Part shown: positions 1 to 64,000 of the stretch, piece by piece
Layout of the letters: each line of letters opens with the position of its first letter
How positions within the stretch are numbered: the stretch's first letter is position 1
IMG/VR virus record: IMGVR_UViG_3300034073_003276
Reading direction: 5' to 3' (one strand)
Length of the DNA: 64,000 nucleotides
From: a virus
Lineage: Duplodnaviria; Caudoviricetes
Notes under the pieces: model-generated
The model's input: the letters and a program-made list of their open reading frames with translations, nothing else
The model's database searches: none
Told to the model about the DNA's origin: nothing
Made by a program: the position numbers and the translations under genes

Positions 1-86
1 AAGAAAATTCTCATGAATCTTTTCATAATACTGTGGAAAAAAGTTTAGGTATTTAGATGTTCCAATAAATGCAATTGCGACTTTCA

Positions 87-878
87 TTAAATTATCACCC
101 AATTTTCAGGAATTAAATCTTTAGTATCTAAATGCTCATTGTTTGAACCTTTAAACCAACCAGAAGGAGCAACAACCTTTTCACTATTCGATAACCATGC
201 ACCCCACCAACTAAAAGAACTATTAGCAATAATATGTGCAGAACAAAGAGACATAAGACAAAGATCTAAAGCATTATTTTTAGTTTGAGAAACCATAAAC
301 CTATCACCACTAAACAGACTATGATTTAAACACCACTCTGGATCATCAGAGAAAATTATAATTTCTCTATCATCATCAAACATATTCAAAGACTGTTCAT
401 AATATTCAATTGGCAAAACCGTATGATTTGGATTAGTAACATAATCCATTCTACGAATGTGAAGAGCTACCGGTTTAGTCCAGTTAGAAACAACCTGTTT
501 CGCAGGTTCTAGAATATTATCATGAAACTGAAAGTCAGTCAATATCTCTTCACGAATATGTTTAAAGTATTTCTCTGACTGAAAAAATCCCTGAAGAGTT
601 ACCCAGTCTGGACAAGTTTCAAATAGTGTTTTATCAAAAGAAAAAGTTTCTTCAGCAACAATTGGACGATCTATATCAATGTATTGATAGTTTAAAGATG
701 TCAAAGTTGACATTCTAAACACGGAATTCAATTGATGATCTGTCCATTCATTTTGATTTTTAGATTTTGGAATACAAATATTATATCCACGATTTGTAGC
801 AATGCCTTTTAGAGATGCATATTGAAACATTTGATTTCCAAGTCTGCCAAGTTGTCCTAATGAATTAAATCCAATCAT
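87..878 (-). CDS. alpha-1,2-fucosyltransferase-like glycosyltransferase (GT11)
   Basis: GRLGNQMFQYA N-terminal motif; GFFQSEKYF, HIRRMDY and IIANSSFSWWGAWL GT11 motifs. Confidence 0.92.
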   Translation of the reverse strand: MIGFNSLGQLGRLGNQMFQYASLKGIATNRGYNICIPKSKNQNEWTDHQLNSVFRMSTLTSLNYQYIDIDRPIVAEETFSFDKTLFETCPDWVTLQGFFQSEKYFKHIREEILTDFQFHDNILEPAKQVVSNWTKPVALHIRRMDYVTNPNHTVLPIEYYEQSLNMFDDDREIIIFSDDPEWCLNHSLFSGDRFMVSQTKNNALDLCLMSLCSAHIIANSSFSWWGAWLSNSEKVVAPSGWFKGSNNEHLDTKDLIPENWVII

Positions 879-1822
879 GATGCACCTATAACTTTTTCTA
901 CATTTGGAATATAATATTTTTCAATAATGTTTTCCCACTTAAATTGTTTTGAATATTCCAGTATTTCTTTTCTATGAGATACTGAATATTCCCTATTTCT
1001 TTTCAATACAGATTCAATATAAGTGATATCTTCAATCTTATTTTCTGGAATCACATCAATAAAATCTTTTGTTGTATCTAAATTTGCAGTTCCATATTGA
1101 CTTACAACTACCCCTAAACCACATGACAATGCCTCCATACACACTAGTGGATGTGCTTCACCATCACTTAGGAGCGCAAGATTTCCATAATGTGTAAGAT
1201 TTTTATATAAAATATCTTTACTCCATTCACCCAAATAATTTTTATTGGGATTGAATCTTTGATCTGCAATGTTACCTGCATACCAAAGACTATCAATAGA
1301 CTGAAAAAGATGTTGTCTCTTACGATAATCAATCTTAGCAAGGTAGATTGATCTATCTGGATACTTTGGGGAATCAGTATGACTAAAAGCCTCAGTGTTT
1401 ACTCCATTAGGAGTTACAAAGAGTTTCTCTGTAGACATACCCAACATAATTTGATATATTTTAGAAATACCTTCAGATAAACAAAAGATATTTGGTTTAA
1501 TTTGACCAAAAGCATTGAATACATTCACATATCCATTAAACATTTGTGGTTGTTCCAGATATCCAAAGTGACTTGTGATTGCTTTTGGATATTGAATATA
1601 TGGATATATACTAATAAATTCATCATAATGAACATGAACAAAGTCTGGTCTAAATTGATTGACTTCTTCAATAATTTGATTGAAATCTTTTGTGTTAACA
1701 ATTTGAACTGTGTGCCCTAAATTCTCTAGAGCATTTTTTGTATCCCAAATAAGAATCTCAACGGCACCCCATCCACTAGGAGGAATTGGCATAATTCCTG
1801 GACCGACTAGCGTAATTTTCAT
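875..1822 (-). CDS. glycosyltransferase, GT4/GT-B fold
   Basis: IPPSGWGAVE N-terminus; EAHPLVCMEALSCG nucleotide-sugar-binding E-x7-E motif. Confidence 0.85.
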   Translation of the reverse strand: MKITLVGPGIMPIPPSGWGAVEILIWDTKNALENLGHTVQIVNTKDFNQIIEEVNQFRPDFVHVHYDEFISIYPYIQYPKAITSHFGYLEQPQMFNGYVNVFNAFGQIKPNIFCLSEGISKIYQIMLGMSTEKLFVTPNGVNTEAFSHTDSPKYPDRSIYLAKIDYRKRQHLFQSIDSLWYAGNIADQRFNPNKNYLGEWSKDILYKNLTHYGNLALLSDGEAHPLVCMEALSCGLGVVVSQYGTANLDTTKDFIDVIPENKIEDITYIESVLKRNREYSVSHRKEILEYSKQFKWENIIEKYYIPNVEKVIGAS

Positions 1823-2625
1823 TGCTTACCAAGCTCCGTAAAAAGAGACATATGCTTCCCGTTATATCTCTCATAAATTTCATAATCATCTGGATTTTGT
1901 TTTACCAAATATCCAAGTGCGATTTGTTCGTTGTTTACAAATCCATTTGAAATCATTTTGTTCAAAAGAATATCTTCAACATCCTCACCGACTTTCAAAA
2001 TCTTATCAGCGGTGCCACCAAACATAGATCCCAAAACATAAGAACGATTATCTAAAAGATAATCTTCGGTCAATAGATCTACATTTGCCAGATCTTTATA
2101 ATACTCCATATTCATTTGAATAAGAAACTTATCTCCCATTTCTTCTAGTGCTTCAACAGCGGCAGAACTTGGATACTCCAAAGATAAATCATATCCTTCA
2201 AAAAATCTTGAAGCACCAGCGTCCAACCAAAAGAAAAACTTACTGTTAAAGGTATTTTCCTCAATCGCCTGCTTTAACCACTTAAACTTAGAATATTGAA
2301 TGATAGAATACATTGAGTATTGGCATTCAATTCTTGAAGGATCTAAGATTTTATCTTTATACTCCTCAGAATTAATAATCGCATCCAATTGGTCTTTTAG
2401 ATACTGATAAGGAACCTCATCAACCGACTGAACAATAATATCCGTTGGAATATTTACTCTTCGTTCCTCAACAAAAGAAACAATATCTTCTGTGACGAAC
2501 AAAATCATTGGGCACTTTAATTGGAGTGTAATGTCAAACCACTTCAGATATTCTTCCCAAAATCTTCCATCCATTCTATCTCTTCCAATATTAAAGAGAG
2601 ATGTTACGATTGTTACTTCCTTCAT
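1819..2625 (-). CDS. HtrL/YibB (WlaTC)-like glycosyltransferase
   Basis: TIVTSLFNIGR start, YSKFKWLKQAIEEN, FFWLDAG, NNEQIAL pattern typical of the HtrL family. Confidence 0.7.
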   Translation of the reverse strand: MKEVTIVTSLFNIGRDRMDGRFWEEYLKWFDITLQLKCPMILFVTEDIVSFVEERRVNIPTDIIVQSVDEVPYQYLKDQLDAIINSEEYKDKILDPSRIECQYSMYSIIQYSKFKWLKQAIEENTFNSKFFFWLDAGASRFFEGYDLSLEYPSSAAVEALEEMGDKFLIQMNMEYYKDLANVDLLTEDYLLDNRSYVLGSMFGGTADKILKVGEDVEDILLNKMISNGFVNNEQIALGYLVKQNPDDYEIYERYNGKHMSLFTELGKQ

Positions 2626-3584
2626 ACTAAACTCATAATAGATTGAATACGATTTACATATGTGTGATTTTCTTTTACATAAAGCATTGCTTTCTTTATA
2701 TATTCATAATCCAAACGCTTATTCATAGCATCACCAAACATTAAAGAGGTGTCTGGAGAATATAAACAATTCCCTTCCAGTTCCTTAAAAACTTCTTCAG
2801 AATTAGTTGTCCCCAAGTGACCCCAACTGATTGATTTGAAAACTCTGCAGGGGACATATCCGTTATTAATATGTTCTGGACCACGAATGTCAACACCAAG
2901 AATTGATTTTTTAGTTCTAAGAATAACCTCTTCTTCACTTAGAGGATTTGCAAAAGGATCATTATGAATGAATTCTACACCATTCTTATGGCATTCTTCA
3001 ATAAAAGGTTTGAAGGTGCTGTAGTTTTCACAACGTCCATGAGTAGAAATATTACCGCTAAAATAGATTTTATTTTCACGAGGATAATAAATATCTTCCA
3101 AATTAAACTCTTCAGGAAGATAATTTGTTGCCCAAGTCACATAAAACTTATCATAATCCTCAATCCAATATTGGTGATAGTCATTCAAAACTTGGACTCT
3201 GCGATTTTTTCTTTCTTGTAAGTAACAACAAGGTCCAACTTCTATGACTTTATCCTTATCTAAGGTATAATCGTAAACGTGGTCTTTATGCCATAAATGA
3301 TTATAACGAACATCAATAAACTTCTTAACACCAGCATTAATATACTTTGCCGGATCCGGGCAAACGTGAACAAAATAAGTGCTGTTTTTATTTAAAGGAA
3401 TATTTTTATCAGCAAATCCTTCAGTCCAGAAAACACAATCATTCCAATCAAAATCTTCAGGATATTCTCCATCGTGAAACCAATAAGTCTCATAACCAAG
3501 ATGAGTAAATGCCTTATAAAAAGCAGCGTGAATATAAGAGTGGGTGTGGGAATGTAATGGATATCCCCAAATAACGACCTTCAT
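2622..3584 (-). CDS. putative glycosyltransferase (GT-B-like, CgeB-type C-terminus)
   Basis: start moved to MKVVIWG (3584); YVPCRVFKSISWG and HTYVNRI C-terminal motifs resemble DUF3880/CgeB proteins. Confidence 0.6.
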   Translation of the reverse strand: MKVVIWGYPLHSHTHSYIHAAFYKAFTHLGYETYWFHDGEYPEDFDWNDCVFWTEGFADKNIPLNKNSTYFVHVCPDPAKYINAGVKKFIDVRYNHLWHKDHVYDYTLDKDKVIEVGPCCYLQERKNRRVQVLNDYHQYWIEDYDKFYVTWATNYLPEEFNLEDIYYPRENKIYFSGNISTHGRCENYSTFKPFIEECHKNGVEFIHNDPFANPLSEEEVILRTKKSILGVDIRGPEHINNGYVPCRVFKSISWGHLGTTNSEEVFKELEGNCLYSPDTSLMFGDAMNKRLDYEYIKKAMLYVKENHTYVNRIQSIMSLV

Positions 3585-3585
3585 A

Positions 3586-4233
3586 TCAAACTCCAGGATT
3601 GTAAATGACAAGAACTACATTATCACCCCTCTCATCACCCAAGGATATGTTTTCACTTCTCCTCAAATCCATAATTTTGTATTGATATCCCTTTAGAATT
3701 TCGTTGATAAGTCCTTTCATATATGGATGATCACAAAGTTCATCACCTTCCAAATCATATTCCCAGTCAATAGGAATGTCTTCAATGAACATATACCCAT
3801 TAGTTTTTAATTTGGGCAAATAATATCTTATTGCAGCAATTTGGGATTCATATGTGTGGGGTCCATCATCAATAATCAAATCCATATCAGGAAGTTTATT
3901 TGATACTTCCTTATCATATGCATTCCCAATATGGAGAGTAACATCTTTAAGAGGATCATCTATCAGAGACTGTGCTATTTTTCTATGATTTTGATTTTGA
4001 AAAATATCCAAACCATAAATTTTTGCTTTAGAAAAATATTCTCTCCAAAGTCTTAAAGAAGAACCTGTCGCAACTCCAATTTCCAGAAGATTAATTTTAT
4101 CATCTCTAAACTCAAAGAAGTATTCTTCATAAACATCTTTGATATAGGAATGATAGGTATTTTTATCGCAAGAAATTTCTTGCGAGTGGTCATCATACTT
4201 TTTGTCAACATAAATTTCATAAAGTGTTTTCAT
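3586..4233 (-). CDS. class I SAM-dependent methyltransferase
   Basis: LLEIGVATGSSL motif I, DLIIDDGPH, FIEDI. Confidence 0.88.
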   Translation of the reverse strand: MKTLYEIYVDKKYDDHSQEISCDKNTYHSYIKDVYEEYFFEFRDDKINLLEIGVATGSSLRLWREYFSKAKIYGLDIFQNQNHRKIAQSLIDDPLKDVTLHIGNAYDKEVSNKLPDMDLIIDDGPHTYESQIAAIRYYLPKLKTNGYMFIEDIPIDWEYDLEGDELCDHPYMKGLINEILKGYQYKIMDLRRSENISLGDERGDNVVLVIYNPGV

Positions 4234-4241
4234 TTTTTTAC

Positions 4242-4874
4242 CTAGGAATTTTTAATAACGTCTATTACAAGTTCACTGCCCTGCAGCATTTTATCTACCC
4301 AAAAAGTAGTTCCACAATACCTTTCTGGTTTATGGATTTCAACATAATTTTCTGGCGGATTGACAATATTATATCCGTAAATATTTTTAATTACCCTACC
4401 AGTTCTATCACTATCATGACAGGCAATAATAGGTGCATAACCAAAAGCAAAATTAACTATATCTCCCCTATTATGAATTCCTGGATCAACAAAAATTATA
4501 TCATATTCATATTCTTTCATGAAAGGAGTGACAATATTTTCCAATACTGAAAGATACTCAGTATCATCTAATGGATACTTATTATCAATTGCATTTTGAT
4601 TAGCATCAATTATTTCTTGTGGTAAACTAATATATTTACATTCCCAGTTATCATAGTTTTTCAGTTTTTCTTTTGTTTTATTTGTCCACTCTAAGTTGAA
4701 ATCACTAACAGATAATTCAACAGATTTTACTTTCTTGATATTATCACACCAAAATTCTGTTCCGAGTCCTAGTCCAAATTCAAGAACAGAATTTAGTTCA
4801 ATATACTCAAATAATTTTGCAAAATAGGGGACCCAATCTTGTGCTTGCGTCAATTCATATTGTTTCTTTTGCAT
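4242..4874 (-). CDS. putative SAM-dependent methyltransferase-fold protein
   Basis: VLEFGLGLGT and YDIIFVDPG motifs. Confidence 0.55.
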   Translation of the reverse strand: MQKKQYELTQAQDWVPYFAKLFEYIELNSVLEFGLGLGTEFWCDNIKKVKSVELSVSDFNLEWTNKTKEKLKNYDNWECKYISLPQEIIDANQNAIDNKYPLDDTEYLSVLENIVTPFMKEYEYDIIFVDPGIHNRGDIVNFAFGYAPIIACHDSDRTGRVIKNIYGYNIVNPPENYVEIHKPERYCGTTFWVDKMLQGSELVIDVIKNS

Positions 4875-4876
4875 AA

Positions 4877-5893
4877 TTAAAAACTCCTATAAAACATTTT
4901 CCACAAATTCAATGACTTGTTTTTCAAATATTTAGACCCCTCCTCAAAGGATGAATCCATTGCTTCTTTATCAATTGACTTAAGAATATCTGGTATCTCT
5001 TCAAAAGAGTTAAAATAGAATCTACATCCACTTAAATTTGGATCATACCATTCACACCAATCAATCCAGTCTTTTTGCAAAAGATTAGCTCCACCAGACC
5101 CCCAAATATTAAAAAAGTAATTTGGACGCTTAGAAAGTTCGTAAAAGAAATCTTTAGAAGGAAGCAATACAGGGACTTTGGCGTGAATCAATTCAAAACA
5201 TAAAAACTTAGAAAATGCATCGGGCATCGTAATAAATGCCTTATATTTTTTTAGTTGATCAATAAATCTAAATCCACCATTATAGACAGATATTCCTTTA
5301 CCAGTCAGATACTCACCCATCTTAAAAAAGATATTATCATTATGATATATTGGAACATAAACTTCAGCGTCTGGAAGTTCAAAACTTTCGCCATACATCT
5401 CTTTAAAGTATGCAGTTTCTGGAATGCTATTTTCAATAGAATATAAGTTAATTCCACAAGGAGGAATATGTTCCCTGTCCATTATATCAGTTCCCTTTTC
5501 TTTACACCAAACTTTTTCAAAGAAACTATAAGGAACTATCTTTATATTTGGATTCTGTTCCGCTCTACTAAAGAGTTCATAGAACCTAGTCTGGTCCTCC
5601 ATCCTATAGTCAAACCTATTACAAACCCAAATAACAAGCTTTGACTCAAACTCGTCTTGGTTTTCTAAAAATATCCGTGATAGTGGCGCTGTATCAGATG
5701 TAACGATATAGTCAAACTCATTCAGTTGGTCTTTATGGTCTTTCCAAAAAGTATCTGCAATCTCTTTAGTAATTTTAAATTGACCATCATAAAACTTATG
5801 GTTAGTTACTTCAAACCCTAGTTCATTAAGAACGTAGTGCTGATCTCTAAAACAACCAATGTGATGAGATATATGTAAAACTTCTTTAGTCAT
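4877..5893 (-). CDS. hypothetical protein, probable glycosyltransferase
   Basis: 338 aa ORF translationally coupled inside the glycan island; no decisive motif. Confidence 0.5.
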   Translation of the reverse strand: MTKEVLHISHHIGCFRDQHYVLNELGFEVTNHKFYDGQFKITKEIADTFWKDHKDQLNEFDYIVTSDTAPLSRIFLENQDEFESKLVIWVCNRFDYRMEDQTRFYELFSRAEQNPNIKIVPYSFFEKVWCKEKGTDIMDREHIPPCGINLYSIENSIPETAYFKEMYGESFELPDAEVYVPIYHNDNIFFKMGEYLTGKGISVYNGGFRFIDQLKKYKAFITMPDAFSKFLCFELIHAKVPVLLPSKDFFYELSKRPNYFFNIWGSGGANLLQKDWIDWCEWYDPNLSGCRFYFNSFEEIPDILKSIDKEAMDSSFEEGSKYLKNKSLNLWKMFYRSF

Positions 5894-6705
5894 AAATTCG
5901 CTTCTTTGGATAATGAACTTTTAGTTACTGTTACTATGTCAACAATTTTGTTTATCGGAATATTGTTTATTCTAACATACTTATCCAATAATATTTCAGG
6001 AATAAAATCTATATTATATGAATAATAAAGTGCCGGAATATAAAGAAAGCAATCTGAATATGTATTCATAATGTCGGAAGAAGAAAATGCAAACAAATCA
6101 CACATACTCAATTCACTTCCTTTATGACTACCTCTATTAAAAACATTTAAAACTTTAGTATCAAAACTACTAAGATCTATTCCTTTATTAAAACAAATAT
6201 CTGTTCTATTTCTTATTACAACATCATACTTAAATTCATTTTGATATTCATATAACTTTTTAAGTTCATTCGATTTGTGTATAGAATAATATTGAGACAG
6301 AACTTTATATGGCTCACATCCATAATGCCATAGTTTCAATACTTCCTTTTCTTTCAAAAAACTAAAATTATTTTTTGCAGAAGCAGGCAAAAATAATTTC
6401 TTATTCTCACCAAGACTTTCCAACTTTTTCCTATTACGCTCCAAATCTTCTTCATATTCTTCTTTTGTTATTTTAGAGTTTATGAAATCATATGGGTTAA
6501 TTTCAAACGACTTCGGTTTTTCTACAAATAAAAACTTTGGTTTCAAATATTCTTTAGCAAATTTAATCTCAGATGAATACTCATCAACATCCCATGTATG
6601 AATAAAGTAATCAACCTCATTCTCTTGAACAATACTATTCTGAAAGTTGACAATATTAGATTGAATATCCCTTAGAAATCCACTATAACAAACTGCTATT
6701 TTCAT
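5890..6705 (-). CDS. glycan-modification/glycosyltransferase-like protein (MKIAVCxSGxxR family)
   Basis: MKIAVCYSGFLR, DYFIHTW, YDVVIRNRTDI, CDLFAFS, PEILL motifs. Confidence 0.6.
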   Translation of the reverse strand: MKIAVCYSGFLRDIQSNIVNFQNSIVQENEVDYFIHTWDVDEYSSEIKFAKEYLKPKFLFVEKPKSFEINPYDFINSKITKEEYEEDLERNRKKLESLGENKKLFLPASAKNNFSFLKEKEVLKLWHYGCEPYKVLSQYYSIHKSNELKKLYEYQNEFKYDVVIRNRTDICFNKGIDLSSFDTKVLNVFNRGSHKGSELSMCDLFAFSSSDIMNTYSDCFLYIPALYYSYNIDFIPEILLDKYVRINNIPINKIVDIVTVTKSSLSKEANL

Positions 6706-7472
6706 ATATCACTATATTGCAATGTCTTATGAAGAATATCTACGTCAGGTCTCCTTACAACTTTATGTATTATATCGACCATATAGTTCTTTTTAAGATT
6801 CACGGACTTTAAATGGTGGTCAAACAAAACTTCTCCAACAAAACAACACTTATCATTGAAATAATAATAAGGTATATGTAAAAATTCTTCTACAGATAAA
6901 ATAATATTTTTTTGGCTTGATATGGTTATCATTTCAGAAAAAAAGTTTTCTATTATAGAATGTGTTGGATTCGTATCTAAATCCCACCTAGTAGCATTAA
7001 TTAGATTTAAGTCTAGTGAACTAATATCCAAAACACTATCAAAAAGAAGATCAGATCTCATACAAACTACCATATCATATTCAACGTCGTTGGTATGGCA
7101 ATACTGCTGAAGTAGTTGAGAAGACATAAATCTTGAATAATGAAAACTCAATAACTGATATGGTCTGCAAGTATACCATCCACTACCAGATATTTTTCTA
7201 AGTTTTGAGTAGTCTCTTAAATCGTTAAAAGTAGAAAATACTATCTGATAGTATGGATTTTTTTGAAAATCTTTAGACTCCTCTATTAATATTGATTTTG
7301 GTTTTACTACATTCTTTACATACTCAATTTGTTTTTTTTGATATTCATCTCCTGTCCATGTATGAACAAAAAAGTCAACATCATGCTCATCCAAAGAAAA
7401 AAACTTTTTGTGAGACTCAAATGTTTCTGTTATGGATCTTAGGAATCCGTTATAACAAATTGCAATTTTCAT
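6702..7472 (-). CDS. paralog of the adjacent MKIAxCxxGxxR-family protein
   Basis: MKIAICYNGFLR, DFFVHTW, YDMVVCMRSDL, GEVLF; same motif order as 5890..6705. Confidence 0.6.
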   Translation of the reverse strand: MKIAICYNGFLRSITETFESHKKFFSLDEHDVDFFVHTWTGDEYQKKQIEYVKNVVKPKSILIEESKDFQKNPYYQIVFSTFNDLRDYSKLRKISGSGWYTCRPYQLLSFHYSRFMSSQLLQQYCHTNDVEYDMVVCMRSDLLFDSVLDISSLDLNLINATRWDLDTNPTHSIIENFFSEMITISSQKNIILSVEEFLHIPYYYFNDKCCFVGEVLFDHHLKSVNLKKNYMVDIIHKVVRRPDVDILHKTLQYSDI

Positions 7473-8161
7473 AGACTGTCCAAAATAGTTTTAATCATAT
7501 GGTTGAGACCTTGTTCTCTCTCAATACTACTCATCTGCTCACCACCAATAAGATGATCAGAAACTGTATTAACAGAAAGTGCTTTCTTAGAAAAGCGATT
7601 AGCAATACTGTATAAAACGTGAGTTTCCATATCAACTGCTAACACACCCATTTCCATAAATGGTTTGTGCCAGTTAGAATCTGGTTGATAAAAATAATCA
7701 TTGGATACCATTTGCCCAACGTGTGCATCACTATTAACCTTCATATATTTACTAAGAAGGTTGTAATCGCAACAGGGAGAGAGTTTAAAACCAGGTATCA
7801 GATTTTCAGTCATAGCATTATCAGTAGCAGCAGTCATAGCAACAACAACATCTCCAACTTTGAGATTTGGAGAAATACCACCACAACTACCAACTCTGAT
7901 TATATTTTCAACATCATAAAAATTATAAAGTTCGTGGGCATAAATTCCAAGACTTGCTTGCCCCATTCCACTCGCCTGAATAGATACTGGTTTACCATTA
8001 TAAGTTCCAGTATATCCTAGACAATTGCGAACTTTATTAACAATATTATATGTCTCTAAAAAGTTTTCAGCAATCCACTTTGCTCTCAATGGATCACCAG
8101 GCATAAGGACTGTCTTGTGATATTGTCCAGGTTTTGCTTCAATGTGCGGGGTCATTTGCAA
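7469..8161 (-). CDS. deoD: purine nucleoside phosphorylase, DeoD type
   Basis: TPHIEAKPG, VLMPGDPLRAKWIAE, SGMGQAS, IIRVGSCGG, VDMETH. Confidence 0.95.
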   Translation of the reverse strand: MQMTPHIEAKPGQYHKTVLMPGDPLRAKWIAENFLETYNIVNKVRNCLGYTGTYNGKPVSIQASGMGQASLGIYAHELYNFYDVENIIRVGSCGGISPNLKVGDVVVAMTAATDNAMTENLIPGFKLSPCCDYNLLSKYMKVNSDAHVGQMVSNDYFYQPDSNWHKPFMEMGVLAVDMETHVLYSIANRFSKKALSVNTVSDHLIGGEQMSSIEREQGLNHMIKTILDSL

Positions 8162-8723
8162 TAATTTGATAGATTTCTTTCCAGTTTTTTACACGCAGAC
8201 CATTCCATTGTTTGTTATACGGATGATCCATTAATATACTTGTAAGTCCTACTCTTTTACCAGATTCTGCATTACTCACAGAATCCTCAATCCAATAATA
8301 CTTCTTTCCCTTGTATCTGTCAAGAAGATAATCTTCTTTACCTTTAGTAAAATCTAAGGCACAATCAATAAAATCAAATACCTCACCAAATAAATGAATT
8401 AAATTATTTTGTCTCAACTTTTGAGCGTACTTATCCTTATCAAGACAACTAATTACGTCAAATCTCCATCCCAAATTATTCAGTTTACCAATATATTCTA
8501 CAGAATCTCTAAATGCAGGAATAAATCCTATACATCCAGACTCGTTAAAAGACTTAACTTGGCGATATGATTCTTCATCAGTTATTCCATATCTTAGTGA
8601 TTGACTATAGTATTGATCAGTATCTGCAATTCTTTGATATCCATGCTCACCCATCCACACATCAAATGCATATGCCCAATCTAAAAGAACTCCATCACAA
8701 TCGACGATTATTTTTTTATCCAT
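8139..8723 (-). CDS. HAD-superfamily phosphatase / 5'-nucleotidase (T4 gp30.2-like)
   Basis: DCDGVL HAD motif I and WIEDS motif IV. Confidence 0.8.
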   Translation of the reverse strand: MDKKIIVDCDGVLLDWAYAFDVWMGEHGYQRIADTDQYYSQSLRYGITDEESYRQVKSFNESGCIGFIPAFRDSVEYIGKLNNLGWRFDVISCLDKDKYAQKLRQNNLIHLFGEVFDFIDCALDFTKGKEDYLLDRYKGKKYYWIEDSVSNAESGKRVGLTSILMDHPYNKQWNGLRVKNWKEIYQIIANDPAH

Positions 8724-9438
8724 GTATAAACTTATTAATTTGGTCCCAGGTACCTAGGTCAACATAATCATCAACTTCAATAGCCTTTGACTTATATATT
8801 GGAGTATTTTTAATTTCGCCAACAAGAAGTCGGTGTTTTAATGTTGACTTTTCCATAAACTCAATACAGTTATCAAAAACTCTCTTCCTAAAGGCAAATG
8901 CAGTCCAGAAAGCATTAAATTTATTCATATCATCCTGAGGCTTATCTTCATACTCTTGAACTAAATTGTCATCATCAATATACAAAGATCCTTTAGTTTT
9001 TAACATATCACTATCAGTTTCCTTCTTAAAGAAAAAAGTAAATCCAGTTTCATTCAAACTATCACTTACAAGTTTAACAATATCTTGAGATGATTTTAAT
9101 CTTAAAAAAGTGTCGGGGAGAAGAACAAGATTCTTTTCACCAAATAAATGCTTTGCACTTTTGATCGATCCAGTGTACTCCGTTTCTGTAGGATTAAAAA
9201 ATGTAAATGAAATATTAAATCTAGACTTGTATCTACTCAAATACTTCAGTATTTCAGTTTTATTTTCATTAAGAGTGATTACAAACTCAACATCTTTGCG
9301 ACCATAATTTGAAAATAAATCGAAACTATAGTCAATAAGAGATTTATTCTTTTCAATGGAATGAACTTCTTTTGGATATGGTAAAGAAAGACGAGTTCCT
9401 TCTCCAGCACATGGAAGAATAACAGTAAGATTAGACAT
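8716..9438 (-). CDS. sugar-phosphate nucleotidyltransferase
   Basis: start moved to MSNLTVIL (9438); LPCAGEGTRL..PKE signature, LLPD, DLGTWD. Confidence 0.85.
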   Translation of the reverse strand: MSNLTVILPCAGEGTRLSLPYPKEVHSIEKNKSLIDYSFDLFSNYGRKDVEFVITLNENKTEILKYLSRYKSRFNISFTFFNPTETEYTGSIKSAKHLFGEKNLVLLPDTFLRLKSSQDIVKLVSDSLNETGFTFFFKKETDSDMLKTKGSLYIDDDNLVQEYEDKPQDDMNKFNAFWTAFAFRKRVFDNCIEFMEKSTLKHRLLVGEIKNTPIYKSKAIEVDDYVDLGTWDQINKFIHG

Positions 9439-10732
9439 TTTTTTTAATAATATAATTATCAATAACTTCTTCTATGTATTCTATCATAGAATCTGTAATT
9501 GTGGGAGAACATCCAACGAAAAAGACATTATCTAAAACCTTCATAGCATTTGGATAATTAAATGCAGATTCAAGGTATCTATACGCTGGATGAATTAAAA
9601 GATTACCTGCAAAATAATTTCGAGTTTGAATTTTATTTTCTTCCAAAAATTTAACTATATCAGATTTATCACCATCACAAATAATAGGAACACCAAACCA
9701 ACTTGTCTCGGCGTGTGGCAATTCATCTATGCTACGAACTCCAGGAATCTTTTCAAATATTTTTTGAATTCTTAATTTATTAAGTCTACGAATATAGTGA
9801 ATTTCATCAAACTTTTTAATCTGAACAGATCCAATTGCTCCGAGCATATCAATTGGTTTTAAATTATATCCAATATTTCCAAACACATACTTGTGGTCAA
9901 CGACTTTATCATATCCAACTAACCAATTATCAAATCTTTTACCACAAGTACCACAACTTAAAAGATTTTGAGAACCTACACAATAACAATCTCTACCCCA
10001 CCAAGCAAAACTACGAGCAATATCTACAACTTCTTTAATATTAGATGATACCATTCCACCTTCAATGGTAGTAATATGATGTGCAGGATAAAAAGAACAA
10101 GAAGCGGCAACAGCGTGATCTGTAAGATATTTTCCCCTCCACTTACTACCAAGACTATCACAATTGTCTGCTATCAAATGAAGATTATATTCATCACAAA
10201 TATTTAAAACCTTATCATAATCATAAGGATTGGCAAGAACGGGAGATGAAAATATTGCTCGTGTTTTTGAAGTAATTTTTTTACAAACTTGATCTAAATC
10301 CCAATTAAGATCTTTATAATCAATATCTACAAATACTGGTTTTAAATTATTTTGAATGATTGGATTAAGAGTTGTAGGAAACCCACAGACAGACACGATT
10401 ATTTCATCACCATCATTCCAACCAAAATATTTTTTAAGTGCAGCAATCATTATAAGATTTGCAGAACTTCCAGAATTAACCATTACTGAATGATTAAAAT
10501 TAAATTTTTTAGAAAATTCTTTTTCAAATTTATTAACTTCTTCTCCAGATGAAAGCCATTTTCCAGTTAAAAAAGTTTTAAGTGCTGCCTCAATTTCTTG
10601 ATTGTCCCAATACGGTCCAGAATAAAAGATATTACTTTCACCCTTTACATAATCGTTATTATAGAGATAAGGAAAGAAATTTTCTTGAGTATCAAATAAA
10701 TTGTCAATAAAATGTTTTACTTGTTCTTTCAT
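9431..10732 (-). CDS. rfbH: NDP-4-keto-6-deoxyglucose 3-dehydratase (RfbH/DdhC/AscC, E1 type)
   Basis: DegT fold with SFYPAHHIT (His in place of the PLP Lys) and WGRDCYC-x8-CGTCGKRF Fe-S cysteine cluster. Confidence 0.9.
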   Translation of the reverse strand: MKEQVKHFIDNLFDTQENFFPYLYNNDYVKGESNIFYSGPYWDNQEIEAALKTFLTGKWLSSGEEVNKFEKEFSKKFNFNHSVMVNSGSSANLIMIAALKKYFGWNDGDEIIVSVCGFPTTLNPIIQNNLKPVFVDIDYKDLNWDLDQVCKKITSKTRAIFSSPVLANPYDYDKVLNICDEYNLHLIADNCDSLGSKWRGKYLTDHAVAASCSFYPAHHITTIEGGMVSSNIKEVVDIARSFAWWGRDCYCVGSQNLLSCGTCGKRFDNWLVGYDKVVDHKYVFGNIGYNLKPIDMLGAIGSVQIKKFDEIHYIRRLNKLRIQKIFEKIPGVRSIDELPHAETSWFGVPIICDGDKSDIVKFLEENKIQTRNYFAGNLLIHPAYRYLESAFNYPNAMKVLDNVFFVGCSPTITDSMIEYIEEVIDNYIIKKNV

Positions 10733-10737
10733 TTTTT

Positions 10738-11580
10738 TTAGTTATCATTACATAATTTAGTTAATCCTTGCTCCAGTTTAATAAAATTAAAATTTTCAAA
10801 AGATTTAATTTTATTAATATTAAGAGTACTATTTTTTACTTGAATAAATTTTTGATTTTTTGGAAATGGGACTTCAACCAAATTACTTTGACTTTTTATC
10901 AATTCTCTTGCATTAATAATAATATCTTTAAATAAAAATGATTCTCCAGATGCAATATTATAAATCTCATTTACATGACTTTTATCAATTAAAGTATAAA
11001 TTACTCTACATATATCTTCAACAAACATATAATCCTTTAAAAATTTACCACCTTCGTAAAGATTAATATCTTGATTTTTTTTAAGGAGTTCAATCATAAA
11101 CCCAAGAACATTTTTACCTGGTGATATTGTTTTATCTAAACCGTAAACATTCCCAATTCTGAAAATTCTATACTTAATTCCGAAAGTTTCGCAAAAGGAG
11201 ATTAAGAGTTGTTCGGCACATCTTTTAGTAATTGAATAAAATCCAGTTGGATTGCAACAATCAGTTTCTTTAGCATCTATTATATCATTACCATAAACAA
11301 AACCTGAACTGATAAAATTAAAAGTTATGTCTTTGTCTTTACAGTTGTTTAAAATATCAACAAATAAACTTAAATTTGTATCAATATCAATATGCAAATT
11401 TGTAAAAATGCTTTGATTTGTTGTTGTACTTATAAAATACAAGACTTCTTGGGTTTTTGGATATTTACTTCCTCTCGGTATAATTACAACTTGGTCAGAA
11501 AACAATTTGCAAAATGTTCCTCCAATAAATCCAGTCCCACCAAACACTGATATTTTATTCATACTTTTCACAATCTTCAA
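10738..11580 (-). CDS. NAD-dependent epimerase/dehydratase/reductase (extended SDR)
   Basis: GGTGFIG, YSITK (YxxxK), RIGNVYG. Confidence 0.9.
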   Translation of the reverse strand: MKIVKSMNKISVFGGTGFIGGTFCKLFSDQVVIIPRGSKYPKTQEVLYFISTTTNQSIFTNLHIDIDTNLSLFVDILNNCKDKDITFNFISSGFVYGNDIIDAKETDCCNPTGFYSITKRCAEQLLISFCETFGIKYRIFRIGNVYGLDKTISPGKNVLGFMIELLKKNQDINLYEGGKFLKDYMFVEDICRVIYTLIDKSHVNEIYNIASGESFLFKDIIINARELIKSQSNLVEVPFPKNQKFIQVKNSTLNINKIKSFENFNFIKLEQGLTKLCNDN

Positions 11581-12118
11581 AAGTAAATCCTACTTCATCT
11601 TTATTAGACAAAATTGGATTTGAAACTTTCCAATCAACATTTAAAGTTTTATCATTCCATAACAAAGTTCTTTCATGTTCAACATATTGGTAATCAGTAA
11701 CCTTATAAAGAACCTCTGCAGTGGAAGACAAAACAGAGAATCCATGAGCAAATCCAGGAGGAACCCATAGTTGATAAAGACCTGGTTTTAAATGAACACC
11801 AATCCATTTTCCAAATGTTTGAGAACTTTGGCGAAGATCCACAATCACATCATAAATTTCTCCAGATAAACATCGAACAATTTTTCCTTGAGCATGATCG
11901 ATTTGATAATGCAATCCACGTATTACATTTTTTGTAGATACTGAATGACAATCTTGGACAAATTCATACTGTCCAATAATTTTTTGAACTTCTTGAAGAT
12001 TGAAAGACTCTGTAAAAGAACCTCTATGATCTTCATACACTCTCGTTGTAAAAAGATATGCGTCTTTAAGTTCAGTTTCTATTGCGTTCATACCACTCAA
12101 TTGCTTTTTGTAATCCAT
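11555..12118 (-). CDS. rfbC: dTDP-4-dehydrorhamnose 3,5-epimerase family (RmlC/RfbC)
   Basis: DHRGSFTESF, NVIRGLHYQ, VDLRQSSQTFG, VPPGFAHGF. Confidence 0.95.
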   Translation of the reverse strand: MDYKKQLSGMNAIETELKDAYLFTTRVYEDHRGSFTESFNLQEVQKIIGQYEFVQDCHSVSTKNVIRGLHYQIDHAQGKIVRCLSGEIYDVIVDLRQSSQTFGKWIGVHLKPGLYQLWVPPGFAHGFSVLSSTAEVLYKVTDYQYVEHERTLLWNDKTLNVDWKVSNPILSNKDEVGFTFEDCEKYE

Positions 12119-12166
12119 AATCTAGAGAGTTTTTACATCTCTCTTTTGGGTCATTGACTCCACCAC

Positions 12167-12400
12167 TTAGTTTTGAGAAACTAAGAAAAGTTGTATAAGT
12201 TTTGGTATTTCAATTGCAGCATAAAAACCACAAAGAACTAATATATCCCAAAACTTATATTTGAGTGCAAAAGGAACTACGAAAGCATTTCCTATACACT
12301 TTACTAATAATCCAGATTTTGGATCTCCCCATAACAGAAAAAAGTATCCTGATAAGAGGAGAATATTTCCAATGTATCGCAATACATCAGTGTTTTTCAT
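12167..12400 (-). CDS. small membrane protein, hypothetical
   Basis: 77 aa with 2-3 hydrophobic segments. Confidence 0.7.
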   Translation of the reverse strand: MKNTDVLRYIGNILLLSGYFFLLWGDPKSGLLVKCIGNAFVVPFALKYKFWDILVLCGFYAAIEIPKLIQLFLVSQN

Positions 12401-12426
12401 AAGGGGTTTGCTCCCGACCAGTGCTG

Positions 12427-12693
12427 TTATAGACCATCCGTGTCTTCGTCATCATCTTTTACATAAGCAGGGACTCTATCAGGATCTAACCAGCAGGTGT
12501 AGTCATGATCCTCCATAGCAGTCATAAGTTGCATTTCATTATCTAGAAGATACATATCCCTATATCGACCAGTGTAGGAATCTACTTTTTGGATACGATA
12601 ATCAGGTTTGCTATTAATTTCAAGAATACCAACTTGAACGTATCGATAAGGAAAACGCTCAAGAAGCACAGTGGGTTTCCTGACAACTTTCAT
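12427..12693 (-). CDS. conserved cyanophage hypothetical protein
   Basis: coupled ORF, LLERFPYRYVQVG N-terminus. Confidence 0.7.
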   Translation of the reverse strand: MKVVRKPTVLLERFPYRYVQVGILEINSKPDYRIQKVDSYTGRYRDMYLLDNEMQLMTAMEDHDYTCWLDPDRVPAYVKDDDEDTDGL

Positions 12694-12908
12694 CAGGCAA
12701 CCTCAACCGCTTCAAGATCTTGTGCGATATAATCAATCAACATTTCATAATCGTCAAGGGGGTCACCAGAAAATACGACACCTTCATTTTCATAAAAGCG
12801 ACGGACCTTTTTATAAAGTTTCGGATTCTTTACATCAAGGTAGATTTCCCCGTTAGCAGCAAGACGAAGAGTGCTAACATCTTTCTTGAATTTTGTAATC
12901 AGAGACAT
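12693..12908 (-). CDS. conserved cyanophage hypothetical protein
   Basis: first gene after the sigma70-type promoter at 12932-12960. Confidence 0.75.
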   Translation of the reverse strand: MSLITKFKKDVSTLRLAANGEIYLDVKNPKLYKKVRRFYENEGVVFSGDPLDDYEMLIDYIAQDLEAVEVA

Positions 12909-12931
12909 TGTTTTGTGCTATTTACTCAAAT

Positions 12932-12983
12932 ATTATAAGGGTTTTGAGTGTCTATGTCAAGTGGTCCAGTTTTTAAAGTGGAC
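12932..12983 (-). promoter_or_regulatory. sigma70-type early promoter with upstream palindromic box
   Basis: TTGACA-17-TATAAT preceded by GTCCACTTTAAAAACTGGACCAC. Confidence 0.8.
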
Positions 12984-12996
12984 AACTTTGCCATAT

Positions 12997-13560
12997 TTAT
13001 CTCCATTTTGGACCTTCAAACCAAGCAGCTAGACTGTGCCGTATTCCACTTGAAACAGAATCTGCTTGATGATATGTGAAAGAAGGGAAGAATATTACTG
13101 TTCCCTGTTGTTTAATTTCAATAGGATCTGGATACTGCAAACAACCAAATAATCTCAAGTCTCCACCCTCATATTCAGATGGATCAGTCAATTGAACTAC
13201 AGCACTTAATTTTCTATGTCTTGGCGAATTATTAATCCAAAATACATCTTGATGTTTTCCATAACAACCATTATAACTTCCATCATATTCTGCTAATTGA
13301 ATATAATCTAAATTATCAATATCAAATCCAAACCATTCTTCGTTTGCTATTTTTTCCATTTCCCATAAGGCATTATAAAGTTCAGGAAAAATATCTGAAT
13401 AAATCCAAGCAATTTTACTTTTTCGATACCCTTCATTACTTGTAGATCCATCTTCTCCAAGATTTGGATCTTGAAATTGAAGATTTTTAGACCTTTCTAT
13501 AATTGATTGGCAATAATCTGGAGAAAAATACGATTTAAAATAGCACCACTCACCTTTCAT
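12997..13560 (-). CDS. 2OG-Fe(II) oxygenase (prolyl 4-hydroxylase/PKHD-like)
   Basis: HQD, RKLSAVVQL, YEGGDL, FFPSFTYH, RHSL. Confidence 0.9.
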   Translation of the reverse strand: MKGEWCYFKSYFSPDYCQSIIERSKNLQFQDPNLGEDGSTSNEGYRKSKIAWIYSDIFPELYNALWEMEKIANEEWFGFDIDNLDYIQLAEYDGSYNGCYGKHQDVFWINNSPRHRKLSAVVQLTDPSEYEGGDLRLFGCLQYPDPIEIKQQGTVIFFPSFTYHQADSVSSGIRHSLAAWFEGPKWR

Positions 13561-13679
13561 ATACTTTTTTTACTATGTATAACCATAATTCCAAGAATAG
13601 GAACGACAATAATGCCAAATCCACAGAGACCCAACCATATTGGACTTGCTGCGAGTGTCTCTACAATATGAAAAATCAT
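13557..13679 (-). CDS. 40 aa single-TM micro-protein (MIFHIVETLAASPIW...)
   Basis: translated by hand; ATGA-type overlaps with both neighbours. Confidence 0.6.
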   Translation of the reverse strand: MIFHIVETLAASPIWLGLCGFGIIVVPILGIMVIHSKKSI

Positions 13680-13873
13680 CTTCCTCTCCAATTCTTGTAT
13701 TCAAAGTAAAAGTATTGGTCTACCTCATCAAGACCGCTCAGAGGGGCATCTACACCCCACTCAGACCACTCTAAACAAAACTGCCTGATATCGTGATTGT
13801 TTATGATTGAGTGCCCGTGTATTCTCACAAACGATGACATAGCAAAATGATATTTCTTACTGTGGGTAGGCAT
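13676..13873 (-). CDS. hypothetical protein
   Basis: 65 aa ORF in a coupled string. Confidence 0.6.
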   Translation of the reverse strand: MPTHSKKYHFAMSSFVRIHGHSIINNHDIRQFCLEWSEWGVDAPLSGLDEVDQYFYFEYKNWRGR

Positions 13874-13943
13874 TGTGAAGTCCCCAGTTTATGAATAGAG
13901 CAATTGCCGAAAAAAGTAAAATGGCAGATATGGAAGTTTTCAT
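13857..13943 (-). CDS. 28 aa hydrophobic micro-protein (MKTSISAILLFSAIALFINWGLHNAYPQ)
   Basis: translated by hand; TAATG coupling to upstream ORF. Confidence 0.5.
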   Translation of the reverse strand: MKTSISAILLFSAIALFINWGLHNAYPQ

Positions 13944-14077
13944 TACATTCCTCCGTTTCTAAATCCGACTATGTATCCGATAATAACTCCACACATAAAT
14001 GCTATAAACATATAAAGCATATGTGAAGCAAACTCAATGAATAATAACCAGTCCGTCGTCGTAATCATCGTCCTCAT
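13943..14077 (-). CDS. 44 aa single-TM micro-protein
   Basis: translated by hand (..ASHMLYMFIAFMCGVIIGYIVGFRNGGM). Confidence 0.5.
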   Translation of the reverse strand: MRTMITTTDWLLFIEFASHMLYMFIAFMCGVIIGYIVGFRNGGM

Positions 14078-14168
14078 AAGTAGATGGCTCTTCAAATAAT
14101 TCAATCATTTTTTGTTTCAAAACTATTTCTTGCAATTCTTGCAAATCTTCTTCTGTTAAACTTATCAT
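14034..14168 (-). CDS. 44 aa acidic micro-protein (MISLTEEDLQELQE...)
   Basis: translated by hand; ATGA overlap with upstream ORF. Confidence 0.55.
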   Translation of the reverse strand: MISLTEEDLQELQEIVLKQKMIELFEEPSTYEDDDYDDGLVIIH

Positions 14169-14344
14169 TTGTCCTTTAAAAGTTCTTCTAGTCTTTTACG
14201 CATACTGGAACTTTCTTGTTTCATATAGTCTCTGAGTGAATATCCTCTTTGACCTTTCATGATACAATTTCCCTGATAAAACATAGTACCAGCAAATACT
14301 AAAAGGAAAATAATTCCTATTATTTCAGGGTAATGTCTAACCAT
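14165..14344 (-). CDS. 59 aa single-TM protein
   Basis: translated by hand (MVRHYPEIIGIIFLLVFAGTMFYQG...). Confidence 0.55.
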   Translation of the reverse strand: MVRHYPEIIGIIFLLVFAGTMFYQGNCIMKGQRGYSLRDYMKQESSSMRKRLEELLKDK

Positions 14345-14523
14345 GGGAATATGGGAGGAATAACACCTACAAGTCTTAAAAGTCCCTCAGCAAATAAAGC
14401 AAGAACAACCCAACCAACGCACATAGAAATAATGGAAGCATTCCGATTGTGCCTTCGTATAGCAGCATCAATCATCTCCTGAACTTCATACCTACTCACA
14501 AACTCATCATTTTCATGAATCAT
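14320..14523 (-). CDS. small membrane protein, hypothetical
   Basis: 67 aa with one TM segment. Confidence 0.7.
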   Translation of the reverse strand: MIHENDEFVSRYEVQEMIDAAIRRHNRNASIISMCVGWVVLALFAEGLLRLVGVIPPIFPWLDITLK

Positions 14524-14669
14524 TTTTCATCTCCAAGAAACTTTGCTAAAGGGTCTCTTCGGGTCTTTACAATTTCAACTGCTCTTTTATAAAACATATT
14601 GTTTAGATTTCCAGAAGCTTCGAAAGTTTCCTTGATCTTCACCCAATTATCGTAGGTGTGTTGATCCAT
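14520..14669 (-). CDS. 49 aa hypothetical protein (MDQHTYDNWVKIKETFE...)
   Basis: translated by hand; ATGA overlap; promoter-like TTGACA box upstream. Confidence 0.65.
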   Translation of the reverse strand: MDQHTYDNWVKIKETFEASGNLNNMFYKRAVEIVKTRRDPLAKFLGDEK

Positions 14670-14775
14670 AGGTTTTAGGTTGAATACTACTAGTTATGCT
14701 AGTGAGTAATTCTACTGTGTCAAGTTTGTGTTGATACAAAAATATAGATTAAAAAAATATAAAATTTGTTACAAA

Positions 14776-15033
14776 TTATCTTATTTCAAAATCCAATCGT
14801 CTTACTTTTCTCTGACGACGTGCTTCTTGCCACATAATGTCTTCGTTAGTCAAAACATTATTTTTAGATTTAATATTATATGAATTTAACATAACAACTT
14901 GTGATAGATCATTTGCAGATATCTTATCACCACGAATAGTTGCCATATTATGACAACCACAAGTCACCGTTTTATTTTGATGCCCCTCTATCTCCTTTCC
15001 ACAGGAGCGGCATCTTATTCTAATGTTTTCCAT
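14776..15033 (-). CDS. hypothetical protein with CxxC/CxC zinc-ribbon motifs
   Basis: CRSCG and TCGCHN. Confidence 0.75.
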   Translation of the reverse strand: MENIRIRCRSCGKEIEGHQNKTVTCGCHNMATIRGDKISANDLSQVVMLNSYNIKSKNNVLTNEDIMWQEARRQRKVRRLDFEIR

Positions 15034-15074
15034 CTGTATAATCAGTTATACTTCTTCAATTTTTTTTATTTATA

Positions 15075-15146
15075 TGGGCGAAGAGGGATTCGAACCCCCG
15101 ACTGCCTCGGTGTAAACGAGGAACTCTACCACTGAGTTATTCGCCC
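15075..15146 (-). tRNA. trnV: tRNA-Val(TAC)
   Basis: cloverleaf; anticodon arm CCTCG-TTTACAC-CGAGG; TTCGAAT T-loop. Confidence 0.95.
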
Positions 15147-15153
15147 TAAAAAG

Positions 15154-15318
15154 TCAAGATTGACTTAAAAGGTATTCTACCGTATTTGCTACATCATTCA
15201 TAGCATCACGAAGATTTTCTCTTTGACCCGATTCTTGCTTACGAATCGGTCTTGAACTATCAGTGAGAGTCCAACGCCACTGATTCATATCCTTACAATA
15301 CCACAAATTAATTTTCAT
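15154..15318 (-). CDS. 54 aa hypothetical protein (MKINLWYCKDMNQWRWTL...)
   Basis: translated by hand. Confidence 0.65.
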   Translation of the reverse strand: MKINLWYCKDMNQWRWTLTDSSRPIRKQESGQRENLRDAMNDVANTVEYLLSQS

Positions 15319-15463
15319 TCTTCGATTGCTCTAGTTTAATCCAATTAATTAGAGCATTGATTTCCATTTTTTTCTCTTCAGTAAAATCAAATTGTTTATT
15401 GAAGAGATAAAAATCAAGTGCTTCAACAGCAAGTTTTCTATCTTTTTGGGAAATAAGAGACAT
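15308..15463 (-). CDS. 51 aa hypothetical protein (MSLISQKDRKLAVEALDFY...)
   Basis: translated by hand; GGAGG SD; downstream of the promoter at 15485-15530. Confidence 0.65.
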   Translation of the reverse strand: MSLISQKDRKLAVEALDFYLFNKQFDFTEEKKMEINALINWIKLEQSKNEN

Positions 15464-15484
15464 AAACCTCCTAACTCGTTTCTT

Positions 15485-15540
15485 ATTATACTAAAAAAGG
15501 GAGTTGTTGTCAACCCCCCAATTCACACTATGTAGTGATT
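15485..15540 (-). terminator. intrinsic terminator after the porin with an embedded sigma70 -35 box
   Basis: GGGGGTTG-ACAA-CAACTCCC-T6; TTGACA-17-TATAAT runs through it. Confidence 0.75.
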
Positions 15541-15541
15541 A

Positions 15542-17011
15542 TCAGAACTTAAAGGTTGTCTGAATTACACCGCCCCAATTAGAGGAGTTGCCAACAAGAC
15601 GCTGGTTGTCACTACCGTAGATGATAGCAGGAGTGACACTGATGTTATCAGACACTTGATACTTGTAGAAAAATTCAAGCATCGTGGACTTCTCAAGGTT
15701 AGAACCAGTAGGTGCTTGACCAATAGCAACACCAGCGGAGTTGCCATCAACAAACACATCATCCCAAGTCAGACCAGCAAACCAGGATTGGCTGTTGGTA
15801 GCAGCACTCTTAGTACCACTCACGGTATTCCAACCATAACCACCAGAGATGGAGGGAACCCAACCAGATTGGGTTGGTTGCCAATATGCGTTCAGAGCAT
15901 ATCCATTGGAGGTTTGACCAGGAACCAGAGTGCCCGAAGCACCATTCAGACCATTATAGGTGCGAACACGGGTGCCTTCTGTGCCATAACGATATCCGAA
16001 AGCAGCACCCCAGTTAGTACCGCGATATCCAACTTGTGCCAAAGTATTCAGAGCACCAGAGCGATCAAACTCACCAGTCGAACTATCAGCACCGTTTTGT
16101 GCCACATAGTTTACACCAGCAACAAGACCTTTCTTACCATACTGGATACCAAAACCAGAACCAGTTGCCTTGTTATAAACACCAGGAGCACCAGCAACAG
16201 CAAAGAAGTCAAGAATACCAGACTTATATGCGGTAGGCATCCAAGCAATTTCAGTGTTACGAACCAGAGCACCAGCAGTCAGAGTTGCTTTGTTATTGAA
16301 AGCAGGGAACTGATAGTACAGACGGTCGATTACAACTTCGTTGCCACTATCACCAGTGGTGTTGTCTGCCTTATCCAGTTTGAAGATAGATGAACTGGAA
16401 CCGAAAGGATTGCTGCTGAAGTTAGCAGAACGTAGACGGGTCTTGAGAAGATCTTTACCAGTGAATGAGGTATCCAGGTTCAAACGCAGGTCATAGTTGA
16501 ATGCAGTATGAGTTACATCACCTTTCTTGGTTTGATACTTATCAACACCACCGATTACGAAGTTTGCTTCACCACGCAGTTTGGTAGTGGTAGAGAATTG
16601 GGTTGCTTCAAGTTCTGTAACTTGTGCTTCCAGACCATCTACACGACCTTTGAGAACTGCGAGTTCGGCAGCAAACTCATTAGCAAGACGCTTGAGTTCG
16701 TCAGTGACTTCAGTTACACGATCAAGGCAAGCATTCAGAAGTGCTGCTGCCTCATAGCGAGTCATAGCACGACCACCACGGAAAGTGCCGTTAGGATATC
16801 CTGCTACGCAACCATATTGCTCTACAAGATTGCTAAGTGCCTGATATGCCCAATCGGTTGGTTGGACATCGGAGAATTGAGTAACACTCGTAACCTGTTC
16901 TGAGGAAGTATATTGGTTGACTGCTGCCATATTAAGATCTGCGGCATTCGCAGCAACAGGAGCAACCATTCCCAGAGCAACAGGTGCGAGCATCAGTTGT
17001 TTGAGTTTCAT
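15542..17011 (-). CDS. cyanobacterial Som/iron-uptake-type outer-membrane porin with SLH domain
   Basis: signal peptide; FSDVQPTDWAYQAL..LVEQYGCVAGYP SLH domain; TRYEAAALL coiled coil; QFSTTTKLRGE; C-terminal TTFKF. Confidence 0.95.
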   Translation of the reverse strand: MKLKQLMLAPVALGMVAPVAANAADLNMAAVNQYTSSEQVTSVTQFSDVQPTDWAYQALSNLVEQYGCVAGYPNGTFRGGRAMTRYEAAALLNACLDRVTEVTDELKRLANEFAAELAVLKGRVDGLEAQVTELEATQFSTTTKLRGEANFVIGGVDKYQTKKGDVTHTAFNYDLRLNLDTSFTGKDLLKTRLRSANFSSNPFGSSSSIFKLDKADNTTGDSGNEVVIDRLYYQFPAFNNKATLTAGALVRNTEIAWMPTAYKSGILDFFAVAGAPGVYNKATGSGFGIQYGKKGLVAGVNYVAQNGADSSTGEFDRSGALNTLAQVGYRGTNWGAAFGYRYGTEGTRVRTYNGLNGASGTLVPGQTSNGYALNAYWQPTQSGWVPSISGGYGWNTVSGTKSAATNSQSWFAGLTWDDVFVDGNSAGVAIGQAPTGSNLEKSTMLEFFYKYQVSDNISVTPAIIYGSDNQRLVGNSSNWGGVIQTTFKF

Positions 17012-17071
17012 ATAGTTTGTTAAGAATTACAACTACAAGGTTTATTTAGACGCTCCAGGAATTATGGAGCA

Positions 17072-17143
17072 AGCGGAATAGGGGATTCGAACCCCTGACG
17101 TTCAGCTTGGAAGGCTGACATTCTACCACTGAATTAATTCCGC
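17072..17143 (-). tRNA. trnG: tRNA-Gly(TCC)
   Basis: anticodon arm TCAGC-CTTCCAA-GCTGA. Confidence 0.95.
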
Positions 17144-17190
17144 AAGTGTGGGAGATTGCTCTCCCAACGCACTTCCTTCGCACAAGAGGA

Positions 17191-17219
17191 AATATAAGAC
17201 AAATATTATGATTTGTCAA
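17191..17219 (-). promoter_or_regulatory. sigma70-type promoter upstream of tRNA-Gly
   Basis: TTGACA-17-TATATT. Confidence 0.7.
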
Positions 17220-17291
17220 GCCCCCGACAAGATTTGAACTTGCGACAACCGCTTTACAAAAGCGGTGCTCTACCAACTGAGCTACAAGGGC
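17219..17291 (-). tRNA. trnT: tRNA-Thr(TGT)
   Basis: anticodon arm CCGCT-TTTGTAA-AGCGG. Confidence 0.95.
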
Positions 17292-17445
17292 GAAAGGTGA
17301 TGAGTGCCCATCACCCGCAGAAGACACTTTCTGCGATTTTCACTGCATTAGAGGGCAGTGAATAAGAGAAGTAAGTCTCTGGCGAAGAATCGCCGTGAGC
17401 GTCATACTTCAATTTGAAAGAATCGGACATTTCCAACCCTTTCAA
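17292..17445 (-). ncRNA. candidate structured RNA: six abutting hairpins between tRNA-Asn and tRNA-Thr
   Basis: stems TTGAAAG/CTTTCAA, GGCGA/TCGCC, AGAGA/TCTCT, CACTGC/GCAGTG, CGCAGAA/TTCTGCG, GGTGATG/CATCACC. Confidence 0.45.
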
Positions 17446-17518
17446 CTCCCCCACCTGGACTCGAACCAGGAACCCCAGAGTTAACAGCTCCGTGCTCTGC
17501 CAATTGAGCTATAAGGGA
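17446..17518 (-). tRNA. trnN: tRNA-Asn(GTT)
   Basis: anticodon arm CGGAG-CTGTTAA-CTCTG. Confidence 0.95.
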
Positions 17519-17544
17519 ATGGTTTGGAGAATAAAATCTCCAAG

Positions 17545-17618
17545 TCGGGATGACAGGATTCGAACCTGCGACTTCTCGCTCCCAAAGCGAGTGCTCTACC
17601 AAACTGAGCTACATCCCG
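17545..17618 (-). tRNA. trnP: tRNA-Pro(TGG)
   Basis: anticodon arm CTCGC-TTTGGGA-GCGAG. Confidence 0.95.
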
Positions 17619-17706
17619 TGGCGGAGAAGGTGAGATTCGAACTCACGGAGGCTTGCACCTCGTCGGTTTTCAAGACCGATGCCATCAACCACTCGACCAC
17701 TTCTCC
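17619..17706 (-). tRNA. trnS: tRNA-Ser(TGA), CCA encoded
   Basis: anticodon arm TCGGT-CTTGAAA-ACCGA; long variable arm. Confidence 0.95.
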
Positions 17707-17804
17707 AATTTGATGGATTAAGTGTAATATATCTCATAAGGATATAACAGGGACTTAACCTCTATCAGTTTTATATATTAACAAACTCTTGCGAATTTGT
17801 CAAG

Positions 17805-17878
17805 CGTCCTTTGAGAGATTCGAACTCCCGACACATAGGTTCGTAGCCTACTGCTCTATTCCACTGAGCTAAAAGGAC
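17805..17878 (-). tRNA. trnR: tRNA-Arg(ACG)
   Basis: anticodon arm GTAGG-CTACGAA-CCTAT. Confidence 0.95.
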
Positions 17879-17881
17879 AGG

Positions 17882-17953
17882 CGAAGGGTGAGGGATTTGA
17901 ACCCCCATCGCAAGGTTTTGGAGACCTGCATCTTACCATTAGACCAACCCGAC
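17882..17953 (-). tRNA. trnW: tRNA-Trp(CCA) with mismatched acceptor stem
   Basis: anticodon loop CTCCAAA; acceptor GTCGGGT/ACCCTTC has U2:U71 and C3:U70 mismatches. Confidence 0.75.
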
Positions 17954-17956
17954 AGG

Positions 17957-18028
17957 TTCTGAGGGTAGGATTCGAACCCACGAATGGCGGGACCAAAACC
18001 CGCTGCCTTACCACTTGGCGACCTCAGA
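17957..18028 (-). tRNA. trnQ: tRNA-Gln(TTG)
   Basis: anticodon arm GCGGG-TTTTGGT-CCCGC. Confidence 0.95.
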
Positions 18029-18029
18029 A

Positions 18030-18103
18030 TGGGGTGTCGTAAGGGAATCGAACCCTCATATGGAGAACCACAATCTCCTGTCTTACCATTAGACTAACGA
18101 CAC
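18030..18103 (-). tRNA. trnH: tRNA-His(GTG), CCA encoded
   Basis: anticodon arm GGAGA-TTGTGGT-TCTCC; C73; position -1 is T. Confidence 0.93.
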
Positions 18104-18104
18104 A

Positions 18105-18176
18105 AGGCAGTGGGTAGAATTGAACTACCGACATAGAGGGTATGAATCTCTTGTTCTACCACTGAACTACACTGCC
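18105..18176 (-). tRNA. tRNA with CAT anticodon (Met or Ile2)
   Basis: anticodon arm AGAGA-TTCATAC-CCTCT; U73. Confidence 0.8.
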
Positions 18177-18179
18177 AAA

Positions 18180-18264
18180 CGGAGAGTAGAGGATTCGAAC
18201 CTCTGGTGCTGTTACACACAAGACCTTTCCAAGATCTCACCATAAACCACTCGGACAACTCTCC
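18180..18264 (-). tRNA. trnS: tRNA-Ser(GGA)
   Basis: anticodon arm AGATC-TTGGAAA-GGTCT; long variable arm. Confidence 0.93.
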
Positions 18265-18268
18265 AAGG

Positions 18269-18351
18269 CGGAAGATGTTGGATTCGAACCAACGGAGGTT
18301 TTATCCCCACGGTTTAGCAAACCGCTGCATTAACCACTCTGCCAATCTTCC
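18269..18351 (-). tRNA. trnS: tRNA-Ser(GCT)
   Basis: anticodon arm GCGGT-TTGCTAA-ACCGT; long variable arm. Confidence 0.93.
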
Positions 18352-18354
18352 AAG

Positions 18355-18427
18355 TGGAAACAACTGGACTCGAACCAGTGCTCTTTCGATTATCAGTCGA
18401 ATGCTTTACCAACTAAGCTATGTTTCC
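18355..18427 (-). tRNA. trnI: tRNA-Ile(GAT)
   Basis: anticodon arm TTCGA-CTGATAA-TCGAA. Confidence 0.95.
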
Positions 18428-18513
18428 AATACTGGCTGCTACCAACTCCCTATTATAGGACCCGACCACGGCGCAACTTAGGCGTCCCTCCCTGTGGACG
18501 CTACCAATTGAAG
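18428..18513 (-). ncRNA. candidate structured RNA in a tRNA-sized slot
   Basis: GC-rich; stems GCGTCC/GGACGC, GTTGC/GCAGC, CCT/AGG; no TTCG T-loop. Confidence 0.3.
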
Positions 18514-18585
18514 TAGTCTCAACGGGACTTGAACCCGTGTCTACACTGTGAAAGAGTGTTGTCCTAACCACTAGACGATGAGACC
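18514..18585 (-). tRNA. trnE: tRNA-Glu(TTC)
   Basis: anticodon arm ACACT-CTTTCAC-AGTGT. Confidence 0.95.
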
Positions 18586-18588
18586 ATA

Positions 18589-18662
18589 CGACGATGAGGG
18601 GATTTGAACCCCCGATCTCCTGCGTGACAGGCAGGCGCTTTAAACCACTAAGCTACACCGTC
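18589..18662 (-). tRNA. trnD: tRNA-Asp(GTC)
   Basis: anticodon arm CCTGC-CTGTCAC-GCAGG. Confidence 0.95.
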
Positions 18663-18666
18663 AAGG

Positions 18667-18748
18667 TGGGAGGAGCAGGATTCGAACCTGCGAAGGCAGA
18701 GCCGTCTGATTTACAGTCAGATTCCTTTAACCACTCGGAAATCCTCCC
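18667..18748 (-). tRNA. trnY: tRNA-Tyr(GTA)
   Basis: anticodon arm TCTGA-CTGTAAA-TCAGA; long variable arm. Confidence 0.95.
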
Positions 18749-18752
18749 ACGA

Positions 18753-18825
18753 TGGGTCTGGTCGGGCTCGAACCGACGACTTACAGGTTAAAAGCCCGCT
18801 ACTCTACCAACTGAGTTACAGACCC
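18753..18825 (-). tRNA. trnK: tRNA-Lys(TTT)
   Basis: anticodon arm GCGGG-CTTTTAA-CCTGT. Confidence 0.95.
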
Positions 18826-18883
18826 AAATAATGTGGTAAATATTCAGTTGTCAAGGTGCTGGTGGTCTCTCAACCACCCTTTA

Positions 18884-18940
18884 AGAATACCACCTTTTGG
18901 TCTCTAGGGAGGGACTGGTGGACACTTGGGAAACTGTCAC
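18884..18940 (-). promoter_or_regulatory. palindromic box plus -10-like element upstream of the tRNA run
   Basis: GTGACAGTTTCCCAAGTGTCCAC, 28 nt, then TATTCT. Confidence 0.6.
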
Positions 18941-18944
18941 AAGC

Positions 18945-18985
18945 AACAAAAAAGGGGAGGAAACTTTTGGTTTCTCTCCCCTGTC
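18945..18985 (-). terminator. intrinsic terminator
   Basis: GGGGAGAGAAAC-CAAAA-GTTTCCTCCCC followed by T6. Confidence 0.75.
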
Positions 18986-19008
18986 TTTTTGCTTTTATGG
19001 ATTACATC

Positions 19009-19110
19009 TTACATATGCCTATCCATATCCACAAACAGGGGAGTACCCTCAATATGCCAATAGCGGCAATCAAGGTTACTAATCTGTTTGGTGGGCATTT
19101 GGAAAGACAT
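19009..19110 (-). CDS. 33 aa peptide (MSFQMPTKQISNLDCRYWHIEGTPLFVDMDRHM)
   Basis: translated by hand; preceded by late promoter TATAAATA and followed by a terminator. Confidence 0.55.
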   Translation of the reverse strand: MSFQMPTKQISNLDCRYWHIEGTPLFVDMDRHM

Positions 19111-19163
19111 TGTTTTCGACCTAAGTGTTTTTATTTATAGGACTTTTTTCTCAAAAAGTCAAG

Positions 19164-19237
<74 letters not shown>

Positions 19238-19322
19238 AAGAGACCTCCCTGTTTGTGCTTCTATGAGAGGCATGGGAGGGGCAGGACTTACACAAGGTTT
19301 GGACCCCTGTTGCCTATGAGAG
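19238..19322 (-). ncRNA. candidate structured leader/ncRNA upstream of tRNA-Arg(TCT)
   Basis: follows TTGACT-17-TATAAT (19324-19352); stems GGCA/TGCC, AGGGG/CCCCT, TTGTG/CACAA, CCTCCC/GGGAGG. Confidence 0.45.
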
Positions 19323-19348
19323 TATTATAGAGCACCAACGCTCAGAAG

Positions 19349-19540
19349 TCAACCCGCCTTTGCTTCTTTACGGGTTACTTTCTCTTCAGTGATTTCTACT
19401 CTACGTGCCTTAACAAGTTTAGCAATGTCCTGAAGTGCCTTGCGGGCGCGAGTTCCTGCTGCATTATTACCAGCAGTAAATTTTTCGTCTTCTACTTTCC
19501 AAGCTTCAACAGCATTCAGTAGTTCTTGTGATACGGACAT
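19349..19540 (-). CDS. histone H1-like nucleoid protein (Hc1-like)
   Basis: GNNAAGTRARKAL motif in a short basic helical protein; start taken at MSVSQE. Confidence 0.75.
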   Translation of the reverse strand: MSVSQELLNAVEAWKVEDEKFTAGNNAAGTRARKALQDIAKLVKARRVEITEEKVTRKEAKAG

Positions 19541-19584
19541 AATAATCTCCAATAAAAAAAAAGATATGTTTATATATAATGCCT

Positions 19585-19992
19585 TTAGTTACAATCTTTT
19601 GCCCAAGGAGCACAAATACGCATTTCTCCACCAAGAGATTTACATTCTTCAGTATAACAAACAGAATTATCTACTGATTTTTCTAATTTTTTTGGTTGAT
19701 ATTTTTTATCATATTCAGAAATAATCCGATCATACTCTGGAGTTACATCACGAATTGCTCTATCAACATCTCTCTCAACTCTACGATTTATTTTGTCAGG
19801 ATCTTTAAGTATAACCTCATTAATAATAGTTTGTGGGAAAAATTCTCTTTGAATTTCGTCCAATAAGTCCCAAAGCGCATTTTCTGGTATCTTACTACAT
19901 TGTGAGAGTGCTGCGATAATAATTGATAATATAAGTCCTACAGTTATAAGTTGTTTATTTGTTTTCTTATTTCCAAACTTAAATTTAAACAT
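19585..19992 (-). CDS. membrane-anchored/exported hypothetical protein
   Basis: N-terminal hydrophobic segment with AALSQC; C-terminal CYTEECKSLGGEMRIC. Confidence 0.7.
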   Translation of the reverse strand: MFKFKFGNKKTNKQLITVGLILSIIIAALSQCSKIPENALWDLLDEIQREFFPQTIINEVILKDPDKINRRVERDVDRAIRDVTPEYDRIISEYDKKYQPKKLEKSVDNSVCYTEECKSLGGEMRICAPWAKDCN

Positions 19993-20026
19993 AAGAAAGG
20001 GGAGTAGGCAGCACTCCCCTTATATA

Positions 20027-20692
20027 TCAAACTTCTACCACGATCAGTCTGGAAGCATAATCATGAGCATACGAAGTGCGAGCACCATGATGCCCCCAAC
20101 CAATCCAACTATACGCATAGTCCATGTAACGGTTAATCGACTTACCAGGAGTCTTCATTTGGTTTTCGATACGTTGCCACTGAACTTCAGTCATTAGATA
20201 ACGAAGTTGCGTGTGAAGTGATGATGGTGAACCACCATACTTCTTAGCAAAATCACCCAATCCATAATAACGGTTGGCAGATGTCCATTGAATCAGTCCG
20301 TAACCGCGGCCGCAACCGCTGTAACTGGTTCTACTACCACCTTCACAAATGTTAGGAACAAAAGTTGATTCCTGACGAATATTACCCATGATGGTAGCAA
20401 GGGCGTTTCTGTCTTTAATACCACGCTCCTGGAAGAATGCCAGGGTAGCATTTTCATGTTCATTACACCCTTTACAAATTAGCCTTTTCTCTTTTGGCTT
20501 TGGTAAAGCAACCTCTTTGGTCGCTGTCTTCTTATCATCTACAAGGTCAAACTCTTTAATAATGGAGAAAGGTACTTGTCCAGGAACTGGAGGAGGTGGA
20601 CCTTGCATCTTGTAGTTGACGAATGGCAGTGTTGCCGCATTGGTTGTAACCGTTGCCAAAAGGGGCAGGGCTACAGTAAAGAAGTTTTGCAC
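20027..20692 (-). CDS. phage tail-lysozyme-like cell-wall hydrolase with signal peptide
   Basis: ALATIMGNIRQES, GYGLIQWTS..RY..L, QLRYLMTE; GTG start. Confidence 0.85.
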   Translation of the reverse strand: MQNFFTVALPLLATVTTNAATLPFVNYKMQGPPPPVPGQVPFSIIKEFDLVDDKKTATKEVALPKPKEKRLICKGCNEHENATLAFFQERGIKDRNALATIMGNIRQESTFVPNICEGGSRTSYSGCGRGYGLIQWTSANRYYGLGDFAKKYGGSPSSLHTQLRYLMTEVQWQRIENQMKTPGKSINRYMDYAYSWIGWGHHGARTSYAHDYASRLIVVEV

Positions 20693-20705
20693 TAAATTTA
20701 ATTGA

Positions 20706-20768
20706 ACTCTACATCCGTATAGAGAAAGGGGTAAACCTTCTTCTCAGAAGGCAATCTCCACGGCTCTA
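20706..20768 (-). ncRNA. candidate cis-regulatory RNA (riboswitch-like) in the hydrolase leader
   Basis: P1 CCGTG/TACGG plus GAGA/TCTC; CCTTCT-GAGA-AGAAGG GNRA hairpin; competing hairpin CTCTATA-CGGA-TGTAGAG. Confidence 0.5.
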
Positions 20769-20788
20769 AATCAAAGTCAAAGACTCAT

Positions 20789-20816
20789 AAAAAAAGACCC
20801 TGCTCATAACAGGGAT
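20789..20816 (-). terminator. terminator immediately after a promoter
   Basis: CCCTG-TTATGAG-CAGGG followed by TC-T7. Confidence 0.65.
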
Positions 20817-20822
20817 TTTTAC

Positions 20823-20876
20823 ATAATAAGTTAATATTTAGTAATTGTCAAGGGATCCAATTTTTAAACTGGCACG
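20823..20876 (-). promoter_or_regulatory. sigma70-type promoter with upstream palindromic box and nested TAAATA
   Basis: GTGCCAGTTTAAAAAATTGGATCCC-TTGACA-17-TATTAT. Confidence 0.65.
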
Positions 20877-20905
20877 CATAAATAAAGTGTTATGCCTACA
20901 AACTA

Positions 20906-21019
20906 ATGGCAAAGTCGCCCAACAAAGGTAAAAAGGGTTCTCCAGGCGGAAAGCAGTCTAAACAAAATCAAGGTAATGCGACTGCTAGAAAGGCAAAGAA
21001 CGGAGGTAAAAAAAAGTGA
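20906..21019 (+). CDS. 37 aa Lys/Gly-rich basic peptide
   Basis: MAKSPNKGKKGSPGGKQSKQNQGNATARKAKNGGKKK; late promoter ATAAATA near 20878. Confidence 0.65.
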   Translation: MAKSPNKGKKGSPGGKQSKQNQGNATARKAKNGGKKK

Positions 21020-21022
21020 AGT

Positions 21023-21214
21023 ATGCCAAGAGAATGGAATACTCCCAAGCGTGAGCCTTGGAACGCACCAATACATAATATCCTAAAAGCAATAGACAAT
21101 CACACTCAAGAATACTTCAAGAGTGGTGATATTTGGCATCTAGAAAAAGCAGAAATGTTAAGAATTTATCTCACAGAATTAAAAACTTGGATACACAAAC
21201 AAGAAAAAAGATGA
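21023..21214 (+). CDS. hypothetical protein
   Basis: 63 aa coupled ORF. Confidence 0.7.
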   Translation: MPREWNTPKREPWNAPIHNILKAIDNHTQEYFKSGDIWHLEKAEMLRIYLTELKTWIHKQEKR

Positions 21215-21453
21215 AACTAAATTTAACTAAACTCATCTTCATTGTTTGTTGCTCTATAGTTGGATTTGTTGGAATAAATTTTGTTACTTGTAATTTTATG
21301 GTGCCAGGCACAATCAATAGAGCAAATGCAAAGGGAGAATTACAAAACCCTCCTCCTTTAGATTGTAAAGAATCTGAAAGAAGAGGGTATGAAACTTTAT
21401 TAACAATTTTAACTACAGTAATTGCATTAAGAACTAAAGTAGAAGAAGACTAA
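21211..21453 (+). CDS. small two-segment membrane protein (holin/spanin candidate)
   Basis: start moved to MKLNLTKL (21211); two hydrophobic segments; next to lysins. Confidence 0.55.
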   Translation: MKLNLTKLIFIVCCSIVGFVGINFVTCNFMVPGTINRANAKGELQNPPPLDCKESERRGYETLLTILTTVIALRTKVEED

Positions 21454-22064
21454 GAAGACCAAAGTTTACCTTCTGCAATACGCCTTCTTTGCAGTCCTGC
21501 GGCAACTTTGGTGCCAGGATTATGATAAAGATAAAGAGCATCTGGAACTTTATCCCATTCTTTATTCTTCAATACCCTACTAATGGTATTAAAACCAGAA
21601 GAGTTGTAAAAGCGAGCACCAAGATTGTAAGCAAAAGATAATAGAGCGCCTCGTTGATTTTCATTCATTTCATCCCAGTGAGGAATATTTTGAAGTGGTG
21701 GTAGAAATTCTTTTCTCAACTGATAGTAAAGAAGGTCATCTGCTTCATCTTGAGTAATTATATTACCAATCATAAAACGAGTGCCATCTTTTCTACGAGT
21801 GCTTCCCCATCCAATTGTGATTGGAAGTCCACCAGTCAGAGGATCATAATATGCTTTTAGATGGCATCCTTCAAATTCCTTGATTAAATCTACACCTGGA
21901 ATTGGAAGACCTTCAAGAGTTGGTTCTATCTTTTGATTACGATACCTTCTAGCAAACTCATCAAGAATTTCTTTGTGGACTGATGCTTGTAGAAAATTCC
22001 AAGCATCATTTTGATGTGGCAAATCTTGATGATACTTTACAGCATCAATAAATTTAATACTCAT
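21450..22064 (-). CDS. lysozyme, GH24 endolysin
   Basis: LIKEFEG..LKAY.D....TIGWGST catalytic E-x8-D-x-T pattern; ALLSFAYNLG; GLQRRRIAE. Confidence 0.93.
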   Translation of the reverse strand: MSIKFIDAVKYHQDLPHQNDAWNFLQASVHKEILDEFARRYRNQKIEPTLEGLPIPGVDLIKEFEGCHLKAYYDPLTGGLPITIGWGSTRRKDGTRFMIGNIITQDEADDLLYYQLRKEFLPPLQNIPHWDEMNENQRGALLSFAYNLGARFYNSSGFNTISRVLKNKEWDKVPDALYLYHNPGTKVAAGLQRRRIAEGKLWSS

Positions 22065-22753
22065 GAAAACACTCTACCCCATCCAGACTTAGGACCATCT
22101 ACAGTCCATCTCTTTTCTAAGACAGACTTCTTATAAACAGCACCTTTACCATTATAAACAGACCCTGTGTATCCATCATTCAAACTTCCATAAGGGTCAT
22201 TAACAACATAATCTCCAGATGCTGTCTTACCAATCACTACAAGCATGTGCCCACCAGTAGGTGCAGATAAAGAACCCCTATGAAGAATCCCGATAATGAC
22301 AGGTTTCCCATTGGCAAGCTCCCTATCAAGATCAGCAAAAGAGAGATTGTAACTAAATCGTGAAGTAACACCATAAGACGATAAAACTTTCGTCTGGACG
22401 GCGTGATCAGTCGTATCACCAATTGAGAAAACTTTGCGGATGTAAGCATCATCGCCCTTTGGTCCCTGCAGTGTTCCTGGTTTTAAAAACTCAAGACACA
22501 TAGCACAGGCTGATGAATTACAGGTTCTTTGTGCGTCCCTATAATTATCCGTTTGTGGATAATAAGGAACATTGAGAATATCTGACTTTGGTGCTTCTAC
22601 TTTTGATCTATAAATTCTGACCCAATTAGCATCTTCCTCCATCAAGTCAGATGCTTTTGCTAGCAAATCCTTCTCAAGTTGCTCTACTGCTGCAACATGT
22701 TTTGGATTTTTATCATCATAATATTTGAAAAAATTATGGAGATCGATTTGCAT
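22061..22753 (-). CDS. C39-like peptidase (papain fold), probable cell-wall hydrolase
   Basis: VPYYPQTDN, CNSSACAM, GGHMLVVIG, VNDPYG. Confidence 0.85.
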   Translation of the reverse strand: MQIDLHNFFKYYDDKNPKHVAAVEQLEKDLLAKASDLMEEDANWVRIYRSKVEAPKSDILNVPYYPQTDNYRDAQRTCNSSACAMCLEFLKPGTLQGPKGDDAYIRKVFSIGDTTDHAVQTKVLSSYGVTSRFSYNLSFADLDRELANGKPVIIGILHRGSLSAPTGGHMLVVIGKTASGDYVVNDPYGSLNDGYTGSVYNGKGAVYKKSVLEKRWTVDGPKSGWGRVFS

Positions 22754-22754
22754 T

Positions 22755-22931
22755 TTATTCTCCTATGTATTCTAGTGAAAAAATATCATGATCTTCAATA
22801 TCAGGATTCAACCATTCACTGAATTCAGATTGAATTGCATGTGCTGATTCGATGTCATAATTAGACAACTCATGAATACGGTCAATTGCCCAATCATGAG
22901 ATTCCCGAAGTGTCTGTTCCAAAGTGACCAT
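22755..22931 (-). CDS. 58 aa acidic hypothetical protein (MVTLEQTLRESHDWAIDRIH...)
   Basis: translated by hand; its GGAG tail serves as SD for the next gene. Confidence 0.65.
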   Translation of the reverse strand: MVTLEQTLRESHDWAIDRIHELSNYDIESAHAIQSEFSEWLNPDIEDHDIFSLEYIGE

Positions 22932-23024
22932 AATATTTAGAAATTATTCTTGGTATTCAAATCCTAGCACGAAACAAAAACATTTTCAAGCATAAATAAA
23001 AACTATAAGAAAGAAAATATTTTT

Positions 23025-23870
23025 ATGGAATGGAAATATAACGGAGAGGACTTTACCGAAGTTCCTAAAGAAATGGAGGGATTTGTTTATCTCATTACTA
23101 ATTTAACTAATGAAAGAAAATATGTTGGTAAAAAATCTTTTTGGATGAGGAGAAAAGATAAAAAAACAGGTAGAAGAAAAACAAAAGAAAGTGATTGGAG
23201 AAATTACTTTGGTTCTTGTGACGAATTGAATGAGGATGTAAAACTTATAGGAAAAGATAGTTTTTATAGAGAAATATTATATCTGTGTCCACATAAAAAA
23301 TCAATGTCTTACTATGAAACTTATGAACAATTTTTAAGAAATGTATTAATGAGTGATGAATACTATAATACGAATATTGAGGGAAGATTTTTTGTAAATG
23401 AAAAAAGTGGAATATATGAAGTTGTTATGAGAAATAATAAATTTAGGGAAAATAAAAGTATAGCAATGACTGGTGACAATAATCCAGCAAAAAGACCAGA
23501 GGTAAGACAAAAACTAAGTGAAATGTTTTCTGGTGAAGGAAATCCTATGTATGGTACTAAATTAACAGAAAAACATAAAGAAAAGTTGTTTAATTCTAGA
23601 AAAAGATCGGTAACTGATGGTAAAGATACATGGGATAGTGTAGTTTCTTTTATGAAAGAAAAAGATATTAGTTGGAATAGATATCTAATGTTAGTTGAAG
23701 AAGGTAAAATATTTTATGTTGATGGTGGTACTGTAAATATGGAATCGAAAATAAAACACAATTTACAAATGTGGGAATGTTTAGTTACTGGATATATATC
23801 TACAGCTGCTGGTCTTTCTATATACCAAAAAAATAGAAATATTGATATAAGTCTTAGAAATAAAATCTAA
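23025..23870 (+). CDS. GIY-YIG (Seg-like) endonuclease with NUMOD3-like repeats
   Basis: GFVYLITNLTNERKYVGKK; GDNNPAK and GEGNPMYG..LTEKHKEKL repeats; late promoter TAAATA at 22993. Confidence 0.85.
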   Translation: MEWKYNGEDFTEVPKEMEGFVYLITNLTNERKYVGKKSFWMRRKDKKTGRRKTKESDWRNYFGSCDELNEDVKLIGKDSFYREILYLCPHKKSMSYYETYEQFLRNVLMSDEYYNTNIEGRFFVNEKSGIYEVVMRNNKFRENKSIAMTGDNNPAKRPEVRQKLSEMFSGEGNPMYGTKLTEKHKEKLFNSRKRSVTDGKDTWDSVVSFMKEKDISWNRYLMLVEEGKIFYVDGGTVNMESKIKHNLQMWECLVTGYISTAAGLSIYQKNRNIDISLRNKI

Positions 23871-23921
23871 TAAATTTTATATATTATATTATAATATAGT
23901 ATCTTAGAGCTATTATTTATC

Positions 23922-23969
23922 CTTCAACCGGGACAAAGGTAGTCTAGCAATAAAAAAGCACCCTGTCAA
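23922..23969 (-). repeat. promoter-linked 25-nt element, copy 1 (TTGACA-17-TAGACTACCTTTGTCCCGGTTGAAG)
   Basis: identical 25-mer at 61476-61500 on the + strand with the same -35 spacing. Confidence 0.9.
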
Positions 23970-23980
23970 GAGGGTGCTTA
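23951..23980 (-). terminator. intrinsic terminator after the 514 aa gene
   Basis: AAGCACCCT-CTTGAC-AGGGTGCTT followed by T4. Confidence 0.8.
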
Positions 23981-24000
23981 ATGGTTATTTGAGTTTTGTA

Positions 24001-25545
24001 TCAGAGACCCTTTGCGTGTCTGGTTTTACCACTCTCATCAGTCCAGGTTTCTCTTTCTCTTCTAGGAGTTACGTAACCTACACCAGGAACAGCACCAGTC
24101 TTTCCTTGGTCTCTTGCAGCATTTCTTGCTGCTGCTCTTTGCGCTGCTCTCTTACGATTCTTTTCGTAATTAGTCATTGCTTCATCAATCCACGCTGCAA
24201 ATGCTTCTTCAGAAAACTCACCCATTGCTTTTTGCTTACGGAGTTTCTTAGCACTCTTAGTTACACCACCAGGACCCTCTGAAGGATAATCATGATCTTG
24301 ACGAGTGCCTACACCGTGCTTAGAACCTGCTCTTGCTCTTTCTCTATCGTCAGAGGTCATACCCTTTCTTGGTGAATCATCTGGAGTTCTATTAGCAGGG
24401 TTGGTTCTGCTTAGCATCTTCTTGAGGAATGGTTTCCTCTTTGCAGTCATTTTGGTTCCTCTTGCTGCACTATATGCTTTTGGAGTAGCACCATAGGAAC
24501 CTTCTTCTTCATCAAGAAATTCTTCGACAATACTCTGTATCCACCCTTCACTCATATTTGCAATAATTTCACGAGCAGCCTCTTCAGTTTCTGCATAACC
24601 TTCAGAGATTAGGTGCTCAAGAACTTGCTCAAACATATCTTTGCCACCCTTCTTGGGCACTTTACCCTTTTGCTTCAGGGCGTCACGACCACCTTCAGCA
24701 CGTTCGGCAGAAGAAGCACCAGGACGGAAACGACCCATCATCAGTCGGCGCTCCTTATTGGTGGGAACTTCCTTATCCCTCTTCTCTTGCTCAGCATCAC
24801 GGCGAGCCTGCTCACGGGCAGCACCTTTGAAGTCAATACCTTCACAAATGTTAGCAATCATTTCAGCGTCCATTTCCATCATTACATAATGTGCCTCTTC
24901 TACGGTGTCTACGTGACCGTTATCGAAGAGATACTCAAGAACTACATCATAAGCATCATACTGCTCAAAGGCACTTCCAGGCTTCTTAGAACCCGTTGCT
25001 TTATTGACAGGTGTAGCAGGTTTTGGAGCTGGTGCAGATGCTTGTCTCTGCATAGATCTTCCAATCATTCCACGAATTTCTGCAGCAGATGATTGACTTT
25101 TAGATACTGCTGGTTGAGATGTAATTGGTTTTGATGTGGTTGATCCAGGAGCTGGTTTTGCTGCTGGTGCTGCAGGAGCCACTTTAGAAGCAGGCTTAGG
25201 TGCTGGTGCAGCGGGTTTAGTAGCAGGAGCAGCGGCAGCAGGCTTAGGTGCTGGTGCAGCAGGCTTAGGTGCTGGTGCAGCGGCAGCAGGCTTAGGTGCT
25301 GGTGCAGCGGCAGGTCTTTGTCTAGTGCCCGCTGCAGCACCTCTTCTGGTGCCAGCGGGTCTTTCAGCAGCTTTATATACAGTTGGATTGGATCCAGTAA
25401 CTCTTCCACCCTGAGCACTAGCCTCATCAATTTGCTCTACATCATCTTCAAAAATTTCTTCAACAACTTCTTGGTGTTGCGGAGCATAAACTGCCGCATA
25501 TGCTTCCATCAATGCTTTTGCATCACTTCCAGTAATTCTAGACAT
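24001..25545 (-). CDS. low-complexity late protein with Pro/Ala/Lys repeats and two LExL..G...T.E.A...M..M modules
   Basis: ORF composition; late promoter TATAAATA at 25571-25578. Confidence 0.85.
   Translation of the reverse strand: MSRITGSDAKALMEAYAAVYAPQHQEVVEEIFEDDVEQIDEASAQGGRVTGSNPTVYKAAERPAGTRRGAAAGTRQRPAAAPAPKPAAAAPAPKPAAPAPKPAAAAPATKPAAPAPKPASKVAPAAPAAKPAPGSTTSKPITSQPAVSKSQSSAAEIRGMIGRSMQRQASAPAPKPATPVNKATGSKKPGSAFEQYDAYDVVLEYLFDNGHVDTVEEAHYVMMEMDAEMIANICEGIDFKGAAREQARRDAEQEKRDKEVPTNKERRLMMGRFRPGASSAERAEGGRDALKQKGKVPKKGGKDMFEQVLEHLISEGYAETEEAAREIIANMSEGWIQSIVEEFLDEEEGSYGATPKAYSAARGTKMTAKRKPFLKKMLSRTNPANRTPDDSPRKGMTSDDRERARAGSKHGVGTRQDHDYPSEGPGGVTKSAKKLRKQKAMGEFSEEAFAAWIDEAMTNYEKNRKRAAQRAAARNAARDQGKTGAVPGVGYVTPRRERETWTDESGKTRHAKGL
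25190..25313 (-). repeat. coding tandem repeat (PAPKPAA[AA]) x4
   Basis: gcaggcttaggtgctggtgcagc unit repeated with 21/27 bp period. Confidence 0.9.
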
Positions 25546-25591
25546 TTGTTCTTTTGATTTTCTATAATTTTATTTATAAAAAAAGAGGGTC

Positions 25592-25738
25592 TTAACTACC
25601 CTCCATCCATTCTTTCTTATAATCGTAATCTCCAAACATAAATTCATCAGATTCTGCTGCTTCTCGATAAGCATTCAGAATCTCTTCTTCACACCATTCA
25701 TCATAGTTGGAATCATCTTTAAGTATCTTGGGATTCAT
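25592..25738 (-). CDS. 48 aa acidic hypothetical protein (MNPKILKDDSNYDEWCEEE...)
   Basis: translated by hand. Confidence 0.6.
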   Translation of the reverse strand: MNPKILKDDSNYDEWCEEEILNAYREAAESDEFMFGDYDYKKEWMEGS

Positions 25739-26465
25739 TTTTTATAGTCCAACCGTTTCTTCTTGGTCCAGTTCTATTATATTTAATAGCAGCACACATA
25801 GTAGCATATGAAATATTATGCAACTTACAAAATTTTTTTAGTTCACCAGTAACAACATATTCTTTTCCTTCTGGAGATAAAAGTTTCCAAGTTTTTGCTG
25901 ATGGAGATGTAAATCCATTTGCATATCTTTCCTTTGCCTTTTGACTAATTTTTCTTTTCCTATCTTCACTACAAGGAACACCATAACTTGGATTGTTTTT
26001 TCCCGCCACTTTTTCACTTATTTTTCTTTTAGTTTCTTCAGTATGTTTTCTTACACCACCATAGTTTCTCCTTTCTTCTTTTGTCTTTAATCTTTTTTGA
26101 ATTTGTTCCTCCCACTTATCCCCATATATTTGTTGATATGTTCTTCCTTTTAATTTTGGAGGTCTAGAACTTTCACATATATTTGTTAATATACCATTTT
26201 CATCAATATCTCTTTTTCCGTATTTTTTGATTAGTTCCTCTTCATAATCATAAGCATCATTTTCTTCCTCAAAATATTGAACTATTTTAACTTCAGGTTC
26301 ATAACCTTCTTTTCTTATTTTTTTAATCTTATCAAACTTCTTAAAGTTATCCGATTTTGCCCTCGATTGTTCTGATAAATGAAAATAGACCCGATTACCT
26401 TTACCCTTTCCAACATAAAAAGGAAGATTAACTCTCGGGTCTATTAATTCGTAAACATAATACAT
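25719..26465 (-). CDS. GIY-YIG homing endonuclease (LEM-3-like) with NUMOD3
   Basis: YYVYELIDPRVNLPFYVGKG; KHTEETKRKISEKVAGKNNPSYG; late promoter at 26489-26496. Confidence 0.9.
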   Translation of the reverse strand: MYYVYELIDPRVNLPFYVGKGKGNRVYFHLSEQSRAKSDNFKKFDKIKKIRKEGYEPEVKIVQYFEEENDAYDYEEELIKKYGKRDIDENGILTNICESSRPPKLKGRTYQQIYGDKWEEQIQKRLKTKEERRNYGGVRKHTEETKRKISEKVAGKNNPSYGVPCSEDRKRKISQKAKERYANGFTSPSAKTWKLLSPEGKEYVVTGELKKFCKLHNISYATMCAAIKYNRTGPRRNGWTIKNESQDT

Positions 26466-26525
26466 TTTAACAAACTAAACTCTAATACTATTTATATAAT
26501 ATTATATTTCAGTTTGTTGTATTTG

Positions 26526-27707
26526 TCAAAGTTTAAAGTCACTAAATGTATTGGCAGTAACATCGTGTTTGATACCACCAACCACATAACTCTCAACTTC
26601 TGTTTCTTGTGGACTTACTTGCAACCCTTTAGATTCAATCCAATGAGAAGTCCAAGGAAGAGGATTATTCTTTGCAGGAATATCATAAAGTGGTTTGAGT
26701 CCAATTGCCTTCATTCTACGATTCGCAATCCACTCAACATATTGCTGAAGAAGTTTATCATTGAGTCCAATCATCGACCCATCTTTAAACAGATACTCTG
26801 CCCAAAGTTTTTCTTGATTGACTGCGCTTTCGAAGGTCTTGTAGACCCATTGCTCTTCTTCTTTACAGATTCTTGCCATCTCAGGGTCATCGCCCTCTCT
26901 CCACTTATTCATAATGTTTTGAGTGATGACCAAGTGCTGATTCTCATCTCTAGCAATCAGAGAGATGATTTTTGCACTTCCTTCCATAAGTTTGAGTTCG
27001 CCAAAAGCAAAACTGCAAGCGAAACTGACATAAAAGCGAATACCTTCAAGAATATTAACGTTTGCAACTGCTCGGAACAGTTTACGTTTGAGTTCATATC
27101 TTGCCTCTTGTGCGTATGGGACTTGTTCTAATGCGTGAACCCACTCATTTGAATTGTCATAACGATGAGCACTGTTGATGAAGTCATTATATGCCTGAGT
27201 AACACTCACGGCACGTTCTAAAATACGGTCATCTCTGAGAATAGTATCAAAAACTTCAGATGGGTCTGAATAAACGTTTTTGATGATATATGTGTATGAG
27301 CGACTATGAATCATCTCCATAAATTCCCATACCTTCATACACGCTTCCAGTTCTGGAAGGGAGCAGTAAGGCGCGAACGCCATACCAGGACCTCTTCCCT
27401 GAACTGAGTCCAACATTACCTGATACTTCAGGTTGCTGGTAAAAATGTGTTTTTGCTCTGGGCGCAGTGTATGGTAATCACTGCGATCTTTTTGAAGCGA
27501 AACCTCTTCAGGTCTCCAAAAGTATCCTAGTTGTTGAGTTGTTAGTTTATCGAAAATTGGATATTTGTAAGTATCATACCTCTGTATTCCTAGTGGTTGT
27601 CCAAAAAACATTGGTTGCTTTTTGGTGTCTACTTCTTGAGAATTGAAAACGGTCATTGATTCGACCATATTCTTCTCCTGTGAATTGATTTTGAAACTAA
27701 AGGTCAT
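26526..27707 (-). CDS. nrdB: ribonucleotide reductase class Ia beta subunit
   Basis: FWRPEEV, EMIHSRSY, LEGIRFYVSF, RDENQH; an alternative start with an AGGAG SD lies at 27668. Confidence 0.97.
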   Translation of the reverse strand: MTFSFKINSQEKNMVESMTVFNSQEVDTKKQPMFFGQPLGIQRYDTYKYPIFDKLTTQQLGYFWRPEEVSLQKDRSDYHTLRPEQKHIFTSNLKYQVMLDSVQGRGPGMAFAPYCSLPELEACMKVWEFMEMIHSRSYTYIIKNVYSDPSEVFDTILRDDRILERAVSVTQAYNDFINSAHRYDNSNEWVHALEQVPYAQEARYELKRKLFRAVANVNILEGIRFYVSFACSFAFGELKLMEGSAKIISLIARDENQHLVITQNIMNKWREGDDPEMARICKEEEQWVYKTFESAVNQEKLWAEYLFKDGSMIGLNDKLLQQYVEWIANRRMKAIGLKPLYDIPAKNNPLPWTSHWIESKGLQVSPQETEVESYVVGGIKHDVTANTFSDFKL

Positions 27708-27751
27708 AATTTTTTTCTACTAAACTATCTCAACTGTTATATTTAACTGGA

Positions 27752-30049
27752 TTAGATTTTGCAACTTTCACAGTCGTCCTCTTCGGCACTCATAATATCA
27801 CTAAGAAGAGATTCAAGTTTTTGCTTTTTCTCTTCAACAACTTCATCAGTTTTATTATCATAAGTATTCTGATAATAACTTGTTTTCCAACCCAGTTTGT
27901 AAGTGGTTAAGAGATCTTGTGCCATTACTGAAGTAGGAACTTCATTATCGGGATAATTTTCTGGATTATAAGACCAGTTTCCAGAAATTGCTTGGTCGAA
28001 GAACTTCTGCATTACAGCAACCACATTGATATAACCACGATTGCTAGGCATATCCCACAGAAGCGTATAATTGTTCTTGAGAGTTTGATATTGGGGAACA
28101 ATCTGCTTAAGCGGACCCTTCTTGGACTTCTTAATGGACAAGTATCCGCGAGGAGGTTCGATTCCATTTGTGGCATTTGACACAACGGAACTGCTCTCCG
28201 AAGGCATCTGTGCGGACAGTGTTGAGTTCCTAACTCCGTACCGTTTAACCAGTGCTCTAAGTGCTTCCCAATCATACTTCAACTCGTTTGGAACAATTTC
28301 ATCAACGTCCTTCTTGTATGTATCAATCGGAAGAATGCCCTGAGCATACTTGGTGCGGTGGGAGTATTCACAAGCACCTTTCTCTTTTGCAAGATTTACG
28401 GTTGCTCGAATGAGATAATATTGGAATGCCTCAGTAAGATCGTGGACCAGTTTCCAAGCGCCAGGATCGTCATAGTGCTCGCCGTGCTTGGCAAGATAGT
28501 GTGCCAAACCAATATAACCTATACCAAGTGAGCGGCGTGCTCTGGTGGCGATTTCTGCTGCTCTGACGGGATATCCTTGAAAATCAATGAGTTCATCAAG
28601 ACTCCTAACAGCAAGATCACAAAGAACTTCAAGATCATCATTAGTCTTGATTTTGCCAACGTTAATAGCACTAAGAATACAAAGAGCAATTTCACCATCA
28701 GTATCATCAATGTGTTGTAGTGGTTTAGTTGGCAAAGTAATCTCTTGACAAAGATTACTCATCTCAACTTTATCCAAGAAGGACGAGTGAGAATTGCAGT
28801 GGTCGATATTCATAATATAAACACGACCAGTTTCGGCACGCTCTTTCAGGAGGTCCAGAAAGAGTTCTTGAGCGCCGATAGTTTTTCTTGGAATAGACTC
28901 ATCTCGTTCGTAAGATACATATAACTCGTCAAATCCATCAGTGCCAAAAGCATCATACAGACCAGGAACGGAGTGGGGAGAGAAGAGAGAAATCTCTTCA
29001 TTACGGATGAATCGTTCATAGAAAAGTTTGGAGATTTGGATACTGTAGTCTAACTTACGAACACGATTATCTTCAGTTCCCTTATTATTTTTCAATACTA
29101 AAATGTCTTCGATTTCTTGGTGCCAGATTGGGAAGTGGACCGTCGCACTTCCTCCTCGTATACCATTTTGCGTGCAGCAACGGACAGTTGCTTCAAACTT
29201 TTTGAGAAACGGTACAACGCCAGTGTGCTGGACTTCGCCACCTCTAATCCTACTGTTGATACCACGGATTCGACCTGCGTTGATACCAATTCCCGCCCTT
29301 TGTGCAACATATCTGCCAATAGCCATATCGCTAGTAAAGATACTATCGAGGGTGTCATCAACATCAACAAGAACACAGCTAGCGTATTGTCTAAGCGGCG
29401 TTCGCACTCCCGCCATGATGGGGGTTGGAATGTTGATTTTGTGTTTGGAGATTGCGTCATAATACTTTCTAACGTATTCTAAACGGGTTTCTTTTGGATA
29501 CTTGGAGAAAATAGTTGCAGCAATCAAAAGGTACATAAACTGTGGAGTTTCATAAAGTGCTCCAGTGCTTCTATCCTGCACGAGGTACTTATCAACGACC
29601 TGACGTAGACCTGCATAAGTAAACAGATAGTCACGACTATGATCGATAAACGACTCAAGTTTATCAAACTCTTCGTTAGAGTAGAGGGTAAGAATCTCAG
29701 CATCATAGACACCTTTGTTAACACAATTCTCAACGTGCTCCCTCAAAGTAGGAAACTCGTGCATACGACCATAAAGTTGCTTGCGAGTGGCAAACAGGAG
29801 CAGACGTGCTGCGACAAACTGATAATTTGGATGCTCCAGGTCAATTAGGTCAGAAGCAGAACGAATCAGAATCTCCTGAATTTCTGCCGTTGTAATGCCA
29901 TCATAGAATTGAATACCTGATTGCATCTCAACTTGACTTGCAGAGACCCCAGCAAGGTCCTTACATGCCTCTTCCACCATTACGTGAAGTTTATTCAACT
30001 CCAATACTTCAGTGGCACCATTTCTTTTAACGACTTTTGTTCCGTTACT
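27752..30049 (-). CDS. nrdA: ribonucleotide reductase class Ia alpha subunit with ATP cone
   Basis: VVKRNG ATP cone, PTPIMAG, SNLCQEI, MPSESSS, KTSYY, C-terminal CESC. Confidence 0.97.
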   Translation of the reverse strand, partial: SNGTKVVKRNGATEVLELNKLHVMVEEACKDLAGVSASQVEMQSGIQFYDGITTAEIQEILIRSASDLIDLEHPNYQFVAARLLLFATRKQLYGRMHEFPTLREHVENCVNKGVYDAEILTLYSNEEFDKLESFIDHSRDYLFTYAGLRQVVDKYLVQDRSTGALYETPQFMYLLIAATIFSKYPKETRLEYVRKYYDAISKHKINIPTPIMAGVRTPLRQYASCVLVDVDDTLDSIFTSDMAIGRYVAQRAGIGINAGRIRGINSRIRGGEVQHTGVVPFLKKFEATVRCCTQNGIRGGSATVHFPIWHQEIEDILVLKNNKGTEDNRVRKLDYSIQISKLFYERFIRNEEISLFSPHSVPGLYDAFGTDGFDELYVSYERDESIPRKTIGAQELFLDLLKERAETGRVYIMNIDHCNSHSSFLDKVEMSNLCQEITLPTKPLQHIDDTDGEIALCILSAINVGKIKTNDDLEVLCDLAVRSLDELIDFQGYPVRAAEIATRARRSLGIGYIGLAHYLAKHGEHYDDPGAWKLVHDLTEAFQYYLIRATVNLAKEKGACEYSHRTKYAQGILPIDTYKKDVDEIVPNELKYDWEALRALVKRYGVRNSTLSAQMPSESSSVVSNATNGIEPPRGYLSIKKSKKGPLKQIVPQYQTLKNNYTLLWDMPSNRGYINVVAVMQKFFDQAISGNWSYNPENYPDNEVPTSVMAQDLLTTYKLGWKTSYYQNTYDNKTDEVVEEKKQKLESLLSDIMSAEEDDCESCKI

Positions 30050-31020
30050 CATATTTTCTTCCAATTGTTAAACTTGATTTTTGCTTCTAAACCAGAGTAG
30101 ATATTTGATTTTAACACATCCATAACATTAAGTCCAGCAAGCACCATATCATTGATATCCTTTTGCTGGATAGTTGTAGGCCAAATAATTACTTTGTCAC
30201 CTCTGTTAATGGTTTTTGATATTCGGTTGACGATTTCTCGATTACGTGGTTCGTTATCAAAAACGTAAATATAATCGCACCAACCAAACGACCTAATATC
30301 AATGTCGGACCCACACATAGCAACAGCATTTTGTACAAACGTGGAGTCGAAGGGTCCCTCAACGATGTAAATGGATTTCGAAGTATCGATTTGGTCCAAC
30401 CCATAAATTTTCGGTGCGTCATCAGAAAGCATCACAGTGATATATTTAACAGAGTTTGGACCCAGTGCTCTTCCCTGAAATCCAATCAGATTACTGTCAG
30501 TATCATACATTGGTATAATAATGCGACTCTCATCTCTACCAATAGTATCAAAAGTTTGTTTTTGAGTATTAGTCCATTCTTTAAATTTGTCAGCAAAATA
30601 AAACTTTTCTGGATTGAGTTTTCTTCTTTCCAGGTATTCTTTGGCAACTGGATTAGTAGATGCCTTTGGCAAATCTAACTTCTTCTTAAAAGATGGTTTA
30701 GTAAACTCAAATTTCGGTGATTCAACTACAAAGTTTTTACCTGTATGACCTTCCTTAAATTTCTCTAGAGTGTATTGCTTATGAAGAACTGGATCTAATT
30801 CTTTAAGGAAGTTGTTGAAAGATAAACTAGCGCCGCAGTTGTGGCACTTAAAGTTTGTGTTGTTTTTTACAGGATAGATATATCCTCGTGTTTTATTTTT
30901 GTTTTTTTGAGAATCACCACAAAGAGGGCAGCGAAAGTTGTAGAGATCTGCCTTGACTCTCTTGAATTTTTGTAGTCGTGATGAAACGAGTCCAATATAC
31001 TTGGAGTCAATCAAATCCAT
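30049..31020 (-). CDS. 61: DNA primase (T4 gp61)
   Basis: RCPLCGDS/CHNC zinc finger; TOPRIM VEGPFDS and DNEPRN. Confidence 0.96.
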   Translation of the reverse strand: MDLIDSKYIGLVSSRLQKFKRVKADLYNFRCPLCGDSQKNKNKTRGYIYPVKNNTNFKCHNCGASLSFNNFLKELDPVLHKQYTLEKFKEGHTGKNFVVESPKFEFTKPSFKKKLDLPKASTNPVAKEYLERRKLNPEKFYFADKFKEWTNTQKQTFDTIGRDESRIIIPMYDTDSNLIGFQGRALGPNSVKYITVMLSDDAPKIYGLDQIDTSKSIYIVEGPFDSTFVQNAVAMCGSDIDIRSFGWCDYIYVFDNEPRNREIVNRISKTINRGDKVIIWPTTIQQKDINDMVLAGLNVMDVLKSNIYSGLEAKIKFNNWKKI

Positions 31021-31033
31021 TATGAGGAGGTTA

Positions 31034-31447
31034 TTATTTCGTTGCCTCTACTTTAACAGGTGGTTGGTCTGGTGTCAAGATGTCCACCACCATATGAGAC
31101 TGGGAAACTGCGAATGATAGAATAATTGCCGCTCCCGCAATAATCCAACGGAATTTGGCAAGTTCTTCTACTTTAGTTTCTAATGATTGAATTTTTTCCG
31201 ATACTTTCTTATGTTGCTCTTTATTTTCCTCCTTCATATCATTAATCATGTTTGAAATCATTTCATCAGTCTTACCACAATTCTCAATCTTCTCTTCGTG
31301 GACTGCCAGCATCTTACTAATGCTTTGGCTAGTCTTACCCATTATTTGTATTGCTTCGTCAATCTTTCTCATCATAACCTCATAGGATGAGAGTCTTTCT
31401 TCTAAAACGGCAATTTTCGTGTCGGATGAAGTATTTTGGTTAAACAT
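31034..31447 (-). CDS. coiled-coil protein with C-terminal TM
   Basis: heptads followed by WIIAGAAIILSFAV. Confidence 0.7.
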   Translation of the reverse strand: MFNQNTSSDTKIAVLEERLSSYEVMMRKIDEAIQIMGKTSQSISKMLAVHEEKIENCGKTDEMISNMINDMKEENKEQHKKVSEKIQSLETKVEELAKFRWIIAGAAIILSFAVSQSHMVVDILTPDQPPVKVEATK

Positions 31448-31509
31448 GATTGGAGGATATGAGATTTGATACCTTAATTACATAACAAATCTACTAATAT
31501 TTATTTTTA

Positions 31510-31725
31510 TTATTTTTGCTTAAGATATTGTAACCACCACTTTCGGGAGTTTTTACCGCCCTTAGCATAAGTCCTTTTCTTATCTTTTTTCCACACAGGA
31601 GGAGTGCCAGTTTCAATATTATATCCAAGAGACTTTTCACCATCACCAACTACATTGGCAATTGCTCCTTCACCTTCTTCTTTAATAGTATGAATGATTT
31701 GAATTAGTTTATCTACCTTATTCAT
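31510..31725 (-). CDS. hypothetical protein
   Basis: start at MNKVDKL (ATGA overlap with upstream gene). Confidence 0.65.
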   Translation of the reverse strand: MNKVDKLIQIIHTIKEEGEGAIANVVGDGEKSLGYNIETGTPPVWKKDKKRTYAKGGKNSRKWWLQYLKQK

Positions 31726-32096
31726 CAGATTGCTTGTAGTTGTTTTAAACACTCTTCATCAATTTTGACATCATGCATTTGAGTTCTTGGGTATTCTGGA
31801 AATCTATTTAAGAATACTAAGAAACTTTTTATTGCCGACCACAAATCCCGATCTAAGTTATAAAATAACAAAGGAACTGCTGCGTCATTAAAAACATTAA
31901 AAAGTATAATTAAATGATTCAAAATAAGGTGAGTTTTGAGCTCACCTGTATTTTTATATCTTTTTAACAGTCTCTTAACATATCGTATTCTTTTCATATC
32001 AGATTCAAAATCCTCCATCGTAAGTGCTTGAGGATTGTCATAAAATTTTATAGCAAATAACAAATAATTGTCTTCATTCAATTCATCAAATCTCAT
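31725..32096 (-). CDS. conserved T4-like phage hypothetical protein
   Basis: LNEDNYLLFAIKFYDNP, LILNHLIILFNVF. Confidence 0.8.
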   Translation of the reverse strand: MRFDELNEDNYLLFAIKFYDNPQALTMEDFESDMKRIRYVKRLLKRYKNTGELKTHLILNHLIILFNVFNDAAVPLLFYNLDRDLWSAIKSFLVFLNRFPEYPRTQMHDVKIDEECLKQLQAI

Positions 32097-32102
32097 AGAC
32101 TA

Positions 32103-32963
32103 TTATGCGTATGTAATAGTTCCTACACCAGAGGTTACTGAAGTATCGCCAGAAGCAATTACAACACTGTACTCTCTACCATCATCCTTATCGCTGTCAT
32201 TTGCAACGGTAAGAACAGAAGTCGTAGCACCAGAGTAGTCTCCACCATTAGAAAGTACTGTGGTATCTTCATACCATTGATAGGTGAGAGGAGAATATGT
32301 TGGGAAGACAGAAGCGACTACGGTGAATGTAGCATCTCCATCAGTTGCAACTCCAACTGCATCAGCAACATCAGTTACAATCGTAATTGTTGGATCTGGG
32401 AATATTGTATCATCATCAGCATCAGTTCCTGCAGTGGAATCGATACCACCAGCAACTAATACTTCAGATTTAACTCTCAGATTACCGTGAGTATCAATAT
32501 AAGTAGTAACTCCAACCCATCCACTATGAGAAACTGCGTAAGCAGCTGCTTTTCCACCAACAGTAATTGTTGCTGCAGCACCAACTTCTTCTGCAGTTAC
32601 ACCAAATACACCAGTGAATACTGGACTTGTTGAATATCCGACAGTCTTTGATTCTGGTGCTCTGTAGATTGAATCACCAAGAGTATAAATTGGTTCTTCT
32701 GAAATATTATAAGTTGATCCTGATACTGTTGTAAGACCACTTACAAATCCAGCAGTAGAAGCAATGGATAACGTGGTTGATGTAACACCAATAATGACTG
32801 CGTATCCATAAGTCGCGCCAGCACCAACAGTAATTACATCACCTTCAGAAACTGCAGAAGTGAATGTAACTACACCGACTGTACCAGTTACAGCATTGGT
32901 GCCAAGATTGACATCAATAGTACCGTCTGAATAAACCGAATCTTTATTGCCCCAAAGAGACAT
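32103..32963 (-). CDS. virion structural protein with C-terminal Ig-like domain
   Basis: MSLWG start, HSGWVG; FTVVA..LTYQWY..GATTSVLTV..D.REYSVVI I-set pattern. Confidence 0.75.
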   Translation of the reverse strand: MSLWGNKDSVYSDGTIDVNLGTNAVTGTVGVVTFTSAVSEGDVITVGAGATYGYAVIIGVTSTTLSIASTAGFVSGLTTVSGSTYNISEEPIYTLGDSIYRAPESKTVGYSTSPVFTGVFGVTAEEVGAAATITVGGKAAAYAVSHSGWVGVTTYIDTHGNLRVKSEVLVAGGIDSTAGTDADDDTIFPDPTITIVTDVADAVGVATDGDATFTVVASVFPTYSPLTYQWYEDTTVLSNGGDYSGATTSVLTVANDSDKDDGREYSVVIASGDTSVTSGVGTITYA

Positions 32964-33052
32964 GTTTCCTTACCTATGAATTCTTTTCTAGAGATATTTA
33001 TAAAAAAAGGAGACCTTATAAAAAGGTCTCCTCTAAATGTTTTAACTGAAAA

Positions 33053-33238
33053 TCATCCTTCTAGTTTTTTTGCCCCTCTCTTCTTCAATTGCTCTTGCAC
33101 TTGAAGAAGAATGAAAGAAAGAATACCATTGGACTTGAATTTCGTATTAGCACCCATCAGTTCTGAAACAATCAGAAGAATGGTTGCCAATGCAGCTTCG
33201 TTAGCCATAATCCAGGCCCAAATAACTGCTACAGACAT
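33053..33238 (-). CDS. small membrane protein
   Basis: 61 aa hydrophobic ORF. Confidence 0.65.
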   Translation of the reverse strand: MSVAVIWAWIMANEAALATILLIVSELMGANTKFKSNGILSFILLQVQEQLKKRGAKKLEG

Positions 33239-33278
33239 AATAACCTCCGTGTGAAGAGTATCCTGTCCTATTTATCAA

Positions 33279-34886
33279 TTAGTCTCTTGGAGAATCATAT
33301 TTTGCTCTTGCTTCAGATTCACCTCTTTCCTTTTTTGTGAGTCCGTGCTTAACTGCTCTTGCAACTTGTCTGTTAGTCAAGCGTCTTTGTCTATCTTCTG
33401 GCGTTTCTTTAGCACCTCTTTCTTTCTTTGGTTGGCGAGAACCAGGATTCTCTTGCCTAAACTTAGAAAGAAGATGTGGGGTTTTTGCTCTCTTAAATTC
33501 TGCCTCCACTTTCTCATCTTTTTCCGAAATAACTTCTTCAGAGGCAACCATTACAATAGGATTCTTTGCACCCATTGCTCTTGCATAATTCTTAGCAAGA
33601 TTAATTGTAGTTGGGAGAGAGCGTGGATCCTTTTCTTCCTGCTCTTTTTTTGCCTTCTTATCTGCTTGAGCAACAGTTTCTTCTTTTACTGGTTTCTGAG
33701 GATTCTGAGGATTTTTCTTTGAACCAAATATTTGTTGAATTTTTTGTGGTAATTCATCAACTGCTTTTACAACCTTTGCAGGCATATTTGGAGCACCTCC
33801 ACCACTTTTTGGTTCTACTGCCTCTTTATGAGTTGGTAGTCCTTCATGCTTTGTCTTAGCATACTTCTTTGCTTCTTTTTTGCTCATACCTTCTGCTGCT
33901 TTTGCAACCTCAGGAGATGCAGGGGTTTCACCTTTTTTTGCAGCATAAACCATACCCATAAAGCGTTGTTGTGCTTTACTTACTGCCTTTTCAGTAATTA
34001 CAGCGGCACCCATATCATAGTGAGCAAGTTGCATACCACGACCACCATTGCTGGTGCCAGGTGCTTCAGGATTAACAGTAACTTTATTTTTACCCTTCAT
34101 TACATCAATTTTTTTATCAGAATCATCATTTTCACTCTTTACCTCACCGATGAATTCTTCAGCGACACCCTTTCTCTTTTCGATTGCTGCACCACGAACT
34201 TTACGACGATTCAGAAGATACTTATCAGTCTTATCATAGTCTCCATCATTATCAATATCCTTATCTTCTTGTCCGACTGGATCTAAACCTTTTCCCGATT
34301 TTGCTGCTGCAGTTTGCTCACCCTTTTTCTTTTCTCCTTCGTAAGGCTCACCATAACCAGTCATTTCAACTGACTCGATATTTGGATTTGCACGAAGCTC
34401 ACTAATCTTTTGACGATCTGCATATCTAACATATGAGCGACCGTCTTTTCCAGTAACTCTTACTTTATATTTCTTATGCTCTGCAGTCTCTAACTTTTCC
34501 ATATAAGTTAGACGAATTGGCTCTTGCTCTTTTTCCACACCTTCAACAAATACCTTGTAGAGAGCATTCGCTACGCTTGTAGAAGCTGCATCTTCAATAT
34601 TAAAGTCTTCTGCTTGCATACCACCGCTCTTACCGAAAAGTTTTTGTTTTACCATTGTTTTCTCCTGAGCACTCATACTACTGTTTTGCATATACTGTGA
34701 ATACGCTGAGCGAAGAGGGAGCTCCTCTCTTCTTGCTCTATAACGAATATCGTAAATAGCTTGCTTTACTCTTTTTTCTGGAGACTTCTTTTCATCTCCT
34801 CCTTTTTCTTCACCACCCTTACCAGCAGGAGCAGCAGCAGGAGCGTGCTTTCTTGCTGGAAGCTCCTCAGCGATATGTTTTTTCAT
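33279..34886 (-). CDS. low-complexity late protein with DUF3008-like and EF-hand-like segments
   Basis: AVSKAQQRFMGMVYAAKKG..KKYAKTKHEGLP; DKDIDNDGDYDKTD; late promoter at 34922. Confidence 0.75.
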   Translation of the reverse strand: MKKHIAEELPARKHAPAAAPAGKGGEEKGGDEKKSPEKRVKQAIYDIRYRARREELPLRSAYSQYMQNSSMSAQEKTMVKQKLFGKSGGMQAEDFNIEDAASTSVANALYKVFVEGVEKEQEPIRLTYMEKLETAEHKKYKVRVTGKDGRSYVRYADRQKISELRANPNIESVEMTGYGEPYEGEKKKGEQTAAAKSGKGLDPVGQEDKDIDNDGDYDKTDKYLLNRRKVRGAAIEKRKGVAEEFIGEVKSENDDSDKKIDVMKGKNKVTVNPEAPGTSNGGRGMQLAHYDMGAAVITEKAVSKAQQRFMGMVYAAKKGETPASPEVAKAAEGMSKKEAKKYAKTKHEGLPTHKEAVEPKSGGGAPNMPAKVVKAVDELPQKIQQIFGSKKNPQNPQKPVKEETVAQADKKAKKEQEEKDPRSLPTTINLAKNYARAMGAKNPIVMVASEEVISEKDEKVEAEFKRAKTPHLLSKFRQENPGSRQPKKERGAKETPEDRQRRLTNRQVARAVKHGLTKKERGESEARAKYDSPRD

Positions 34887-34895
34887 GAGAAAACT

Positions 34896-36221
34896 TTACT
34901 TTCTACTCTTTTTTCTATATTTATTTATGAAATCTCTAGCACTAAGATTATATCCACTATAAGGTTTTGCTCCATATTGAAGATTTGTTTTATCACCCTT
35001 CTCAAATCCAGGTGTCATATCCGCAACATACTTGAAATATCCACTAGTTCCAACCAATGTGTTTGGTTTTCCAGGAAGTCTCATCTTCCTATCCATCTTG
35101 ACCTCAGTATATTCTCTGAGATCTTTAATCCAAGACTTAAACATTTGCCCAGATTCTGTGACACAAATCAAATAGTTTGTTCCTCTACGAATAATACGAC
35201 CAACTAAACCAGTATTCAGATTCTCAACAATTTCACCCATTTTAAAGATAGACTCTGTGATGTAATTTTCACGAAGAGATTGAAAATCAAGTTTAGGTGC
35301 AATCTCCCAAATATCCCATCCCTCTTTGACACTCATAGAACCACGAAGAATATCAAATAATTCTTTCGCTTCTGAGCGTTTTACTTCTGGAGGAAGACCA
35401 GATCTGAAAGTTTTAAAGTCATTCTCTGCAGCAGCAAGTCTCATTCTTGAAGCAGACATTCCTTCCACACCCTTTGCATCTGGGTCCCTGTCTCCTGCAG
35501 AAACCACTTCAATATTATCAAACTGATACAACTGACCATTATAGTTGTTAGAAAGTTTTTCAAACTCCTTAACTCTGTCAGCACCGCCAATGATTCTCAC
35601 ATTGGTATATCCATCATTATGTGCCATTCTTAAGACATCAAAGATAGTTTTAGTATTAGGATCATTTACAATATTGCCAGCGTGAGAGGGATAAAACCTC
35701 TGCATATATGCAATTTTAGTATCAGGGTCTAATGGATTCTTTTTCTTATCTTGACTTCTTGATGGAAATATTAAATATTGACCATCCTCATCTTGTGATG
35801 CTGATTGTGCAGCAACATCCATCAGTTGCTGGTGTCCAATTGTAGGTGGATTAAATCTACCAAAAGCAACAGTCAATGTGCCTTTTGTTTTTTCAACAGG
35901 TGGAGGACCTACTTGTTGAGGAGGTTCTTGTGCTGCTGCTTGCTGCTCTGGTGCTGGTGCCTGTTGTTGTGCTGCTTGCTGTTTTAACTCTGGATCAGTG
36001 TATCCAGGAGAAGCAATAGTTTTTTCCTTTTCAGTCTGCTTTGGATCTTTTGCACCAACTCTTTGACGCTTGTTGTAAAACTTCAATTCTCCGCCTTCTG
36101 TTTTTGCAACAAACTCACCTTGACGATCATACCATCCACCGTGCCCATCTCCAACAAGTCCAAGACGCTTTGCTTGTTGTGAGGCAGATGCTTCTGATAT
36201 AAATTGGAAAAAACTTTTCAT
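34896..36221 (-). CDS. cytidyltransferase-like protein (HIGH-family nucleotidyltransferase)
   Basis: FGRFNPPTIGH, GADRVKEF, MSASRMR; N-terminus MKSFFQFISE. Confidence 0.85.
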   Translation of the reverse strand: MKSFFQFISEASASQQAKRLGLVGDGHGGWYDRQGEFVAKTEGGELKFYNKRQRVGAKDPKQTEKEKTIASPGYTDPELKQQAAQQQAPAPEQQAAAQEPPQQVGPPPVEKTKGTLTVAFGRFNPPTIGHQQLMDVAAQSASQDEDGQYLIFPSRSQDKKKNPLDPDTKIAYMQRFYPSHAGNIVNDPNTKTIFDVLRMAHNDGYTNVRIIGGADRVKEFEKLSNNYNGQLYQFDNIEVVSAGDRDPDAKGVEGMSASRMRLAAAENDFKTFRSGLPPEVKRSEAKELFDILRGSMSVKEGWDIWEIAPKLDFQSLRENYITESIFKMGEIVENLNTGLVGRIIRRGTNYLICVTESGQMFKSWIKDLREYTEVKMDRKMRLPGKPNTLVGTSGYFKYVADMTPGFEKGDKTNLQYGAKPYSGYNLSARDFINKYRKKSRK

Positions 36222-36268
36222 TATTTACTTTAAATTATGTATCAGATACTTCTTATAATATGTATTTA

Positions 36269-37357
36269 TTAAAAATTATAGATTGGGAGCGCAGTTTGCC
36301 TGTATCTTCTTGGATATATTGCAGTCCTAGTCTCAGGAACTACTCCATTTGGCGTTTGAGTTGGTCTTCCAGATCTATAAGTTGTTATAAGAACTGCCCT
36401 ATATCCACTATTATCATCTAAAAATTCTGATGTCTGCCCATTAAGAGATTGATGACCACTAAAAGATAATCTATAGTAAATATCACCATCATCATTAACT
36501 AGGGGATTAAAAATAAATTGCCCTTGACCAATCATATGTACATTATCTGGACCATAACTACCACCATAATCAGGTCCATAAACTGACATATTGACAAGAT
36601 TTGAATCCCTAATCAAAGAATACACTGCTCTAGTAAGTCTTCCACTAGAATTAAAAGGATTATTAGAAATTCTTGGTGATCCACCAGTGGCATCATCATA
36701 TAAAGAATATAGTTTAGTCAGATATTGTTGGACTTCCGGATGATTGTATATTTTTGCAGCATCCTGAATATTTCCAGCCACTGTAGAAACTCCGCCATAT
36801 TGTCCGAAAGCTTCTGGACCTACACCATCCTTATGTGAAATGAATAATACCCCTTTTCCCAAGGAATTTTTAAACTTAAAGTCACTTTTTGCTTCACGAC
36901 CATGAATTCTATTTGGCACTTTTTCTATACCAGTAATTCCTAAAAACATACCAATACCTGGAACTAAAATATCAATGCCAACTCTATTGCCACCACCAAT
37001 ACCAGCAACTTCTTCTAATTTTTGTATTGTAGCAACAGTAGCATCTAAAGTTCTTTGCTCAGCGTCAGCGCCACCTCTACCAGTTGGTTTTCTTATTGCA
37101 GTTATTCTAAGATATCCGGTTTTACCATTTAATCTAACATTAGCATATTTGCTTCTACCAATTTGTGTAAATTGTTTAGATACTATGTTTACTTCCTGGC
37201 CAGCATTTACATAATCTACAACTTCCTTTAAAGTTATATTTTTATAAACTGGCTCATTTACTATACCATTTTCTATTGGATACTTAATATTTACTGAGTT
37301 TGGATTATTTGTAACATATTTTGCCCAATCTGCAGGTTTTCCACCAAGAGTCGCCAT
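36269..37357 (-). CDS. putative PD-(D/E)xK nuclease with SH3-like N-terminal domain
   Basis: start moved to MATLGG (37357) because the upstream extension is tRNA-Leu; AKSDF...FISHKDG..P..FGQYGGV motif. Confidence 0.6.
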   Translation of the reverse strand: MATLGGKPADWAKYVTNNPNSVNIKYPIENGIVNEPVYKNITLKEVVDYVNAGQEVNIVSKQFTQIGRSKYANVRLNGKTGYLRITAIRKPTGRGGADAEQRTLDATVATIQKLEEVAGIGGGNRVGIDILVPGIGMFLGITGIEKVPNRIHGREAKSDFKFKNSLGKGVLFISHKDGVGPEAFGQYGGVSTVAGNIQDAAKIYNHPEVQQYLTKLYSLYDDATGGSPRISNNPFNSSGRLTRAVYSLIRDSNLVNMSVYGPDYGGSYGPDNVHMIGQGQFIFNPLVNDDGDIYYRLSFSGHQSLNGQTSEFLDDNSGYRAVLITTYRSGRPTQTPNGVVPETRTAIYPRRYRQTALPIYNF

Positions 37358-37375
37358 TTTTTTATTTTTATTTAG

Positions 37376-37448
37376 TGCCCGTGAGAAGATTCGAACTTCC
37401 ACTGTATGGATTCTAAGTCCACCCTCTCTACCGTTGGAGTACACGGGC
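37376..37448 (-). tRNA. trnL: tRNA with TAG (Leu) anticodon, short variable loop
   Basis: anticodon arm GTGGA-CTTAGAA-TCCAT; 5-nt variable region ACAGT; 73 nt. Confidence 0.88.
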
Positions 37449-37453
37449 ATAAA

Positions 37454-37526
37454 TGGAGAATAGCGGATTCGAACCGCTGACCTTCTGCGTGCAAAGCAGA
37501 CGCTCTACCAACTAAGCTAATTCCCC
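37454..37526 (-). tRNA. trnA: tRNA-Ala(TGC)
   Basis: anticodon arm TCTGC-TTTGCAC-GCAGA; G3:U70 pair. Confidence 0.96.
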
Positions 37527-37541
37527 AATAAAACTATTATA

Positions 37542-37940
37542 TCATCTGATAGGCATCAGGTCAAATAGTTCTGGATGAAGTCTCCCATACTTTCTCATAA
37601 TTTCACCCGCCTTAGCATTTGCTTCATTTTCAGCAGGACTTCCAGGATGAGAACTAATTTGTTTACCATCCATTACTTGCTTATAATGAATGAATTCGTG
37701 AGAGACTGTTCTTAAAATGTCTATAGGATGACGATTGATTATACTAATATAAAGTGTATTTCCACTCATCATCCCAAAAGTCTTATTATTCTTTGCAAAA
37801 TCAGAGTCCTCTATCAAGACATACGGAATATCATATGTTAAACGAAGTTCTCTTTTAAGGAAGACTAAAAATCTTTTAAGAAGAGCATCAAACTGTATTC
37901 TTGTAGTGGGTCTTCCTTTTCTTTTGCCAATCAAAGACAT
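37542..37940 (-). CDS. small HExxH (zincin-like) protein
   Basis: RTVSHEFIHYKQ..E.EANA. Confidence 0.7.
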   Translation of the reverse strand: MSLIGKRKGRPTTRIQFDALLKRFLVFLKRELRLTYDIPYVLIEDSDFAKNNKTFGMMSGNTLYISIINRHPIDILRTVSHEFIHYKQVMDGKQISSHPGSPAENEANAKAGEIMRKYGRLHPELFDLMPIR

Positions 37941-37953
37941 TTTTTAAAAATAT

Positions 37954-38142
37954 TTAGTTTACATTTAAAACTGCACCAATGTTATCATCAAGATCTTGAA
38001 TGACAGTACGAATATCAGTAATACGAGGAGGCACACTTTCTTCATTATAAGTGTATCCTTTTTGTGCTTCGAAAAGAATTTGACGCACTGCTGCAGCACA
38101 TCGAGCATCCATTTTCAGAGTTACTTGTTTTTCTTTAGTCAT
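37954..38142 (-). CDS. hypothetical protein
   Basis: 62 aa coupled ORF. Confidence 0.7.
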   Translation of the reverse strand: MTKEKQVTLKMDARCAAAVRQILFEAQKGYTYNEESVPPRITDIRTVIQDLDDNIGAVLNVN

Positions 38143-38555
38143 CGGTCGTCAGCAGCACGGTTTTCGGAAAAATATGCATCAAAAGCACCTTCAGGATAAC
38201 GCTTCAGAAGTTTTTGAACATTACGAGCAACGACATCATCCAGAGTTACATCAAGTGCCATACATGCTTGAGCAACATACCACATAACATCTCCCAATTC
38301 AATAATCAGGTGCTCACGATTATCTTCATTATAAGGTTTTCCTTGAAAAACCATCTTCTTGACAATTTCCATAAACTCACCACCTTCAGCATTAATACCA
38401 ACGGCAGCGGTGAGAAGACGCTCAATATTCGCACCCTTCTCATCAAGAGCAACTAGGCGATCAGAAAGAGAAAGAAAGTCTTTAGATGCATCAGAAGTTA
38501 CGGCATCTACAAACTCTGCATACTTATCAAAATTAACGTGTTTCGCAGTTTCCAT
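38139..38555 (-). CDS. mazG: MazG-like nucleoside triphosphate pyrophosphohydrolase
   Basis: GINAEGGEFMEIVKK, ELGDVMWY. Confidence 0.92.
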   Translation of the reverse strand: METAKHVNFDKYAEFVDAVTSDASKDFLSLSDRLVALDEKGANIERLLTAAVGINAEGGEFMEIVKKMVFQGKPYNEDNREHLIIELGDVMWYVAQACMALDVTLDDVVARNVQKLLKRYPEGAFDAYFSENRAADDR

Positions 38556-39934
38556 TAAAATTTAAATCCTTCAAACGACTTTTTGGGTTTTTTGTCTTCA
38601 TTATCATTATACTCATCATCCTGCCCACTGTCAAGTATGTCATTCTGGGCAGTCTGCTCACAATCATAAAGACGCATTTTAGCACGGTCAATCCCAACAA
38701 TAAATCTCTTGTAGATTGTTGGGTCATTATAACGATTCTTCAATTGCTTTACCATAATTTGACCAAGTTGCTCCAACTCTTCCGTGCTAATCAGAGCAAA
38801 CATAAGGTCGGCAGTAGCAGGCAAACCAAAACTTTCAGAAGTATCAGTCAATTCCACATCAGAAGATCCAAAACCACTTCTTGTAGTTTGTGTCGCACTG
38901 ACAATCGGCACATTGAATTCTACTGCCAGACCACGAAGTTCTTCAGCAATTGATTTGATATAAGAATAAGAATTGATAGAACTATTTGCCTTGTGCCTAG
39001 AGGAAGCACAGATATTCAAATAATCAACAAAGATAATATCTGGTTTGAATGATTTCTTCAGAGACAATTCATTCAGAAGTGCCTTGAAGTGACCACAGTG
39101 TGCCGAAGCAGTTGGATACTCTTTGATGATTAGAGTGCCTTGTGTTTTCTTGGCAAGACTTGTGACCTTATTCTCAAACATTTGACGAGGCAAATCTGTC
39201 AATTGCTGAATTGGCACATTCAGAAGGTTTGCGTCAATTCTTTCAGCAATTCGCTCCTCCGCCATTTCAAGAGTGATGTAGAGAACGTTCCTGCCTTGCA
39301 GTAGGACGGAAGAAGCAACATGGCACATAAAGAGACTTTTTCCGACACCCGTACCAGCAAGAGCGATATTGAGAGTCTTATTAGGAAGACCACCTTTTGT
39401 AATTTTGTTAAAATAATCAAGATCGAATTCAATCTTGTCTTCTTTTCTGTGATAAAATTCATAACGCTCTTCGTAATTTTGTAAGTAATCGTGACCGATA
39501 TTATTGTCAAAACTTACAGCAAGAGCATCAGATAGAATACTTGGAATCGCATCACGATTCTTCTTTTCATTATTACCATCGGCAATATGAATCGATTCCA
39601 TAAGTGCCAAATAGATGGCACGGTCACGACACCACTTTTCAGTAGTATCAAGTAACCATTGCTTTTCTACGGGCGAATCATTCAGAGACTTATTGATTTC
39701 TCTGACTTCTTTTACTTGCTCTTCAGTTAAGTCTGTGCGATTTTCTACCTCAATATTGAGTGCTTCGATGGTGATTGCTGAACCATATTTGACAATGAAT
39801 TGAACAATCTCCTCAAAAATGACCTTCTCGGATTTGCTCTCAAAATAATCTGGTTGTATGAAAGGAATGACTTTACGGGAATAATCTTCATTGTATACTA
39901 GGTTTCTAAGGATTGTAGTTTCAATTCTTTCCAT
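38555..39934 (-). CDS. 41: replicative DNA helicase (T4 gp41)
   Basis: AGTGVGKS, TLEMAEE, DYLNIC, ATQTTRSG, SESFGLPATAD. Confidence 0.97.
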   Translation of the reverse strand: MERIETTILRNLVYNEDYSRKVIPFIQPDYFESKSEKVIFEEIVQFIVKYGSAITIEALNIEVENRTDLTEEQVKEVREINKSLNDSPVEKQWLLDTTEKWCRDRAIYLALMESIHIADGNNEKKNRDAIPSILSDALAVSFDNNIGHDYLQNYEERYEFYHRKEDKIEFDLDYFNKITKGGLPNKTLNIALAGTGVGKSLFMCHVASSVLLQGRNVLYITLEMAEERIAERIDANLLNVPIQQLTDLPRQMFENKVTSLAKKTQGTLIIKEYPTASAHCGHFKALLNELSLKKSFKPDIIFVDYLNICASSRHKANSSINSYSYIKSIAEELRGLAVEFNVPIVSATQTTRSGFGSSDVELTDTSESFGLPATADLMFALISTEELEQLGQIMVKQLKNRYNDPTIYKRFIVGIDRAKMRLYDCEQTAQNDILDSGQDDEYNDNEDKKPKKSFEGFKF

Positions 39935-40491
39935 TACTTATAATGCAAATATGTGCTCATGATATACTTTGGACCACTTATTGTAGCATTTCCTTTATGT
40001 GGAAACATCCAAAGTGGTGGGAACACTAATAATGTTCCTTTCTTCGGTTGAATAGTCAAATCTTTAAATACGGTTTCCCCACCTGATTCTACATCATTCA
40101 AATACCACATGAAAGATAAAAATCTCCGTGCAGAAGGATAGTCTAGCACATCAACATGAGTATCAAAACGATCTTCACCACCAGGATTATACTTCTTTAT
40201 ACGAAATTGCTCAAAAGCATGGTCTGTAGGAAACACTCTTTTATCCACAAATTCATAATACTTATCACGATAAGTAAAAACATTTTTAATTACATGATTA
40301 TGAACTTGATTGACCTCAGAAGAAATTTCCTTGTTTTCAGTTAGATTAAACTGGGTAAAGTTTGGTTTTCCTTCATTCTCAAATCTTTCATGCTTATCTG
40401 TTACCTGCTCAAATAATGAACTCAAGAAATCACAGATATCAGACTCTAAAGCGTTTTCATAGATGTGAATAAAATCATTAACTTCATCCAT
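39934..40491 (-). CDS. 2OG-Fe(II) oxygenase
   Basis: HVD, YLNDVESGGET, FPPLWMFPH. Confidence 0.92.
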   Translation of the reverse strand: MDEVNDFIHIYENALESDICDFLSSLFEQVTDKHERFENEGKPNFTQFNLTENKEISSEVNQVHNHVIKNVFTYRDKYYEFVDKRVFPTDHAFEQFRIKKYNPGGEDRFDTHVDVLDYPSARRFLSFMWYLNDVESGGETVFKDLTIQPKKGTLLVFPPLWMFPHKGNATISGPKYIMSTYLHYK

Positions 40492-40493
40492 AA

Positions 40494-41072
40494 TTAATCT
40501 TCCTCTATATAAAAAATATCTGGATAATTTCCACTTTTTGCCCTATACCTCAATTGTCTTAAGGTTAAACCTTTTGCCCCACCATTTCTAAAACATTTGG
40601 AAGAATCTTCCCATATTATACCGTAAACCGATATTTTTTTTGAGTTGTAATTACTTACAGATTTTTTTATCTCACTTATCAAAGAAGCAGTTTCTGTAGA
40701 ATTAATTTTTCCAAGTTTATTCAGTAAGATGCTCTGCTCCCTTTTCTTTTGTTTATATTCTTCAGATTGATGCGATTGTTTCCATTTTTCAGATTTCAAT
40801 CTTGCCTCCGTTAGTTTTTCACTATCCCTTTTACATCGACTAACTTGATCTTCATAAATTTTAGTTAATTCTTCATCGGATAAATTTCCACCAAGAAGTT
40901 GAAAAGCATATAAATCAGATATATTTTTATATACTAACCAACGACGATAATGGACTTCTTGGTGAAGTTTTCTTGGAAGTTTAACTAAATTACTTGAATC
41001 GTCAGTGCCCCCTTCATGTTTCGGAATAATGTGGTGTGTGTCTATAAACATATATATATGGTTAGTAACCAT
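40494..41072 (-). CDS. HNH homing endonuclease
   Basis: HHIIPKHEGGTDDSSNLVKL...H; late promoter TAAATA at 41077-41082. Confidence 0.88.
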   Translation of the reverse strand: MVTNHIYMFIDTHHIIPKHEGGTDDSSNLVKLPRKLHQEVHYRRWLVYKNISDLYAFQLLGGNLSDEELTKIYEDQVSRCKRDSEKLTEARLKSEKWKQSHQSEEYKQKKREQSILLNKLGKINSTETASLISEIKKSVSNYNSKKISVYGIIWEDSSKCFRNGGAKGLTLRQLRYRAKSGNYPDIFYIEED

Positions 41073-41074
41073 AC

Positions 41075-42094
41075 TTATTTATCATTCTTTAGTCCATATG
41101 AAAATTCCTTTTTAGCAATTTCGTCAAGTTTTTTCATTACATCATCAGTAAAATATTCTTCAGGATTTCTTAGAATCTCCTTACCGTAAATTTTCTTACC
41201 ATTGATTTCATATCTACCAGCAACATTTTTCCAAAGACCACCAATTTCACCAAGTTCAAGCAGACCATAATATCTATCCAGACCTCTTTCATCATAATAA
41301 AGACGCACTTCAACATCTTTATTTTCTTTACTTAAACGGGATTTGTGAGTTTTTGCCTTTACTATATTTCCAACAATTTCAGTCCCATCCTTTTCCTTCT
41401 TCTTGCTTAGGAAAATAATTGTAGAAGCAGCATACTTTAATCCAGATCCTCCAGATTGCTCTTGAGTTGGCACATAAGCACCGACAACTTGATATACATG
41501 ATTAGTGACAATCATAGGAATATTTGCTTGCCCCAGTTTTAGCGTAAGCATACGGAAAGCACCTTTAACAAGTTGCGATTTAGTCATATCACGCACCTGC
41601 TTATCATTCAATGCATCAGTAATTTCCTTTTCAGTTGAAAGCATACCCAAAGAGTCTAGAACAAACATACAAGGTTTACGTTCCTCTACTGGTTTTTTCA
41701 TATACAGATCAACTGCCTTGAGTGCTTTGCCACGAAACTCTTCAATAGTGACAACATTTACTACAACAAGTCGTTGTGTATCAACACCACGACTTTCTAA
41801 AAGAGATTTAGTGACAGCAGCCTCAGTGTCAAAGTAGAGACAGTAACCATCGGGATTAGTATCAAGAAAATTCTTAACCACTGCGAGAGAGAAAAAAGTC
41901 TTTCCAGTAGAAGACTCTCCAGCAATAGCAGTAATCTTATTCCCAGATACACCACCAAATATACTACCTGAAACCAGTGCATTAAAAATGTATGAACCAG
42001 TATCAACATAAGTTTCTGTCTCATCAATATCGGAAGCGAGTTTGGTATACTCCCCACCAACCTCCTTTACAATTTCTTTAAGAAAATCCATCAC
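41075..42094 (-). CDS. uvsX: RecA-like recombinase UvsX
   Basis: AGESSTGKT, DSLGML, GGSGLKYAAS. Confidence 0.96.
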   Translation of the reverse strand: MMDFLKEIVKEVGGEYTKLASDIDETETYVDTGSYIFNALVSGSIFGGVSGNKITAIAGESSTGKTFFSLAVVKNFLDTNPDGYCLYFDTEAAVTKSLLESRGVDTQRLVVVNVVTIEEFRGKALKAVDLYMKKPVEERKPCMFVLDSLGMLSTEKEITDALNDKQVRDMTKSQLVKGAFRMLTLKLGQANIPMIVTNHVYQVVGAYVPTQEQSGGSGLKYAASTIIFLSKKKEKDGTEIVGNIVKAKTHKSRLSKENKDVEVRLYYDERGLDRYYGLLELGEIGGLWKNVAGRYEINGKKIYGKEILRNPEEYFTDDVMKKLDEIAKKEFSYGLKNDK

Positions 42095-42228
42095 TTTTTC
42101 TCCTGAGTTTGTTTATCTGCATAATTCATTTTAAAGGTCCAAAGTTTCTGATATAGTGCAGTATCTCCACCAAGACGCATTGCATTAATAATTGTATTCA
42201 GTTCTCGCTCATTAATAGGTAATTCCAT
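42091..42228 (-). CDS. 45 aa hypothetical protein (MELPINERELNTII...)
   Basis: translated by hand; overlaps the stop/start of both neighbours. Confidence 0.65.
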   Translation of the reverse strand: MELPINERELNTIINAMRLGGDTALYQKLWTFKMNYADKQTQEKK

Positions 42229-43394
42229 CAGGTAAAAAATAATTCTAGGTTAACAGTTTTTTCTACATTCCATCCAATCGAATCGAGAATGGACTTCAAG
42301 GGTTCTACAAAACTCTTTTCAAATTGTAATTCATAATCAATGTATTTGTCAAGACCAAGTTCCTTTGGAAAATCTTGAATGAATGAAATGATATTCTCTT
42401 GAATGATATTTGGTTTTTTCAAATATATAAACTTAATTTTTTCTCCATTACCAATCAATGAATACTTATTAGTTAATTTTTTCTCTTTTATATAATGATT
42501 AAAAAGAAGTGCTCCACGAATATGGATTGGTGTTTTTTGAGCATAGATTGTGGAAGAAGAATAATACTTACGCACATCAGAAGCAGTTCTTGGAAAGGCA
42601 ATTTGCTCTGGTGGAAGTCTTTTAAATTCCTCCCGACACTTATCAATAAAATTAATCACATCTTCTTCAGTACCATTCATCATCAACTTTAGACCATCTT
42701 TAATCATTTGACGACAAGGTGCTGGAGTAGAAGATTTAACTGCTTCAATACCCATCATTTTCAGTTTAGGTTCTTCATATCGTACACCCTCACTGTCCCA
42801 TACATTGAGAATGTATCGTTTCTTAGCAGTCCAGATTCCACGCTCAGCAATATTCTCACGCTTCATCTGCATCTTCTGATCGTAAGCATTTACATACTCA
42901 GCCAATTCTTCGTAGCAACCTTCAATATACTTTTCAAGTTCCACCTTACAGACCTTATCAAGGAACGAAACAATGCTTTGAGTAGTTTTCTCTCTTCCTT
43001 TGAATATACATTCAACCAAAGGACCCATATTGAGATAGATAGAATCAGTATCTGAAGCAATAACATAATCAATATCCTCCGTTTTAAGAACTTTATTTAA
43101 ATAAGAATTCATCTTATTTTCAATCCAGCGAATAGAAACCTGTCCTGACAAAGTAATTGCTTCAGCATTCGCTAGTTTATAATAACGGAAATACTGATTA
43201 CCAATGGCACCATAGGCAGAGTTAAGTTGAATCTTCCTTGCCATTTGAATATTGTTGCAGCGTGAGATTTCTTTTTCAGCAGAATTTCTTAGTTTAATTA
43301 ACTCTTTATCTGAAAGATTTTTATATTTGTTATCAGAAGAAACAACAATTTCTTTTTGTTTCTCCTCCTTGTTACCACCAATTAAGTAACCCAT
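42228..43394 (-). CDS. 43B: DNA polymerase B, C-terminal subunit (gp43B)
   Basis: motif B KIQLNSAYG, motif C ASDTDS, KKRY; begins with about 38 non-polymerase residues. Confidence 0.93.
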   Translation of the reverse strand: MGYLIGGNKEEKQKEIVVSSDNKYKNLSDKELIKLRNSAEKEISRCNNIQMARKIQLNSAYGAIGNQYFRYYKLANAEAITLSGQVSIRWIENKMNSYLNKVLKTEDIDYVIASDTDSIYLNMGPLVECIFKGREKTTQSIVSFLDKVCKVELEKYIEGCYEELAEYVNAYDQKMQMKRENIAERGIWTAKKRYILNVWDSEGVRYEEPKLKMMGIEAVKSSTPAPCRQMIKDGLKLMMNGTEEDVINFIDKCREEFKRLPPEQIAFPRTASDVRKYYSSSTIYAQKTPIHIRGALLFNHYIKEKKLTNKYSLIGNGEKIKFIYLKKPNIIQENIISFIQDFPKELGLDKYIDYELQFEKSFVEPLKSILDSIGWNVEKTVNLELFFT

Positions 43395-44863
43395 TACAGA
43401 ATGCCTCTACGCTTCATTTCTTCTTCAACATCGACTAGTTGTTGTTTTGCTGCCAACATTTTTTTCTTATAAACTGTGCGATCTTTATAGATTTTTTCCA
43501 TTAACTCTGGAAGAAATCCACGCACATCTTTGCGATACATTGCACCATTAGCGCATACTGCATAGTCTTTATACATCTCAAAAGTAATTTCTTGATTAAG
43601 AATTCTATCCACTGTTGCAGTTGGATGTCTATCATCAGTGAGAGTCTCAGGACTAATGTTATACATCATCATAAGGTGTGGATATAGAGAATTCAAGTCA
43701 AAACTTACAACCCAATCATACTTTCCGGGAATTGGTTCTTTTACATAAGCACCAGCATACTTAGAATCTTTCTCAGACTTTTCTTTGGGAGGAATTACAA
43801 TATTTCTCTTCTTGAGATAATTGTAAATGATAGTGTCCCACATTCTAACCTGAGAAAATACATCAGCATAGTTTGCCTTAGCATCATATGCCATCGTAAT
43901 TGCCAACTCAATCAGTTTCATCTTGTCTTCCAGGCGGTCAACAAGTTCCACGTCAATAATGTTGTATTCCACAAACTTTTGCCAACCCTTAGTATAGAAG
44001 TCTTTAAAAGTATCAAACTCAGAGTGGTCTAGTTTTTTCTGTCCCAACTCTACACTTGCAATGTAATCAAGTCGATAAGATTCTTGTGCCTTGTAGGTGA
44101 ATTTCTTATAGAGATTAAGATAATCAAGTTGAGTAATACCACCCACATCATAAGAAATATGTTTACGACCAGCAATATATGTTTCCCTTTCAGTCACAAG
44201 ACCCCAAGGAGACATACGCTTCATCAACTTTTCACCAAGAATTCTATCAATTCTACGCACAAGATATGGAATATCATACAATTCACTATTCCATCCAGTC
44301 ACAACCTCTGGAGTATTTGTTTCGATCATCCACCAGTTAATGAAATCATCTAACAATTCACGCTCAGTTCTAAATCCCTTGTAGATGACATTATCCTGTT
44401 TGTTTGTAAATGGACCTTTACCCCAAGTGCGAATCTGTTTAGAAGAATAATCCTGAATAGTGATCAACAATACTTCTTCTGCTGCAGACTCTACATCAGG
44501 GAATCCATTTTCAGATGCCACCTCAATATCCAAAGTTGTAATCTTAACTTTGTTAGTATCGAATTTGATTTCTTCTTCTGGATAGTTTTCTGAAATATAT
44601 TGGTAGATATATCCAGTGTTTCCGTAGATTTTAAAGTTTTCTACACCCTCATATTTTTTAATAAATTCACGACAGTCTCTAACACATCCTGGTTGGACTG
44701 CTTCAACATATTCACCTTCTAGAGTTTGATATTTAGTTTTTTTATTAGAGGGAACAAAAAGAGTCGGGTCAAACTTCTCACGGGTCATAAAGTGTTTACC
44801 ATCTTCATAACCACGGACCAAGAAGTGGTCCCCGACCATTTGCACGTTTGTGTAGAATCTCAT
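43394..44863 (-). CDS. 43A: DNA polymerase B, N-terminal subunit with 3'-5' exonuclease (gp43A)
   Basis: ExoI LDIEV, ExoII GWNSELYD, ExoIII YNIID, motif A FDLNSLYP; stop after MLAAKQQLVDVEEEMKRRGIL. Confidence 0.95.
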   Translation of the reverse strand: MRFYTNVQMVGDHFLVRGYEDGKHFMTREKFDPTLFVPSNKKTKYQTLEGEYVEAVQPGCVRDCREFIKKYEGVENFKIYGNTGYIYQYISENYPEEEIKFDTNKVKITTLDIEVASENGFPDVESAAEEVLLITIQDYSSKQIRTWGKGPFTNKQDNVIYKGFRTERELLDDFINWWMIETNTPEVVTGWNSELYDIPYLVRRIDRILGEKLMKRMSPWGLVTERETYIAGRKHISYDVGGITQLDYLNLYKKFTYKAQESYRLDYIASVELGQKKLDHSEFDTFKDFYTKGWQKFVEYNIIDVELVDRLEDKMKLIELAITMAYDAKANYADVFSQVRMWDTIIYNYLKKRNIVIPPKEKSEKDSKYAGAYVKEPIPGKYDWVVSFDLNSLYPHLMMMYNISPETLTDDRHPTATVDRILNQEITFEMYKDYAVCANGAMYRKDVRGFLPELMEKIYKDRTVYKKKMLAAKQQLVDVEEEMKRRGIL

Positions 44864-45117
44864 CAGGCAGTCAATTCAAGATACTTTTCAACAATTTCTT
44901 CTTTAGGGTCTACAATAGTAAGTATGCTATCAGAATGAATCATCATTTCTCGTTGGTCAGTTATATCTGGCCAAGGAGTTAAATTTCCTTCAGCATCAAT
45001 CTTAAATGGATTAATCAGTTTACAGTCTGGTTCTCCAAGTTCCGATCCAATTTCAATAATCTCAGTGACGATTACATTATCAACTTTCAGTAAGAGACAT
45101 TTGATTGTTTTGTCCAT
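44863..45117 (-). CDS. Sm-like hypothetical protein
   Basis: GEPDCKLINPF, PW motif; paralog-like to the neighbour. Confidence 0.7.
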   Translation of the reverse strand: MDKTIKCLLLKVDNVIVTEIIEIGSELGEPDCKLINPFKIDAEGNLTPWPDITDQREMMIHSDSILTIVDPKEEIVEKYLELTA

Positions 45118-45409
45118 TTACCTTTTCCTCATACATTTGTTTAAGTGATTCAATTGGGTCTACCAAAGTTACAACCCAATCCATTGTTACTAGCATTTGC
45201 TTGTCTTCGGTCAATAAGATCCAAGGAGTTAAAGATACTTGAATCTTAGCATCATATTCAGATTCTTCTGATAGTAGAATGCTTCTTTCCGTTAAGACTT
45301 TATATGGATTTTCAAAGATATATCCACAAACTTTTTCTTCTGAAACTAATTCTTTAATGTCAGAAATAACAGTCTCACCAGATTTTAATAGTGCAAGTTT
45401 GATTGACAT
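45080..45409 (-). CDS. Sm-like hypothetical protein
   Basis: start at MSIKLALLKSGE; LTPWILL. Confidence 0.7.
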   Translation of the reverse strand: MSIKLALLKSGETVISDIKELVSEEKVCGYIFENPYKVLTERSILLSEESEYDAKIQVSLTPWILLTEDKQMLVTMDWVVTLVDPIESLKQMYEEKVNGQNNQMSLTES

Positions 45410-45430
45410 TTGTATTTTCTCCCTCATCCC

Positions 45431-45510
45431 ATTATAAGGCAAAAAAATGGGGAAGTCAACCTGGATTTTGCCAGAGACTTCCCGCGCCGACGATATTCTT
45501 TATTATTTAT
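45431..45510 (-). terminator. late promoter followed by a long terminator hairpin with embedded -35
   Basis: TATAAATA; GGGAAGTC-TCTGG-CAAAAT-CCAGG-TT-GACTTCCC; T6; TTGACT-17-TATAAT. Confidence 0.65.
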
Positions 45511-45947
45511 AGATAATCCTTACGAGCATGGTGCTCTGGCACTACTTTCCCAAGTACGATCCGTAGAAGTCCGTCTTCGAATACAACCTCCCTGACTTCT
45601 GTGTCGTCGGATAGAGTCCACGCTCGTTTAAAACTTCTGCTAGCCACTCCCTTGTGGATAAACGTCCTATCCGATTCGGCATCTGCTTTTTGTCCTTCGA
45701 CAAAAAGTTTTCCATACTCTGTGTATACATTTACCTCTCCTTTTTTGAATCCTGCAAGTGCTAATTCGAGATGAGATTCAACATTATTTATTTGAACTAA
45801 GTTATAAGGAGGATAGTTCGTTGTAGTTTCATGAAGATTGAATAAACGATCAAAGTATTCGTCCATTCCAATACTATTGCGAGTGATTCTTTCCATCAAA
45901 GCAGGAAGATCGGACGCAGTAAACCGTGATGTTGCAAGGTTAGTCAT
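45507..45947 (-). CDS. hsp20: small heat-shock protein Hsp20
   Basis: NYPPYNL, LALAGF, HKGVASRSFKRAWTL, FEDGLL; start moved to ATG 45947 after AAGGAG. Confidence 0.95.
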   Translation of the reverse strand: MTNLATSRFTASDLPALMERITRNSIGMDEYFDRLFNLHETTTNYPPYNLVQINNVESHLELALAGFKKGEVNVYTEYGKLFVEGQKADAESDRTFIHKGVASRSFKRAWTLSDDTEVREVVFEDGLLRIVLGKVVPEHHARKDYL

Positions 45948-46000
45948 TATTGTAGCTCCTTTAAAAGCGAGTTTGTGTTTTGTGGACCCTTTCGGCATCC
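45948..46000 (-). promoter_or_regulatory. hsp20 5' UTR, ROSE-like RNA thermometer candidate
   Basis: GGATGCC-GAAA-GGGTCC hairpin; CTCGCTT/AAGGAG stem with bulged G covering the SD. Confidence 0.55.
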
Positions 46001-46055
46001 GTATATAATTATAATACTTTTATAAAAAAAGGGGGTCGTGAGACCCGTCATTTTT

Positions 46056-47114
46056 TTATTCGGTTTCTTCCACTTTTTTCACAATAGACTTCCATTTATC
46101 TTCATCGGGATGTGCAAAATCTGTATTTACTTTTGCAGCATCAACTAAAGTAACAGGTCCAAGTGTTTGTGCTCCAGGTCCAGCAATAGAAATCTCTTCA
46201 TTATACTTGTCGATGATACGATGCAGTATCCAACGAGGAGATGCAAATGAAGTAAATCCTTTAACTAAGTTTGCTTGTGTCCAAATATATGGAATTCTTT
46301 TTTGACACCACTCACGAAACTTTCTCTGCTTACCGTTACTCAGACCCTCTTCAATAAATTCTCTAAGAAAACAAATAGCACGGAATGCAGTGCCATGAAT
46401 AAACTTGGCAGGAATGATGTCGATGATACCATTATTACCAGCATATCCATAAATGCTTTTCCAAAACTCATAACCTTCAACAAGAGACAGAGTTCCATCT
46501 TCATCTACAGTATAGTCATCTTTCACACAATAATAAAAATGAGTAAAAGACTTGATAGGAAAAGCATCTGCTTTGTCAGATCCAAATGTGTCAGGTTGTG
46601 CAACAACATTCAGAGATTTCATCACATTCTCAATATGAATTGCAAGAGGGTCATTAAAACAAACTTCAGAGCGAAGGTTGTCAATGGTAGTTAGTTTCTT
46701 GCGCCAAGTGTTAAGGCGATTAAAAACAAGTGCTTCTTTTTCTAGCACGTCCTCGTATGATGAATCTTCATCATGATCTAGGATAGCAAGAGTCAAACCA
46801 CGTTCTTCTTGACTAAGAATAAACTTAGCAACTTTATTCTGACCGTCAATAACACGCTCTCCAGAAAGTTTCTCACCAAGAGATTCTGGACGACGAGATA
46901 CAACAACAGGAACAAGCAAACTATAATCTAATTGCCCATAATGTTGCAATTTGACAGGAGAAATAAGTCTTTGATAATGCCTATCTACTTGAAGAGAAAG
47001 TGCTCGCTTCCTATCGCACTCTTCAATCTTAAGTGGACTGCCAATAGATCCTGGATTTTGGGATAATTTCAATCCCAAGACGATTTCTTCCATCGTCTTA
47101 GTTTTACTAGACAT
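46056..47114 (-). CDS. ParB/Srx-fold (DUF6551/DGQHR-like) protein
   Basis: LQVDRHYQR..PVVVSRR..VIDGQNK; start moved to 47114 (GAGG SD; promoter TTGACG-17-TATAAT upstream). Confidence 0.65.
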   Translation of the reverse strand: MSSKTKTMEEIVLGLKLSQNPGSIGSPLKIEECDRKRALSLQVDRHYQRLISPVKLQHYGQLDYSLLVPVVVSRRPESLGEKLSGERVIDGQNKVAKFILSQEERGLTLAILDHDEDSSYEDVLEKEALVFNRLNTWRKKLTTIDNLRSEVCFNDPLAIHIENVMKSLNVVAQPDTFGSDKADAFPIKSFTHFYYCVKDDYTVDEDGTLSLVEGYEFWKSIYGYAGNNGIIDIIPAKFIHGTAFRAICFLREFIEEGLSNGKQRKFREWCQKRIPYIWTQANLVKGFTSFASPRWILHRIIDKYNEEISIAGPGAQTLGPVTLVDAAKVNTDFAHPDEDKWKSIVKKVEETE

Positions 47115-47213
47115 GTTACCTCTTTTGGTAATGTTAAAATTACTGCGGACTATTTGCCCATTGCAGTAACAATAATTATACGGCAATAAAAAGGGGGCGT
47201 CAAGCCCCCAGTT

Positions 47214-47654
47214 TCATTCGGTTTCTTCTACACGTTTCTTCTTGGAACCAATATTATACTTGGTTTCCAAAATCCAATCTCCCTTATCCTTATAAGCAAG
47301 GACTTTGATTTGATTCAAAGGAGCAATGTCCTGAATCTTAGTTACATCAACAATCTCAATCAGACCCCAATCAGCAAGAAGTTGGGCGATACGATTTCGA
47401 CGTTGGACATCATTCACAGTCAGGTTTGCGTGCTTACCGTCAAGAGCAAACAATTCCTTGAAATGCACAAGGAAGTAACGTCCTTGTTTGTGAAGAATAT
47501 GGCACGATTGATAGATTTTCTTTTCCTTTCTTGAAGCCACTCCGATACGGGTCAAAGTCTCACGAACCTTCAAAAAATCATCAGGTTCATTTAGAATCAC
47601 TTCAACCATTTGGTCGGGCGTCCACTTCACTTCAGGTTCTTGAACGACACTCAT
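47214..47654 (-). CDS. regA: translational repressor RegA
   Basis: DFLKVRETLTRIGVA, CHILHKQGRYFLVHFKELFALDG. Confidence 0.97.
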   Translation of the reverse strand: MSVVQEPEVKWTPDQMVEVILNEPDDFLKVRETLTRIGVASRKEKKIYQSCHILHKQGRYFLVHFKELFALDGKHANLTVNDVQRRNRIAQLLADWGLIEIVDVTKIQDIAPLNQIKVLAYKDKGDWILETKYNIGSKKKRVEETE

Positions 47655-48031
47655 TTTGTTCCTCCAGTTTCAAATTTCGATTTAATAAAAGTAAGTTGTT
47701 CTTTAGTAAGAATCCTCAAAGCCTGTTTTGCCTTTTCATTACTATAACCATAGTATTGTTTGACATAATCAAGATCTTTGATTTTATCTTGTCGGAGCCA
47801 GGGAGAAAATCTCTTCTTTTTCCTCAGACTATTTAGCAAAAAATCATATTGCAGTTTCTTAGAAAGAAAATGATATCGATTCATTTCATTAGCATACATA
47901 ATCGAATCGATGTGTCCTGAGAAACACCGATTGATAATATAAGGAGGATATTCCTTCTCAAGTGAAGGGTCTTCGTCAATTAGATTCTGTTTCGTCTGAT
48001 TGATCGAGTTTAACCAGTCCTTCAATTCCAT
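47651..48031 (-). CDS. 62: clamp loader small subunit (gp62)
   Basis: start at MELKDWLNSI; YPPYIINR, LRKKKRFSPW, YYGYSNEKA. Confidence 0.93.
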   Translation of the reverse strand: MELKDWLNSINQTKQNLIDEDPSLEKEYPPYIINRCFSGHIDSIMYANEMNRYHFLSKKLQYDFLLNSLRKKKRFSPWLRQDKIKDLDYVKQYYGYSNEKAKQALRILTKEQLTFIKSKFETGGTK

Positions 48032-48848
48032 AATTAAACAGCAATAATTCTTTTCTTTGTTTTTGCTCTCGCATATATTCACCAACTGACCTCATCGTAT
48101 ATGTAAGGTCAAACTCGGTAGCGTTCCAATTCTTGAAACGGTCTTTTACTAATTGGTTTGAATTGTAACTAATGAGTTGGTCCATATCACAAGAATCGCA
48201 ATCAGCAGCAAACTTATCGTGATCAAATCCTTTGTGCATTGATCCTTTGTTCCCATAGAGATTATCCTTAATATCATAAGGAGGATCGAGATACATAAAA
48301 GCACCTTTGTTTCCATCCATCAGATAATCATAGGAGTAATTAGTTATACGCCATTTCTCAATTAGTTTAGAATATTCGGGCAGTTTTTCAATTCCACGAA
48401 CACTAAAGTTACTATTAGATGCTTGCTCAGAAAATGAAGATGATTCGGTCAAACCCGAAAAACTACACTTATTGACAATATAAAAAGCAACGGCACGATC
48501 AAGATTTGAGAGAAGTGGTTCTCTCATAAAAACTTTTGAGTGATAAAACAATACTCTTGCTAAGTCTGGAGTGCTATTCTTAGACTTGTAATCTAGCAAC
48601 TTATCTTTCATATCATTACCAAACATCTGGAGTTGTTGCCAGAAGTTTACCAATGGTTCGTATAAGTCATTAACCCAAATATTCAAGTTAGGATACTTTT
48701 TGGTAATGTGAATTGCTACACTTCCTCCACCCAAAAAGGGTTCACGGAATTCATCATAGTTGCGAAGGTCTGGAAAGTAAGGGTCCATCTTGACGCAAGC
48801 ACGGGACTTGCCGCCAGGGTACCTCAAAGGAGTTTTAAGAGATTTCAT
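47976..48848 (-). CDS. dam: DNA adenine methyltransferase (Dam/D12 class)
   Basis: LRYPGGKS, EPFLGGGSV, YLDPPY. Confidence 0.95.
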   Translation of the reverse strand: MKSLKTPLRYPGGKSRACVKMDPYFPDLRNYDEFREPFLGGGSVAIHITKKYPNLNIWVNDLYEPLVNFWQQLQMFGNDMKDKLLDYKSKNSTPDLARVLFYHSKVFMREPLLSNLDRAVAFYIVNKCSFSGLTESSSFSEQASNSNFSVRGIEKLPEYSKLIEKWRITNYSYDYLMDGNKGAFMYLDPPYDIKDNLYGNKGSMHKGFDHDKFAADCDSCDMDQLISYNSNQLVKDRFKNWNATEFDLTYTMRSVGEYMREQKQRKELLLFNYGIEGLVKLDQSDETESN

Positions 48849-49044
48849 AATCAGGTTTGTGATACTTCAAATACTCAAAAAATGTGAGTTTCATTTCTTT
48901 CTGCGTCATACCACAATGTTTTGCAGCAGCAGGAAGAGTCATTTTAGCACGAAAGAGACCTTCATTTGCCTCTTTCACATTTTCGGGTGTTGTTTTGACT
49001 GGATGCACTATCAGTGATGCTTTGTTGATTTTATATGGGTTCAT
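48835..49044 (-). CDS. small HTH-like hypothetical protein
   Basis: MTLPAAAKHCGMTQKEMK. Confidence 0.7.
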   Translation of the reverse strand: MNPYKINKASLIVHPVKTTPENVKEANEGLFRAKMTLPAAAKHCGMTQKEMKLTFFEYLKYHKPDYEIS

Positions 49045-49985
49045 TGAAATTCACACTCACACATAATTTCAGTTAGGCAGGCAAGCATATTGATTTCTTG
49101 GTCTGCTACGAATGCTGACTGATACTGATACTTAGCAAGCACAAGCACAGCAGCAGGAATGCTATTGTTTTCAAGGGCATTATAAAGAGCATCGTAAATA
49201 CGACGCAACAATACAGTAACATCATTATCAAGATTAGATACCACCCACTTACGGACTTCAGAAAAATTCTTTTCTTTAAGGTTTTGGATAAGGTCATTTA
49301 CAGCAACATCAGAAAAAGCAGCAAGAATACCAGAGTCGATTCTCCCACCAACAGAATATCGTTGGCACTCATTTAGAACTCTTCGGAAATCAGGGAAATG
49401 TTTTGAAACCAATTCCGCAAGGACTTTCTCATCGCACTCCACATTCTCCTTGACAAGGATTTGTTGAAGTCGTCGAAAGAAATTTCCTGCCAGTTTTGTT
49501 TTATCTTTTCCTTTGATTCCAAACTCAACGACGGCACATCGGGAGTGGAGAGGTTCGATGATTTTGTTTTTGTAGTTACAGGTGAAGATGAATCGGCAAT
49601 TTCCAGCAAATTCCTCAATAAACGCCCGTAGGAGGAGTTGAACGTCGTTTCCTGTGTTATCTGCTTCGTCAATAATGATGACTTTGTGTTTAGCATCTGA
49701 CGAAAGCGATACGGTCGAAGCAAAGTTTTTCGCATTGTTTCGGACAGTATCGAGGAATCTACCCTCGTCGGATCCATTGATGACATATACATCTACTCCA
49801 AGTTCGTTACAAAGTGCCTTAGCAACTGTGGTCTTTCCAATACCAGGAGGACCAGCAAGAAGCATATTGGGAATTTCACCCTTATTTAGAAACTCCTGGA
49901 AAGTCTGTTTCGTACTTTCAGGAAGAATACAATCTTCAATTGTCTTTGGGGCATATTTTGCTACCCACAAAAAATCATTATTCAT
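49041..49985 (-). CDS. 44: clamp loader large subunit (gp44)
   Basis: WVAKYAP, GPPGIGKTT, DEAD, LHSRC. Confidence 0.97.
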   Translation of the reverse strand: MNNDFLWVAKYAPKTIEDCILPESTKQTFQEFLNKGEIPNMLLAGPPGIGKTTVAKALCNELGVDVYVINGSDEGRFLDTVRNNAKNFASTVSLSSDAKHKVIIIDEADNTGNDVQLLLRAFIEEFAGNCRFIFTCNYKNKIIEPLHSRCAVVEFGIKGKDKTKLAGNFFRRLQQILVKENVECDEKVLAELVSKHFPDFRRVLNECQRYSVGGRIDSGILAAFSDVAVNDLIQNLKEKNFSEVRKWVVSNLDNDVTVLLRRIYDALYNALENNSIPAAVLVLAKYQYQSAFVADQEINMLACLTEIMCECEFQ

Positions 49986-49987
49986 AA

Positions 49988-50500
49988 TCAAATCCAAGAT
50001 GGTTTTCTTTGTGGCATTCGAAGGTAATTGTCTTTCACCCAGGGTTTTGAGGCAATATACCTTTTATAAGCAGTGAATGTATCAATGCTTTCATCAAATT
50101 TCCATTCTTCAGGCATTGCCCTAGCAAATGGAGACACTTCTGTAATCTTACCCTTAGGAAACAAATAGTATGCATCCACAAGAGTTTTGTAACAGGAGTG
50201 AGTTTTATTATACCGCAGGCAGTATTCATCTGACAAATTCAATCCCCATTTGATTAACCAATAGGCATTATGGATGCTTTCCATTGCCCACTTGGTGCAG
50301 GGATGATTGCGGAATGCTCCTTTCTCGGTCTTGTAGGGAGTGCCATCCTCTTTGGGGAGAGTGCCATATCCGTGCCCCCACTTCTTTGATGCCACGATAG
50401 AGAGCATCTGACAGCACTCTAGAGGCATTTTAACAATGTGTTTGTCAGGGAGACATATGGCACTCTCAGCAGGCCAAGGAGAAGTAACGAAGATATTCAT
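49988..50500 (-). CDS. pyrimidine-dimer DNA glycosylase-like protein (DenV family)
   Basis: MNIF, DKHIVKMPLECCQML, HPCTKW, AYKRY. Confidence 0.75.
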   Translation of the reverse strand: MNIFVTSPWPAESAICLPDKHIVKMPLECCQMLSIVASKKWGHGYGTLPKEDGTPYKTEKGAFRNHPCTKWAMESIHNAYWLIKWGLNLSDEYCLRYNKTHSCYKTLVDAYYLFPKGKITEVSPFARAMPEEWKFDESIDTFTAYKRYIASKPWVKDNYLRMPQRKPSWI

Positions 50501-50913
50501 CAGAAACAGAACTTTTTCAAATAATAATTTACTTCTTCAGGTTTGTCTTCTAAGTAGTATGCTTCCATCTCATAAATGGTATGCTGATTGCTACTAGACC
50601 TCACAGAATTTTTAACATCAATTAATTTATTTGGAGGAAGATTGATGTTTTTTATTCCTAAAGGTCCACCCTTACAAGATTGTGCAACATGAACTGCTTC
50701 GTGATACACAGTTTCATTAATATAAAAGGAGGATGGGCTTATCCTATTTTTAATGTTATTGGTGCAGATTACAAAATTTGGACTTCTAGCAAATCCAAAT
50801 AACTCCTTGTCTCTACATACTGCACCATTCTCAACGACATTAAAGTTTTTCATCATAACGCGATTGATTATTTCATTACCAATCGGTGTCAAATAAAGAA
50901 GAAAGTCCATCAA
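50500..50913 (-). CDS. small HExxH protein
   Basis: YHEAVHVAQ..EMEAY. Confidence 0.7.
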   Translation of the reverse strand: MMDFLLYLTPIGNEIINRVMMKNFNVVENGAVCRDKELFGFARSPNFVICTNNIKNRISPSSFYINETVYHEAVHVAQSCKGGPLGIKNINLPPNKLIDVKNSVRSSSNQHTIYEMEAYYLEDKPEEVNYYLKKFCF

Positions 50914-51575
50914 CCAAAAGTAGAATCAGGTTCGAGAGCAATATAATAGGTGAGATTGTATTTGGTATTGGTAAACTGTGACAGAAGTTTAGAAGACACC
51001 ACAACATCATAGGCACCAGGAATAATCTTGATGTTTTCTACCTTGAAGTTGAAAGTAAACTCTTGGTCAGTCTCACCAACCACAATAGCATATTCGTTAG
51101 AAGTATCATTCTTCTTATCACGCACCACCAGTTTCACAACACCCGCCTCACCAATAGCAGAAAGGTCAGGGAGTTGATATACTGCTGCTGCTTTCACCAG
51201 TTTCTCCAGAGAAGTGCTATCCAGTTGGAAACAAACATCCTGAGAAGGAAGTTGAATATCTTTATCGGGAGGAGAGATGATTACATTAGGGTCGGCAAAG
51301 AAATACTTGACACGACGCTTACCTTCTTTGATGCTCAGATAGGAATCTTCTTTGAAATCAAGGTCAGGATCACTGTGAAGACTCAAACCATTCAGAAACT
51401 GATTGAGATCATAAATGGCAAAGTCACGGGGAAACTCTTCAGTAATATCTGCTTCTGCAAGAATATTCTTGGCAACAGAAATCGTGCGGAGTTTATTACC
51501 CTGCTTCACAAGAATAGAGTTGTTGATGCCAGCAAAGTTCTTGAGAATAGTCAGGGTGTTGTCAGAAAGTTTCAT
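50910..51575 (-). CDS. 45: sliding clamp (gp45)
   Basis: MKLSDNTLTILKNFAGIN, AIYDLNQFL, YYIALE. Confidence 0.96.
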   Translation of the reverse strand: MKLSDNTLTILKNFAGINNSILVKQGNKLRTISVAKNILAEADITEEFPRDFAIYDLNQFLNGLSLHSDPDLDFKEDSYLSIKEGKRRVKYFFADPNVIISPPDKDIQLPSQDVCFQLDSTSLEKLVKAAAVYQLPDLSAIGEAGVVKLVVRDKKNDTSNEYAIVVGETDQEFTFNFKVENIKIIPGAYDVVVSSKLLSQFTNTKYNLTYYIALEPDSTFG

Positions 51576-51598
51576 AGTTTTGTCTTGGATTTTCATAA

Positions 51599-52012
51599 TC
51601 AGCGAGAGAATTCAGTTAGACCATTATCTTTGCGAGTATAATGCCCATCAAAGTGGAGCAGAAGCATAGCATAATGAATCACTTTCATCAAGTCACGCTT
51701 GTTACGCCCATCTTTGTCACCATAACGACTTCCATATTTCAGTATATTTGCTTGACAGAAACCAGCGGCAAGTTTCTTCGCTGCCATCAAATCAATAGTT
51801 TGGATGTCATTATAACCATCCTCATCTCCACAGTAGTGACCGTGATAGGTGCTGGTAACATAATCCTGAACGTCTTTCAGGATTTTATCTTCATTATATT
51901 TCCAAAGATGATTAGTAGATTCGTTCATAGTTACAGGTCGTTTTTCAATTTCAATCATATCGTTTGTGTTGACTGAAAACACATATTCAGTTCCGTAAGG
52001 GTACTCATCCAT
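51599..52012 (-). CDS. DUF3310-like hypothetical protein
   Basis: start at MDEYPYG; CQANILKYGSRYGDKDG..DLMKVIHY. Confidence 0.8.
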   Translation of the reverse strand: MDEYPYGTEYVFSVNTNDMIEIEKRPVTMNESTNHLWKYNEDKILKDVQDYVTSTYHGHYCGDEDGYNDIQTIDLMAAKKLAAGFCQANILKYGSRYGDKDGRNKRDLMKVIHYAMLLLHFDGHYTRKDNGLTEFSR

Positions 52013-52046
52013 AATAAAGTGGCATAATTTACCTATCCCAATTATA

Positions 52047-53159
52047 TCAGAAAGGAGCGGGAGATGCAACTTCCTCAGAAGATTGCTCAACAGGCATTTG
52101 GAAATCAGCATCCACTTTATCGTAGAGTTCAAGAAATGCTTGCTTGGTTTCGTCATCAAAACGATTGACACACACTTGGATTGCTTTTGCCTTGTCCTTG
52201 AAGATGCTATAAGCACGAATAATGTGAACAAGACGGCGGGTGCTGATGATTTCCTCAATACCACCATCGTAGAAGGTCTTGCGGATAATGTCTGCCCAAT
52301 CAACCAACCGCTTACAGAAGTCGCGGTCTTCCACACCCAAGTCCAGAGCAACCCCTTCTAGAATCTTCTGCTCAGTGGCAGGAGCAGGATAGGACTGCTC
52401 AAAGGTTACAGGGAAACGCTCAAGGAATGCCTCATTGAGCACATTGGTGCCGATGAAGCGTCCATCGTCAGAACCTTTACCCTTGGTGTTTGCAGTAGCA
52501 ATCACATTAAAACCAGCAGCAGGTTTCACCCAGCGACCAATCTTTTTCAGGAAGACACCTTTACCTTCTAGAATAGACTGAAGGCAGAGGATTTTGTTGG
52601 AAGCAAGGTCGATTTCATCCAGGAGAAGGATTGCTCCTCGCTCAAGTGCTTCGATGACGGGACCGTTATGCCATGCAGTGTTCCCATCAACAAGCCTAAA
52701 ACCACCGATAAGATCATCTTCATCAGTTTCAATAGTAATGTTTACACGAATCAATTCACGCTTAAGTTGAGCACACGCTTGCTCCACACTGAACGTTTTA
52801 CCATTACCCGAAAGACCCGTAATAAACGTAGGGTAAAAGAGATTGGACTGAATAATTTTCTTAATATCGTTGAAATTACCAAACTTGACGAAGGTATCAT
52901 CTTTTTCTGGAATAAGGTTTTGTTCCACAGCAGGGAGAGCAGCACGTGCCTGATAAGAACGCTCAATCTCTTCGACACGTTCTTGAGTCACTTCCAAGTT
53001 CCAACGACCACGAGCAGTCTTGTAACTGGCAAGTTTGTTGGTGACAGTCTGGTAGTTGGTGCTATTCATCGCACACCAAGCACGAATGTCTGCAGCAGTC
53101 ACAGAGTCGCCATACAGACTTTGGAGAGAAGTGCGGATGTAATCAGCAGAGAGGGACAT
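52047..53159 (-). CDS. cobS: MoxR/CbbQ-type AAA+ ATPase (cyanophage CobS-like)
   Basis: GLSGNGKT, LLDEID, TANTKG, AFLERF, ISTRRL. Confidence 0.92.
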   Translation of the reverse strand: MSLSADYIRTSLQSLYGDSVTAADIRAWCAMNSTNYQTVTNKLASYKTARGRWNLEVTQERVEEIERSYQARAALPAVEQNLIPEKDDTFVKFGNFNDIKKIIQSNLFYPTFITGLSGNGKTFSVEQACAQLKRELIRVNITIETDEDDLIGGFRLVDGNTAWHNGPVIEALERGAILLLDEIDLASNKILCLQSILEGKGVFLKKIGRWVKPAAGFNVIATANTKGKGSDDGRFIGTNVLNEAFLERFPVTFEQSYPAPATEQKILEGVALDLGVEDRDFCKRLVDWADIIRKTFYDGGIEEIISTRRLVHIIRAYSIFKDKAKAIQVCVNRFDDETKQAFLELYDKVDADFQMPVEQSSEEVASPAPF

Positions 53160-53194
53160 AATGAAGTTGGAGGTCGTTTCGTTTCAACAAAGTA

Positions 53195-53253
53195 ATTATA
53201 CAAGAAAAAAGGGGGCAACCAAGTGCCTCCTGTGACAGTTTTAAGACTGGACA
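53195..53253 (-). promoter_or_regulatory. palindromic box plus TATAAT
   Basis: TGTCCAGTCTTAAAACTGTCACA, 30 nt, then TATAAT. Confidence 0.65.
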
Positions 53254-53432
53254 TGCTGATTTCGCAACTCATTCAAATAATCCTCACTCGCAATATGAGG
53301 AGTGTATCCAGGATAAAATTGCTTAACAATAGAACTAATACCCATCGCAGTAATCGCACTATCACACTTTACCCAGACTTCTTTAGTATCGTATTTAACG
53401 ACGTGTTCAAATGGAAATTTAGTCTTCTTCAT
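53241..53432 (-). CDS. hypothetical protein
   Basis: start likely MKKTKFP. Confidence 0.65.
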   Translation of the reverse strand: MKKTKFPFEHVVKYDTKEVWVKCDSAITAMGISSIVKQFYPGYTPHIASEDYLNELRNQHVQS

Positions 53433-53976
53433 AAGTAAATGTTTTGTTTTTGACTTTTGTATCAAACTCACCAGTTCTTCCTGGTTTCATTTTACCAACT
53501 CCAACATTCTTTCCTTTACCAGGCCAAGATGTTTTTGAAGTTCCTTTAAGTGTAGCAGACCCTTTTGGTTTACGTTGAATCAATACAGAATCTTGGTCGT
53601 CTTTGGATGAACCCTTTACATTACGCTTGTGCTTTAATCCACCTTCGGTTCCAAGTTTCTCTACTGTCTTCTTAAACTTCCTCTTACCCATTTTACCAGA
53701 AGAAACTACGTGAGATTTTTCACCCACTTTTTTCTCTTCTGGAGTTCCTGGGTTTTCAGTGTAACGTCCAGATACTTTAGTAGGTCCTGGAAGACCAGCA
53801 CCTCTAATTCTTCTTTCGGTTCTTGCAGACCTTTCCTTGTTTTCTTTTTTAGATTTGTCCCCCCTTTGACCTGAAAGAATCGCTATTCCACCCTTTTCAG
53901 ACTTTCTCATTACACGAGTAAGAGAAGTCTCTTGGATAGAATAACATTCTATCATAAATTCTTGAAAAGTCTTCAT
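53419..53976 (-). CDS. basic late protein with T4 capsid-targeting-like N-terminus
   Basis: MKTFQEFMIE; late promoter TAAATA at 53997-54002. Confidence 0.75.
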   Translation of the reverse strand: MKTFQEFMIECYSIQETSLTRVMRKSEKGGIAILSGQRGDKSKKENKERSARTERRIRGAGLPGPTKVSGRYTENPGTPEEKKVGEKSHVVSSGKMGKRKFKKTVEKLGTEGGLKHKRNVKGSSKDDQDSVLIQRKPKGSATLKGTSKTSWPGKGKNVGVGKMKPGRTGEFDTKVKNKTFTYEED

Positions 53977-54003
53977 TTTTACAGACACTTTTTGAATATT
54001 TAG

Positions 54004-56160
54004 TTATGCAACCAACTCCACAAACTCACCAAGAATCTTTTTATTCATCTTCTTAGTTTTGAGACTTTTCACAAAAGCAGATTTGATTTGTGCCTTTGTG
54101 GCATCATCCGCAACCTCAAATTCAGATTCCTGAGAAAGAGTTGCTGAAGAAAGACCAAAGTAAGAATGATATCCAGAAGACTTGATAGTAAATGCCTTTT
54201 CTTTCTTCCAGGAATTCATTACCTTATCATACTCAGTGCCATAATATCCGCAGTATTGACGAATAAAAGCACCAGCATCACGGGATTGGAGCACACGAAT
54301 ACCAATAAAATTAATGTCGGTAAACCTGTCCCTCAGATTGCGAAGAAGAATATTGGTGAAATCATGATACTCACAATCGCAAGAATAGGTCATTCCAGTC
54401 TTACGGTCACGGATAAAAGCATTCGGTCCAATATGTGCCGTTCCCAGATAAGGTTCTTCCTCCCACCGACGTTGGACTTCACGATGATACTTGAGAAGGC
54501 ATCCTTCACCATCGGTCAAAATTACACACTGGACTTTCTGGAGTTTGTTTTCTTTCTGGAATTTAGGAAGAATTTGATGTAGAGCAATCAGAGACTCATT
54601 CAAAGGCGTGCCAGAAAGACTCATACCTACAGGAGCAGCATAATAACAGTGAGAGTTGTAACGGAAAGAAGCAGCAAGACGGAAGATATTCCTCATCTGC
54701 TCATCCAGAGTCTTACCATTCACTTTGCTGGTAAGAAGATTCATCAGAGAAAACCATTCACCAACTTGTACAAGACCATTCTTCTTTTTGTAAGCAAGTT
54801 CACGATAACTTGCCTTGCCTTGCTCATCATACCTCACCAAAGGATAATCAGTCGTGAAAGCATAAACCTCAAAGGGAATATTGACTTTCTTACAAAACCA
54901 GACAAGGTTGAAGAGTTGCTTGACAGTATCCAACATCACATCAGACATTGACCCAGACCAGTCAAGAATAAACACCAGACCGTGATTCTTACCATCGGCA
55001 AGGGTGGTTACCTTCTTGAAAATATCTTCATTGTATTTGTAGGTATGAAGTTTGGAGCAATCCAATACACCAGTGCGGGAAGTTGTGGCACGAGCATAGG
55101 AATCTGCTGCCTTGCGACACTCAAACTCTTTCACAAGATAGTTGACTTCCTTTTGTGCCGACCGTTTGAATTCTACAAACTCCTTATCAACTTGACCAAA
55201 GATATTTTCGTAAGAATATTCCCTCTCCTCAAGAAAACTATCCCAAGAATTCTTACAATTATCGTGAATTTCTTGGTTAGGGACAATGACTTTATCCAAT
55301 TCAAGTTTAGGCAATTCAAGATAGACATTCTCATATCCATCATTATTGACAAGTTCTTTCAGTGCCTCTTCCAGAGACTCCATTGTCTTGACTTCAGGTT
55401 CTTCATCTTTTTCACCACCCCCATTTGAGGGTTGCTGTTGAGGTTTCTGCTGAGGATTTTCCTCAGAAGAGGGAGCACCTTCAGACCCTTCAGATTCAGG
55501 TTGGTCGTTTTCACCTTCCTGCTGGTCGATAAAATCAGAGGCAGGTTGCTGACTCGCACCACTGTCCTGCGACTCCAGATTATCCAGAGAAATCTTGGTT
55601 TCTTCCTGCTGCTTTTGCTTACAATACTTATACAGTGCTTCTGCTGCCACCAGCACATCAGCAAAGGTCTCAGTATCAGCAATCAGATTGATGATTTCAG
55701 TCTCTTCACCACGCTCAATGGGAATATCAATATAGTTTCCAATCTTGAACCAGAGGTTAGCACGGTCGGCAAGATTATAGGTTTCGATTTTGTCATCTTT
55801 GATTTGAAAGAAGTCATCATCAGCAAGTTCTTTATATCCATTGAAGAAAGTCTTTGCCAGACCAGCATAACGACGTTTCATCAGTTTCTCAATGCGAGCA
55901 TCCTCAACCACATTCACAAACTGTGGAGGAATCTTGTGCTCCTTCAACCAATCCTCATCGGGCGTTTCCAATGCGTGTCCGCACTCGTGGGCGACAAGAA
56001 GGTCATACACAGTGTTGCTTGCCTTTTCCCACATTGGAAGAGTCAGCACACGAGTGTGGACATTGAAGCAAGCAGTCTCTACTTTCTTATGCTCTACCAC
56101 CAAATCCTCAGTGGCAAGCAGTTTAGCAAGTTGAGATTTGATTTCGTGGCGGACGGTCAT
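54004..56160 (-). CDS. VWA-domain protein with N-terminal HExxH (CobT-like partner of the AAA ATPase)
   Basis: VAHECGHA; MIDAS DWSGSM; SGTPL; ILTDGE. Confidence 0.88.
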   Translation of the reverse strand: MTVRHEIKSQLAKLLATEDLVVEHKKVETACFNVHTRVLTLPMWEKASNTVYDLLVAHECGHALETPDEDWLKEHKIPPQFVNVVEDARIEKLMKRRYAGLAKTFFNGYKELADDDFFQIKDDKIETYNLADRANLWFKIGNYIDIPIERGEETEIINLIADTETFADVLVAAEALYKYCKQKQQEETKISLDNLESQDSGASQQPASDFIDQQEGENDQPESEGSEGAPSSEENPQQKPQQQPSNGGGEKDEEPEVKTMESLEEALKELVNNDGYENVYLELPKLELDKVIVPNQEIHDNCKNSWDSFLEEREYSYENIFGQVDKEFVEFKRSAQKEVNYLVKEFECRKAADSYARATTSRTGVLDCSKLHTYKYNEDIFKKVTTLADGKNHGLVFILDWSGSMSDVMLDTVKQLFNLVWFCKKVNIPFEVYAFTTDYPLVRYDEQGKASYRELAYKKKNGLVQVGEWFSLMNLLTSKVNGKTLDEQMRNIFRLAASFRYNSHCYYAAPVGMSLSGTPLNESLIALHQILPKFQKENKLQKVQCVILTDGEGCLLKYHREVQRRWEEEPYLGTAHIGPNAFIRDRKTGMTYSCDCEYHDFTNILLRNLRDRFTDINFIGIRVLQSRDAGAFIRQYCGYYGTEYDKVMNSWKKEKAFTIKSSGYHSYFGLSSATLSQESEFEVADDATKAQIKSAFVKSLKTKKMNKKILGEFVELVA

Positions 56161-56181
56161 AGATTTGTTTCAGATGCCCTT

Positions 56182-56237
56182 ATTATACAAAAAAAGGAGG
56201 TCTTGCGACCTCCCAGTGGACAGTTTGGAAAGTGGAC
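56182..56237 (-). promoter_or_regulatory. palindromic box plus hairpin plus TATAAT
   Basis: GTCCACTTTCCAAACTGTCCAC, 28 nt, then TATAAT. Confidence 0.65.
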
Positions 56238-57011
56238 TCAGGCACCTTTTACCTGAGAAGATGCTCCAGATCCACCTTTCTTTTCTTGCTCAATTTTTTC
56301 TCTTTCTTGCTGACGGACTTTTTCAGTCTGTCTTCTTTGAAGTTCTGCACCAGCCATATTAGCACCGAAAGAACCATATGCTTCAACAATATTCTGCTTC
56401 CACTCTTCACTCATATTTGCCATAATAGCAAGTGCTGCTTGATTGGTGTCAGCATAACCTTCGGCAACTAGGTGCTCTAGAATAACATCAAAAATATCAA
56501 CTTCTTCCTTGCGAAGTTTTGCTAATACTGCACCAGCAACTTTCTTACCACGCTCCTCTGACCCATAACGCTCACCTGCTTCTTTAGCAATTTTGGAAAA
56601 CATCTTTCCAGGTTTTCCAATGTCCTCACCTGCTCTTGCTTTCTTAGCAGAGTAAGAAACTTCTTCTTTCATTTTCTTTTCTTCTGGACTAGAACCAAAA
56701 GTGCTATGGACCAGTTTATCTAACTTTGTATGAAACTTTTCTTCTTTCTTTTTAGGAACTCCACCATTCTTTGCTTCTTCAGCAAGTTTTAACTCATTTG
56801 GAGCATACTTAACTTTCTTACCGTCTTCACGCTTCACAGTATAATACTTCTCATCTTCCTTACCATCAGGTTTGTCAAGTTTAACAACCTCACCTTCCAT
56901 TCCACTCTTCTTACAAACAACTTCATCACCAACTTTAAAGTGTGATTCGGAAAGATTAGCATAAATGGAAGAATATGCTTCCATTAATCCTACAATTTCT
57001 TGATTTCTCAT
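56238..57011 (-). CDS. charged late protein with an SH3-like segment and an LExL..GYADT module
   Basis: LMEAY N-terminus; FKVGDEVVC; ILEHLVAEGYADT..A..IMANMSEEW; late promoter at 57032. Confidence 0.75.
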   Translation of the reverse strand: MRNQEIVGLMEAYSSIYANLSESHFKVGDEVVCKKSGMEGEVVKLDKPDGKEDEKYYTVKREDGKKVKYAPNELKLAEEAKNGGVPKKKEEKFHTKLDKLVHSTFGSSPEEKKMKEEVSYSAKKARAGEDIGKPGKMFSKIAKEAGERYGSEERGKKVAGAVLAKLRKEEVDIFDVILEHLVAEGYADTNQAALAIMANMSEEWKQNIVEAYGSFGANMAGAELQRRQTEKVRQQEREKIEQEKKGGSGASSQVKGA

Positions 57012-57034
57012 TTTTTATAAGACTTTTTAGGTAT

Positions 57035-57172
57035 TTATAAAAAAGAAGCGTCCCCGCTTTGGAGACGCTTCTTGAGTGCTTGGCGGCGTGCCTTTGCTTG
57101 TCGGAGTGCTTGCGGTTTCAATTTCCGCTTCTGCTCCTTCTTAGAGTGGTGCTGCCAGTTTGGAAGTTTCAT
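57035..57172 (-). CDS. 45 aa basic peptide (MKLPNWQHHSKKEQKRKLKP...)
   Basis: translated by hand; TAATG coupling to gp46. Confidence 0.6.
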   Translation of the reverse strand: MKLPNWQHHSKKEQKRKLKPQALRQAKARRQALKKRLQSGDASFL

Positions 57173-58899
57173 TAGTCTTGTGCTTGTGAGGACATCATAC
57201 GGGAAAAACCCTTGACTTTCTCAAAACGGAGGACACTTTCAAATTTGTCATGTAGCTCTGCCTTATGAGAGATGACGAATATATTAGCATCCTTAATGAC
57301 ATAACGAATAATCTTCAAAAACTCATCGGTGCCGAAACCATCAAGTGAGGAATCAAATACCTCATCCATAATCAGCAGATTAGTATTCACAGAGTTTTTG
57401 ACTCTTGCTACTTCTCTCCAGGTAAAGAGTAGTGCTAGGTCGATTCTCATTTTCTCACCTTCACTGAAGGAACTATACGAAAAGTCTTCGTGAATGGGAG
57501 ATTTCACCGTTTCATTAAACTCTTCATCAAGATGGAAATTAATATAAAAATCCATCATCTGAAGATAACGATTGACCTGCTGATTTATGAAGGGAAGATA
57601 CTTTTTAATAATCTTCGTTTTTACACCATCATCCTTGAGTAAGGAATAGGCGAAATCGTAATAAACGATTTCTTCTTTTTTCTTTGAGAGGTCTTCGAAT
57701 GTTTTTTGGAGATTTTCTTTAAATTCTTCTAGTTTCTCATGTTCAGTATTTCTGTTTTTAAGTTGCTCGGTAATTGTTTGAATTTCAGTTTCAAGATCTC
57801 GGATTTGTCGCTGGTTAAGTGATATCCGAGTATTGTTTTGAGAAATCTCATGGTTGAGTTTTGTAATCTCCTTAGATAGAGCAATAAATTGACGCTCTCG
57901 TTCTTGTTCTATCTTTATGGTCTCTTCCAGGTCTTCATAACCCTTCTTGAGTTCCTTTGCTTTATTTTGAGCGTCTGTAATTCTATTTAACCGAAATTCT
58001 TCCTCAATAGTCTGAGTACAAGTGGGGCATACCGTATTCTCAGTGAAAAACTTATGCTCTTTCGTAATGACAGATACTTTCTGGGAAATTTTACCTCTTA
58101 GATTGTTTAGTTTTACTAACTTTTCACCAGCACCAACAACTTCTTCCTGCTCCTTTGTATATTGAATAATGCCTTCCTCGGTCTTAGCATTTTCAATCAT
58201 ATAAATGCCAACTTCTTTGTCTAGATTGGCAATCTTTTCTTTATTGGCATTTATATTGGCATTTCCACGATTCTCAAGTTCTTCGATGAAGTTTTGCTGC
58301 ATCTTCATCTTCTCTTTCAAATTCTCTTTACGCAACTCAAGAGATTTCACTTGATCTTTCTGTGTGCGAATTCTATCCTTGATGAGATTATTCATCGCAG
58401 AGAAAATACGAATATCAAGCAAATCTTCAATTACCTCACGACGATGTGCCGTTGGGAGTTGCATAAAGGGCACAAAGGTGCTACTACCCAAAATTACAAT
58501 CTGAGTAAAAGACTTATAATTTACTTTGAGAATATTTTCTTCCAGAATTTTTTGATTTGCGCGGTCATCTGCTTCCTTATGGAGTGATTGACCATTTACT
58601 TCAATGTCAAAAACATTTGGTTTAATTCCACGGCGGACAAGATAATCTCTACTATTCGTCGAGAATTCAATTTCAACTAAACAATCTTTTTCATTTGCAG
58701 TATTGACTAGTTGTGGTTTATTGATTTTACGAAATGGTTTGTTGAAAAGAACAAAAGTAAGTGCATCTAGGATAGTAGATTTACCTGCACCATTCGTCCC
58801 AATAATCAGATTTGTATTGTGCTTCTCAAAATCAACCTCAGTCCACTGATTACCAGTAGAGAGGAAGTTTTTCCATTTAATCTTGTGAAATACTAGCAT
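57172..58899 (-). CDS. 46: recombination endonuclease ATPase subunit (gp46, SbcC-like)
   Basis: GTNGAGKST, CPTC hook, FSEGEKMRIDLAL, MDEVFDS. Confidence 0.97.
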   Translation of the reverse strand: MLVFHKIKWKNFLSTGNQWTEVDFEKHNTNLIIGTNGAGKSTILDALTFVLFNKPFRKINKPQLVNTANEKDCLVEIEFSTNSRDYLVRRGIKPNVFDIEVNGQSLHKEADDRANQKILEENILKVNYKSFTQIVILGSSTFVPFMQLPTAHRREVIEDLLDIRIFSAMNNLIKDRIRTQKDQVKSLELRKENLKEKMKMQQNFIEELENRGNANINANKEKIANLDKEVGIYMIENAKTEEGIIQYTKEQEEVVGAGEKLVKLNNLRGKISQKVSVITKEHKFFTENTVCPTCTQTIEEEFRLNRITDAQNKAKELKKGYEDLEETIKIEQERERQFIALSKEITKLNHEISQNNTRISLNQRQIRDLETEIQTITEQLKNRNTEHEKLEEFKENLQKTFEDLSKKKEEIVYYDFAYSLLKDDGVKTKIIKKYLPFINQQVNRYLQMMDFYINFHLDEEFNETVKSPIHEDFSYSSFSEGEKMRIDLALLFTWREVARVKNSVNTNLLIMDEVFDSSLDGFGTDEFLKIIRYVIKDANIFVISHKAELHDKFESVLRFEKVKGFSRMMSSQAQD

Positions 58900-59152
58900 T
58901 TTTAGGAGGAATTACAATATCGTCAGGAGTGATCACAGCATACTTGTAATTATAGAGCTTACAAGTCTTTATGGCAAGGTCGTCGTCAACTTCAACAACA
59001 TCCATTTCTTGGTCTTCTTGGTCTTCAAGCATCAAAGCATATCGAGTAGCATCATCTTCTTCTTCAAAGAGAAATAAAACTTTATGTCCGTATTGGTCTT
59101 GGACGGCATAAGCACCATCGTCTTTTCTATCTTTGAGAGTGAGAAGAAACAT
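58877..59152 (-). CDS. hypothetical protein (DUF3110-like)
   Basis: GAYAV, FEEEDDATRYA. Confidence 0.7.
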   Translation of the reverse strand: MFLLTLKDRKDDGAYAVQDQYGHKVLFLFEEEDDATRYALMLEDQEDQEMDVVEVDDDLAIKTCKLYNYKYAVITPDDIVIPPKNASISQD

Positions 59153-60193
59153 TTACTCTACCTCGCAAGCTTGTCGATAAAGATCTTGAAAAATACCTTT
59201 GATAATGTTTTTATCAAATTCAAACTCTGCTTCGTCAATATAACGATTTAGAATTGACATTGTATTTTCTTCTTCATCAATCTCAAAATCTTCGTTTTCC
59301 TGAATATCAAAGTTTTCTACAATCTTGAGATCTTGGATTCCTGCCGTGTAAAGTTTGTCGATAAACTTCTCAAAATCTTTTTGTTTAGATTTTTTACGAA
59401 CAATTACTTTGACAATCTTGTTTTCATATTCGGTAGTGTCGAATAGTTGGTAAGGAGTATCCTCATAATAAATGTTATAGAATAATTTATAAGGATTGTT
59501 GATTGGAGTGTGCTCTAATGTTTCCGTATCAAAAATATGGAAACCACGAGTATCATTCACATCAGTCCAATACATCTCATAAGGATTGCCTAGGTAGAAG
59601 ACTTTTCCGTTATTCGATCGAGTGTGATAGTGTCCCGAGTAGACCCTATCGAACTTCTCAAATAGTTTGCTCTCCAAACCGTGCTCCATGATGAGTTGTC
59701 GATTAACTCTAAATCCTTGGAGCTCAAGATGCCCCATCGCACATTTGCTAGTCGTCTTTTCAATAATTTTAAGAGTTTTTGCTTCATTTTCTTGATTAAT
59801 CCACGGTAAAAATAAAATCTTCAATCCACCAATATTAACTTCAGTCGGGTCACTATAAGTCTTTATATTAGAATACGTCTGAAGGAGAAGTCCTGGAGAA
59901 TTTACACTATTGGTATTCTTAAAATATACATCATGGTTTCCTGTCACCAAATGTATAGTTATTCCCATCTCAGCAGCAGGGTCAAACACAACCCTTTTAG
60001 ACCACTCTAATGCTTTAAAATCTATAGATTTTCTATTATCAAAACAATCTCCCATATGAATAATTGTTTTGATATTCTTTTCCTTTAAAGTTGGAAAGAA
60101 TACATTTTTATAAAATAATTCAAAATAATCGTGAAGATGTTGAGAAGTCTTTTTTGCACCGTAATGTGTATCACAAATTAAACCCACCTTCAC
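59153..60193 (-). CDS. 47: recombination endonuclease subunit (gp47, SbcD-like)
   Basis: DTHYG, HMGD, GNHD, GHLE, SGHYH; GTG start overlapping the HNH stop. Confidence 0.96.
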   Translation of the reverse strand: MKVGLICDTHYGAKKTSQHLHDYFELFYKNVFFPTLKEKNIKTIIHMGDCFDNRKSIDFKALEWSKRVVFDPAAEMGITIHLVTGNHDVYFKNTNSVNSPGLLLQTYSNIKTYSDPTEVNIGGLKILFLPWINQENEAKTLKIIEKTTSKCAMGHLELQGFRVNRQLIMEHGLESKLFEKFDRVYSGHYHTRSNNGKVFYLGNPYEMYWTDVNDTRGFHIFDTETLEHTPINNPYKLFYNIYYEDTPYQLFDTTEYENKIVKVIVRKKSKQKDFEKFIDKLYTAGIQDLKIVENFDIQENEDFEIDEEENTMSILNRYIDEAEFEFDKNIIKGIFQDLYRQACEVE

Positions 60194-60825
60194 TTTTGTT
60201 GTCTCCTACTATTTTCTTTTGCGGTTTTCATAAGATGCTCTTCGCGTGTAATAATTTGAAGATTGTTGGGATGATGCAACCCACCCTCAAATAAGGGAAT
60301 AATGTGATCTACATCATACTGCATACCAGTAGTAAAAGTCAAGTGTTGTGCTTGCTGATATATGTCCTGAATTTGACGAAGTTCTTCTTCAGTAATTTCT
60401 ATCGGTATTCCTTGTTTTAATCTAGCAAATCTTCTTCTTTGTTTTTCATAATTTACTGCTTTTCCTCTTTCACTTTTAGAATATTTTCTTTTAATTGAAT
60501 TTACTAACTCTCTATTATCCTCATAATATTTTTGTTTCTTTTCTTTTGTTCTATAAGAAGACATCAACTCTTTATTGTTAAGTTTTTCCAATCCCTTTGA
60601 TATAGCACAAGGGACACAGTTATAACTACTCACATATTTTTCATAACTACCACAATGTTTACAAGCAGTAGAACCGATATAAGTTTTTTTACCTTCCTCA
60701 ATTGCTTTCTCCCGAGCAGCACTTTTTTGAGTATACCCTTTTAATTTTGCCCTTTCTTTATTTTTCAATAGATTTTCCGCCATTATTTTTTTTCGTTCTT
60801 CTGGCGTGTATTTTGGTTTAGTCAT
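60190..60825 (-). CDS. HNH homing endonuclease with zinc finger
   Basis: CKHCG..CVPC; VDHIIPLFEGGLHHPNNLQII; late promoter at 60854-60861. Confidence 0.9.
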   Translation of the reverse strand: MTKPKYTPEERKKIMAENLLKNKERAKLKGYTQKSAAREKAIEEGKKTYIGSTACKHCGSYEKYVSSYNCVPCAISKGLEKLNNKELMSSYRTKEKKQKYYEDNRELVNSIKRKYSKSERGKAVNYEKQRRRFARLKQGIPIEITEEELRQIQDIYQQAQHLTFTTGMQYDVDHIIPLFEGGLHHPNNLQIITREEHLMKTAKENSRRQQK

Positions 60826-60882
60826 ATCTATTTCTAACTCCAAAGTATAAAATTATTTATAACATTTAGGAGTTAGAAAAGG

Positions 60883-61398
60883 TCACTTATTTCTATATTG
60901 AATAGCATCTTTAATACTGTTGTATTCACTACTATGCCCAGAAAGCAAGCTGTCGTCAACCATCATAACCTCATCAAACCCTGTGCGTTCGATAATCTTG
61001 GTCTTGATATCGAGTTGCTTCTTTTCCTTTTGAATTCTTCTCAAGAATGCGTAGTGAATAATTTGAGTAAAATATGCGAAAGGATTCTTTGACTTTTCAG
61101 GGTCAAAGTTATGAATATATTGAACGCAGTTTTCAATGCCATCAGAAATCATATCCTCACGAAACATATAATTCACAAAGTTTGGTTTATATGAAAGGTG
61201 AGTAGCAATCTTCAGAAAACATTCTCCAAGATAATTCGGAATGGGTGGTTTACCTTCCCAATGCTTGCCTCTATCTTCTTTAGTGGGGTTTCTATCGAAC
61301 TTCTCATTGAATGACTTTTCGACCTTGGATCGATACACAATCATTGCTTCTAGAAGTTCTTTGTTGTTTACATAGTGTTCTGTCTTTTTCTTAGGCAT
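60883..61398 (-). CDS. 55: late-transcription sigma factor (gp55)
   Basis: HYVNNKEL, KIATHLSYKPNF, DGIENC, NPFAYFTQI. Confidence 0.96.
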   Translation of the reverse strand: MPKKKTEHYVNNKELLEAMIVYRSKVEKSFNEKFDRNPTKEDRGKHWEGKPPIPNYLGECFLKIATHLSYKPNFVNYMFREDMISDGIENCVQYIHNFDPEKSKNPFAYFTQIIHYAFLRRIQKEKKQLDIKTKIIERTGFDEVMMVDDSLLSGHSSEYNSIKDAIQYRNK

Positions 61399-61430
61399 AG
61401 CATTGGACTTATATAATATAGGTTATGCTT

Positions 61431-61459
61431 ATTATACCATAACCTATGGGGCTTGACAA
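61431..61459 (-). promoter_or_regulatory. sigma70-type promoter for gp55
   Basis: TTGTCA-17-TATAAT; -35 overlaps the opposite-strand TTGACA. Confidence 0.7.
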
Positions 61460-61500
61460 GTTATAATATTGTGTGTAGACTACCTTTGTCCCGGTTGAAG
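61453..61500 (+). repeat. promoter-linked 25-nt element, copy 2
   Basis: TTGACA-17-TAGACTACCTTTGTCCCGGTTGAAG, identical to 23922-23946 on the - strand. Confidence 0.9.
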
Positions 61501-61508
61501 ATAAGGAT

Positions 61509-61916
61509 CTAGACTTCTTTAATACCTTTAAAGATTCTTTCAAGGCTCTTGCGAGCATCTTCAACTGAGGATAGATATCCCATCTTAGGAGAGGGTTTTA
61601 CTTGACCTGAAGGACTATAAACATCAATAGTATCATCATCTTGAATATAGTTGTTGTAAATATCAATTATTTTATTATCTTTAGTCTCAGTCATTGTAAT
61701 AATCTTATCAAGTTTTACAATAAAGAAATCATCATCAGACAATTCCATCCAAGGTTTAACTTTTAAATATGTTCCTTGTTGATTATTAAAAGACTTCATT
61801 GTCACTGGATTTTGAAGCACTAAGACAGGATCTCCATCATTATCATCAATTAAGACTAACGATAGAATCTCTTCACCTGATACTAATTTTATAATTGCGT
61901 AAAACTCTTCTCCCAT
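61509..61916 (-). CDS. Sm-like conserved hypothetical protein
   Basis: IIKLVSGEEIL, KPWM. Confidence 0.75.
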   Translation of the reverse strand: MGEEFYAIIKLVSGEEILSLVLIDDNDGDPVLVLQNPVTMKSFNNQQGTYLKVKPWMELSDDDFFIVKLDKIITMTETKDNKIIDIYNNYIQDDDTIDVYSPSGQVKPSPKMGYLSSVEDARKSLERIFKGIKEV

Positions 61917-63379
61917 TAGTTTTTAAAAGGTATGTTTACAATATCATAATTGAAGTTTTCTTCATTGTAGACTTTGATTCTTTCGATTAAGTGATTGAGT
62001 GTATAATTCTTTCTTGACTTATAACTGATATCATCGGCAATGTCATATAGAGTTGCCTTTGTCTTATTATTTCCTTTTCTTAAGACTCGTCCGATTGATT
62101 GGAGGTTTCTGATTCTTGATTTACTAGGGGAAGCAAAGATAACATTATGTAAATTTCTGATGTTAACACCAGTAGAAAAAGTACCGTAAGAAGCAACGAT
62201 GATTGCATTATTTTCTTTTTCAGTGATTTCTCTTACTTTTTCACGATTTTCGGTATCAACACCACCATGGACAAAGAAGACATGACGATCTTCATTGATA
62301 CTCTTATTTATTAAATCATATAAGGGTTGACCGTGACCTTCAACACGGGCAAAGAGAATCAAAGTGTTTCCTTTCAAATCAAGAGCAAGATTCTTAATAA
62401 ACTTATTTCTTTTCTCATGATTGATAATATACTGAACTTCATCTTCAAAAGTCTCAAAACGATTCGGTGGGTGTTTCAATAGAAGAATGTTGATGTCTAA
62501 TGTAGCAACATGACCTTTCTTCATTAACTCATCAGTTTTAATAATCTTATAAGAAGGACCGAATAATCCTTCTAAAACCCACTTATGAGTCTGACTTCCA
62601 TCCAGTGTTCCTGTAAATCCGAAACGATATTTACAATCAGAAAGTTTTGTCATTATAGATACTAATGACTTTGATTTAAACTGGTGTGCTTCATCTCCTA
62701 CGACCACATTAAATCTTGAAAAATATTGACGGGGGAGTTTGTAGATGGACTGCCAGGTAGTGATAATCACCTGAGAATCCGTTTCTCTTTCTTTCCCAGC
62801 GTAAATTTTGTGGCAGTATGAACCCACATCAAACCCATAATCTTCAAAATCTTTATACATCTGCTCTACAAGGGATGTCGTTGGGACAACTACGAGAATA
62901 TTTTGTCCTTTCTCAACGTAATATCTCACAATTGAGTATATCATCAATGACTTTCCAGAAGCAGTTGGAGATATCAACAACTTTCTATTATGTCTTAATG
63001 CGTCGTATACTCCCTCAACTTGGTAGTCGCGGGGAGCGTACTTGCAGATAGAATTCATATAATCTTTTACACCTTCCTTTGAGATGTGCTCATTTACCTC
63101 AAAAGGAAGACCATAATACTTATTGTTTCGAAACTCATAAGTGTATTCATGTTGCTCACAGAATCTTATGAGTTTATCTAATAGACCGACGTATATTTCT
63201 CTTGTATTAACGTTAAACAAATAAATGTAACCATCCCACCACTTATTCTTGTAGGCAGGTGCGAATTTAGCATTTGGAACTTCAAATTGAAATGCGTCTC
63301 TTAATTCATAATAGACGTGTGGTTCTGCCTCAACTTGAAGAAATACCTCATTCTTTTTTGAAATAATCAAATGTGACAT
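61916..63379 (-). CDS. uvsW: UvsW RNA-DNA/DNA-DNA helicase
   Basis: SPTASGKS, GDEAH, GFTGT, STGVNI, QSIGRVLR. Confidence 0.96.
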   Translation of the reverse strand: MSHLIISKKNEVFLQVEAEPHVYYELRDAFQFEVPNAKFAPAYKNKWWDGYIYLFNVNTREIYVGLLDKLIRFCEQHEYTYEFRNNKYYGLPFEVNEHISKEGVKDYMNSICKYAPRDYQVEGVYDALRHNRKLLISPTASGKSLMIYSIVRYYVEKGQNILVVVPTTSLVEQMYKDFEDYGFDVGSYCHKIYAGKERETDSQVIITTWQSIYKLPRQYFSRFNVVVGDEAHQFKSKSLVSIMTKLSDCKYRFGFTGTLDGSQTHKWVLEGLFGPSYKIIKTDELMKKGHVATLDINILLLKHPPNRFETFEDEVQYIINHEKRNKFIKNLALDLKGNTLILFARVEGHGQPLYDLINKSINEDRHVFFVHGGVDTENREKVREITEKENNAIIVASYGTFSTGVNIRNLHNVIFASPSKSRIRNLQSIGRVLRKGNNKTKATLYDIADDISYKSRKNYTLNHLIERIKVYNEENFNYDIVNIPFKN

Positions 63380-63412
63380 TCATAACGTATCAGTTATGAT
63401 TATTTATTTCTG

Positions 63413-63844
63413 TTAGTTAAACCCTGCTTGGAAACGGTTCCATTCAATTGCGTTCTTGATTTGGAATGTTCTATTGGAGACTGTTTTAATAATCTCCTCA
63501 AGAAACTTCAGCATGATATCATAGTATCTGATTTTGAGATCTATTTTATTCAGTCTCTCATCGGCGTCCATATGCCTCTGTAACGCCTCTTTGTCTCTAA
63601 CTTTATAAGGAAATGGTTCTTCAACATAAACCTCTGCTGGCGCCTTTCCTGTGTAGTAGTTGTATCTTTCTAATTTGACCCTACTATAAGTTTCTCTCGC
63701 CTTCTCTCTCAGAAGAGTGATTGTATTGTATATGGTATAATATTTGGAATGAAGTTGTGGAATTTTTAAAGATTCATCGTGTAAATTATCAGGGTCTATG
63801 ACAGAATCTCTCTGCCACATCTCCTGGATTTCATCAAGATTCAT
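63413..63844 (-). CDS. uvsY: recombination mediator UvsY
   Basis: IPQLHSKY, YYTGKA, RTFQIKNAIEW. Confidence 0.93.
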   Translation of the reverse strand: MNLDEIQEMWQRDSVIDPDNLHDESLKIPQLHSKYYTIYNTITLLREKARETYSRVKLERYNYYTGKAPAEVYVEEPFPYKVRDKEALQRHMDADERLNKIDLKIRYYDIMLKFLEEIIKTVSNRTFQIKNAIEWNRFQAGFN

Positions 63845-64000
63845 AGACCTGTGGTAATGTTATAAACAGTATACTTGAAAGATACCTCTGCTGTAAAGTA
63901 TTGGATATCAGTTTGCGTCGAATCAAATTCAAGAGAACTTAATGAAATAGGAAATAAGTCTTTGAATTTAACAATAGCATTTGTATTATAGTTACTATCT
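63841..64000 (-). CDS. 3' end of tail-tube/terminator-family protein (gp3-like), truncated by the window edge
   Basis: ..FKDLFPISLSSLEFD...YFTAEVSFKY..* reading frame. Confidence 0.7.
   Translation of the reverse strand, partial: DSNYNTNAIVKFKDLFPISLSSLEFDSTQTDIQYFTAEVSFKYTVYNITTGL

Follow-up and report, generated by a model that had tools for sequence, protein, structure and literature searches.

T4-like cyanophages are among the most abundant viruses of lakes and oceans, and post-transcriptional control in these phages is barely known. In T4-type translational operators (gene 43, gene 32, and RegA), a phage protein bound at the operator blocks the 30S subunit. The regA gene is present in cyanomyoviruses (PMC2984593), and the manA (RF01745), wcaG (RF01761), and PhotoRC-II (RF01717) motifs have been described as candidate cis-regulatory RNAs of T4-like cyanophages (Weinberg et al. 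2010, PMC2864571). The PeSLs of T4-like phages consist of a strong sigma70-type promoter fused to a stem-loop (Arbiol et al. 2010, PMC2839356; Comeau et al. 2014, PMC4122927); these stem-loops terminate transcription as well as rrnB T1, and in one subclass the stem-loop lies just after the -10 box (PMC2839356, PMC4122927). The late-promoter motif of cyanomyoviruses is NATAAATA, and overlapping early and late promoters, described in RB49 and S-PM2, have been proposed as a route to "middle" expression in T4-like phages that lack motA (PMC2984593). The locus described here combines a promoter/stem-loop cassette with a structured leader RNA that stands directly in front of a peptidoglycan hydrolase gene.

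The locus lies in a 64,000-nucleotide stretch of viral DNA, referred to as the window, whose closest matches (megablast of positions 20000-21500) are freshwater Synechococcus myoviruses only, of the family Kyanoviridae, namely S-SRM01 (80% identity), DSL-LC02, and DSL-LC03. The window carries about 21 tRNA genes, and a match to the Rfam abiF RNA (RF03085; 44.8 bits, gathering score 37) at 19243-19279 on the minus strand forms the head of a large tRNA array, just past a TTGACT-17-TATAAT promoter at 19352. The gene that follows the leader (20027-20692, minus strand; GUG start at 20692-20690) encodes a 221-aa member of phrog_512 that combines a hydrophobic N-terminal segment with a phage tail lysozyme domain (PF18013, E 1.5e-17), and its homologues are annotated in isolates as cyanophage "gp214", "tail tip lysozyme", or "virion structural protein". 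The lysozyme is predicted to be exported, to judge by its N-terminal sequence alone. The GUG start agrees with the homologues, since an ATG or GTG is found 10-12 nt past a conserved UUC in 191 of the 193 freshwater loci listed. A co-conserved gp215-like gene (19585-19992, minus strand; phrog_3316) lies 3' of the lysozyme gene, and its product, which has no Pfam match, shows a basic N-terminus, a hydrophobic (membrane) segment, and a lipobox-like ...AALSQC (LSQC) sequence; it may be a lipoprotein partner of the exported hydrolase. Between the two genes, a 10-bp GC-rich hairpin, AAGGGGAGUG...CUCCCCUU, with a U-rich tail occupies 19997-20021 on the minus strand.

Upstream of the leader and on the same strand, the window encodes a PF00959 T4-type lysozyme (21450-22064) and a C39-like cysteine peptidase (22061-22753), the counterparts of which are annotated as endolysins in S-SRM01. 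The enzyme behind the leader is thus a third, separate hydrolase. Three small genes on the opposite strand separate the leader from this upstream pair, so that the leader region is a divergent intergenic region. A 37-aa lysine-rich ORF (MAKSPNKGKKGS...GGKKK) at 20906-21019 on the plus strand, opposite to the leader, has a late-type ATAAATA box beside it at 20878-20884 and is conserved, though unannotated, in S-SRM01 (about 3490-3590 of that locus, L001, on its minus strand); it is followed by an ORF at 21023-21214 (plus strand) with a GGAGG Shine-Dalgarno sequence.

The leader RNA extends over 81 nt (20690-20770; this and all following leader coordinates refer to the minus strand) and is matched as a whole by the covariance model R1 with 105.6 bits (E 5.8e-26). 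It begins with a 5' single-stranded arm, UUUAGAG (20764-20770), in which the family consensus is a G-A/U-G triplet directly 5' of the first stem. Stem P1 pairs CCGUG (20763-20759) with UACGG (20719-20715), and P1b pairs GAGA (20758-20755) with UCUC (20725-20722); the 5' strands of the two stems run on directly (20755-20763), and the 3' strands (20715-20725) are parted by an invariant UA bulge. The two stems enclose the P2 hairpin GCCUUCU-GAGA-AGAAGGU (20735-20752; strands 20752-20746 and 20741-20735), which is capped by a GNRA loop, GAGA, at 20745-20742, and an unpaired asymmetric internal loop, UUACCCCUU, at 20726-20734. P1 is followed by a 3' single-stranded arm, AUGUAGAGUUC (20704-20714; family consensus AUG-NN-GA-R-UUC), and by an AU-rich spacer, AAUUAAAUUUA (20693-20703), which contains RAUUW-like words and has no Shine-Dalgarno sequence; no GGAG, GAGG, or AGGA occurs within 20 nt of the GUG start. 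A further conserved box, UUAUGAGUCUUUGA (consensus UUAUGAGAnUUUGA), is located at 20777-20790, 21-23 nt before AGAGCC.

In the single-sequence centroid fold, the hairpin is the only robust part, and pairing of the start region is weak. The P2 loop is GAGA in nearly all sequences, with GAAA or AAAA in a few, and the unpaired nucleotides that are invariant in the freshwater form are the UG before P2, the UA bulge, and the GAGA loop. The internal loop occurs in the freshwater clade as three discrete, internally conserved types, NUACCCC, AACUUCUCC, and AAGUGCGC. The types are freely mixed with differing P1b and P2 strands and with both kinds of downstream gene; a pairing partner (pseudoknot) was sought for all three types without success.

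Copies of the leader were collected from IMG/VR loci that encode relatives of the protein, together with loci that contain a 17-mer from the element, giving at least 193 freshwater-type copies with 71 distinct cores. Model R1, which was built on a gap-free seed of 30 sequences, finds exactly one match per locus in 100 of 100 freshwater loci over 659 kb (68-109 bits), and a single significant match in the 64-kb window, where the next best match has an E value of 0.07. Across 94 distinct freshwater rows, 97.0% of the cells are paired versus 83.8% in shuffles, nine of the 15 pairs change on both sides (235 cells), and pairing falls to 44-63% when the 3' partners are slid by 1-3 columns. The pairs of P1 vary as GC/CG/UA and UA/AU, those of P1b as AU/GC and AU/GC/CG/UA, and four pairs of P2 change on both sides. 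One pair is G-U in 89 of the 94 rows and would be C-A on the other strand, so the fold belongs to the mRNA-sense strand rather than to the DNA. Compensatory changes are also visible by eye in S-SRM01, DSL-LC03, and DSL-LC02, where the P1 strands CCGUG/UACGG are exchanged for CCCAG/UUGGG, the P1b strands GAGA/UCUC for GGUA/UACC or GAAAG/CUUUC, and the P2 strands CCUUCU/AGAAGG for CCCCUU/AAGGGG.

A scan of the whole window against Rfam 15, in which ydaO/c-di-AMP, c-di-GMP, glnA, manA, wcaG, and PhotoRC are represented, placed no family at the leader by gathering thresholds, and a relaxed search of 20500-21100, at E values up to 10, returned no relevant family, only four chance-level matches (E 1.8-8) to unrelated families. 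A 20-mer from the element had no match in 596 Gb of bacterial and archaeal genomes. The element is almost certainly a genuine, conserved, cis-acting structured leader RNA, and it represents a previously uncatalogued family without an Rfam entry. The first-pass annotation had correctly placed the promoter, the hairpin with its U7 tract, stems P1, P1b, and P2, the GAGA loop, and the unpaired segment on the minus strand. Its proposal of a structured leader of no known class is borne out by the Rfam scan and by covariation in 94 freshwater and 53 marine or estuarine distinct sequences; a lack of covariation among homologues, which it had named as grounds for giving up the proposal, was not what the alignments revealed, covariation being abundant.

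The family extends beyond fresh water. The protein family is also found in marine cyanomyoviruses at about 50% identity, and an R1 match that ends exactly at the start codon is present in S-RSM4, S-RIM8, and S-CAM7, and in 55 of 66 marine or estuarine IMG/VR loci. In 53 distinct sequences of this set, 94.2% of the cells are paired, as compared with 74.9% after shuffling, and both partners have changed in 13 pairs, with P1 variants such as CCGU/ACGG, CCAC(C)/(G)GUGG, UCGU/ACGA, and CUACC/GGUAG. Conserved throughout the family are the G-A/U-G triplet 5' of P1, P1 itself, the AUG-NN-GA-R-UUC arm, and an AU-rich spacer of about 10-11 nt to the start codon. The inner hairpin of the marine forms is a plain stem-loop of variable sequence, and the architecture of P1b, asymmetric loop, and GAGA-capped P2 is the version of the freshwater clade, which a few estuarine loci share. 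In S-CAM7 (L205, NC_031927), the leader match (554-610) lies inside an annotated coding sequence that starts at 509 (509-610), which suggests that the annotated start of this homologue is too far upstream and that the true start is near 608.

The leader is associated with two unrelated hydrolases. The downstream product is a homologue of the window lysozyme in 182 of the 189 listed copies that were scored (ORFs of at least 60 residues); in the other seven, the leader precedes a 120-aa DPBB_1/RlpA-type lytic transglycosylase (PF03330, E ~1e-22) that carries a classical signal peptide and shares no homology with the PF18013 lysozyme. R1 scores 81-106 bits for the leaders of the four DPBB loci, out of seven, that its search covered, and behind the DPBB gene stands the same gp215-like gene that the window has. 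The DPBB loci, which include L109:584-943(-), L138:2357-2716(+), L161:10149-10508(-), L162:6514-6873(-), and L154:489-848(-), show a non-orthologous gene replacement, flanked by the conserved leader on one side and the gp215-like gene on the other. They also carry, at the same place, equivalents of the hairpin that in the window stops 5 nt short of the gp215-like ATG. The occurrence of the leader before two unrelated enzymes links it to the function of an exported murein-cleaving enzyme and not to one protein family, so that the association with a cell-wall hydrolase proposed in the first reading of the locus holds for exported peptidoglycan hydrolases of two unrelated folds. The leader is independent of the coding sequence, and the linkage to two unrelated enzymes could instead reflect cassette replacement between conserved flanks.

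Evidence at the RNA level comes from Logan contigs of relatives in metatranscriptome libraries, from which transcript starts and ends cannot be read. Several of these contigs (records 6, 16, 21, and 22) bridge the start codon and the element, which fits a transcribed leader, with DNA carry-over as a possible source; a transcription start downstream of the element, which had been put forward as a result that would overturn the proposal, is not what these contigs indicate. Positions 20814-20887 are covered by no RNA run, and two contigs from different studies stop near 20781; as signs of a 5' end past the U tract, the gap and the stops are at most weak hints, and they were not used as evidence.

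The promoter/stem-loop cassette precedes the leader on the same strand, at 20789-20851. Its promoter consists of a sigma70-type (early) -35 hexamer, TTGACA (20846-20851), and a -10 hexamer, TATTAT (20823-20828), spaced by 17 nt; this combination matches 11 of 12 positions and is the top sigma70-like site within 19500-23500. A CTAAATA box that resembles a T4-type late promoter is nested in the spacer (20835-20841), where the window motif, ACTAAATA, differs by one mismatch from the cyanophage motif and the S-SRM01 motif reads AATAAATA. Starting 8 nt past TATTAT, the hairpin CCCUG-UUAUGAG-CAGGG (20814-20798) is followed by UCUUUUUUU (20797-20789), and together with an A5 tract upstream and the U7 tract downstream it makes up a terminator-like unit at 20789-20820. 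This unit combines a GC-rich hairpin with a direct U tract in the manner of an intrinsic terminator (seven pairs, four of them G-C, and the tail UCUUUUUUUA) and is called terminator-like on the minus strand, with a weaker call on the plus strand because the A tract lies upstream of the hairpin.

The cassette recurs among the relatives. An [ACT]TAAATA box followed by a -10 box is found in 126 of 130 distinct upstream regions and a -35-like box in 112 of 130; the hairpin lies just past the -10 box in 110 of the 112 loci with a -35 box and in eight of the 14 loci that have the late-type box only. The hairpin varies in sequence and keeps its pairing (CCCUG/CAGGG, CCCACC/GGUGGG, AUUCAC/GUGAAU, and CCCGAUAC/GUGUCGGG), and hairpin sequences have been exchanged between otherwise similar loci. 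Most of the hairpins have an A tract on one side and a U tract on the other, as in the window, and therefore read as bidirectional terminators. In two loci the leader lies directly behind a tRNA gene, and S-RSM4, in which leader and preceding gene overlap at the 3' end of that gene, has neither promoter nor terminator.

With a near-consensus sigma70 promoter to which a stem-loop is fused, the module at 20789-20851 fits a PeSL-like promoter/stem-loop cassette, a type known in T4-like phages. As in PeSLs, a stable stem-loop of the terminator or attenuator type sits on a strong promoter between genes in a plastic region of the genome, the hairpin of the window begins 8 nt after TATTAT, and the hairpin sequence is swapped across loci while the promoter is kept. 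The cassette differs from PeSLs in that its promoter also has a nested late-type CTAAATA box and its stem-loop has a full U7 tail, and in that transcripts of this promoter would contain the whole hairpin if they began about 7 nt past the -10 box. PeSLs were defined in coliphage and vibriophage relatives. That the window cassette may also terminate transcription and mediate modular shuffling is hinted at indirectly by the exchange of hairpin sequences between loci and by the replaced hydrolase gene of the seven DPBB loci. The module would insulate the gene from outside and antisense transcription, and its hairpin may throttle transcripts begun at the host-type promoter; it is not governed by the leader RNA downstream of it. 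The promoter/terminator part of the locus appears to extend the PeSL concept to freshwater cyanomyoviruses.

The terminator had also been taken as part of a riboswitch. This assignment fails, since the cassette cannot be the expression platform of the leader RNA when its hairpin lies 5' of the folded element, and the terminator is missing in some loci that keep the leader and in those marine relatives whose leader overlaps the end of the upstream gene. The alternative hairpin CUCUAUA-CGGA-UGUAGAG, proposed as one of two mutually exclusive folds, can indeed be drawn in the window, and as a conserved exclusive fold it finds no covariation: 88.9% of its cells are paired versus 89.0% in shuffles, no pair changes on both sides, and the 71 cells in which it fails to pair are precisely those of the P1 and P1b covariation.

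Several other readings were tried and set aside. The UUAUGAGAnUUUGA box forms local hairpins in individual sequences, but a two-sided anchored mutual-information scan gave no Watson-Crick-consistent pairs for a helix around it. No helix was found with the start region or with the coding sequence, the 5' end of which is wholly different in the DPBB loci; for the same reason, and through the lack of compensation in DSL-LC02, a pairing of GUAGAG with CUUUAC in the coding region was rejected. A mini-ORF, AUG-AGN-NNN-UGA, is contradicted by conservation of the G of its AUG below 90% and by AUU and AUA variants. The invariant AUG after P1 was rejected as the true start, because UAG follows it in the freshwater clade and stops follow in many marine loci; S-RSM4 and S-RIM8 do have an open, in-frame AUG at this place, and conservation over this region is not codon-like. 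A K-turn or sarcin-ricin internal loop lacks the required GA/AG positions on inspection, and the tail motif, with a single occurrence in the window, was discarded as a general signal to the ribosome.

The leader is tentatively read, at a little under an even chance, as a gene-specific translational operator or enhancer that would be bound by a trans-acting factor and would act on translation. This reading starts from the observed fold, conservation, fixed position, gene specificity, and two-hydrolase link. In such an operator, the irregular long hairpin, consisting of P1, P1b, the asymmetric loop, and the GNRA-capped P2, clamps together the 5' arm UUAGAG and the 3' arm AUGUAGAGUUC, both unpaired and almost invariant. 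The clamped arms lie directly upstream of the AU-rich, Shine-Dalgarno-less ribosome-binding region, and their distance to the start codon is constant at 21-22 nt. The trans-acting factor would recognise these arms and thereby set the amount and timing of the exported murein hydrolase. It is most likely a protein, and the candidates are a phage translational repressor of the RegA kind and the 30S subunit with S1. The operator reading is favoured because the specific sequence lies in the arms beside the ribosome site, as it does in protein-bound operators, and because the stem-held arms abut a Shine-Dalgarno-less AU-rich site at a fixed distance before one gene per genome. Across proteins of about 50% identity, G-W-G, P1, AUG-NN-GA-R-UUC, and the AU-rich spacer are all that is left of the conserved core, and the inner hairpin varies freely. 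Against an operator, the window yielded no further site for the candidate factor, an unusual situation for regulators of the RegA type, which control many mRNAs; the invariant loop and bulge elaboration of the freshwater form is more typical of tertiary-folded aptamers, and two unrelated enzymes of the same function form a pattern that is usually taken for a riboswitch.

The same fixed distance between a stable hairpin and a Shine-Dalgarno-less AU-rich spacer would also be expected of a constitutive structural element, in which the 5' hairpin would protect the mRNA against 5'-end-dependent decay and keep the AU-rich region single-stranded, so that the leader would enhance translation independently of a Shine-Dalgarno sequence, with the 30S subunit and S1 as its readers. 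The rpsA leader of E. coli, which is also Shine-Dalgarno-less, provides a comparison for this enhancer. The free variation of the hairpin interior in marine forms and the single-sequence fold, in which the hairpin is robust and the start region weakly paired, are both in its favour. However, an element read by the ribosome should recur, whereas the window and every contig contain a single leader, and the invariance of AUG-NN-GA-R-UUC across deep divergence exceeds what a spacer or stabiliser needs; a purely constitutive role is rated as rather doubtful.

A new class of metabolite- or second-messenger riboswitch, in which the ligand-bound fold of P1 and the arms would expose or mask the Shine-Dalgarno-less site and the synthesis of the hydrolase would be timed by the state of the infected cell, is unlikely. 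Covarying stems with conserved unpaired nucleotides in a 5' leader are what a riboswitch would generally present, and here the covariation is strong, the invariant unpaired nucleotides of the freshwater form are many, the element abuts the start codon, the same motif precedes two unrelated murein hydrolases, and no known RNA family matches. These points are countered by the search for an expression platform, which found no conserved alternative fold, the sole candidate hairpin failing on covariation, no helix with the upstream box, and a terminator only upstream of the element. Moreover, the large internal loop, which would be the natural site of a pocket, consists of three unrelated sequences, and the marine form is a plain hairpin with variable loops, so that a pocket would need to be built from P1 and the arms alone. 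A broader proposal, that the leader is a phage-specific riboswitch aptamer or regulator operator that senses a signal of infection state or envelope and licenses murein hydrolases, is held to be equally unlikely. If such sensing were true, the leader would constitute a post-transcriptional checkpoint for wall remodelling or lysis, common to freshwater and marine T4-like cyanophages.

Very unlikely, and the least probable of the four, is an RNase processing signal, in which the hairpin would position the host RNase E, an enzyme that some cyanophages raise in level during infection, on the AAUUA/AAUUU (RAUUW-like) words before the start codon and timed cleavage would inactivate or mature the mRNA. 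RAUUW words beside stem-loops, as defined on T4 mRNAs, count in favour of this signal, as do the position of AAUUAAAUUUA directly 3' of the hairpin and the conservation of the AU-rich spacer from freshwater to marine forms. A cyanophage factor reported to induce host RNase E (PMC9692554) also counts for it, but AU-rich words are common in this genome of 37-40% GC, and the invariant AUG, GA, and UUC and the 5' arm would be left unexplained.

The leader marks a dedicated control point for the output of a wall hydrolase, which bears on entry, wall remodelling, or lysis timing in phage-host systems of global importance. It is widespread, with at least 190 freshwater-type copies and a reduced form in most marine relatives, and at 60-81 nt it is a compact target for probing, reporters, and pull-downs. 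Among known RNAs, ydaO/c-di-AMP and other riboswitches upstream of hydrolases resemble it as structured leaders before peptidoglycan-remodelling enzymes; in contrast to ydaO, the leader is far smaller, matches no family, and has neither a pseudo-two-fold architecture nor an expression platform. The manA, wcaG, and PhotoRC-II RNAs are, like the leader, covariation-supported 5'-leader motifs, mostly of metagenomic origin, with effectors unassigned (PMC2864571), and the leader differs from them in its lack of an Rfam match, its linkage to murein hydrolases, and its fold. The T4-type operators share no sequence similarity with the leader, the gene of which encodes an exported wall hydrolase and not a replication protein, and RegA acts on many targets, unlike the single-copy leader. 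The arrangement is nevertheless alike: next to or over the start codon lies a conserved, unpaired, AU-rich segment behind a hairpin or pseudoknot.

Follow-up and report, generated by a model that had tools for sequence, protein, structure and literature searches.

An exact 25-nt repeat in a T4-like cyanophage genome is part of a real, conserved, low-copy cis-element with a putative control function. The 25-mer would run from the -10 box (TAGACT) of a portable promoter through its discriminator and start site and take in the first ~13-20 transcribed bases. Host sigma-70-type RNA polymerase would read this module, and T4-like cyanophages would keep two or three at fixed loci. One copy lies beside the gene for the late sigma factor, gp55. 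On balance, we consider it somewhat more likely than not that the module is a portable host sigma-70 promoter that tunes gp55 and uvsW through competition and antisense transcription, with a start region that acts in promoter escape or as an operator.

Promoter Geometry of the Repeat

The window, by which we mean the whole 64,000-nt stretch analyzed, comes from a T4-like cyanophage and encodes 21 tRNAs; the nearest isolate is S-SKS1. The original prediction was of a 25-mer present twice in opposite orientation, and both positions matched exactly: 23922-23946 on the minus strand (copy 1) and 61476-61500 on the plus strand (copy 2), with 0 mismatches. No third copy with three or fewer mismatches was found in the window, and 100 shuffles gave 0 matches, so the chance expectation is zero. 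TTGACA precedes each copy by exactly 17 nt and the two spacers are unrelated, again as predicted. The resulting TTGACA-17-TAGACT arrangement is a near-consensus sigma-70 promoter at both copies. Eleven perfect TTGACA-N17-TANNNT sites occur in the window, 10 of them on the coding (minus) strand, and the TAGACT form of the -10 box is confined to the two 25-mer copies. The -10 boxes of the other nine sites are mostly TATAAT-like, and the 25-mer start region accompanies none of them (0/9).

Both promoters point at the 3' ends of convergent ORFs, as had been claimed. Copy 1 ends 51 nt from the stop of the ORF at 23025-23870 (+), and copy 2 ends 8 nt from the stop of that at 61509-61916 (-). No ORF in the window starts after either copy, and neither ARAGORN nor Rfam gave a tRNA or known-RNA match at either one. 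The claim that no sense gene adjoins the promoters held in the window; in S-SKS1 and other relatives the copy 1 promoter leads a sense SegE-like gene. Reading the module as a promoter is secure from its sequence, from which activity and start sites are predicted.

The gp55 Locus

Copy 2 is located between gp55 (60883-61398, minus strand) and a gene for an Sm_like protein (PF16243; 61509-61916, minus strand) and opposes both of these as well as the uvsW helicase gene (61916-63379, minus strand). Its TTGACA (61453-61458, plus strand) falls within the palindrome CTTGACAAG (61452-61460). The -10 box (61476-61481) is followed by the discriminator ACC and a conserved TTTGT, and spacing places the predicted start at G 61488 (+), such that the 25-mer covers the first 13 transcribed bases. 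Transcripts would run into the 3' end of the Sm_like gene and farther on into uvsW. No terminator-like site was found on the plus strand within 60800-63500, and copy 2 is itself without a terminator-like hairpin. The gp55 promoter, TTGTCA-N17-TATAAT, occupies 61431-61459 on the opposite (minus) strand. Its -35 hexamer (61454-61459) overlaps that of copy 2, and the two form divergent promoters with one -35 region.

The gp55 loci in IMG/VR were sampled independently of the 25-mer, which gave 74 distinct upstream regions. Every one of them (74/74) carries TTGACA, a spacer of exactly 17 nt and variable sequence, TAGAMT, and ASS-TTTGT-(4-5 nt)-TTGAAG; conservation of TTGAAG is about 90%. The search of cyanophage genomes for the element and its -35 spacing that the original prediction had called for therefore found both conserved, and this conservation in relatives strongly supports the view of TAGACT as the -10 box with a conserved sequence after it. 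The module is also found at gp55 in the isolates Syn9, S-PM2, P-SSM2, S-SCSM1, S-SRM01, and S-SKS1. In 65 of the 74 distinct relatives, the -35 of the gp55 promoter and the reverse-complemented TTGACA lie at an offset of -1 base, and the spacer of that promoter ranges from 16 to 18. Copy 2 is the universal copy, antisense and without a coding role in all relatives. The idea of twin antisense promoters holds throughout for copy 2, and for copy 1 only where the GIY-YIG gene is inverted.

The product of 61509-61916 matches Pfam Sm_like (PF16243) with an E value of 1e-12 and, weakly, PDB 3by7. This is a core cyanomyovirus gene, annotated as 'methylamine utilization' in isolates. An RNA-binding role for the product would fit its position beside the universal antisense promoter.

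Our literature search found no earlier description of the module, and a full-text search with parts of the 25-mer returned no relevant paper; a gp55 antisense promoter may have been reported before. Doron et al. reportedly mapped the start sites of Syn9 in 2016.

Distribution in Cyanophages

The exact 25-mer was absent from the collection of isolate phages searched and present in more than 119 IMG/VR contigs. Instances with enough flanking sequence (117) were sorted by locus: ~42 lie upstream of gp55, 27 between a ~500-aa ORF and the SegE-like gene, and ~46 upstream of a DEAD/ResIII helicase, with 2 unassigned. S-SKS1 has degenerate copies at exactly the same three loci. Genomes carry two or three copies (Syn9, 2; S-SKS1, 3), and this low number argues against a promoter class. 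A general early or middle promoter class was also rejected on a direct count: among 100 Syn9 sites that loosely resemble sigma-70 promoters (at most one mismatch in the -35, spacer 16-18), only 2 have the start region. The second Syn9 copy (NC_008296, 52,741-52,790, plus strand) is inside the small-ORF cluster gp87/gp88. It has the Syn9-specific start region of the gp55 copy, which indicates co-variation among the copies of one genome.

At the helicase locus, the module heads a sense transcription unit in relatives, and in one lineage an additional ORF separates it from the helicase. In the helicase-locus contigs L003-L121 and in S-SKS1 (169,757-169,880), the module and the start of the helicase gene are separated by ~75 nt, a hairpin, and an extended -10 element, TGCTATAAT, that is conserved. 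This locus thus has two tandem promoters with a hairpin between them. Gene inversion, truncation, or insertion is seen immediately 3' of the module at two loci.

The SegE-like Locus

Copy 1 follows a 514-aa ORF (24001-25545, minus strand) that has no assigned function and whose synteny extends to S-SKS1, S-SRM01, and metagenomic relatives. The terminator hairpin of this ORF (23956-23979, minus strand; a 9-bp stem, then a T run) holds the copy 1 TTGACA (23964-23969, minus strand) in its loop. The -10 box is at 23941-23946 and the predicted start is G 23934 on the same strand. The G+C content is 11.7% over the 60 nt that follow the 25-mer. The first 27 nt of this stretch (23895-23921, minus strand) match the 5' leader of a sense SegE-like gene in the related contigs L051 and L067, and the likeness stops there. 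The remaining A/T-rich tract (23871-23894), at which the leader meets the 3'-flanking sequence of an inverted endonuclease gene, is unconserved in relatives. That gene (23025-23870, plus strand) encodes a 281-aa homing endonuclease with SegE_GIY-YIG and NUMOD3 domains and is convergent with copy 1.

In S-SKS1, L051, and L067, a SegE_GIY-YIG gene in the sense direction (149-153 aa) lies ~30 nt past the promoter; a 58-aa ORF, a Peptidase_C39_2 protein, and a lysozyme come next, in the order found in the window (21450-22931, minus strand), where the last of these is a phage lysozyme and all three would be reached from copy 1 by read-through. The endonuclease of the window, inverted and of full length, shares 48% identity with the sense form and 73% with a truncated 141-aa form that is also inverted; the latter occurs in 21 contigs and S-SRM01, with its stop 9 nt from the 25-mer. 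The copy 1 promoter is antisense only in lineages with the inverted GIY-YIG gene and is a sense promoter in S-SKS1 and others. It looks orphaned because a full-length homing endonuclease lies reversed, and the presence of a different endonuclease allele at copy 1 makes the A/T tract the junction that it left. Copy 1 would be a promoter of the SegE-like and lysis genes, now cut off by the inverted gene; to arrive at the genes for C39 peptidase and lysozyme, its transcripts would first have to cross the endonuclease in antisense. A second gene with GIY-YIG and NUMOD3 domains (25719-26465, minus strand) lies ~2 kb from that at 23025-23870 (+), and the pair flanks the 514-aa ORF.

The Start Region

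The predicted start is an invariant G located, from spacing, 7 nt past the -10 box; in Syn9 it falls near 123,698 (minus strand) and 52,776 (plus strand). The first 20 bases of the predicted RNA are 37% G and 8% C, and positions +7 to +19 are almost C-free. Two blocks are conserved, spaced by roughly one turn of the helix, and they take in the start region and the untranscribed discriminator alike. Position 3 of the -10 box is G or C, never T, in most copies.

RNA structure was assessed by several approaches. Covariance searches against Rfam gave no match at either copy, at related phage loci, or in host islands, and RNAalifold found no conserved fold in the gp55 intergenic region (energy ~0 on both strands). 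A three-pair ACC...GGT hairpin at the start site was considered and found weak: 72.8% of cells pair versus 66% in shuffles, 61 of 2000 shuffles reach 72.8%, sliding by one gives 61-65%, and exchange of C-G to G-C is seen at only one pair. At the helicase locus, a 5' stem between GUCC(C) and a downstream GGGAC is predicted together with a downstream hairpin; the 5' side is invariant in this set, so the predicted stem proves nothing. Inspection by eye revealed no convincing match to NtcA, LexA, or Pho boxes.

Copies in Host Islands

A pattern search over 301 Cyanobiaceae genomes, with the reversed pattern as control, located the module in eight genomes and the control in none. Seven of the eight matches also have a TTGAAG or ATAAAG block, which was absent from the search pattern. 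All six host loci fetched, one of them in a 2.4-Mb chromosome, place the module in a low-G+C island amid high-G+C host DNA. A tRNA-Ser gene is within a few kb in 4/6, and the adjacent ORF is a tyrosine integrase in all three loci checked. Islands L263 and L266 encode a DUF5906 primase/helicase-like protein. Four islands have an ORF of 204-221 aa ~340-570 nt downstream of the module (L263 8583-9197, L265 8811-9437, L266 10494-11120, L264 10269-10934), which has no Pfam or PHROG match and more than 100 unnamed metagenome relatives. The G126 island instead has a small serine recombinase and an Mrr/ResIII protein. This ~8-kb, low-G+C island (G126:C1; L261 5000-13800; host ~953-962 kb) is at tRNA-Ser(cga) and encodes a tyrosine integrase, the recombinase, and the 976-aa Mrr_cat_2/ResIII/HA protein, with the module mid-island. 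Searched strictly, a set with one genome for each prokaryote species returned only five matches, one of them in a Synechococcus single-cell genome whose locus (G001) is among those shown to lie in an island.

The module is the sole well-conserved block among these otherwise diverged islands, and its island versions are within the phage range of sequence variants. Beyond about +20, likeness between islands and phages is not above shuffled controls, and no flanking homology was found. The 208-aa island ORF and the ORFs beside the island copies gave no informative family, and the latter gave no recognizable DNA-binding domain. Mimicry of a host promoter was rejected, as the host copies at the loci fetched occur only in low-G+C integrated islands and none at core genes. 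The pattern suggests that islands and phages may be addressing the same machinery.

Low G+C content, a tRNA-Ser site, a tyrosine recombinase, and a primase/helicase-like gene or small serine recombinase are features that the host islands have in common with the tycheposons and PICI-like islands of marine picocyanobacteria (Hackl et al., 10.1101/2020.12.28.424599). We call the islands tycheposon-like on the basis of this architecture. The published text differs in that the words 'promoter' and 'intergenic' do not appear in it (10.1101/2020.12.28.424599). If the same machinery reads the ~50-bp module in the islands, their status as cyanomyovirus satellites becomes directly testable.

Candidate Functions

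The preferred reading, a promoter that tunes the late sigma factor, draws on direct observations of sequence, conservation, synteny, and geometry; from these, we infer promoter competition and a role in timing. Copy 2 would fire outward from gp55 and antisense into the Sm-like gene and uvsW. As its -35 and that of gp55 are on the same base pairs, the two promoters could presumably be bound by only one polymerase at a time. Through promoter competition and antisense transcription, copy 2 would delay or tune the late sigma factor and would silence uvsW read-through. To our knowledge, T4-like cyanophages lack the middle-mode regulators of T4. A strong predicted promoter in every cyanomyovirus examined, with a -35 in common with the gp55 promoter, is a candidate timing switch that can be mutated.

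The purine-rich, C-poor start region most likely sets escape and promoter strength, or would be an operator for some factor, or both. Near-consensus promoters are escape-limited and their output is greatly changed by the initial transcribed sequence (PMC5961368; PMC12464699). Escape would account for a conserved stretch that reaches about +20 but leaves its strictness unexplained: many sequences should be tolerable, and neither TTGAAG at ~90% nor G at position 3 of the -10 box is obviously explained by escape alone. The likeness of copies within Syn9 and within the window is a better fit to a trans-acting partner or gene conversion than to escape kinetics. A switch acting only locally at gp55 would also not predict that the module occurs in host islands. 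It is conceivable, though we think it doubtful, that the module is instead a phage-specific cis signal read in trans, as an operator or R-loop origin, and captured by tRNA-Ser islands. If so, islands of Synechococcus and Cyanobium would use it for induction, for replication, or to jam the late-sigma switch. This would be the first molecular link between tycheposon-like islands and a helper phage, and would offer a handle on the timing of late transcription in cyanomyoviruses, without MotA or AsiA.

An operator would place the binding site of a phage- or island-encoded regulator between the -10 box and about +20, where it would switch the two or three phage promoters together. Satellites of other phages sense or interfere with the phage program, and host islands would carry the site for such an end. 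The two conserved blocks about one helical turn apart, the avoidance of T at position 3 of the -10 box, the likeness of copies within one genome, and the survival of the module as the one well-conserved island block, within the range of phage variants, are all consistent with a bound protein. No candidate binding protein was found, however; the island neighbor ORFs have no recognizable DNA-binding domain, the ACC...GGT dyad is weak, and the whole case is deduced from conservation. We regard this as unlikely. The conserved 5' end might alternatively function in RNA, as a seed, a stabilizing stem, or a site for the Sm-like protein, and the universal copy does lie beside the Sm_like gene. At the helicase locus, the ~75 nt are followed by a hairpin that is a full terminator in some contigs, and the 5' GUCC(C) can pair with GGGAC downstream, a pairing retained in islands as GUUCC...GGAAC. 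Yet many helicase-locus hairpins have no U run, Rfam gives no match, and the RNAalifold analysis of both strands at gp55 recovered no conserved structure. Conservation also extends upstream of the predicted start, and the likeness of islands to phages past about +20 is no better than in shuffled controls. A small RNA or leader module is thus the least probable of the functions considered and is very unlikely.

The original prediction had offered an R-loop origin as one of its readings, and this rests on the A/T tract after copy 1. In a model of the T4 oriF/oriG type, the promoter transcript would hybridize downstream and prime leading-strand synthesis, UvsW (encoded beside the universal copy) would later remove the R-loop, and islands would be copied by the phage replisome. 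Features in keeping with this are the strong predicted promoter in two or three copies per genome, a universal copy that adjoins and aims at uvsW, the 11.7% G+C tract after copy 1, and the presence of the module in host integrative islands without flanking homology. The purine-rich, C-poor start would also be expected to give a stable RNA:DNA hybrid. Kreuzer and Alberts are said to have found that plasmids with T4 origins were replicated and packaged on infection. The tract did not survive comparison: it is lineage-specific, and over the 60 nt past the 25-mer, G+C content is 33.8% in 162 distinct instances versus 34.9% locally, with only three instances (copy 1 included) below 20%. An A/T-rich unwinding element is therefore not a conserved part of the module, and the R-loop origin gains no support from it. 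Moreover, ordinary sense transcription units begin with the module at two loci out of three, and islands L263 and L266 encode their own DUF5906 primase/helicase-like protein. GC skew is monotonic in the window, Syn9, and S-SKS1 and is uninformative. The purine-rich start, low copy number, and proximity to uvsW keep the idea of an origin alive at low odds, and we judge it improbable, more so than an operator. T4 oriF (uvsY) and oriG (gene 34) resemble the module in having a promoter without an obvious sense gene, few copies, and a positional link to UvsW; they differ in their defining A/T-rich unwinding element, some 50 bp downstream of the promoter, which is unconserved in the cyanophage module. 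T4 origins use MotA-dependent middle promoters and, as far as we know, are not conserved in sequence among relatives.

Comparison with Other Phage Promoters

Promoter-early stem-loops (PeSLs) of T4-like phages (Arbiol 2010, PMC2839356; Comeau 2014, PMC4122927) also combine a terminator-type stem-loop with a near-consensus sigma-70 promoter repeated in the genome. Gene replacements or insertions adjoin them, as seen here at copy 1 and at the helicase and SegE loci. In contrast to the module, with two or three copies at core loci, PeSLs are numerous and found in hyperplastic regions. A Shine-Dalgarno sequence and a start codon form their 3' end, whereas the module ends in a conserved ~20-nt start region with TTGAAG at its 3' end and has no ribosome binding site and ATG. 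The stem-loop is represented at copy 1 by the terminator hairpin that overlaps the -35, and copy 2, the universal antisense copy, has none; PeSLs also have no counterpart to this copy or to those in host islands. Cyanophages are unmentioned in PMC4122927.

Escape-limited promoters of the T5 N25 type (PMC12464699; PMC5961368) are similar in their near-consensus -35/17/-10 arrangement and in the importance of a purine-rich start. The difference is that many sequences work there, whereas the module sequence is kept across genera and host islands. CfrI, an antisense RNA opposite a homing endonuclease gene of S-PM2 (Millard 2010, cited in PMC5931967), resembles copy 1 as a case of a cyanomyovirus promoter antisense into such a gene. 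As far as the citing account goes, CfrI differs in being in the psbA region, no sequence in common with it was found, and copy 1 is antisense in certain lineages only.

Two further features of the window were recorded. Late-promoter-like octamers, TATAAATA, occur at 15067, 19132, 25571, 26489, 32995, 45504, 57032, and 60854 on the minus strand; all eight are on the coding strand, and this count does not exceed what chance would give (mean 5.3). At the edge of the tRNA cluster, an Rfam match to the abiF RNA (19243-19279, minus strand) scores 44.8 bits against a gathering score of 37. This family has been reported once in a cyanophage, S-CREM1 (PMC9964418).

Follow-up and report, generated by a model that had tools for sequence, protein, structure and literature searches.

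The window analysed here, a stretch of 64,000 nucleotides from a Caudoviricetes virus (IMG/VR record IMGVR_UViG_3300034073_003276), encodes the DNA polymerase gp43 in two abutting genes, gp43A and gp43B. Quite probably the pair specifies the replicative family B polymerase of a T4-like cyanomyovirus as separate polypeptides that work as a heterodimer, the split having been left by the invasion of an endonuclease whose gene is now missing from the gap. Aeromonas and Acinetobacter phages were already known to have polymerases split at the fingertip, and the annotation of the cultured Synechococcus phage ACG-2014f includes one.

The two minus-strand ORFs (489 and 388 aa) match their description in the initial annotation, and its claim that gp43 is divided into two genes at the fingers tip agrees with the placement of the motifs, the Pfam assignments and the alignments to the RB69 and T4 enzymes (Table 1). 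PF03104 (E 9e-20) and PF00136 (positions 18–144) were both found above the cut-off in gp43A, and PF00136 continues from position 137 in gp43B. The gp43A product aligned with residues 3–496 of the solved RB69 gp43 (E 2e-77) and gp43B with residues 513–897 of T4 gp43 (E 2e-66), the RB69 counterpart beginning at 528. Together they span the whole collinear RB69/T4 enzyme, with the break between the two fingers helices. Judged by these matches, the pair is a family B DNA polymerase of the T4 gp43 type.

Table 1. Features of the gp43A/gp43B pair in the window; motif conservation was judged over 16–17 split orthologues.
Feature	Position	Strand	Basis
gp43A cistron: N-terminal domain, 3'-5' exonuclease, first palm part with motif A, first fingers helix, C-terminal tail	43394..44863	minus	ORF, Pfam, RB69 match
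gp43B cistron: N-terminal tail, second fingers helix with motif B, palm remainder with motif C, thumb, C-terminal ..LELFFT peptide	42228..43394	minus	ORF, PF00136, T4 match
TAATG stop/start overlap (gp43A stop TAA 43396..43394, gp43B start ATG 43394..43392)	43392..43396	minus	sequence
Shine-Dalgarno-like GAGG in Arg-Gly codons of the gp43A tail, 9 nt upstream of the gp43B start	43404..43407	minus	sequence
Exo I motif DIEV (gp43A residues 112–115)	44519..44530	minus	D112 and E114 invariant in 16 split orthologues
Exo II motif NSELYD	gp43A from residue 192	minus	sequence
Exo III motif YNIID	gp43A from residue 300	minus	sequence
Polymerase motif A DLNSLYPH (gp43A from residue 389)	43676..43699	minus	D389–P395 invariant
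Polymerase motif B KIQLNSAYG (gp43B residues 54–62)	43209..43235	minus	K54, I55, L57–S59, Y61, G62 invariant; Q56, A60 nearly so
Polymerase motif C DTDS (gp43B residues 115–118)	43041..43052	minus	invariant
gp43A tail LVDVEEEMKRRGIL (residues 476–489), extending the first fingers helix	43397..43438	minus	not in one-piece cyanophage gp43
gp43B head MGYLIGGNKEE (residues 1–11), nearly invariant, specific to the split form	43362..43394	minus	conservation and database search
gp43B tail residues 12–39 (KQKEIVVSSDNKYKNLSDKELIKLRNSA), running into the second fingers helix	43278..43361	minus	aligns to T4 gp43 from residue 513 and to 44RR gp43B

The junction reads GAGG-CATTCTGTA-ATG, with one base common to the stop of gp43A and the start of gp43B. 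Both the overlap and the GAGG upstream of it are present as first reported, and the tail sequences quoted with them are correct. Relatives of the split pair have AGAGG, AGGGG or CGAGG at the Shine-Dalgarno (SD) position, and TAATG is found at 28/28 abutting split loci of metagenomes, despite differing flanking codons. A ribosome finishing gp43A at UAA would restart at the overlapping AUG, aided by the GAGG, and gp43A and gp43B would therefore be produced jointly, at similar levels. The overlap and the SD sequence thus support the translational coupling that had been proposed. A promoter and terminator scan gave nothing usable within the pair, and the RNA runs contained only 0.04 of the words.

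The split architecture with its junction recurs, well beyond chance, at 28 other metagenome loci, where the halves are intact at 487/489 and 387/388 aa. Intact gp43A orthologues of 489 or 487 aa occur in about 20 loci, gp43B-like proteins of 387/388 aa, at 78–97% identity, make up about 37 of the 120 best metagenome clusters, and one NCBI assembly contig has the same split layout. Synonymous divergence among the split loci is saturated (dS > 1.5), and dN/dS in the cores of gp43A and gp43B is 0.045–0.07. The tails (pS about 0.7) and the catalytic motifs are likewise under purifying selection. Moreover, position 43394 is spanned by contigs from four runs of four studies with 0 differences and 0 indels. 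By these comparisons the split gp43 is real, old and under selection.

The same break is present in Synechococcus phage ACG-2014f (Atlauavirus tusconc8), a cultured cyanomyovirus whose gp43 is annotated as two CDS. Its A tail (..LVDIEAEMKRRGVL, up to the stop) and its B head and tail (..IGYLIGG..SDSDYSKLSDKQL..) are homologous to those of the window; nucleotide identity is about 75% where megablast aligns, and the final 50 residues of gp43A are 74% identical. It differs by two small function-unassigned ORFs between the halves (phrog_3538 and phrog_3571; 377 nt) and by a GTG or non-canonical gp43B start, which some ACG-2014f records annotate 62 codons late. No further PolB-family match was found in its 222-kb genome. 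Since this cultured phage has the same break and tails, the split form presumably works in a living phage. The ACG-2014f genome paper does not mention the split gp43, and the open literature searched held no paper describing one in cyanophages.

The gp43 of phage 44RR2.8t is bicistronic (Petrov et al., 2006, 2010, as cited in PMC3061061 and PMC2677866), its record annotates 43A/43B as a 'split gene', and split fingertips are reported for phages 133, 44RR, 31, 25 and 65 (PMC3061061), which bears out the earlier statement that split gp43A/B polymerases occur in Aeromonas and Acinetobacter T4-like phages. As in the window, the T4-type PolB of 44RR2.8t comes from two cistrons that part at the fingers tip, and the gap contains neither an intein nor an intron or endonuclease gene. 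A MAFFT alignment puts the two breaks about 4 residues apart (..SRGVKLDH/MELE.. in 44RR versus ..RRGIL/MGYL.. in the window, the slash marking stop and start), and both gp43B tails have LS.(D/T).EL. However, 44RR has a 49-nt untranslated spacer (record 21171/21221) in place of the 1-nt overlap, its residues beside the break are unrelated to those of the window and lack GYLIGG, the host group is another one, and the B half is only about 38% identical. The initial annotation had considered an independent cyanophage split, which does not hold as worded because ACG-2014f, whose tails are homologous, has this split annotated already; the cyanophage split may or may not be independent of the Aeromonas one.

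One-piece cyanophage gp43 proteins (S-SRM01, S-SKS1, Sf-CH5, P-HM2) have a tip of about 9 residues (YEKTPTKEL) where the split form has 14 + 39, that is, 44 extra codons. The alignment suggested earlier hence upholds the claim of extra residues in both halves against the one-piece cyanophage enzymes, but not against T4 and 44RR, whose fingertip is of similar length. HMMER left the gp43A tail and gp43B residues 1–11 unaligned to T4/RB69, whereas the gp43B tail follows the T4 tip with high posterior probability from about residue 22. According to this alignment, gp43B from about residue 22 on is homologous to the long fingertip that is unbroken in T4, and much of the 'tails' is therefore native fingertip. 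Selection along the tails was measured as pN 0.055 versus pS 0.76 in the gp43A tail, pN 0.005 versus pS 0.70 in the gp43B head (codons varying synonymously) and dN/dS of about 0.19 in gp43B residues 12–39. Within the head, M1–N8, E10 and E11 are invariant and K9 is present in 11/12 diverged sequences. In every cyanophage sequence seen, the long tip is accompanied by the split, and a one-piece long-tip ancestor was not found among them. P-HM2, Sf-CH5 and similar phages, considered as such forms when tblastn covered most of the tail, turned out on translation to have the short tip.

Among the sister cyanophage alleles, L090 has in its gap a homing endonuclease gene of the HNH class (phrog_655, E 4e-26), and the one in the gap of L039 is of the GIY-YIG class (phrog_314, E 5e-35). 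Of the gap ORFs of L039, L059 and L090, PHROGs matched an endonuclease clearly in L039 and L090 and weakly in L059; Pfam on the same ORFs stayed below cut-off or empty. ACG-2014f and L033 have other ORFs in the gap. The gp43A tails of L090 and L039 are homologous to that of the window, with the break about 20 codons further into the gp43B tail and GYLIGG absent. In gp43 of Aeromonas phage 25, a spacer, a GIY-YIG endonuclease gene and a group I intron are found (PMC2677866). Thus, phage 25, L039 and L090 share with each other a free-standing homing endonuclease gene between the halves in the same fingertip region, unlike the window, where the 1-nt overlap leaves no endonuclease gene and no intron is present. 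These endonuclease-bearing alleles likely correspond to an earlier state of the window's allele. The suggestion that the tails are the scar of a lost mobile insertion keeps some support from the sister alleles with HNH and GIY-YIG genes in the gap.

In a tree built from the remainder of the gene, split alleles are intermingled with one-piece, short-tip ones. The tip state changes at least 4 times on this core tree and the AU test rejects a single clade (p 8e-13), in an analysis which assumes one history for a visibly mosaic gp43. One contig of run X4 skips exactly the tip (43254–43456), as a one-piece allele would. The long-fingertip split alleles would form a family in cyanophages. In some of its members the gap is still occupied, by a free-standing homing endonuclease gene or by other cargo; the allele of the window would be the empty-gap state, which is old and under selection. 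The split allele would coexist and recombine with the short-tip one, and the order of events may have been the long tip first, then endonuclease invasion, and finally loss of the endonuclease gene.

It is possible, though we consider it doubtful, that the break-adjacent residues (gp43A ..RRGIL; gp43B MGYLIGGNKEE.. to about residue 21) are new sequence made by, or selected after, the insertion of a mobile element and now form an assembly clasp needed by the split enzyme. A precedent is the Aeh1 NrdA-a/mobE/NrdA-b system, in which a mobile endonuclease gene has broken up an essential enzyme. Splicing does not occur there, and assembly or activity depends on short tails, C- and N-terminal, next to the break (Crona et al., PMC3045599). 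The near-invariance of GYLIGG as protein over synonymously changing codons, the failure of the gp43A tail and the gp43B head to align to T4/RB69 and the constant association of the long tip with the split favor a clasp. Moreover, among the best 150 of 431 hits in 1.84 billion representatives GYLIGG matched only at protein residues 1–6 and never inside a one-piece polymerase, and ..RRGIL was found in no one-piece protein. However, NrdA is a different enzyme whose tails arose with the insertion, whereas gp43B from about residue 22 is homologous to the T4/44RR tip, and the tails are therefore at most partly new. The sister split alleles L090 and L039 wholly lack GYLIGG, which is therefore dispensable for a fingertip split as such, and gp43B 1–15 has no confident predicted contact (see below). 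We offer in an equally tentative way a broader proposal, in which cyanomyovirus gp43 would have a long-standing two-allele fingertip polymorphism, a short one-piece form without an endonuclease target and a long split form whose gap is a landing pad for endonuclease genes or cargo, maintained by homing and recombination, with the MGYLIGG head and the ..RRGIL end as a split-specific clasp required for the heterodimer, as in Aeh1 NrdA.

In the preferred reading, a heterodimer of gp43A and gp43B, the N-terminal and exonuclease domains would come from gp43A, along with the first fingers helix and the palm strand carrying motif A. From gp43B would come the second fingers helix, on which motif B lies, as well as the thumb, the C-terminal peptide and the part of the palm that includes motif C. 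Assembly is predicted to be non-covalent, via the shared palm and the antiparallel fingers helices, and the break would lie near the turn of the long T4-type fingertip hairpin. Modelling of the two halves as a complex, which the initial annotation had recommended, gave an ipSAE of 0.84 versus 0.00 for the best control; 58 of 80 solved complexes come up to this mark, as do 2 of 110 mismatched pairs, counts that are rough here because of the custom alignments. The runs had at least 91% contact agreement and a partner pLDDT of at least 84. Such a pass may stem from likeness to solved one-piece gp43 structures and is expected for halves of this kind. The two products would form one active polymerase; indirect support comes from the cultured ACG-2014f, which has only the split gene.

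The predicted contacts join gp43A 472–489 with gp43B 16–57, and gp43B 1–15, the most conserved piece of the tail, was not confidently placed against gp43A. The earlier idea of a dimerisation clamp is consistent with these contacts between gp43A 472–489 and gp43B 16–57 and with the strong purifying selection near the break. When gp43B was folded alone (17-row alignment), the mean pLDDT was 49.9, with residues 1–20 below 50, which is uninformative on the tail. This poor predicted fold agrees with what is described for the Pfu polymerase, of which a working version split at the fingertip was engineered: it is produced by termination-reinitiation at an overlapping stop/start, and its C-fragment requires the N-fragment to fold (PMC3061061). 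This enzyme and the split PolB of Methanothermobacter resemble the gp43A/gp43B pair in that a break at the fingertip, or close to it, is tolerated in family B polymerases, although the one in Pfu was made artificially and interrupts the first helix of a short tip, and the Methanothermobacter one lies in the palm.

A single full-length polymerase made by a programmed −1 frameshift or hop near the stop, the split being only apparent, is very improbable. The gp43B frame is indeed −1 relative to gp43A and open for 4–10 codons upstream of the ATG. Nevertheless, no X XXY YYZ slippery heptamer is present, the bases preceding the stop vary among relatives, and folding of the junction RNA gave a z-score of −0.63, with no stable structure. 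An Rfam search over 41900–45200 at E up to 1 returned a chance snoRNA match only, with no intron or recoding element. The ATG and the SD are conserved, with the invariant N-terminal motif beginning exactly at that ATG. In ACG-2014f, L033, L090 and L039, moreover, the halves stand 0.4–0.85 kb apart with other genes between them, and fusion therefore cannot be the general mode. The frameshift and splicing routes named at the outset as refuting a true split are thus improbable, the latter also because of the intein searches. Post-translational joining by a split intein (a 'fractured gene' sensu Dassa et al.) has a plausible background, as in marine metagenomes split inteins interrupt cyanophage-like gp41, NrdA and other genes, whose parts are separated by endonuclease genes (PMC2677866). 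It is nonetheless hardly credible here: neither half has an intein/Hint family match at E up to 0.01, as the initial annotation had stated, the non-polymerase residues (just 14 + about 21–39) are too few for an intein domain, and much of the tail aligns to the T4 fingertip. A sequencing or assembly error, or the decaying pseudogene of a defective phage, has nothing in its favor except a bare stop codon within a normally single gene and is already refuted by the 44 extra codons with their SD, the identical junction architecture at 28 other loci separated by dS > 1.5, its identical and indel-free state in contigs of four studies (so that the early rejection of an indel was right), the invariant or nearly invariant catalytic motifs, and the cultured ACG-2014f isolates with the same split and no other PolB.

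Overall, the fingertip of the T4-type polymerase is a hot spot of gene breakage in abundant aquatic cyanophages too, beyond the Aeromonas and Acinetobacter phages, and a split replicase can last under strong selection across saturated synonymous divergence. Cyanophage diversity is surveyed with gp43 as a marker, and the split allele will be truncated or mis-called by surveys and annotation pipelines built for a single ORF. The abutting, cargo-free form provides a clean natural system for studying the assembly of a split family B polymerase and the role of its tails, and the series of an empty gap, small ORFs and endonuclease genes offers snapshots of the homing endonuclease life cycle in an essential gene.

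The DNA polymerase gp43 of the window is encoded by two adjoining minus-strand ORFs, gp43A and gp43B, with the junction sequence GAGG CATTCTGTA ATG. The motifs Exo I (DIEV), Exo II (NSELYD), Exo III (YNIID) and motif A (DLNSLYP) lie in gp43A, motifs B (KIQLNSAYG) and C (DTDS) in gp43B; Pfam assigned PF03104 and PF00136 positions 18-144 to gp43A and PF00136 from position 137 to gp43B. Against solved structures, gp43A aligned with RB69 gp43 through residue 496 (E 2e-77) and gp43B with T4 gp43 from residue 513 on (E 2e-66), which places the break at the fingers tip. The ORFs, motif distribution, TAATG overlap and GAGG SD described in the initial annotation were thus all borne out by the sequence, Pfam and these alignments. 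The gp43B stop shares one base with the beginning of the small ORF that comes next, and two small ORFs lie directly 5' of gp43A; the nearer one (DUF6561, E 3e-32) has its last base in common with the first of gp43A. Since bases are shared at both the gp43A start and the gp43B stop, all genes of the block overlap in a chain; in the split-gp43 relative L007, two DUF6561 genes occupy the corresponding place.

Coordinates of the gp43 region and neighboring genes in the window
Feature	Position	Strand	Remark
gp43A	43394..44863	-	489 aa
gp43B	42228..43394	-	388 aa
TAATG stop/start overlap	43396..43392	-	last base of gp43A TAA is first base of gp43B ATG
GAGG (SD)	43407..43404	-	9 nt 5' of gp43B ATG
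Small ORF after gp43B	42091..42228		
Small ORF, DUF6561	44863..45117	-	84 aa
Second small ORF 5' of gp43A	45080..45442	-	
uvsX	41075..42094		
HNH endonuclease gene	40494..41072	-	between uvsX and 185-aa ORF + gp41

The nearest isolates, S-SRM01 (84% nucleotide identity), S-SKS1 and Sf-CH5, have a one-piece gp43 of 830-833 aa with a tip of about 9 residues (YEKTPTKEL), as opposed to 14 + 39 residues in the window (A tail, gp43A 476-489; B tail, gp43B 1-39), that is, 44 extra codons. Coverage across the junction upheld the break: contigs from four runs in four studies (subsurface, estuary, freshwater and marine sediment) span 43394 with 0 differences and 0 indels. Of the 120 best clusters in a gp43B search restricted to similar-length proteins, about 37 are 387/388 aa long and 78-97% identical. 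On a 92.9-kb JGI contig, the 388-aa gene starts on the last base of the 489-aa gene upstream, and the same arrangement was found on an NCBI assembly contig, whose end cuts the upstream gene. Scanning IMG/VR with the B tail yielded 33 loci; TAATG was present in 28 of the 28 abutting ones (JGI contig included), with AGAGG, AGGGG or CGAGG at equal distance and both halves intact wherever the contig permits. A comparison of seven diverged split loci showed saturation at synonymous sites (pS 0.65-0.76); pN was 0.076 for the A core and 0.055 for the A tail, and within gp43B it was 0.096 (core), 0.005 (residues 1-11) and 0.24 (residues 12-40). Relatives keep the catalytic motifs unchanged or almost unchanged. 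Judged from these sequence comparisons, gp43 here is a real, ancient and functional-looking two-subunit polymerase.

The GYLIGG head of gp43B is nearly invariant at the protein level, with variable codons. When a profile of B 1-70 was searched against 1.84 billion representatives, position 1 was matched, among the best 150 hits, only at protein residues 1-6, and one-piece polymerases showed no match before position 14. Since the position-1 matches are confined to protein N-termini, GYLIGG is, by this profile and among these 150 hits, specific to the split form. Dozens of other representatives of 359-375 aa with less than 50% mutual identity (P0146, P0166, P0168, P0190, P0207, P0220 and others) begin with M.(D/N)LS.LSD.EL and resemble gp43B halves whose break lies about 20 residues deeper than in the window. 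A fingertip-split gp43 is apparently widespread far outside the window's lineage.

The split also occurs in a cultured cyanophage. With the first 60 residues of gp43B, tblastn matched Synechococcus phage ACG-2014f in about 45 GenBank records, over the full query length (50-58% identity); gp43 is annotated there as two CDS of 491 and 389 aa. The A tail (ending in LVDIEAEMKRRGVL) and the B head (..IGYLIGG..) match those of the window, and the gap holds two small ORFs of unknown function (phrog_3538 and phrog_3571). No second PolB-family match was found in the complete genome KJ019085, from which we infer that a phage growing in culture relies on the split enzyme. The split is not mentioned in the ACG-2014f genome paper (PMC5112629), and a description of split gp43 in cyanophages was not found in the open literature. 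In two of the isolates (L005 4990..5010; L006 7990..8010), the gp43B frame lacks an ATG, GTG or TTG ahead of GYLIGG (..GAG GTT CTT ATT GGT TAT..), so that the GenBank CDS starts 62 codons late (325 aa), probably a mis-annotation; either ATT serves as the start codon or translation reinitiates past the TGA of the upstream small ORF.

The elements observed are two conserved ORFs, the stop/start overlap, the SD and the (nearly) invariant motifs. Termination-reinitiation would couple translation of gp43A and gp43B, and the halves would assemble non-covalently by way of the palm they share and the pairing of the fingers helices. The predicted gp43A-gp43B complex had an ipSAE of 0.84 (best control 0.00); 58 of 80 solved complexes attained this value, as did 2 of 110 mismatched pairs, counts that are rough since own alignments were used. 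The runs shared at least 91% of contacts with partner pLDDT of at least 84; predicted contacts include A 472-489 with B 16-57, and B 1-15 had no confident placement. Because one-piece structures are already solved, this pass may reflect likeness to one-piece gp43. A frameshift joining both ORFs into one fused polymerase is improbable: a slippery site is absent, the pre-stop bases are unconserved, neither RNA structure nor an Rfam element was found, and the halves lie far apart in sister alleles. A split intein was rejected, in agreement with the earlier statement that none is involved, as the tails are too small and neither half gave an intein hit.

According to PMC3061061 and PMC2677866, Petrov et al. 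reported fingertip splits in phages 133, 44RR, 31, 25 and 65, with cistrons 2 bp to 3 kb apart, and the 44RR2.8t record labels genes 43 and 43B as 'split gene'. A MAFFT alignment combined the window's gp43 with that of ACG-2014f, 44RR, T4 and three cyanophages with a one-piece enzyme; in it, the 44RR break (..SRGVKLDH stop/MELE..) lies about 4 residues from the window's (..RRGIL stop/MGYL..), and the window tails fall in the columns of T4's long fingertip. HMMER placed B 12-48 on T4 513-550, and the posterior probability is high from around residue 22; it did not align the A tail or B 1-11 to RB69/T4. Hence, the residues initially described as extra to a short turn are so against short-tip cyanophage enzymes but not against T4, the split-specific stretch next to the break, with GYLIGG, being the exception. 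By these alignments, the B tail from about residue 22 on is homologous to the long fingertip, unbroken in T4, and the match of the A tail and B 1-21 is positional only.

Among the cyanophage enzymes seen, every one-piece gp43 has the short tip and every long tip belongs to a split gp43. In a tree of 68 sequences with the tip left out, the starred branches force at least 4 changes of tip state: one-piece L062 groups inside with the window and its nearest split relative L008 (support 100), and one-piece L101 and split L031 form a sister pair (98). The AU test rejected a single split clade (p 8e-13). As each tip type is homologous within itself, recombination that swaps the tip between alleles would explain this most economically. 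Mosaicism is visible along the gene: nucleotide identity of 42228..44863 to L008 is 0.77-0.87 over gp43A and the gp43B start and 0.91-0.97 in gp43B alignment columns 1800-2250, which suggests recombination within gp43. One contig of sequencing run X4 joins 43253 to 43457, omitting exactly the tip (43254-43456), at a depth of 14.5, where the split form has about 180. This contig probably represents a short-tip, one-piece allele present in the same sample.

Other alleles carry genes in the gap. In L090, a 224-aa HNH endonuclease gene (phrog_655, E 4e-26) separates gp43A (tail ending in KSRLEEIESELKKRKIDLNTL) from a 369-aa gp43B starting MELDYSKISTDEL; in L039, the gene between gp43A (tail ending in KKQLEQIESEMKRRELL) and gp43B encodes a 234-aa GIY-YIG endonuclease (phrog_314, E 5e-35). 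A 270-aa DruA-like (Druantia) ORF stands immediately 5' of a GYLIGG-type gp43B in L033 (34..846; PF14236 26.3 bits vs cut-off 27; phrog_19197 E 4e-127), so non-endonuclease cargo is carried there too. The A tails are homologous across gap-bearing alleles, while break points and endonuclease families differ, which points to repeated invasion of the long fingertip or turnover of the gap content. The window represents the empty-gap state, and its relation to the endonuclease-bearing alleles parallels that of 44RR to phage 25.

A second cyanophage split site lies after motif A (..NISPETLITQDELNRRIAELESML stop; L059 320..3487, L080 76..1461, P0095 and P0118), with a 175-aa gap ORF bearing weak GIY-YIG and HTH signals and, after it, a C-terminal half of 448-452 aa with helical tails of its own and the start MELK..MWKDV... 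The window itself has a free-standing HNH homing endonuclease gene next to uvsX (PF01844 24.4 bits; phrog_655 E 3e-12; weak I-TevI DNA-binding domain). In L007, the 2OG-oxygenase gene comes immediately after uvsX, so the HNH gene looks like a recent insertion; it has the HNH motif alone in common with the L090 gap endonuclease (E 4e-4).

Overall, the window's gp43 adds a cyanophage case to the known class of bicistronic, fingertip-split gp43 and is of a form already annotated in ACG-2014f. Modestly new are the strict conservation of the TAATG coupling, the invariant MGYLIGG head specific to the split form, and the indications that short one-piece and long split tips act as exchangeable alleles, with intermediates that bear endonuclease genes.
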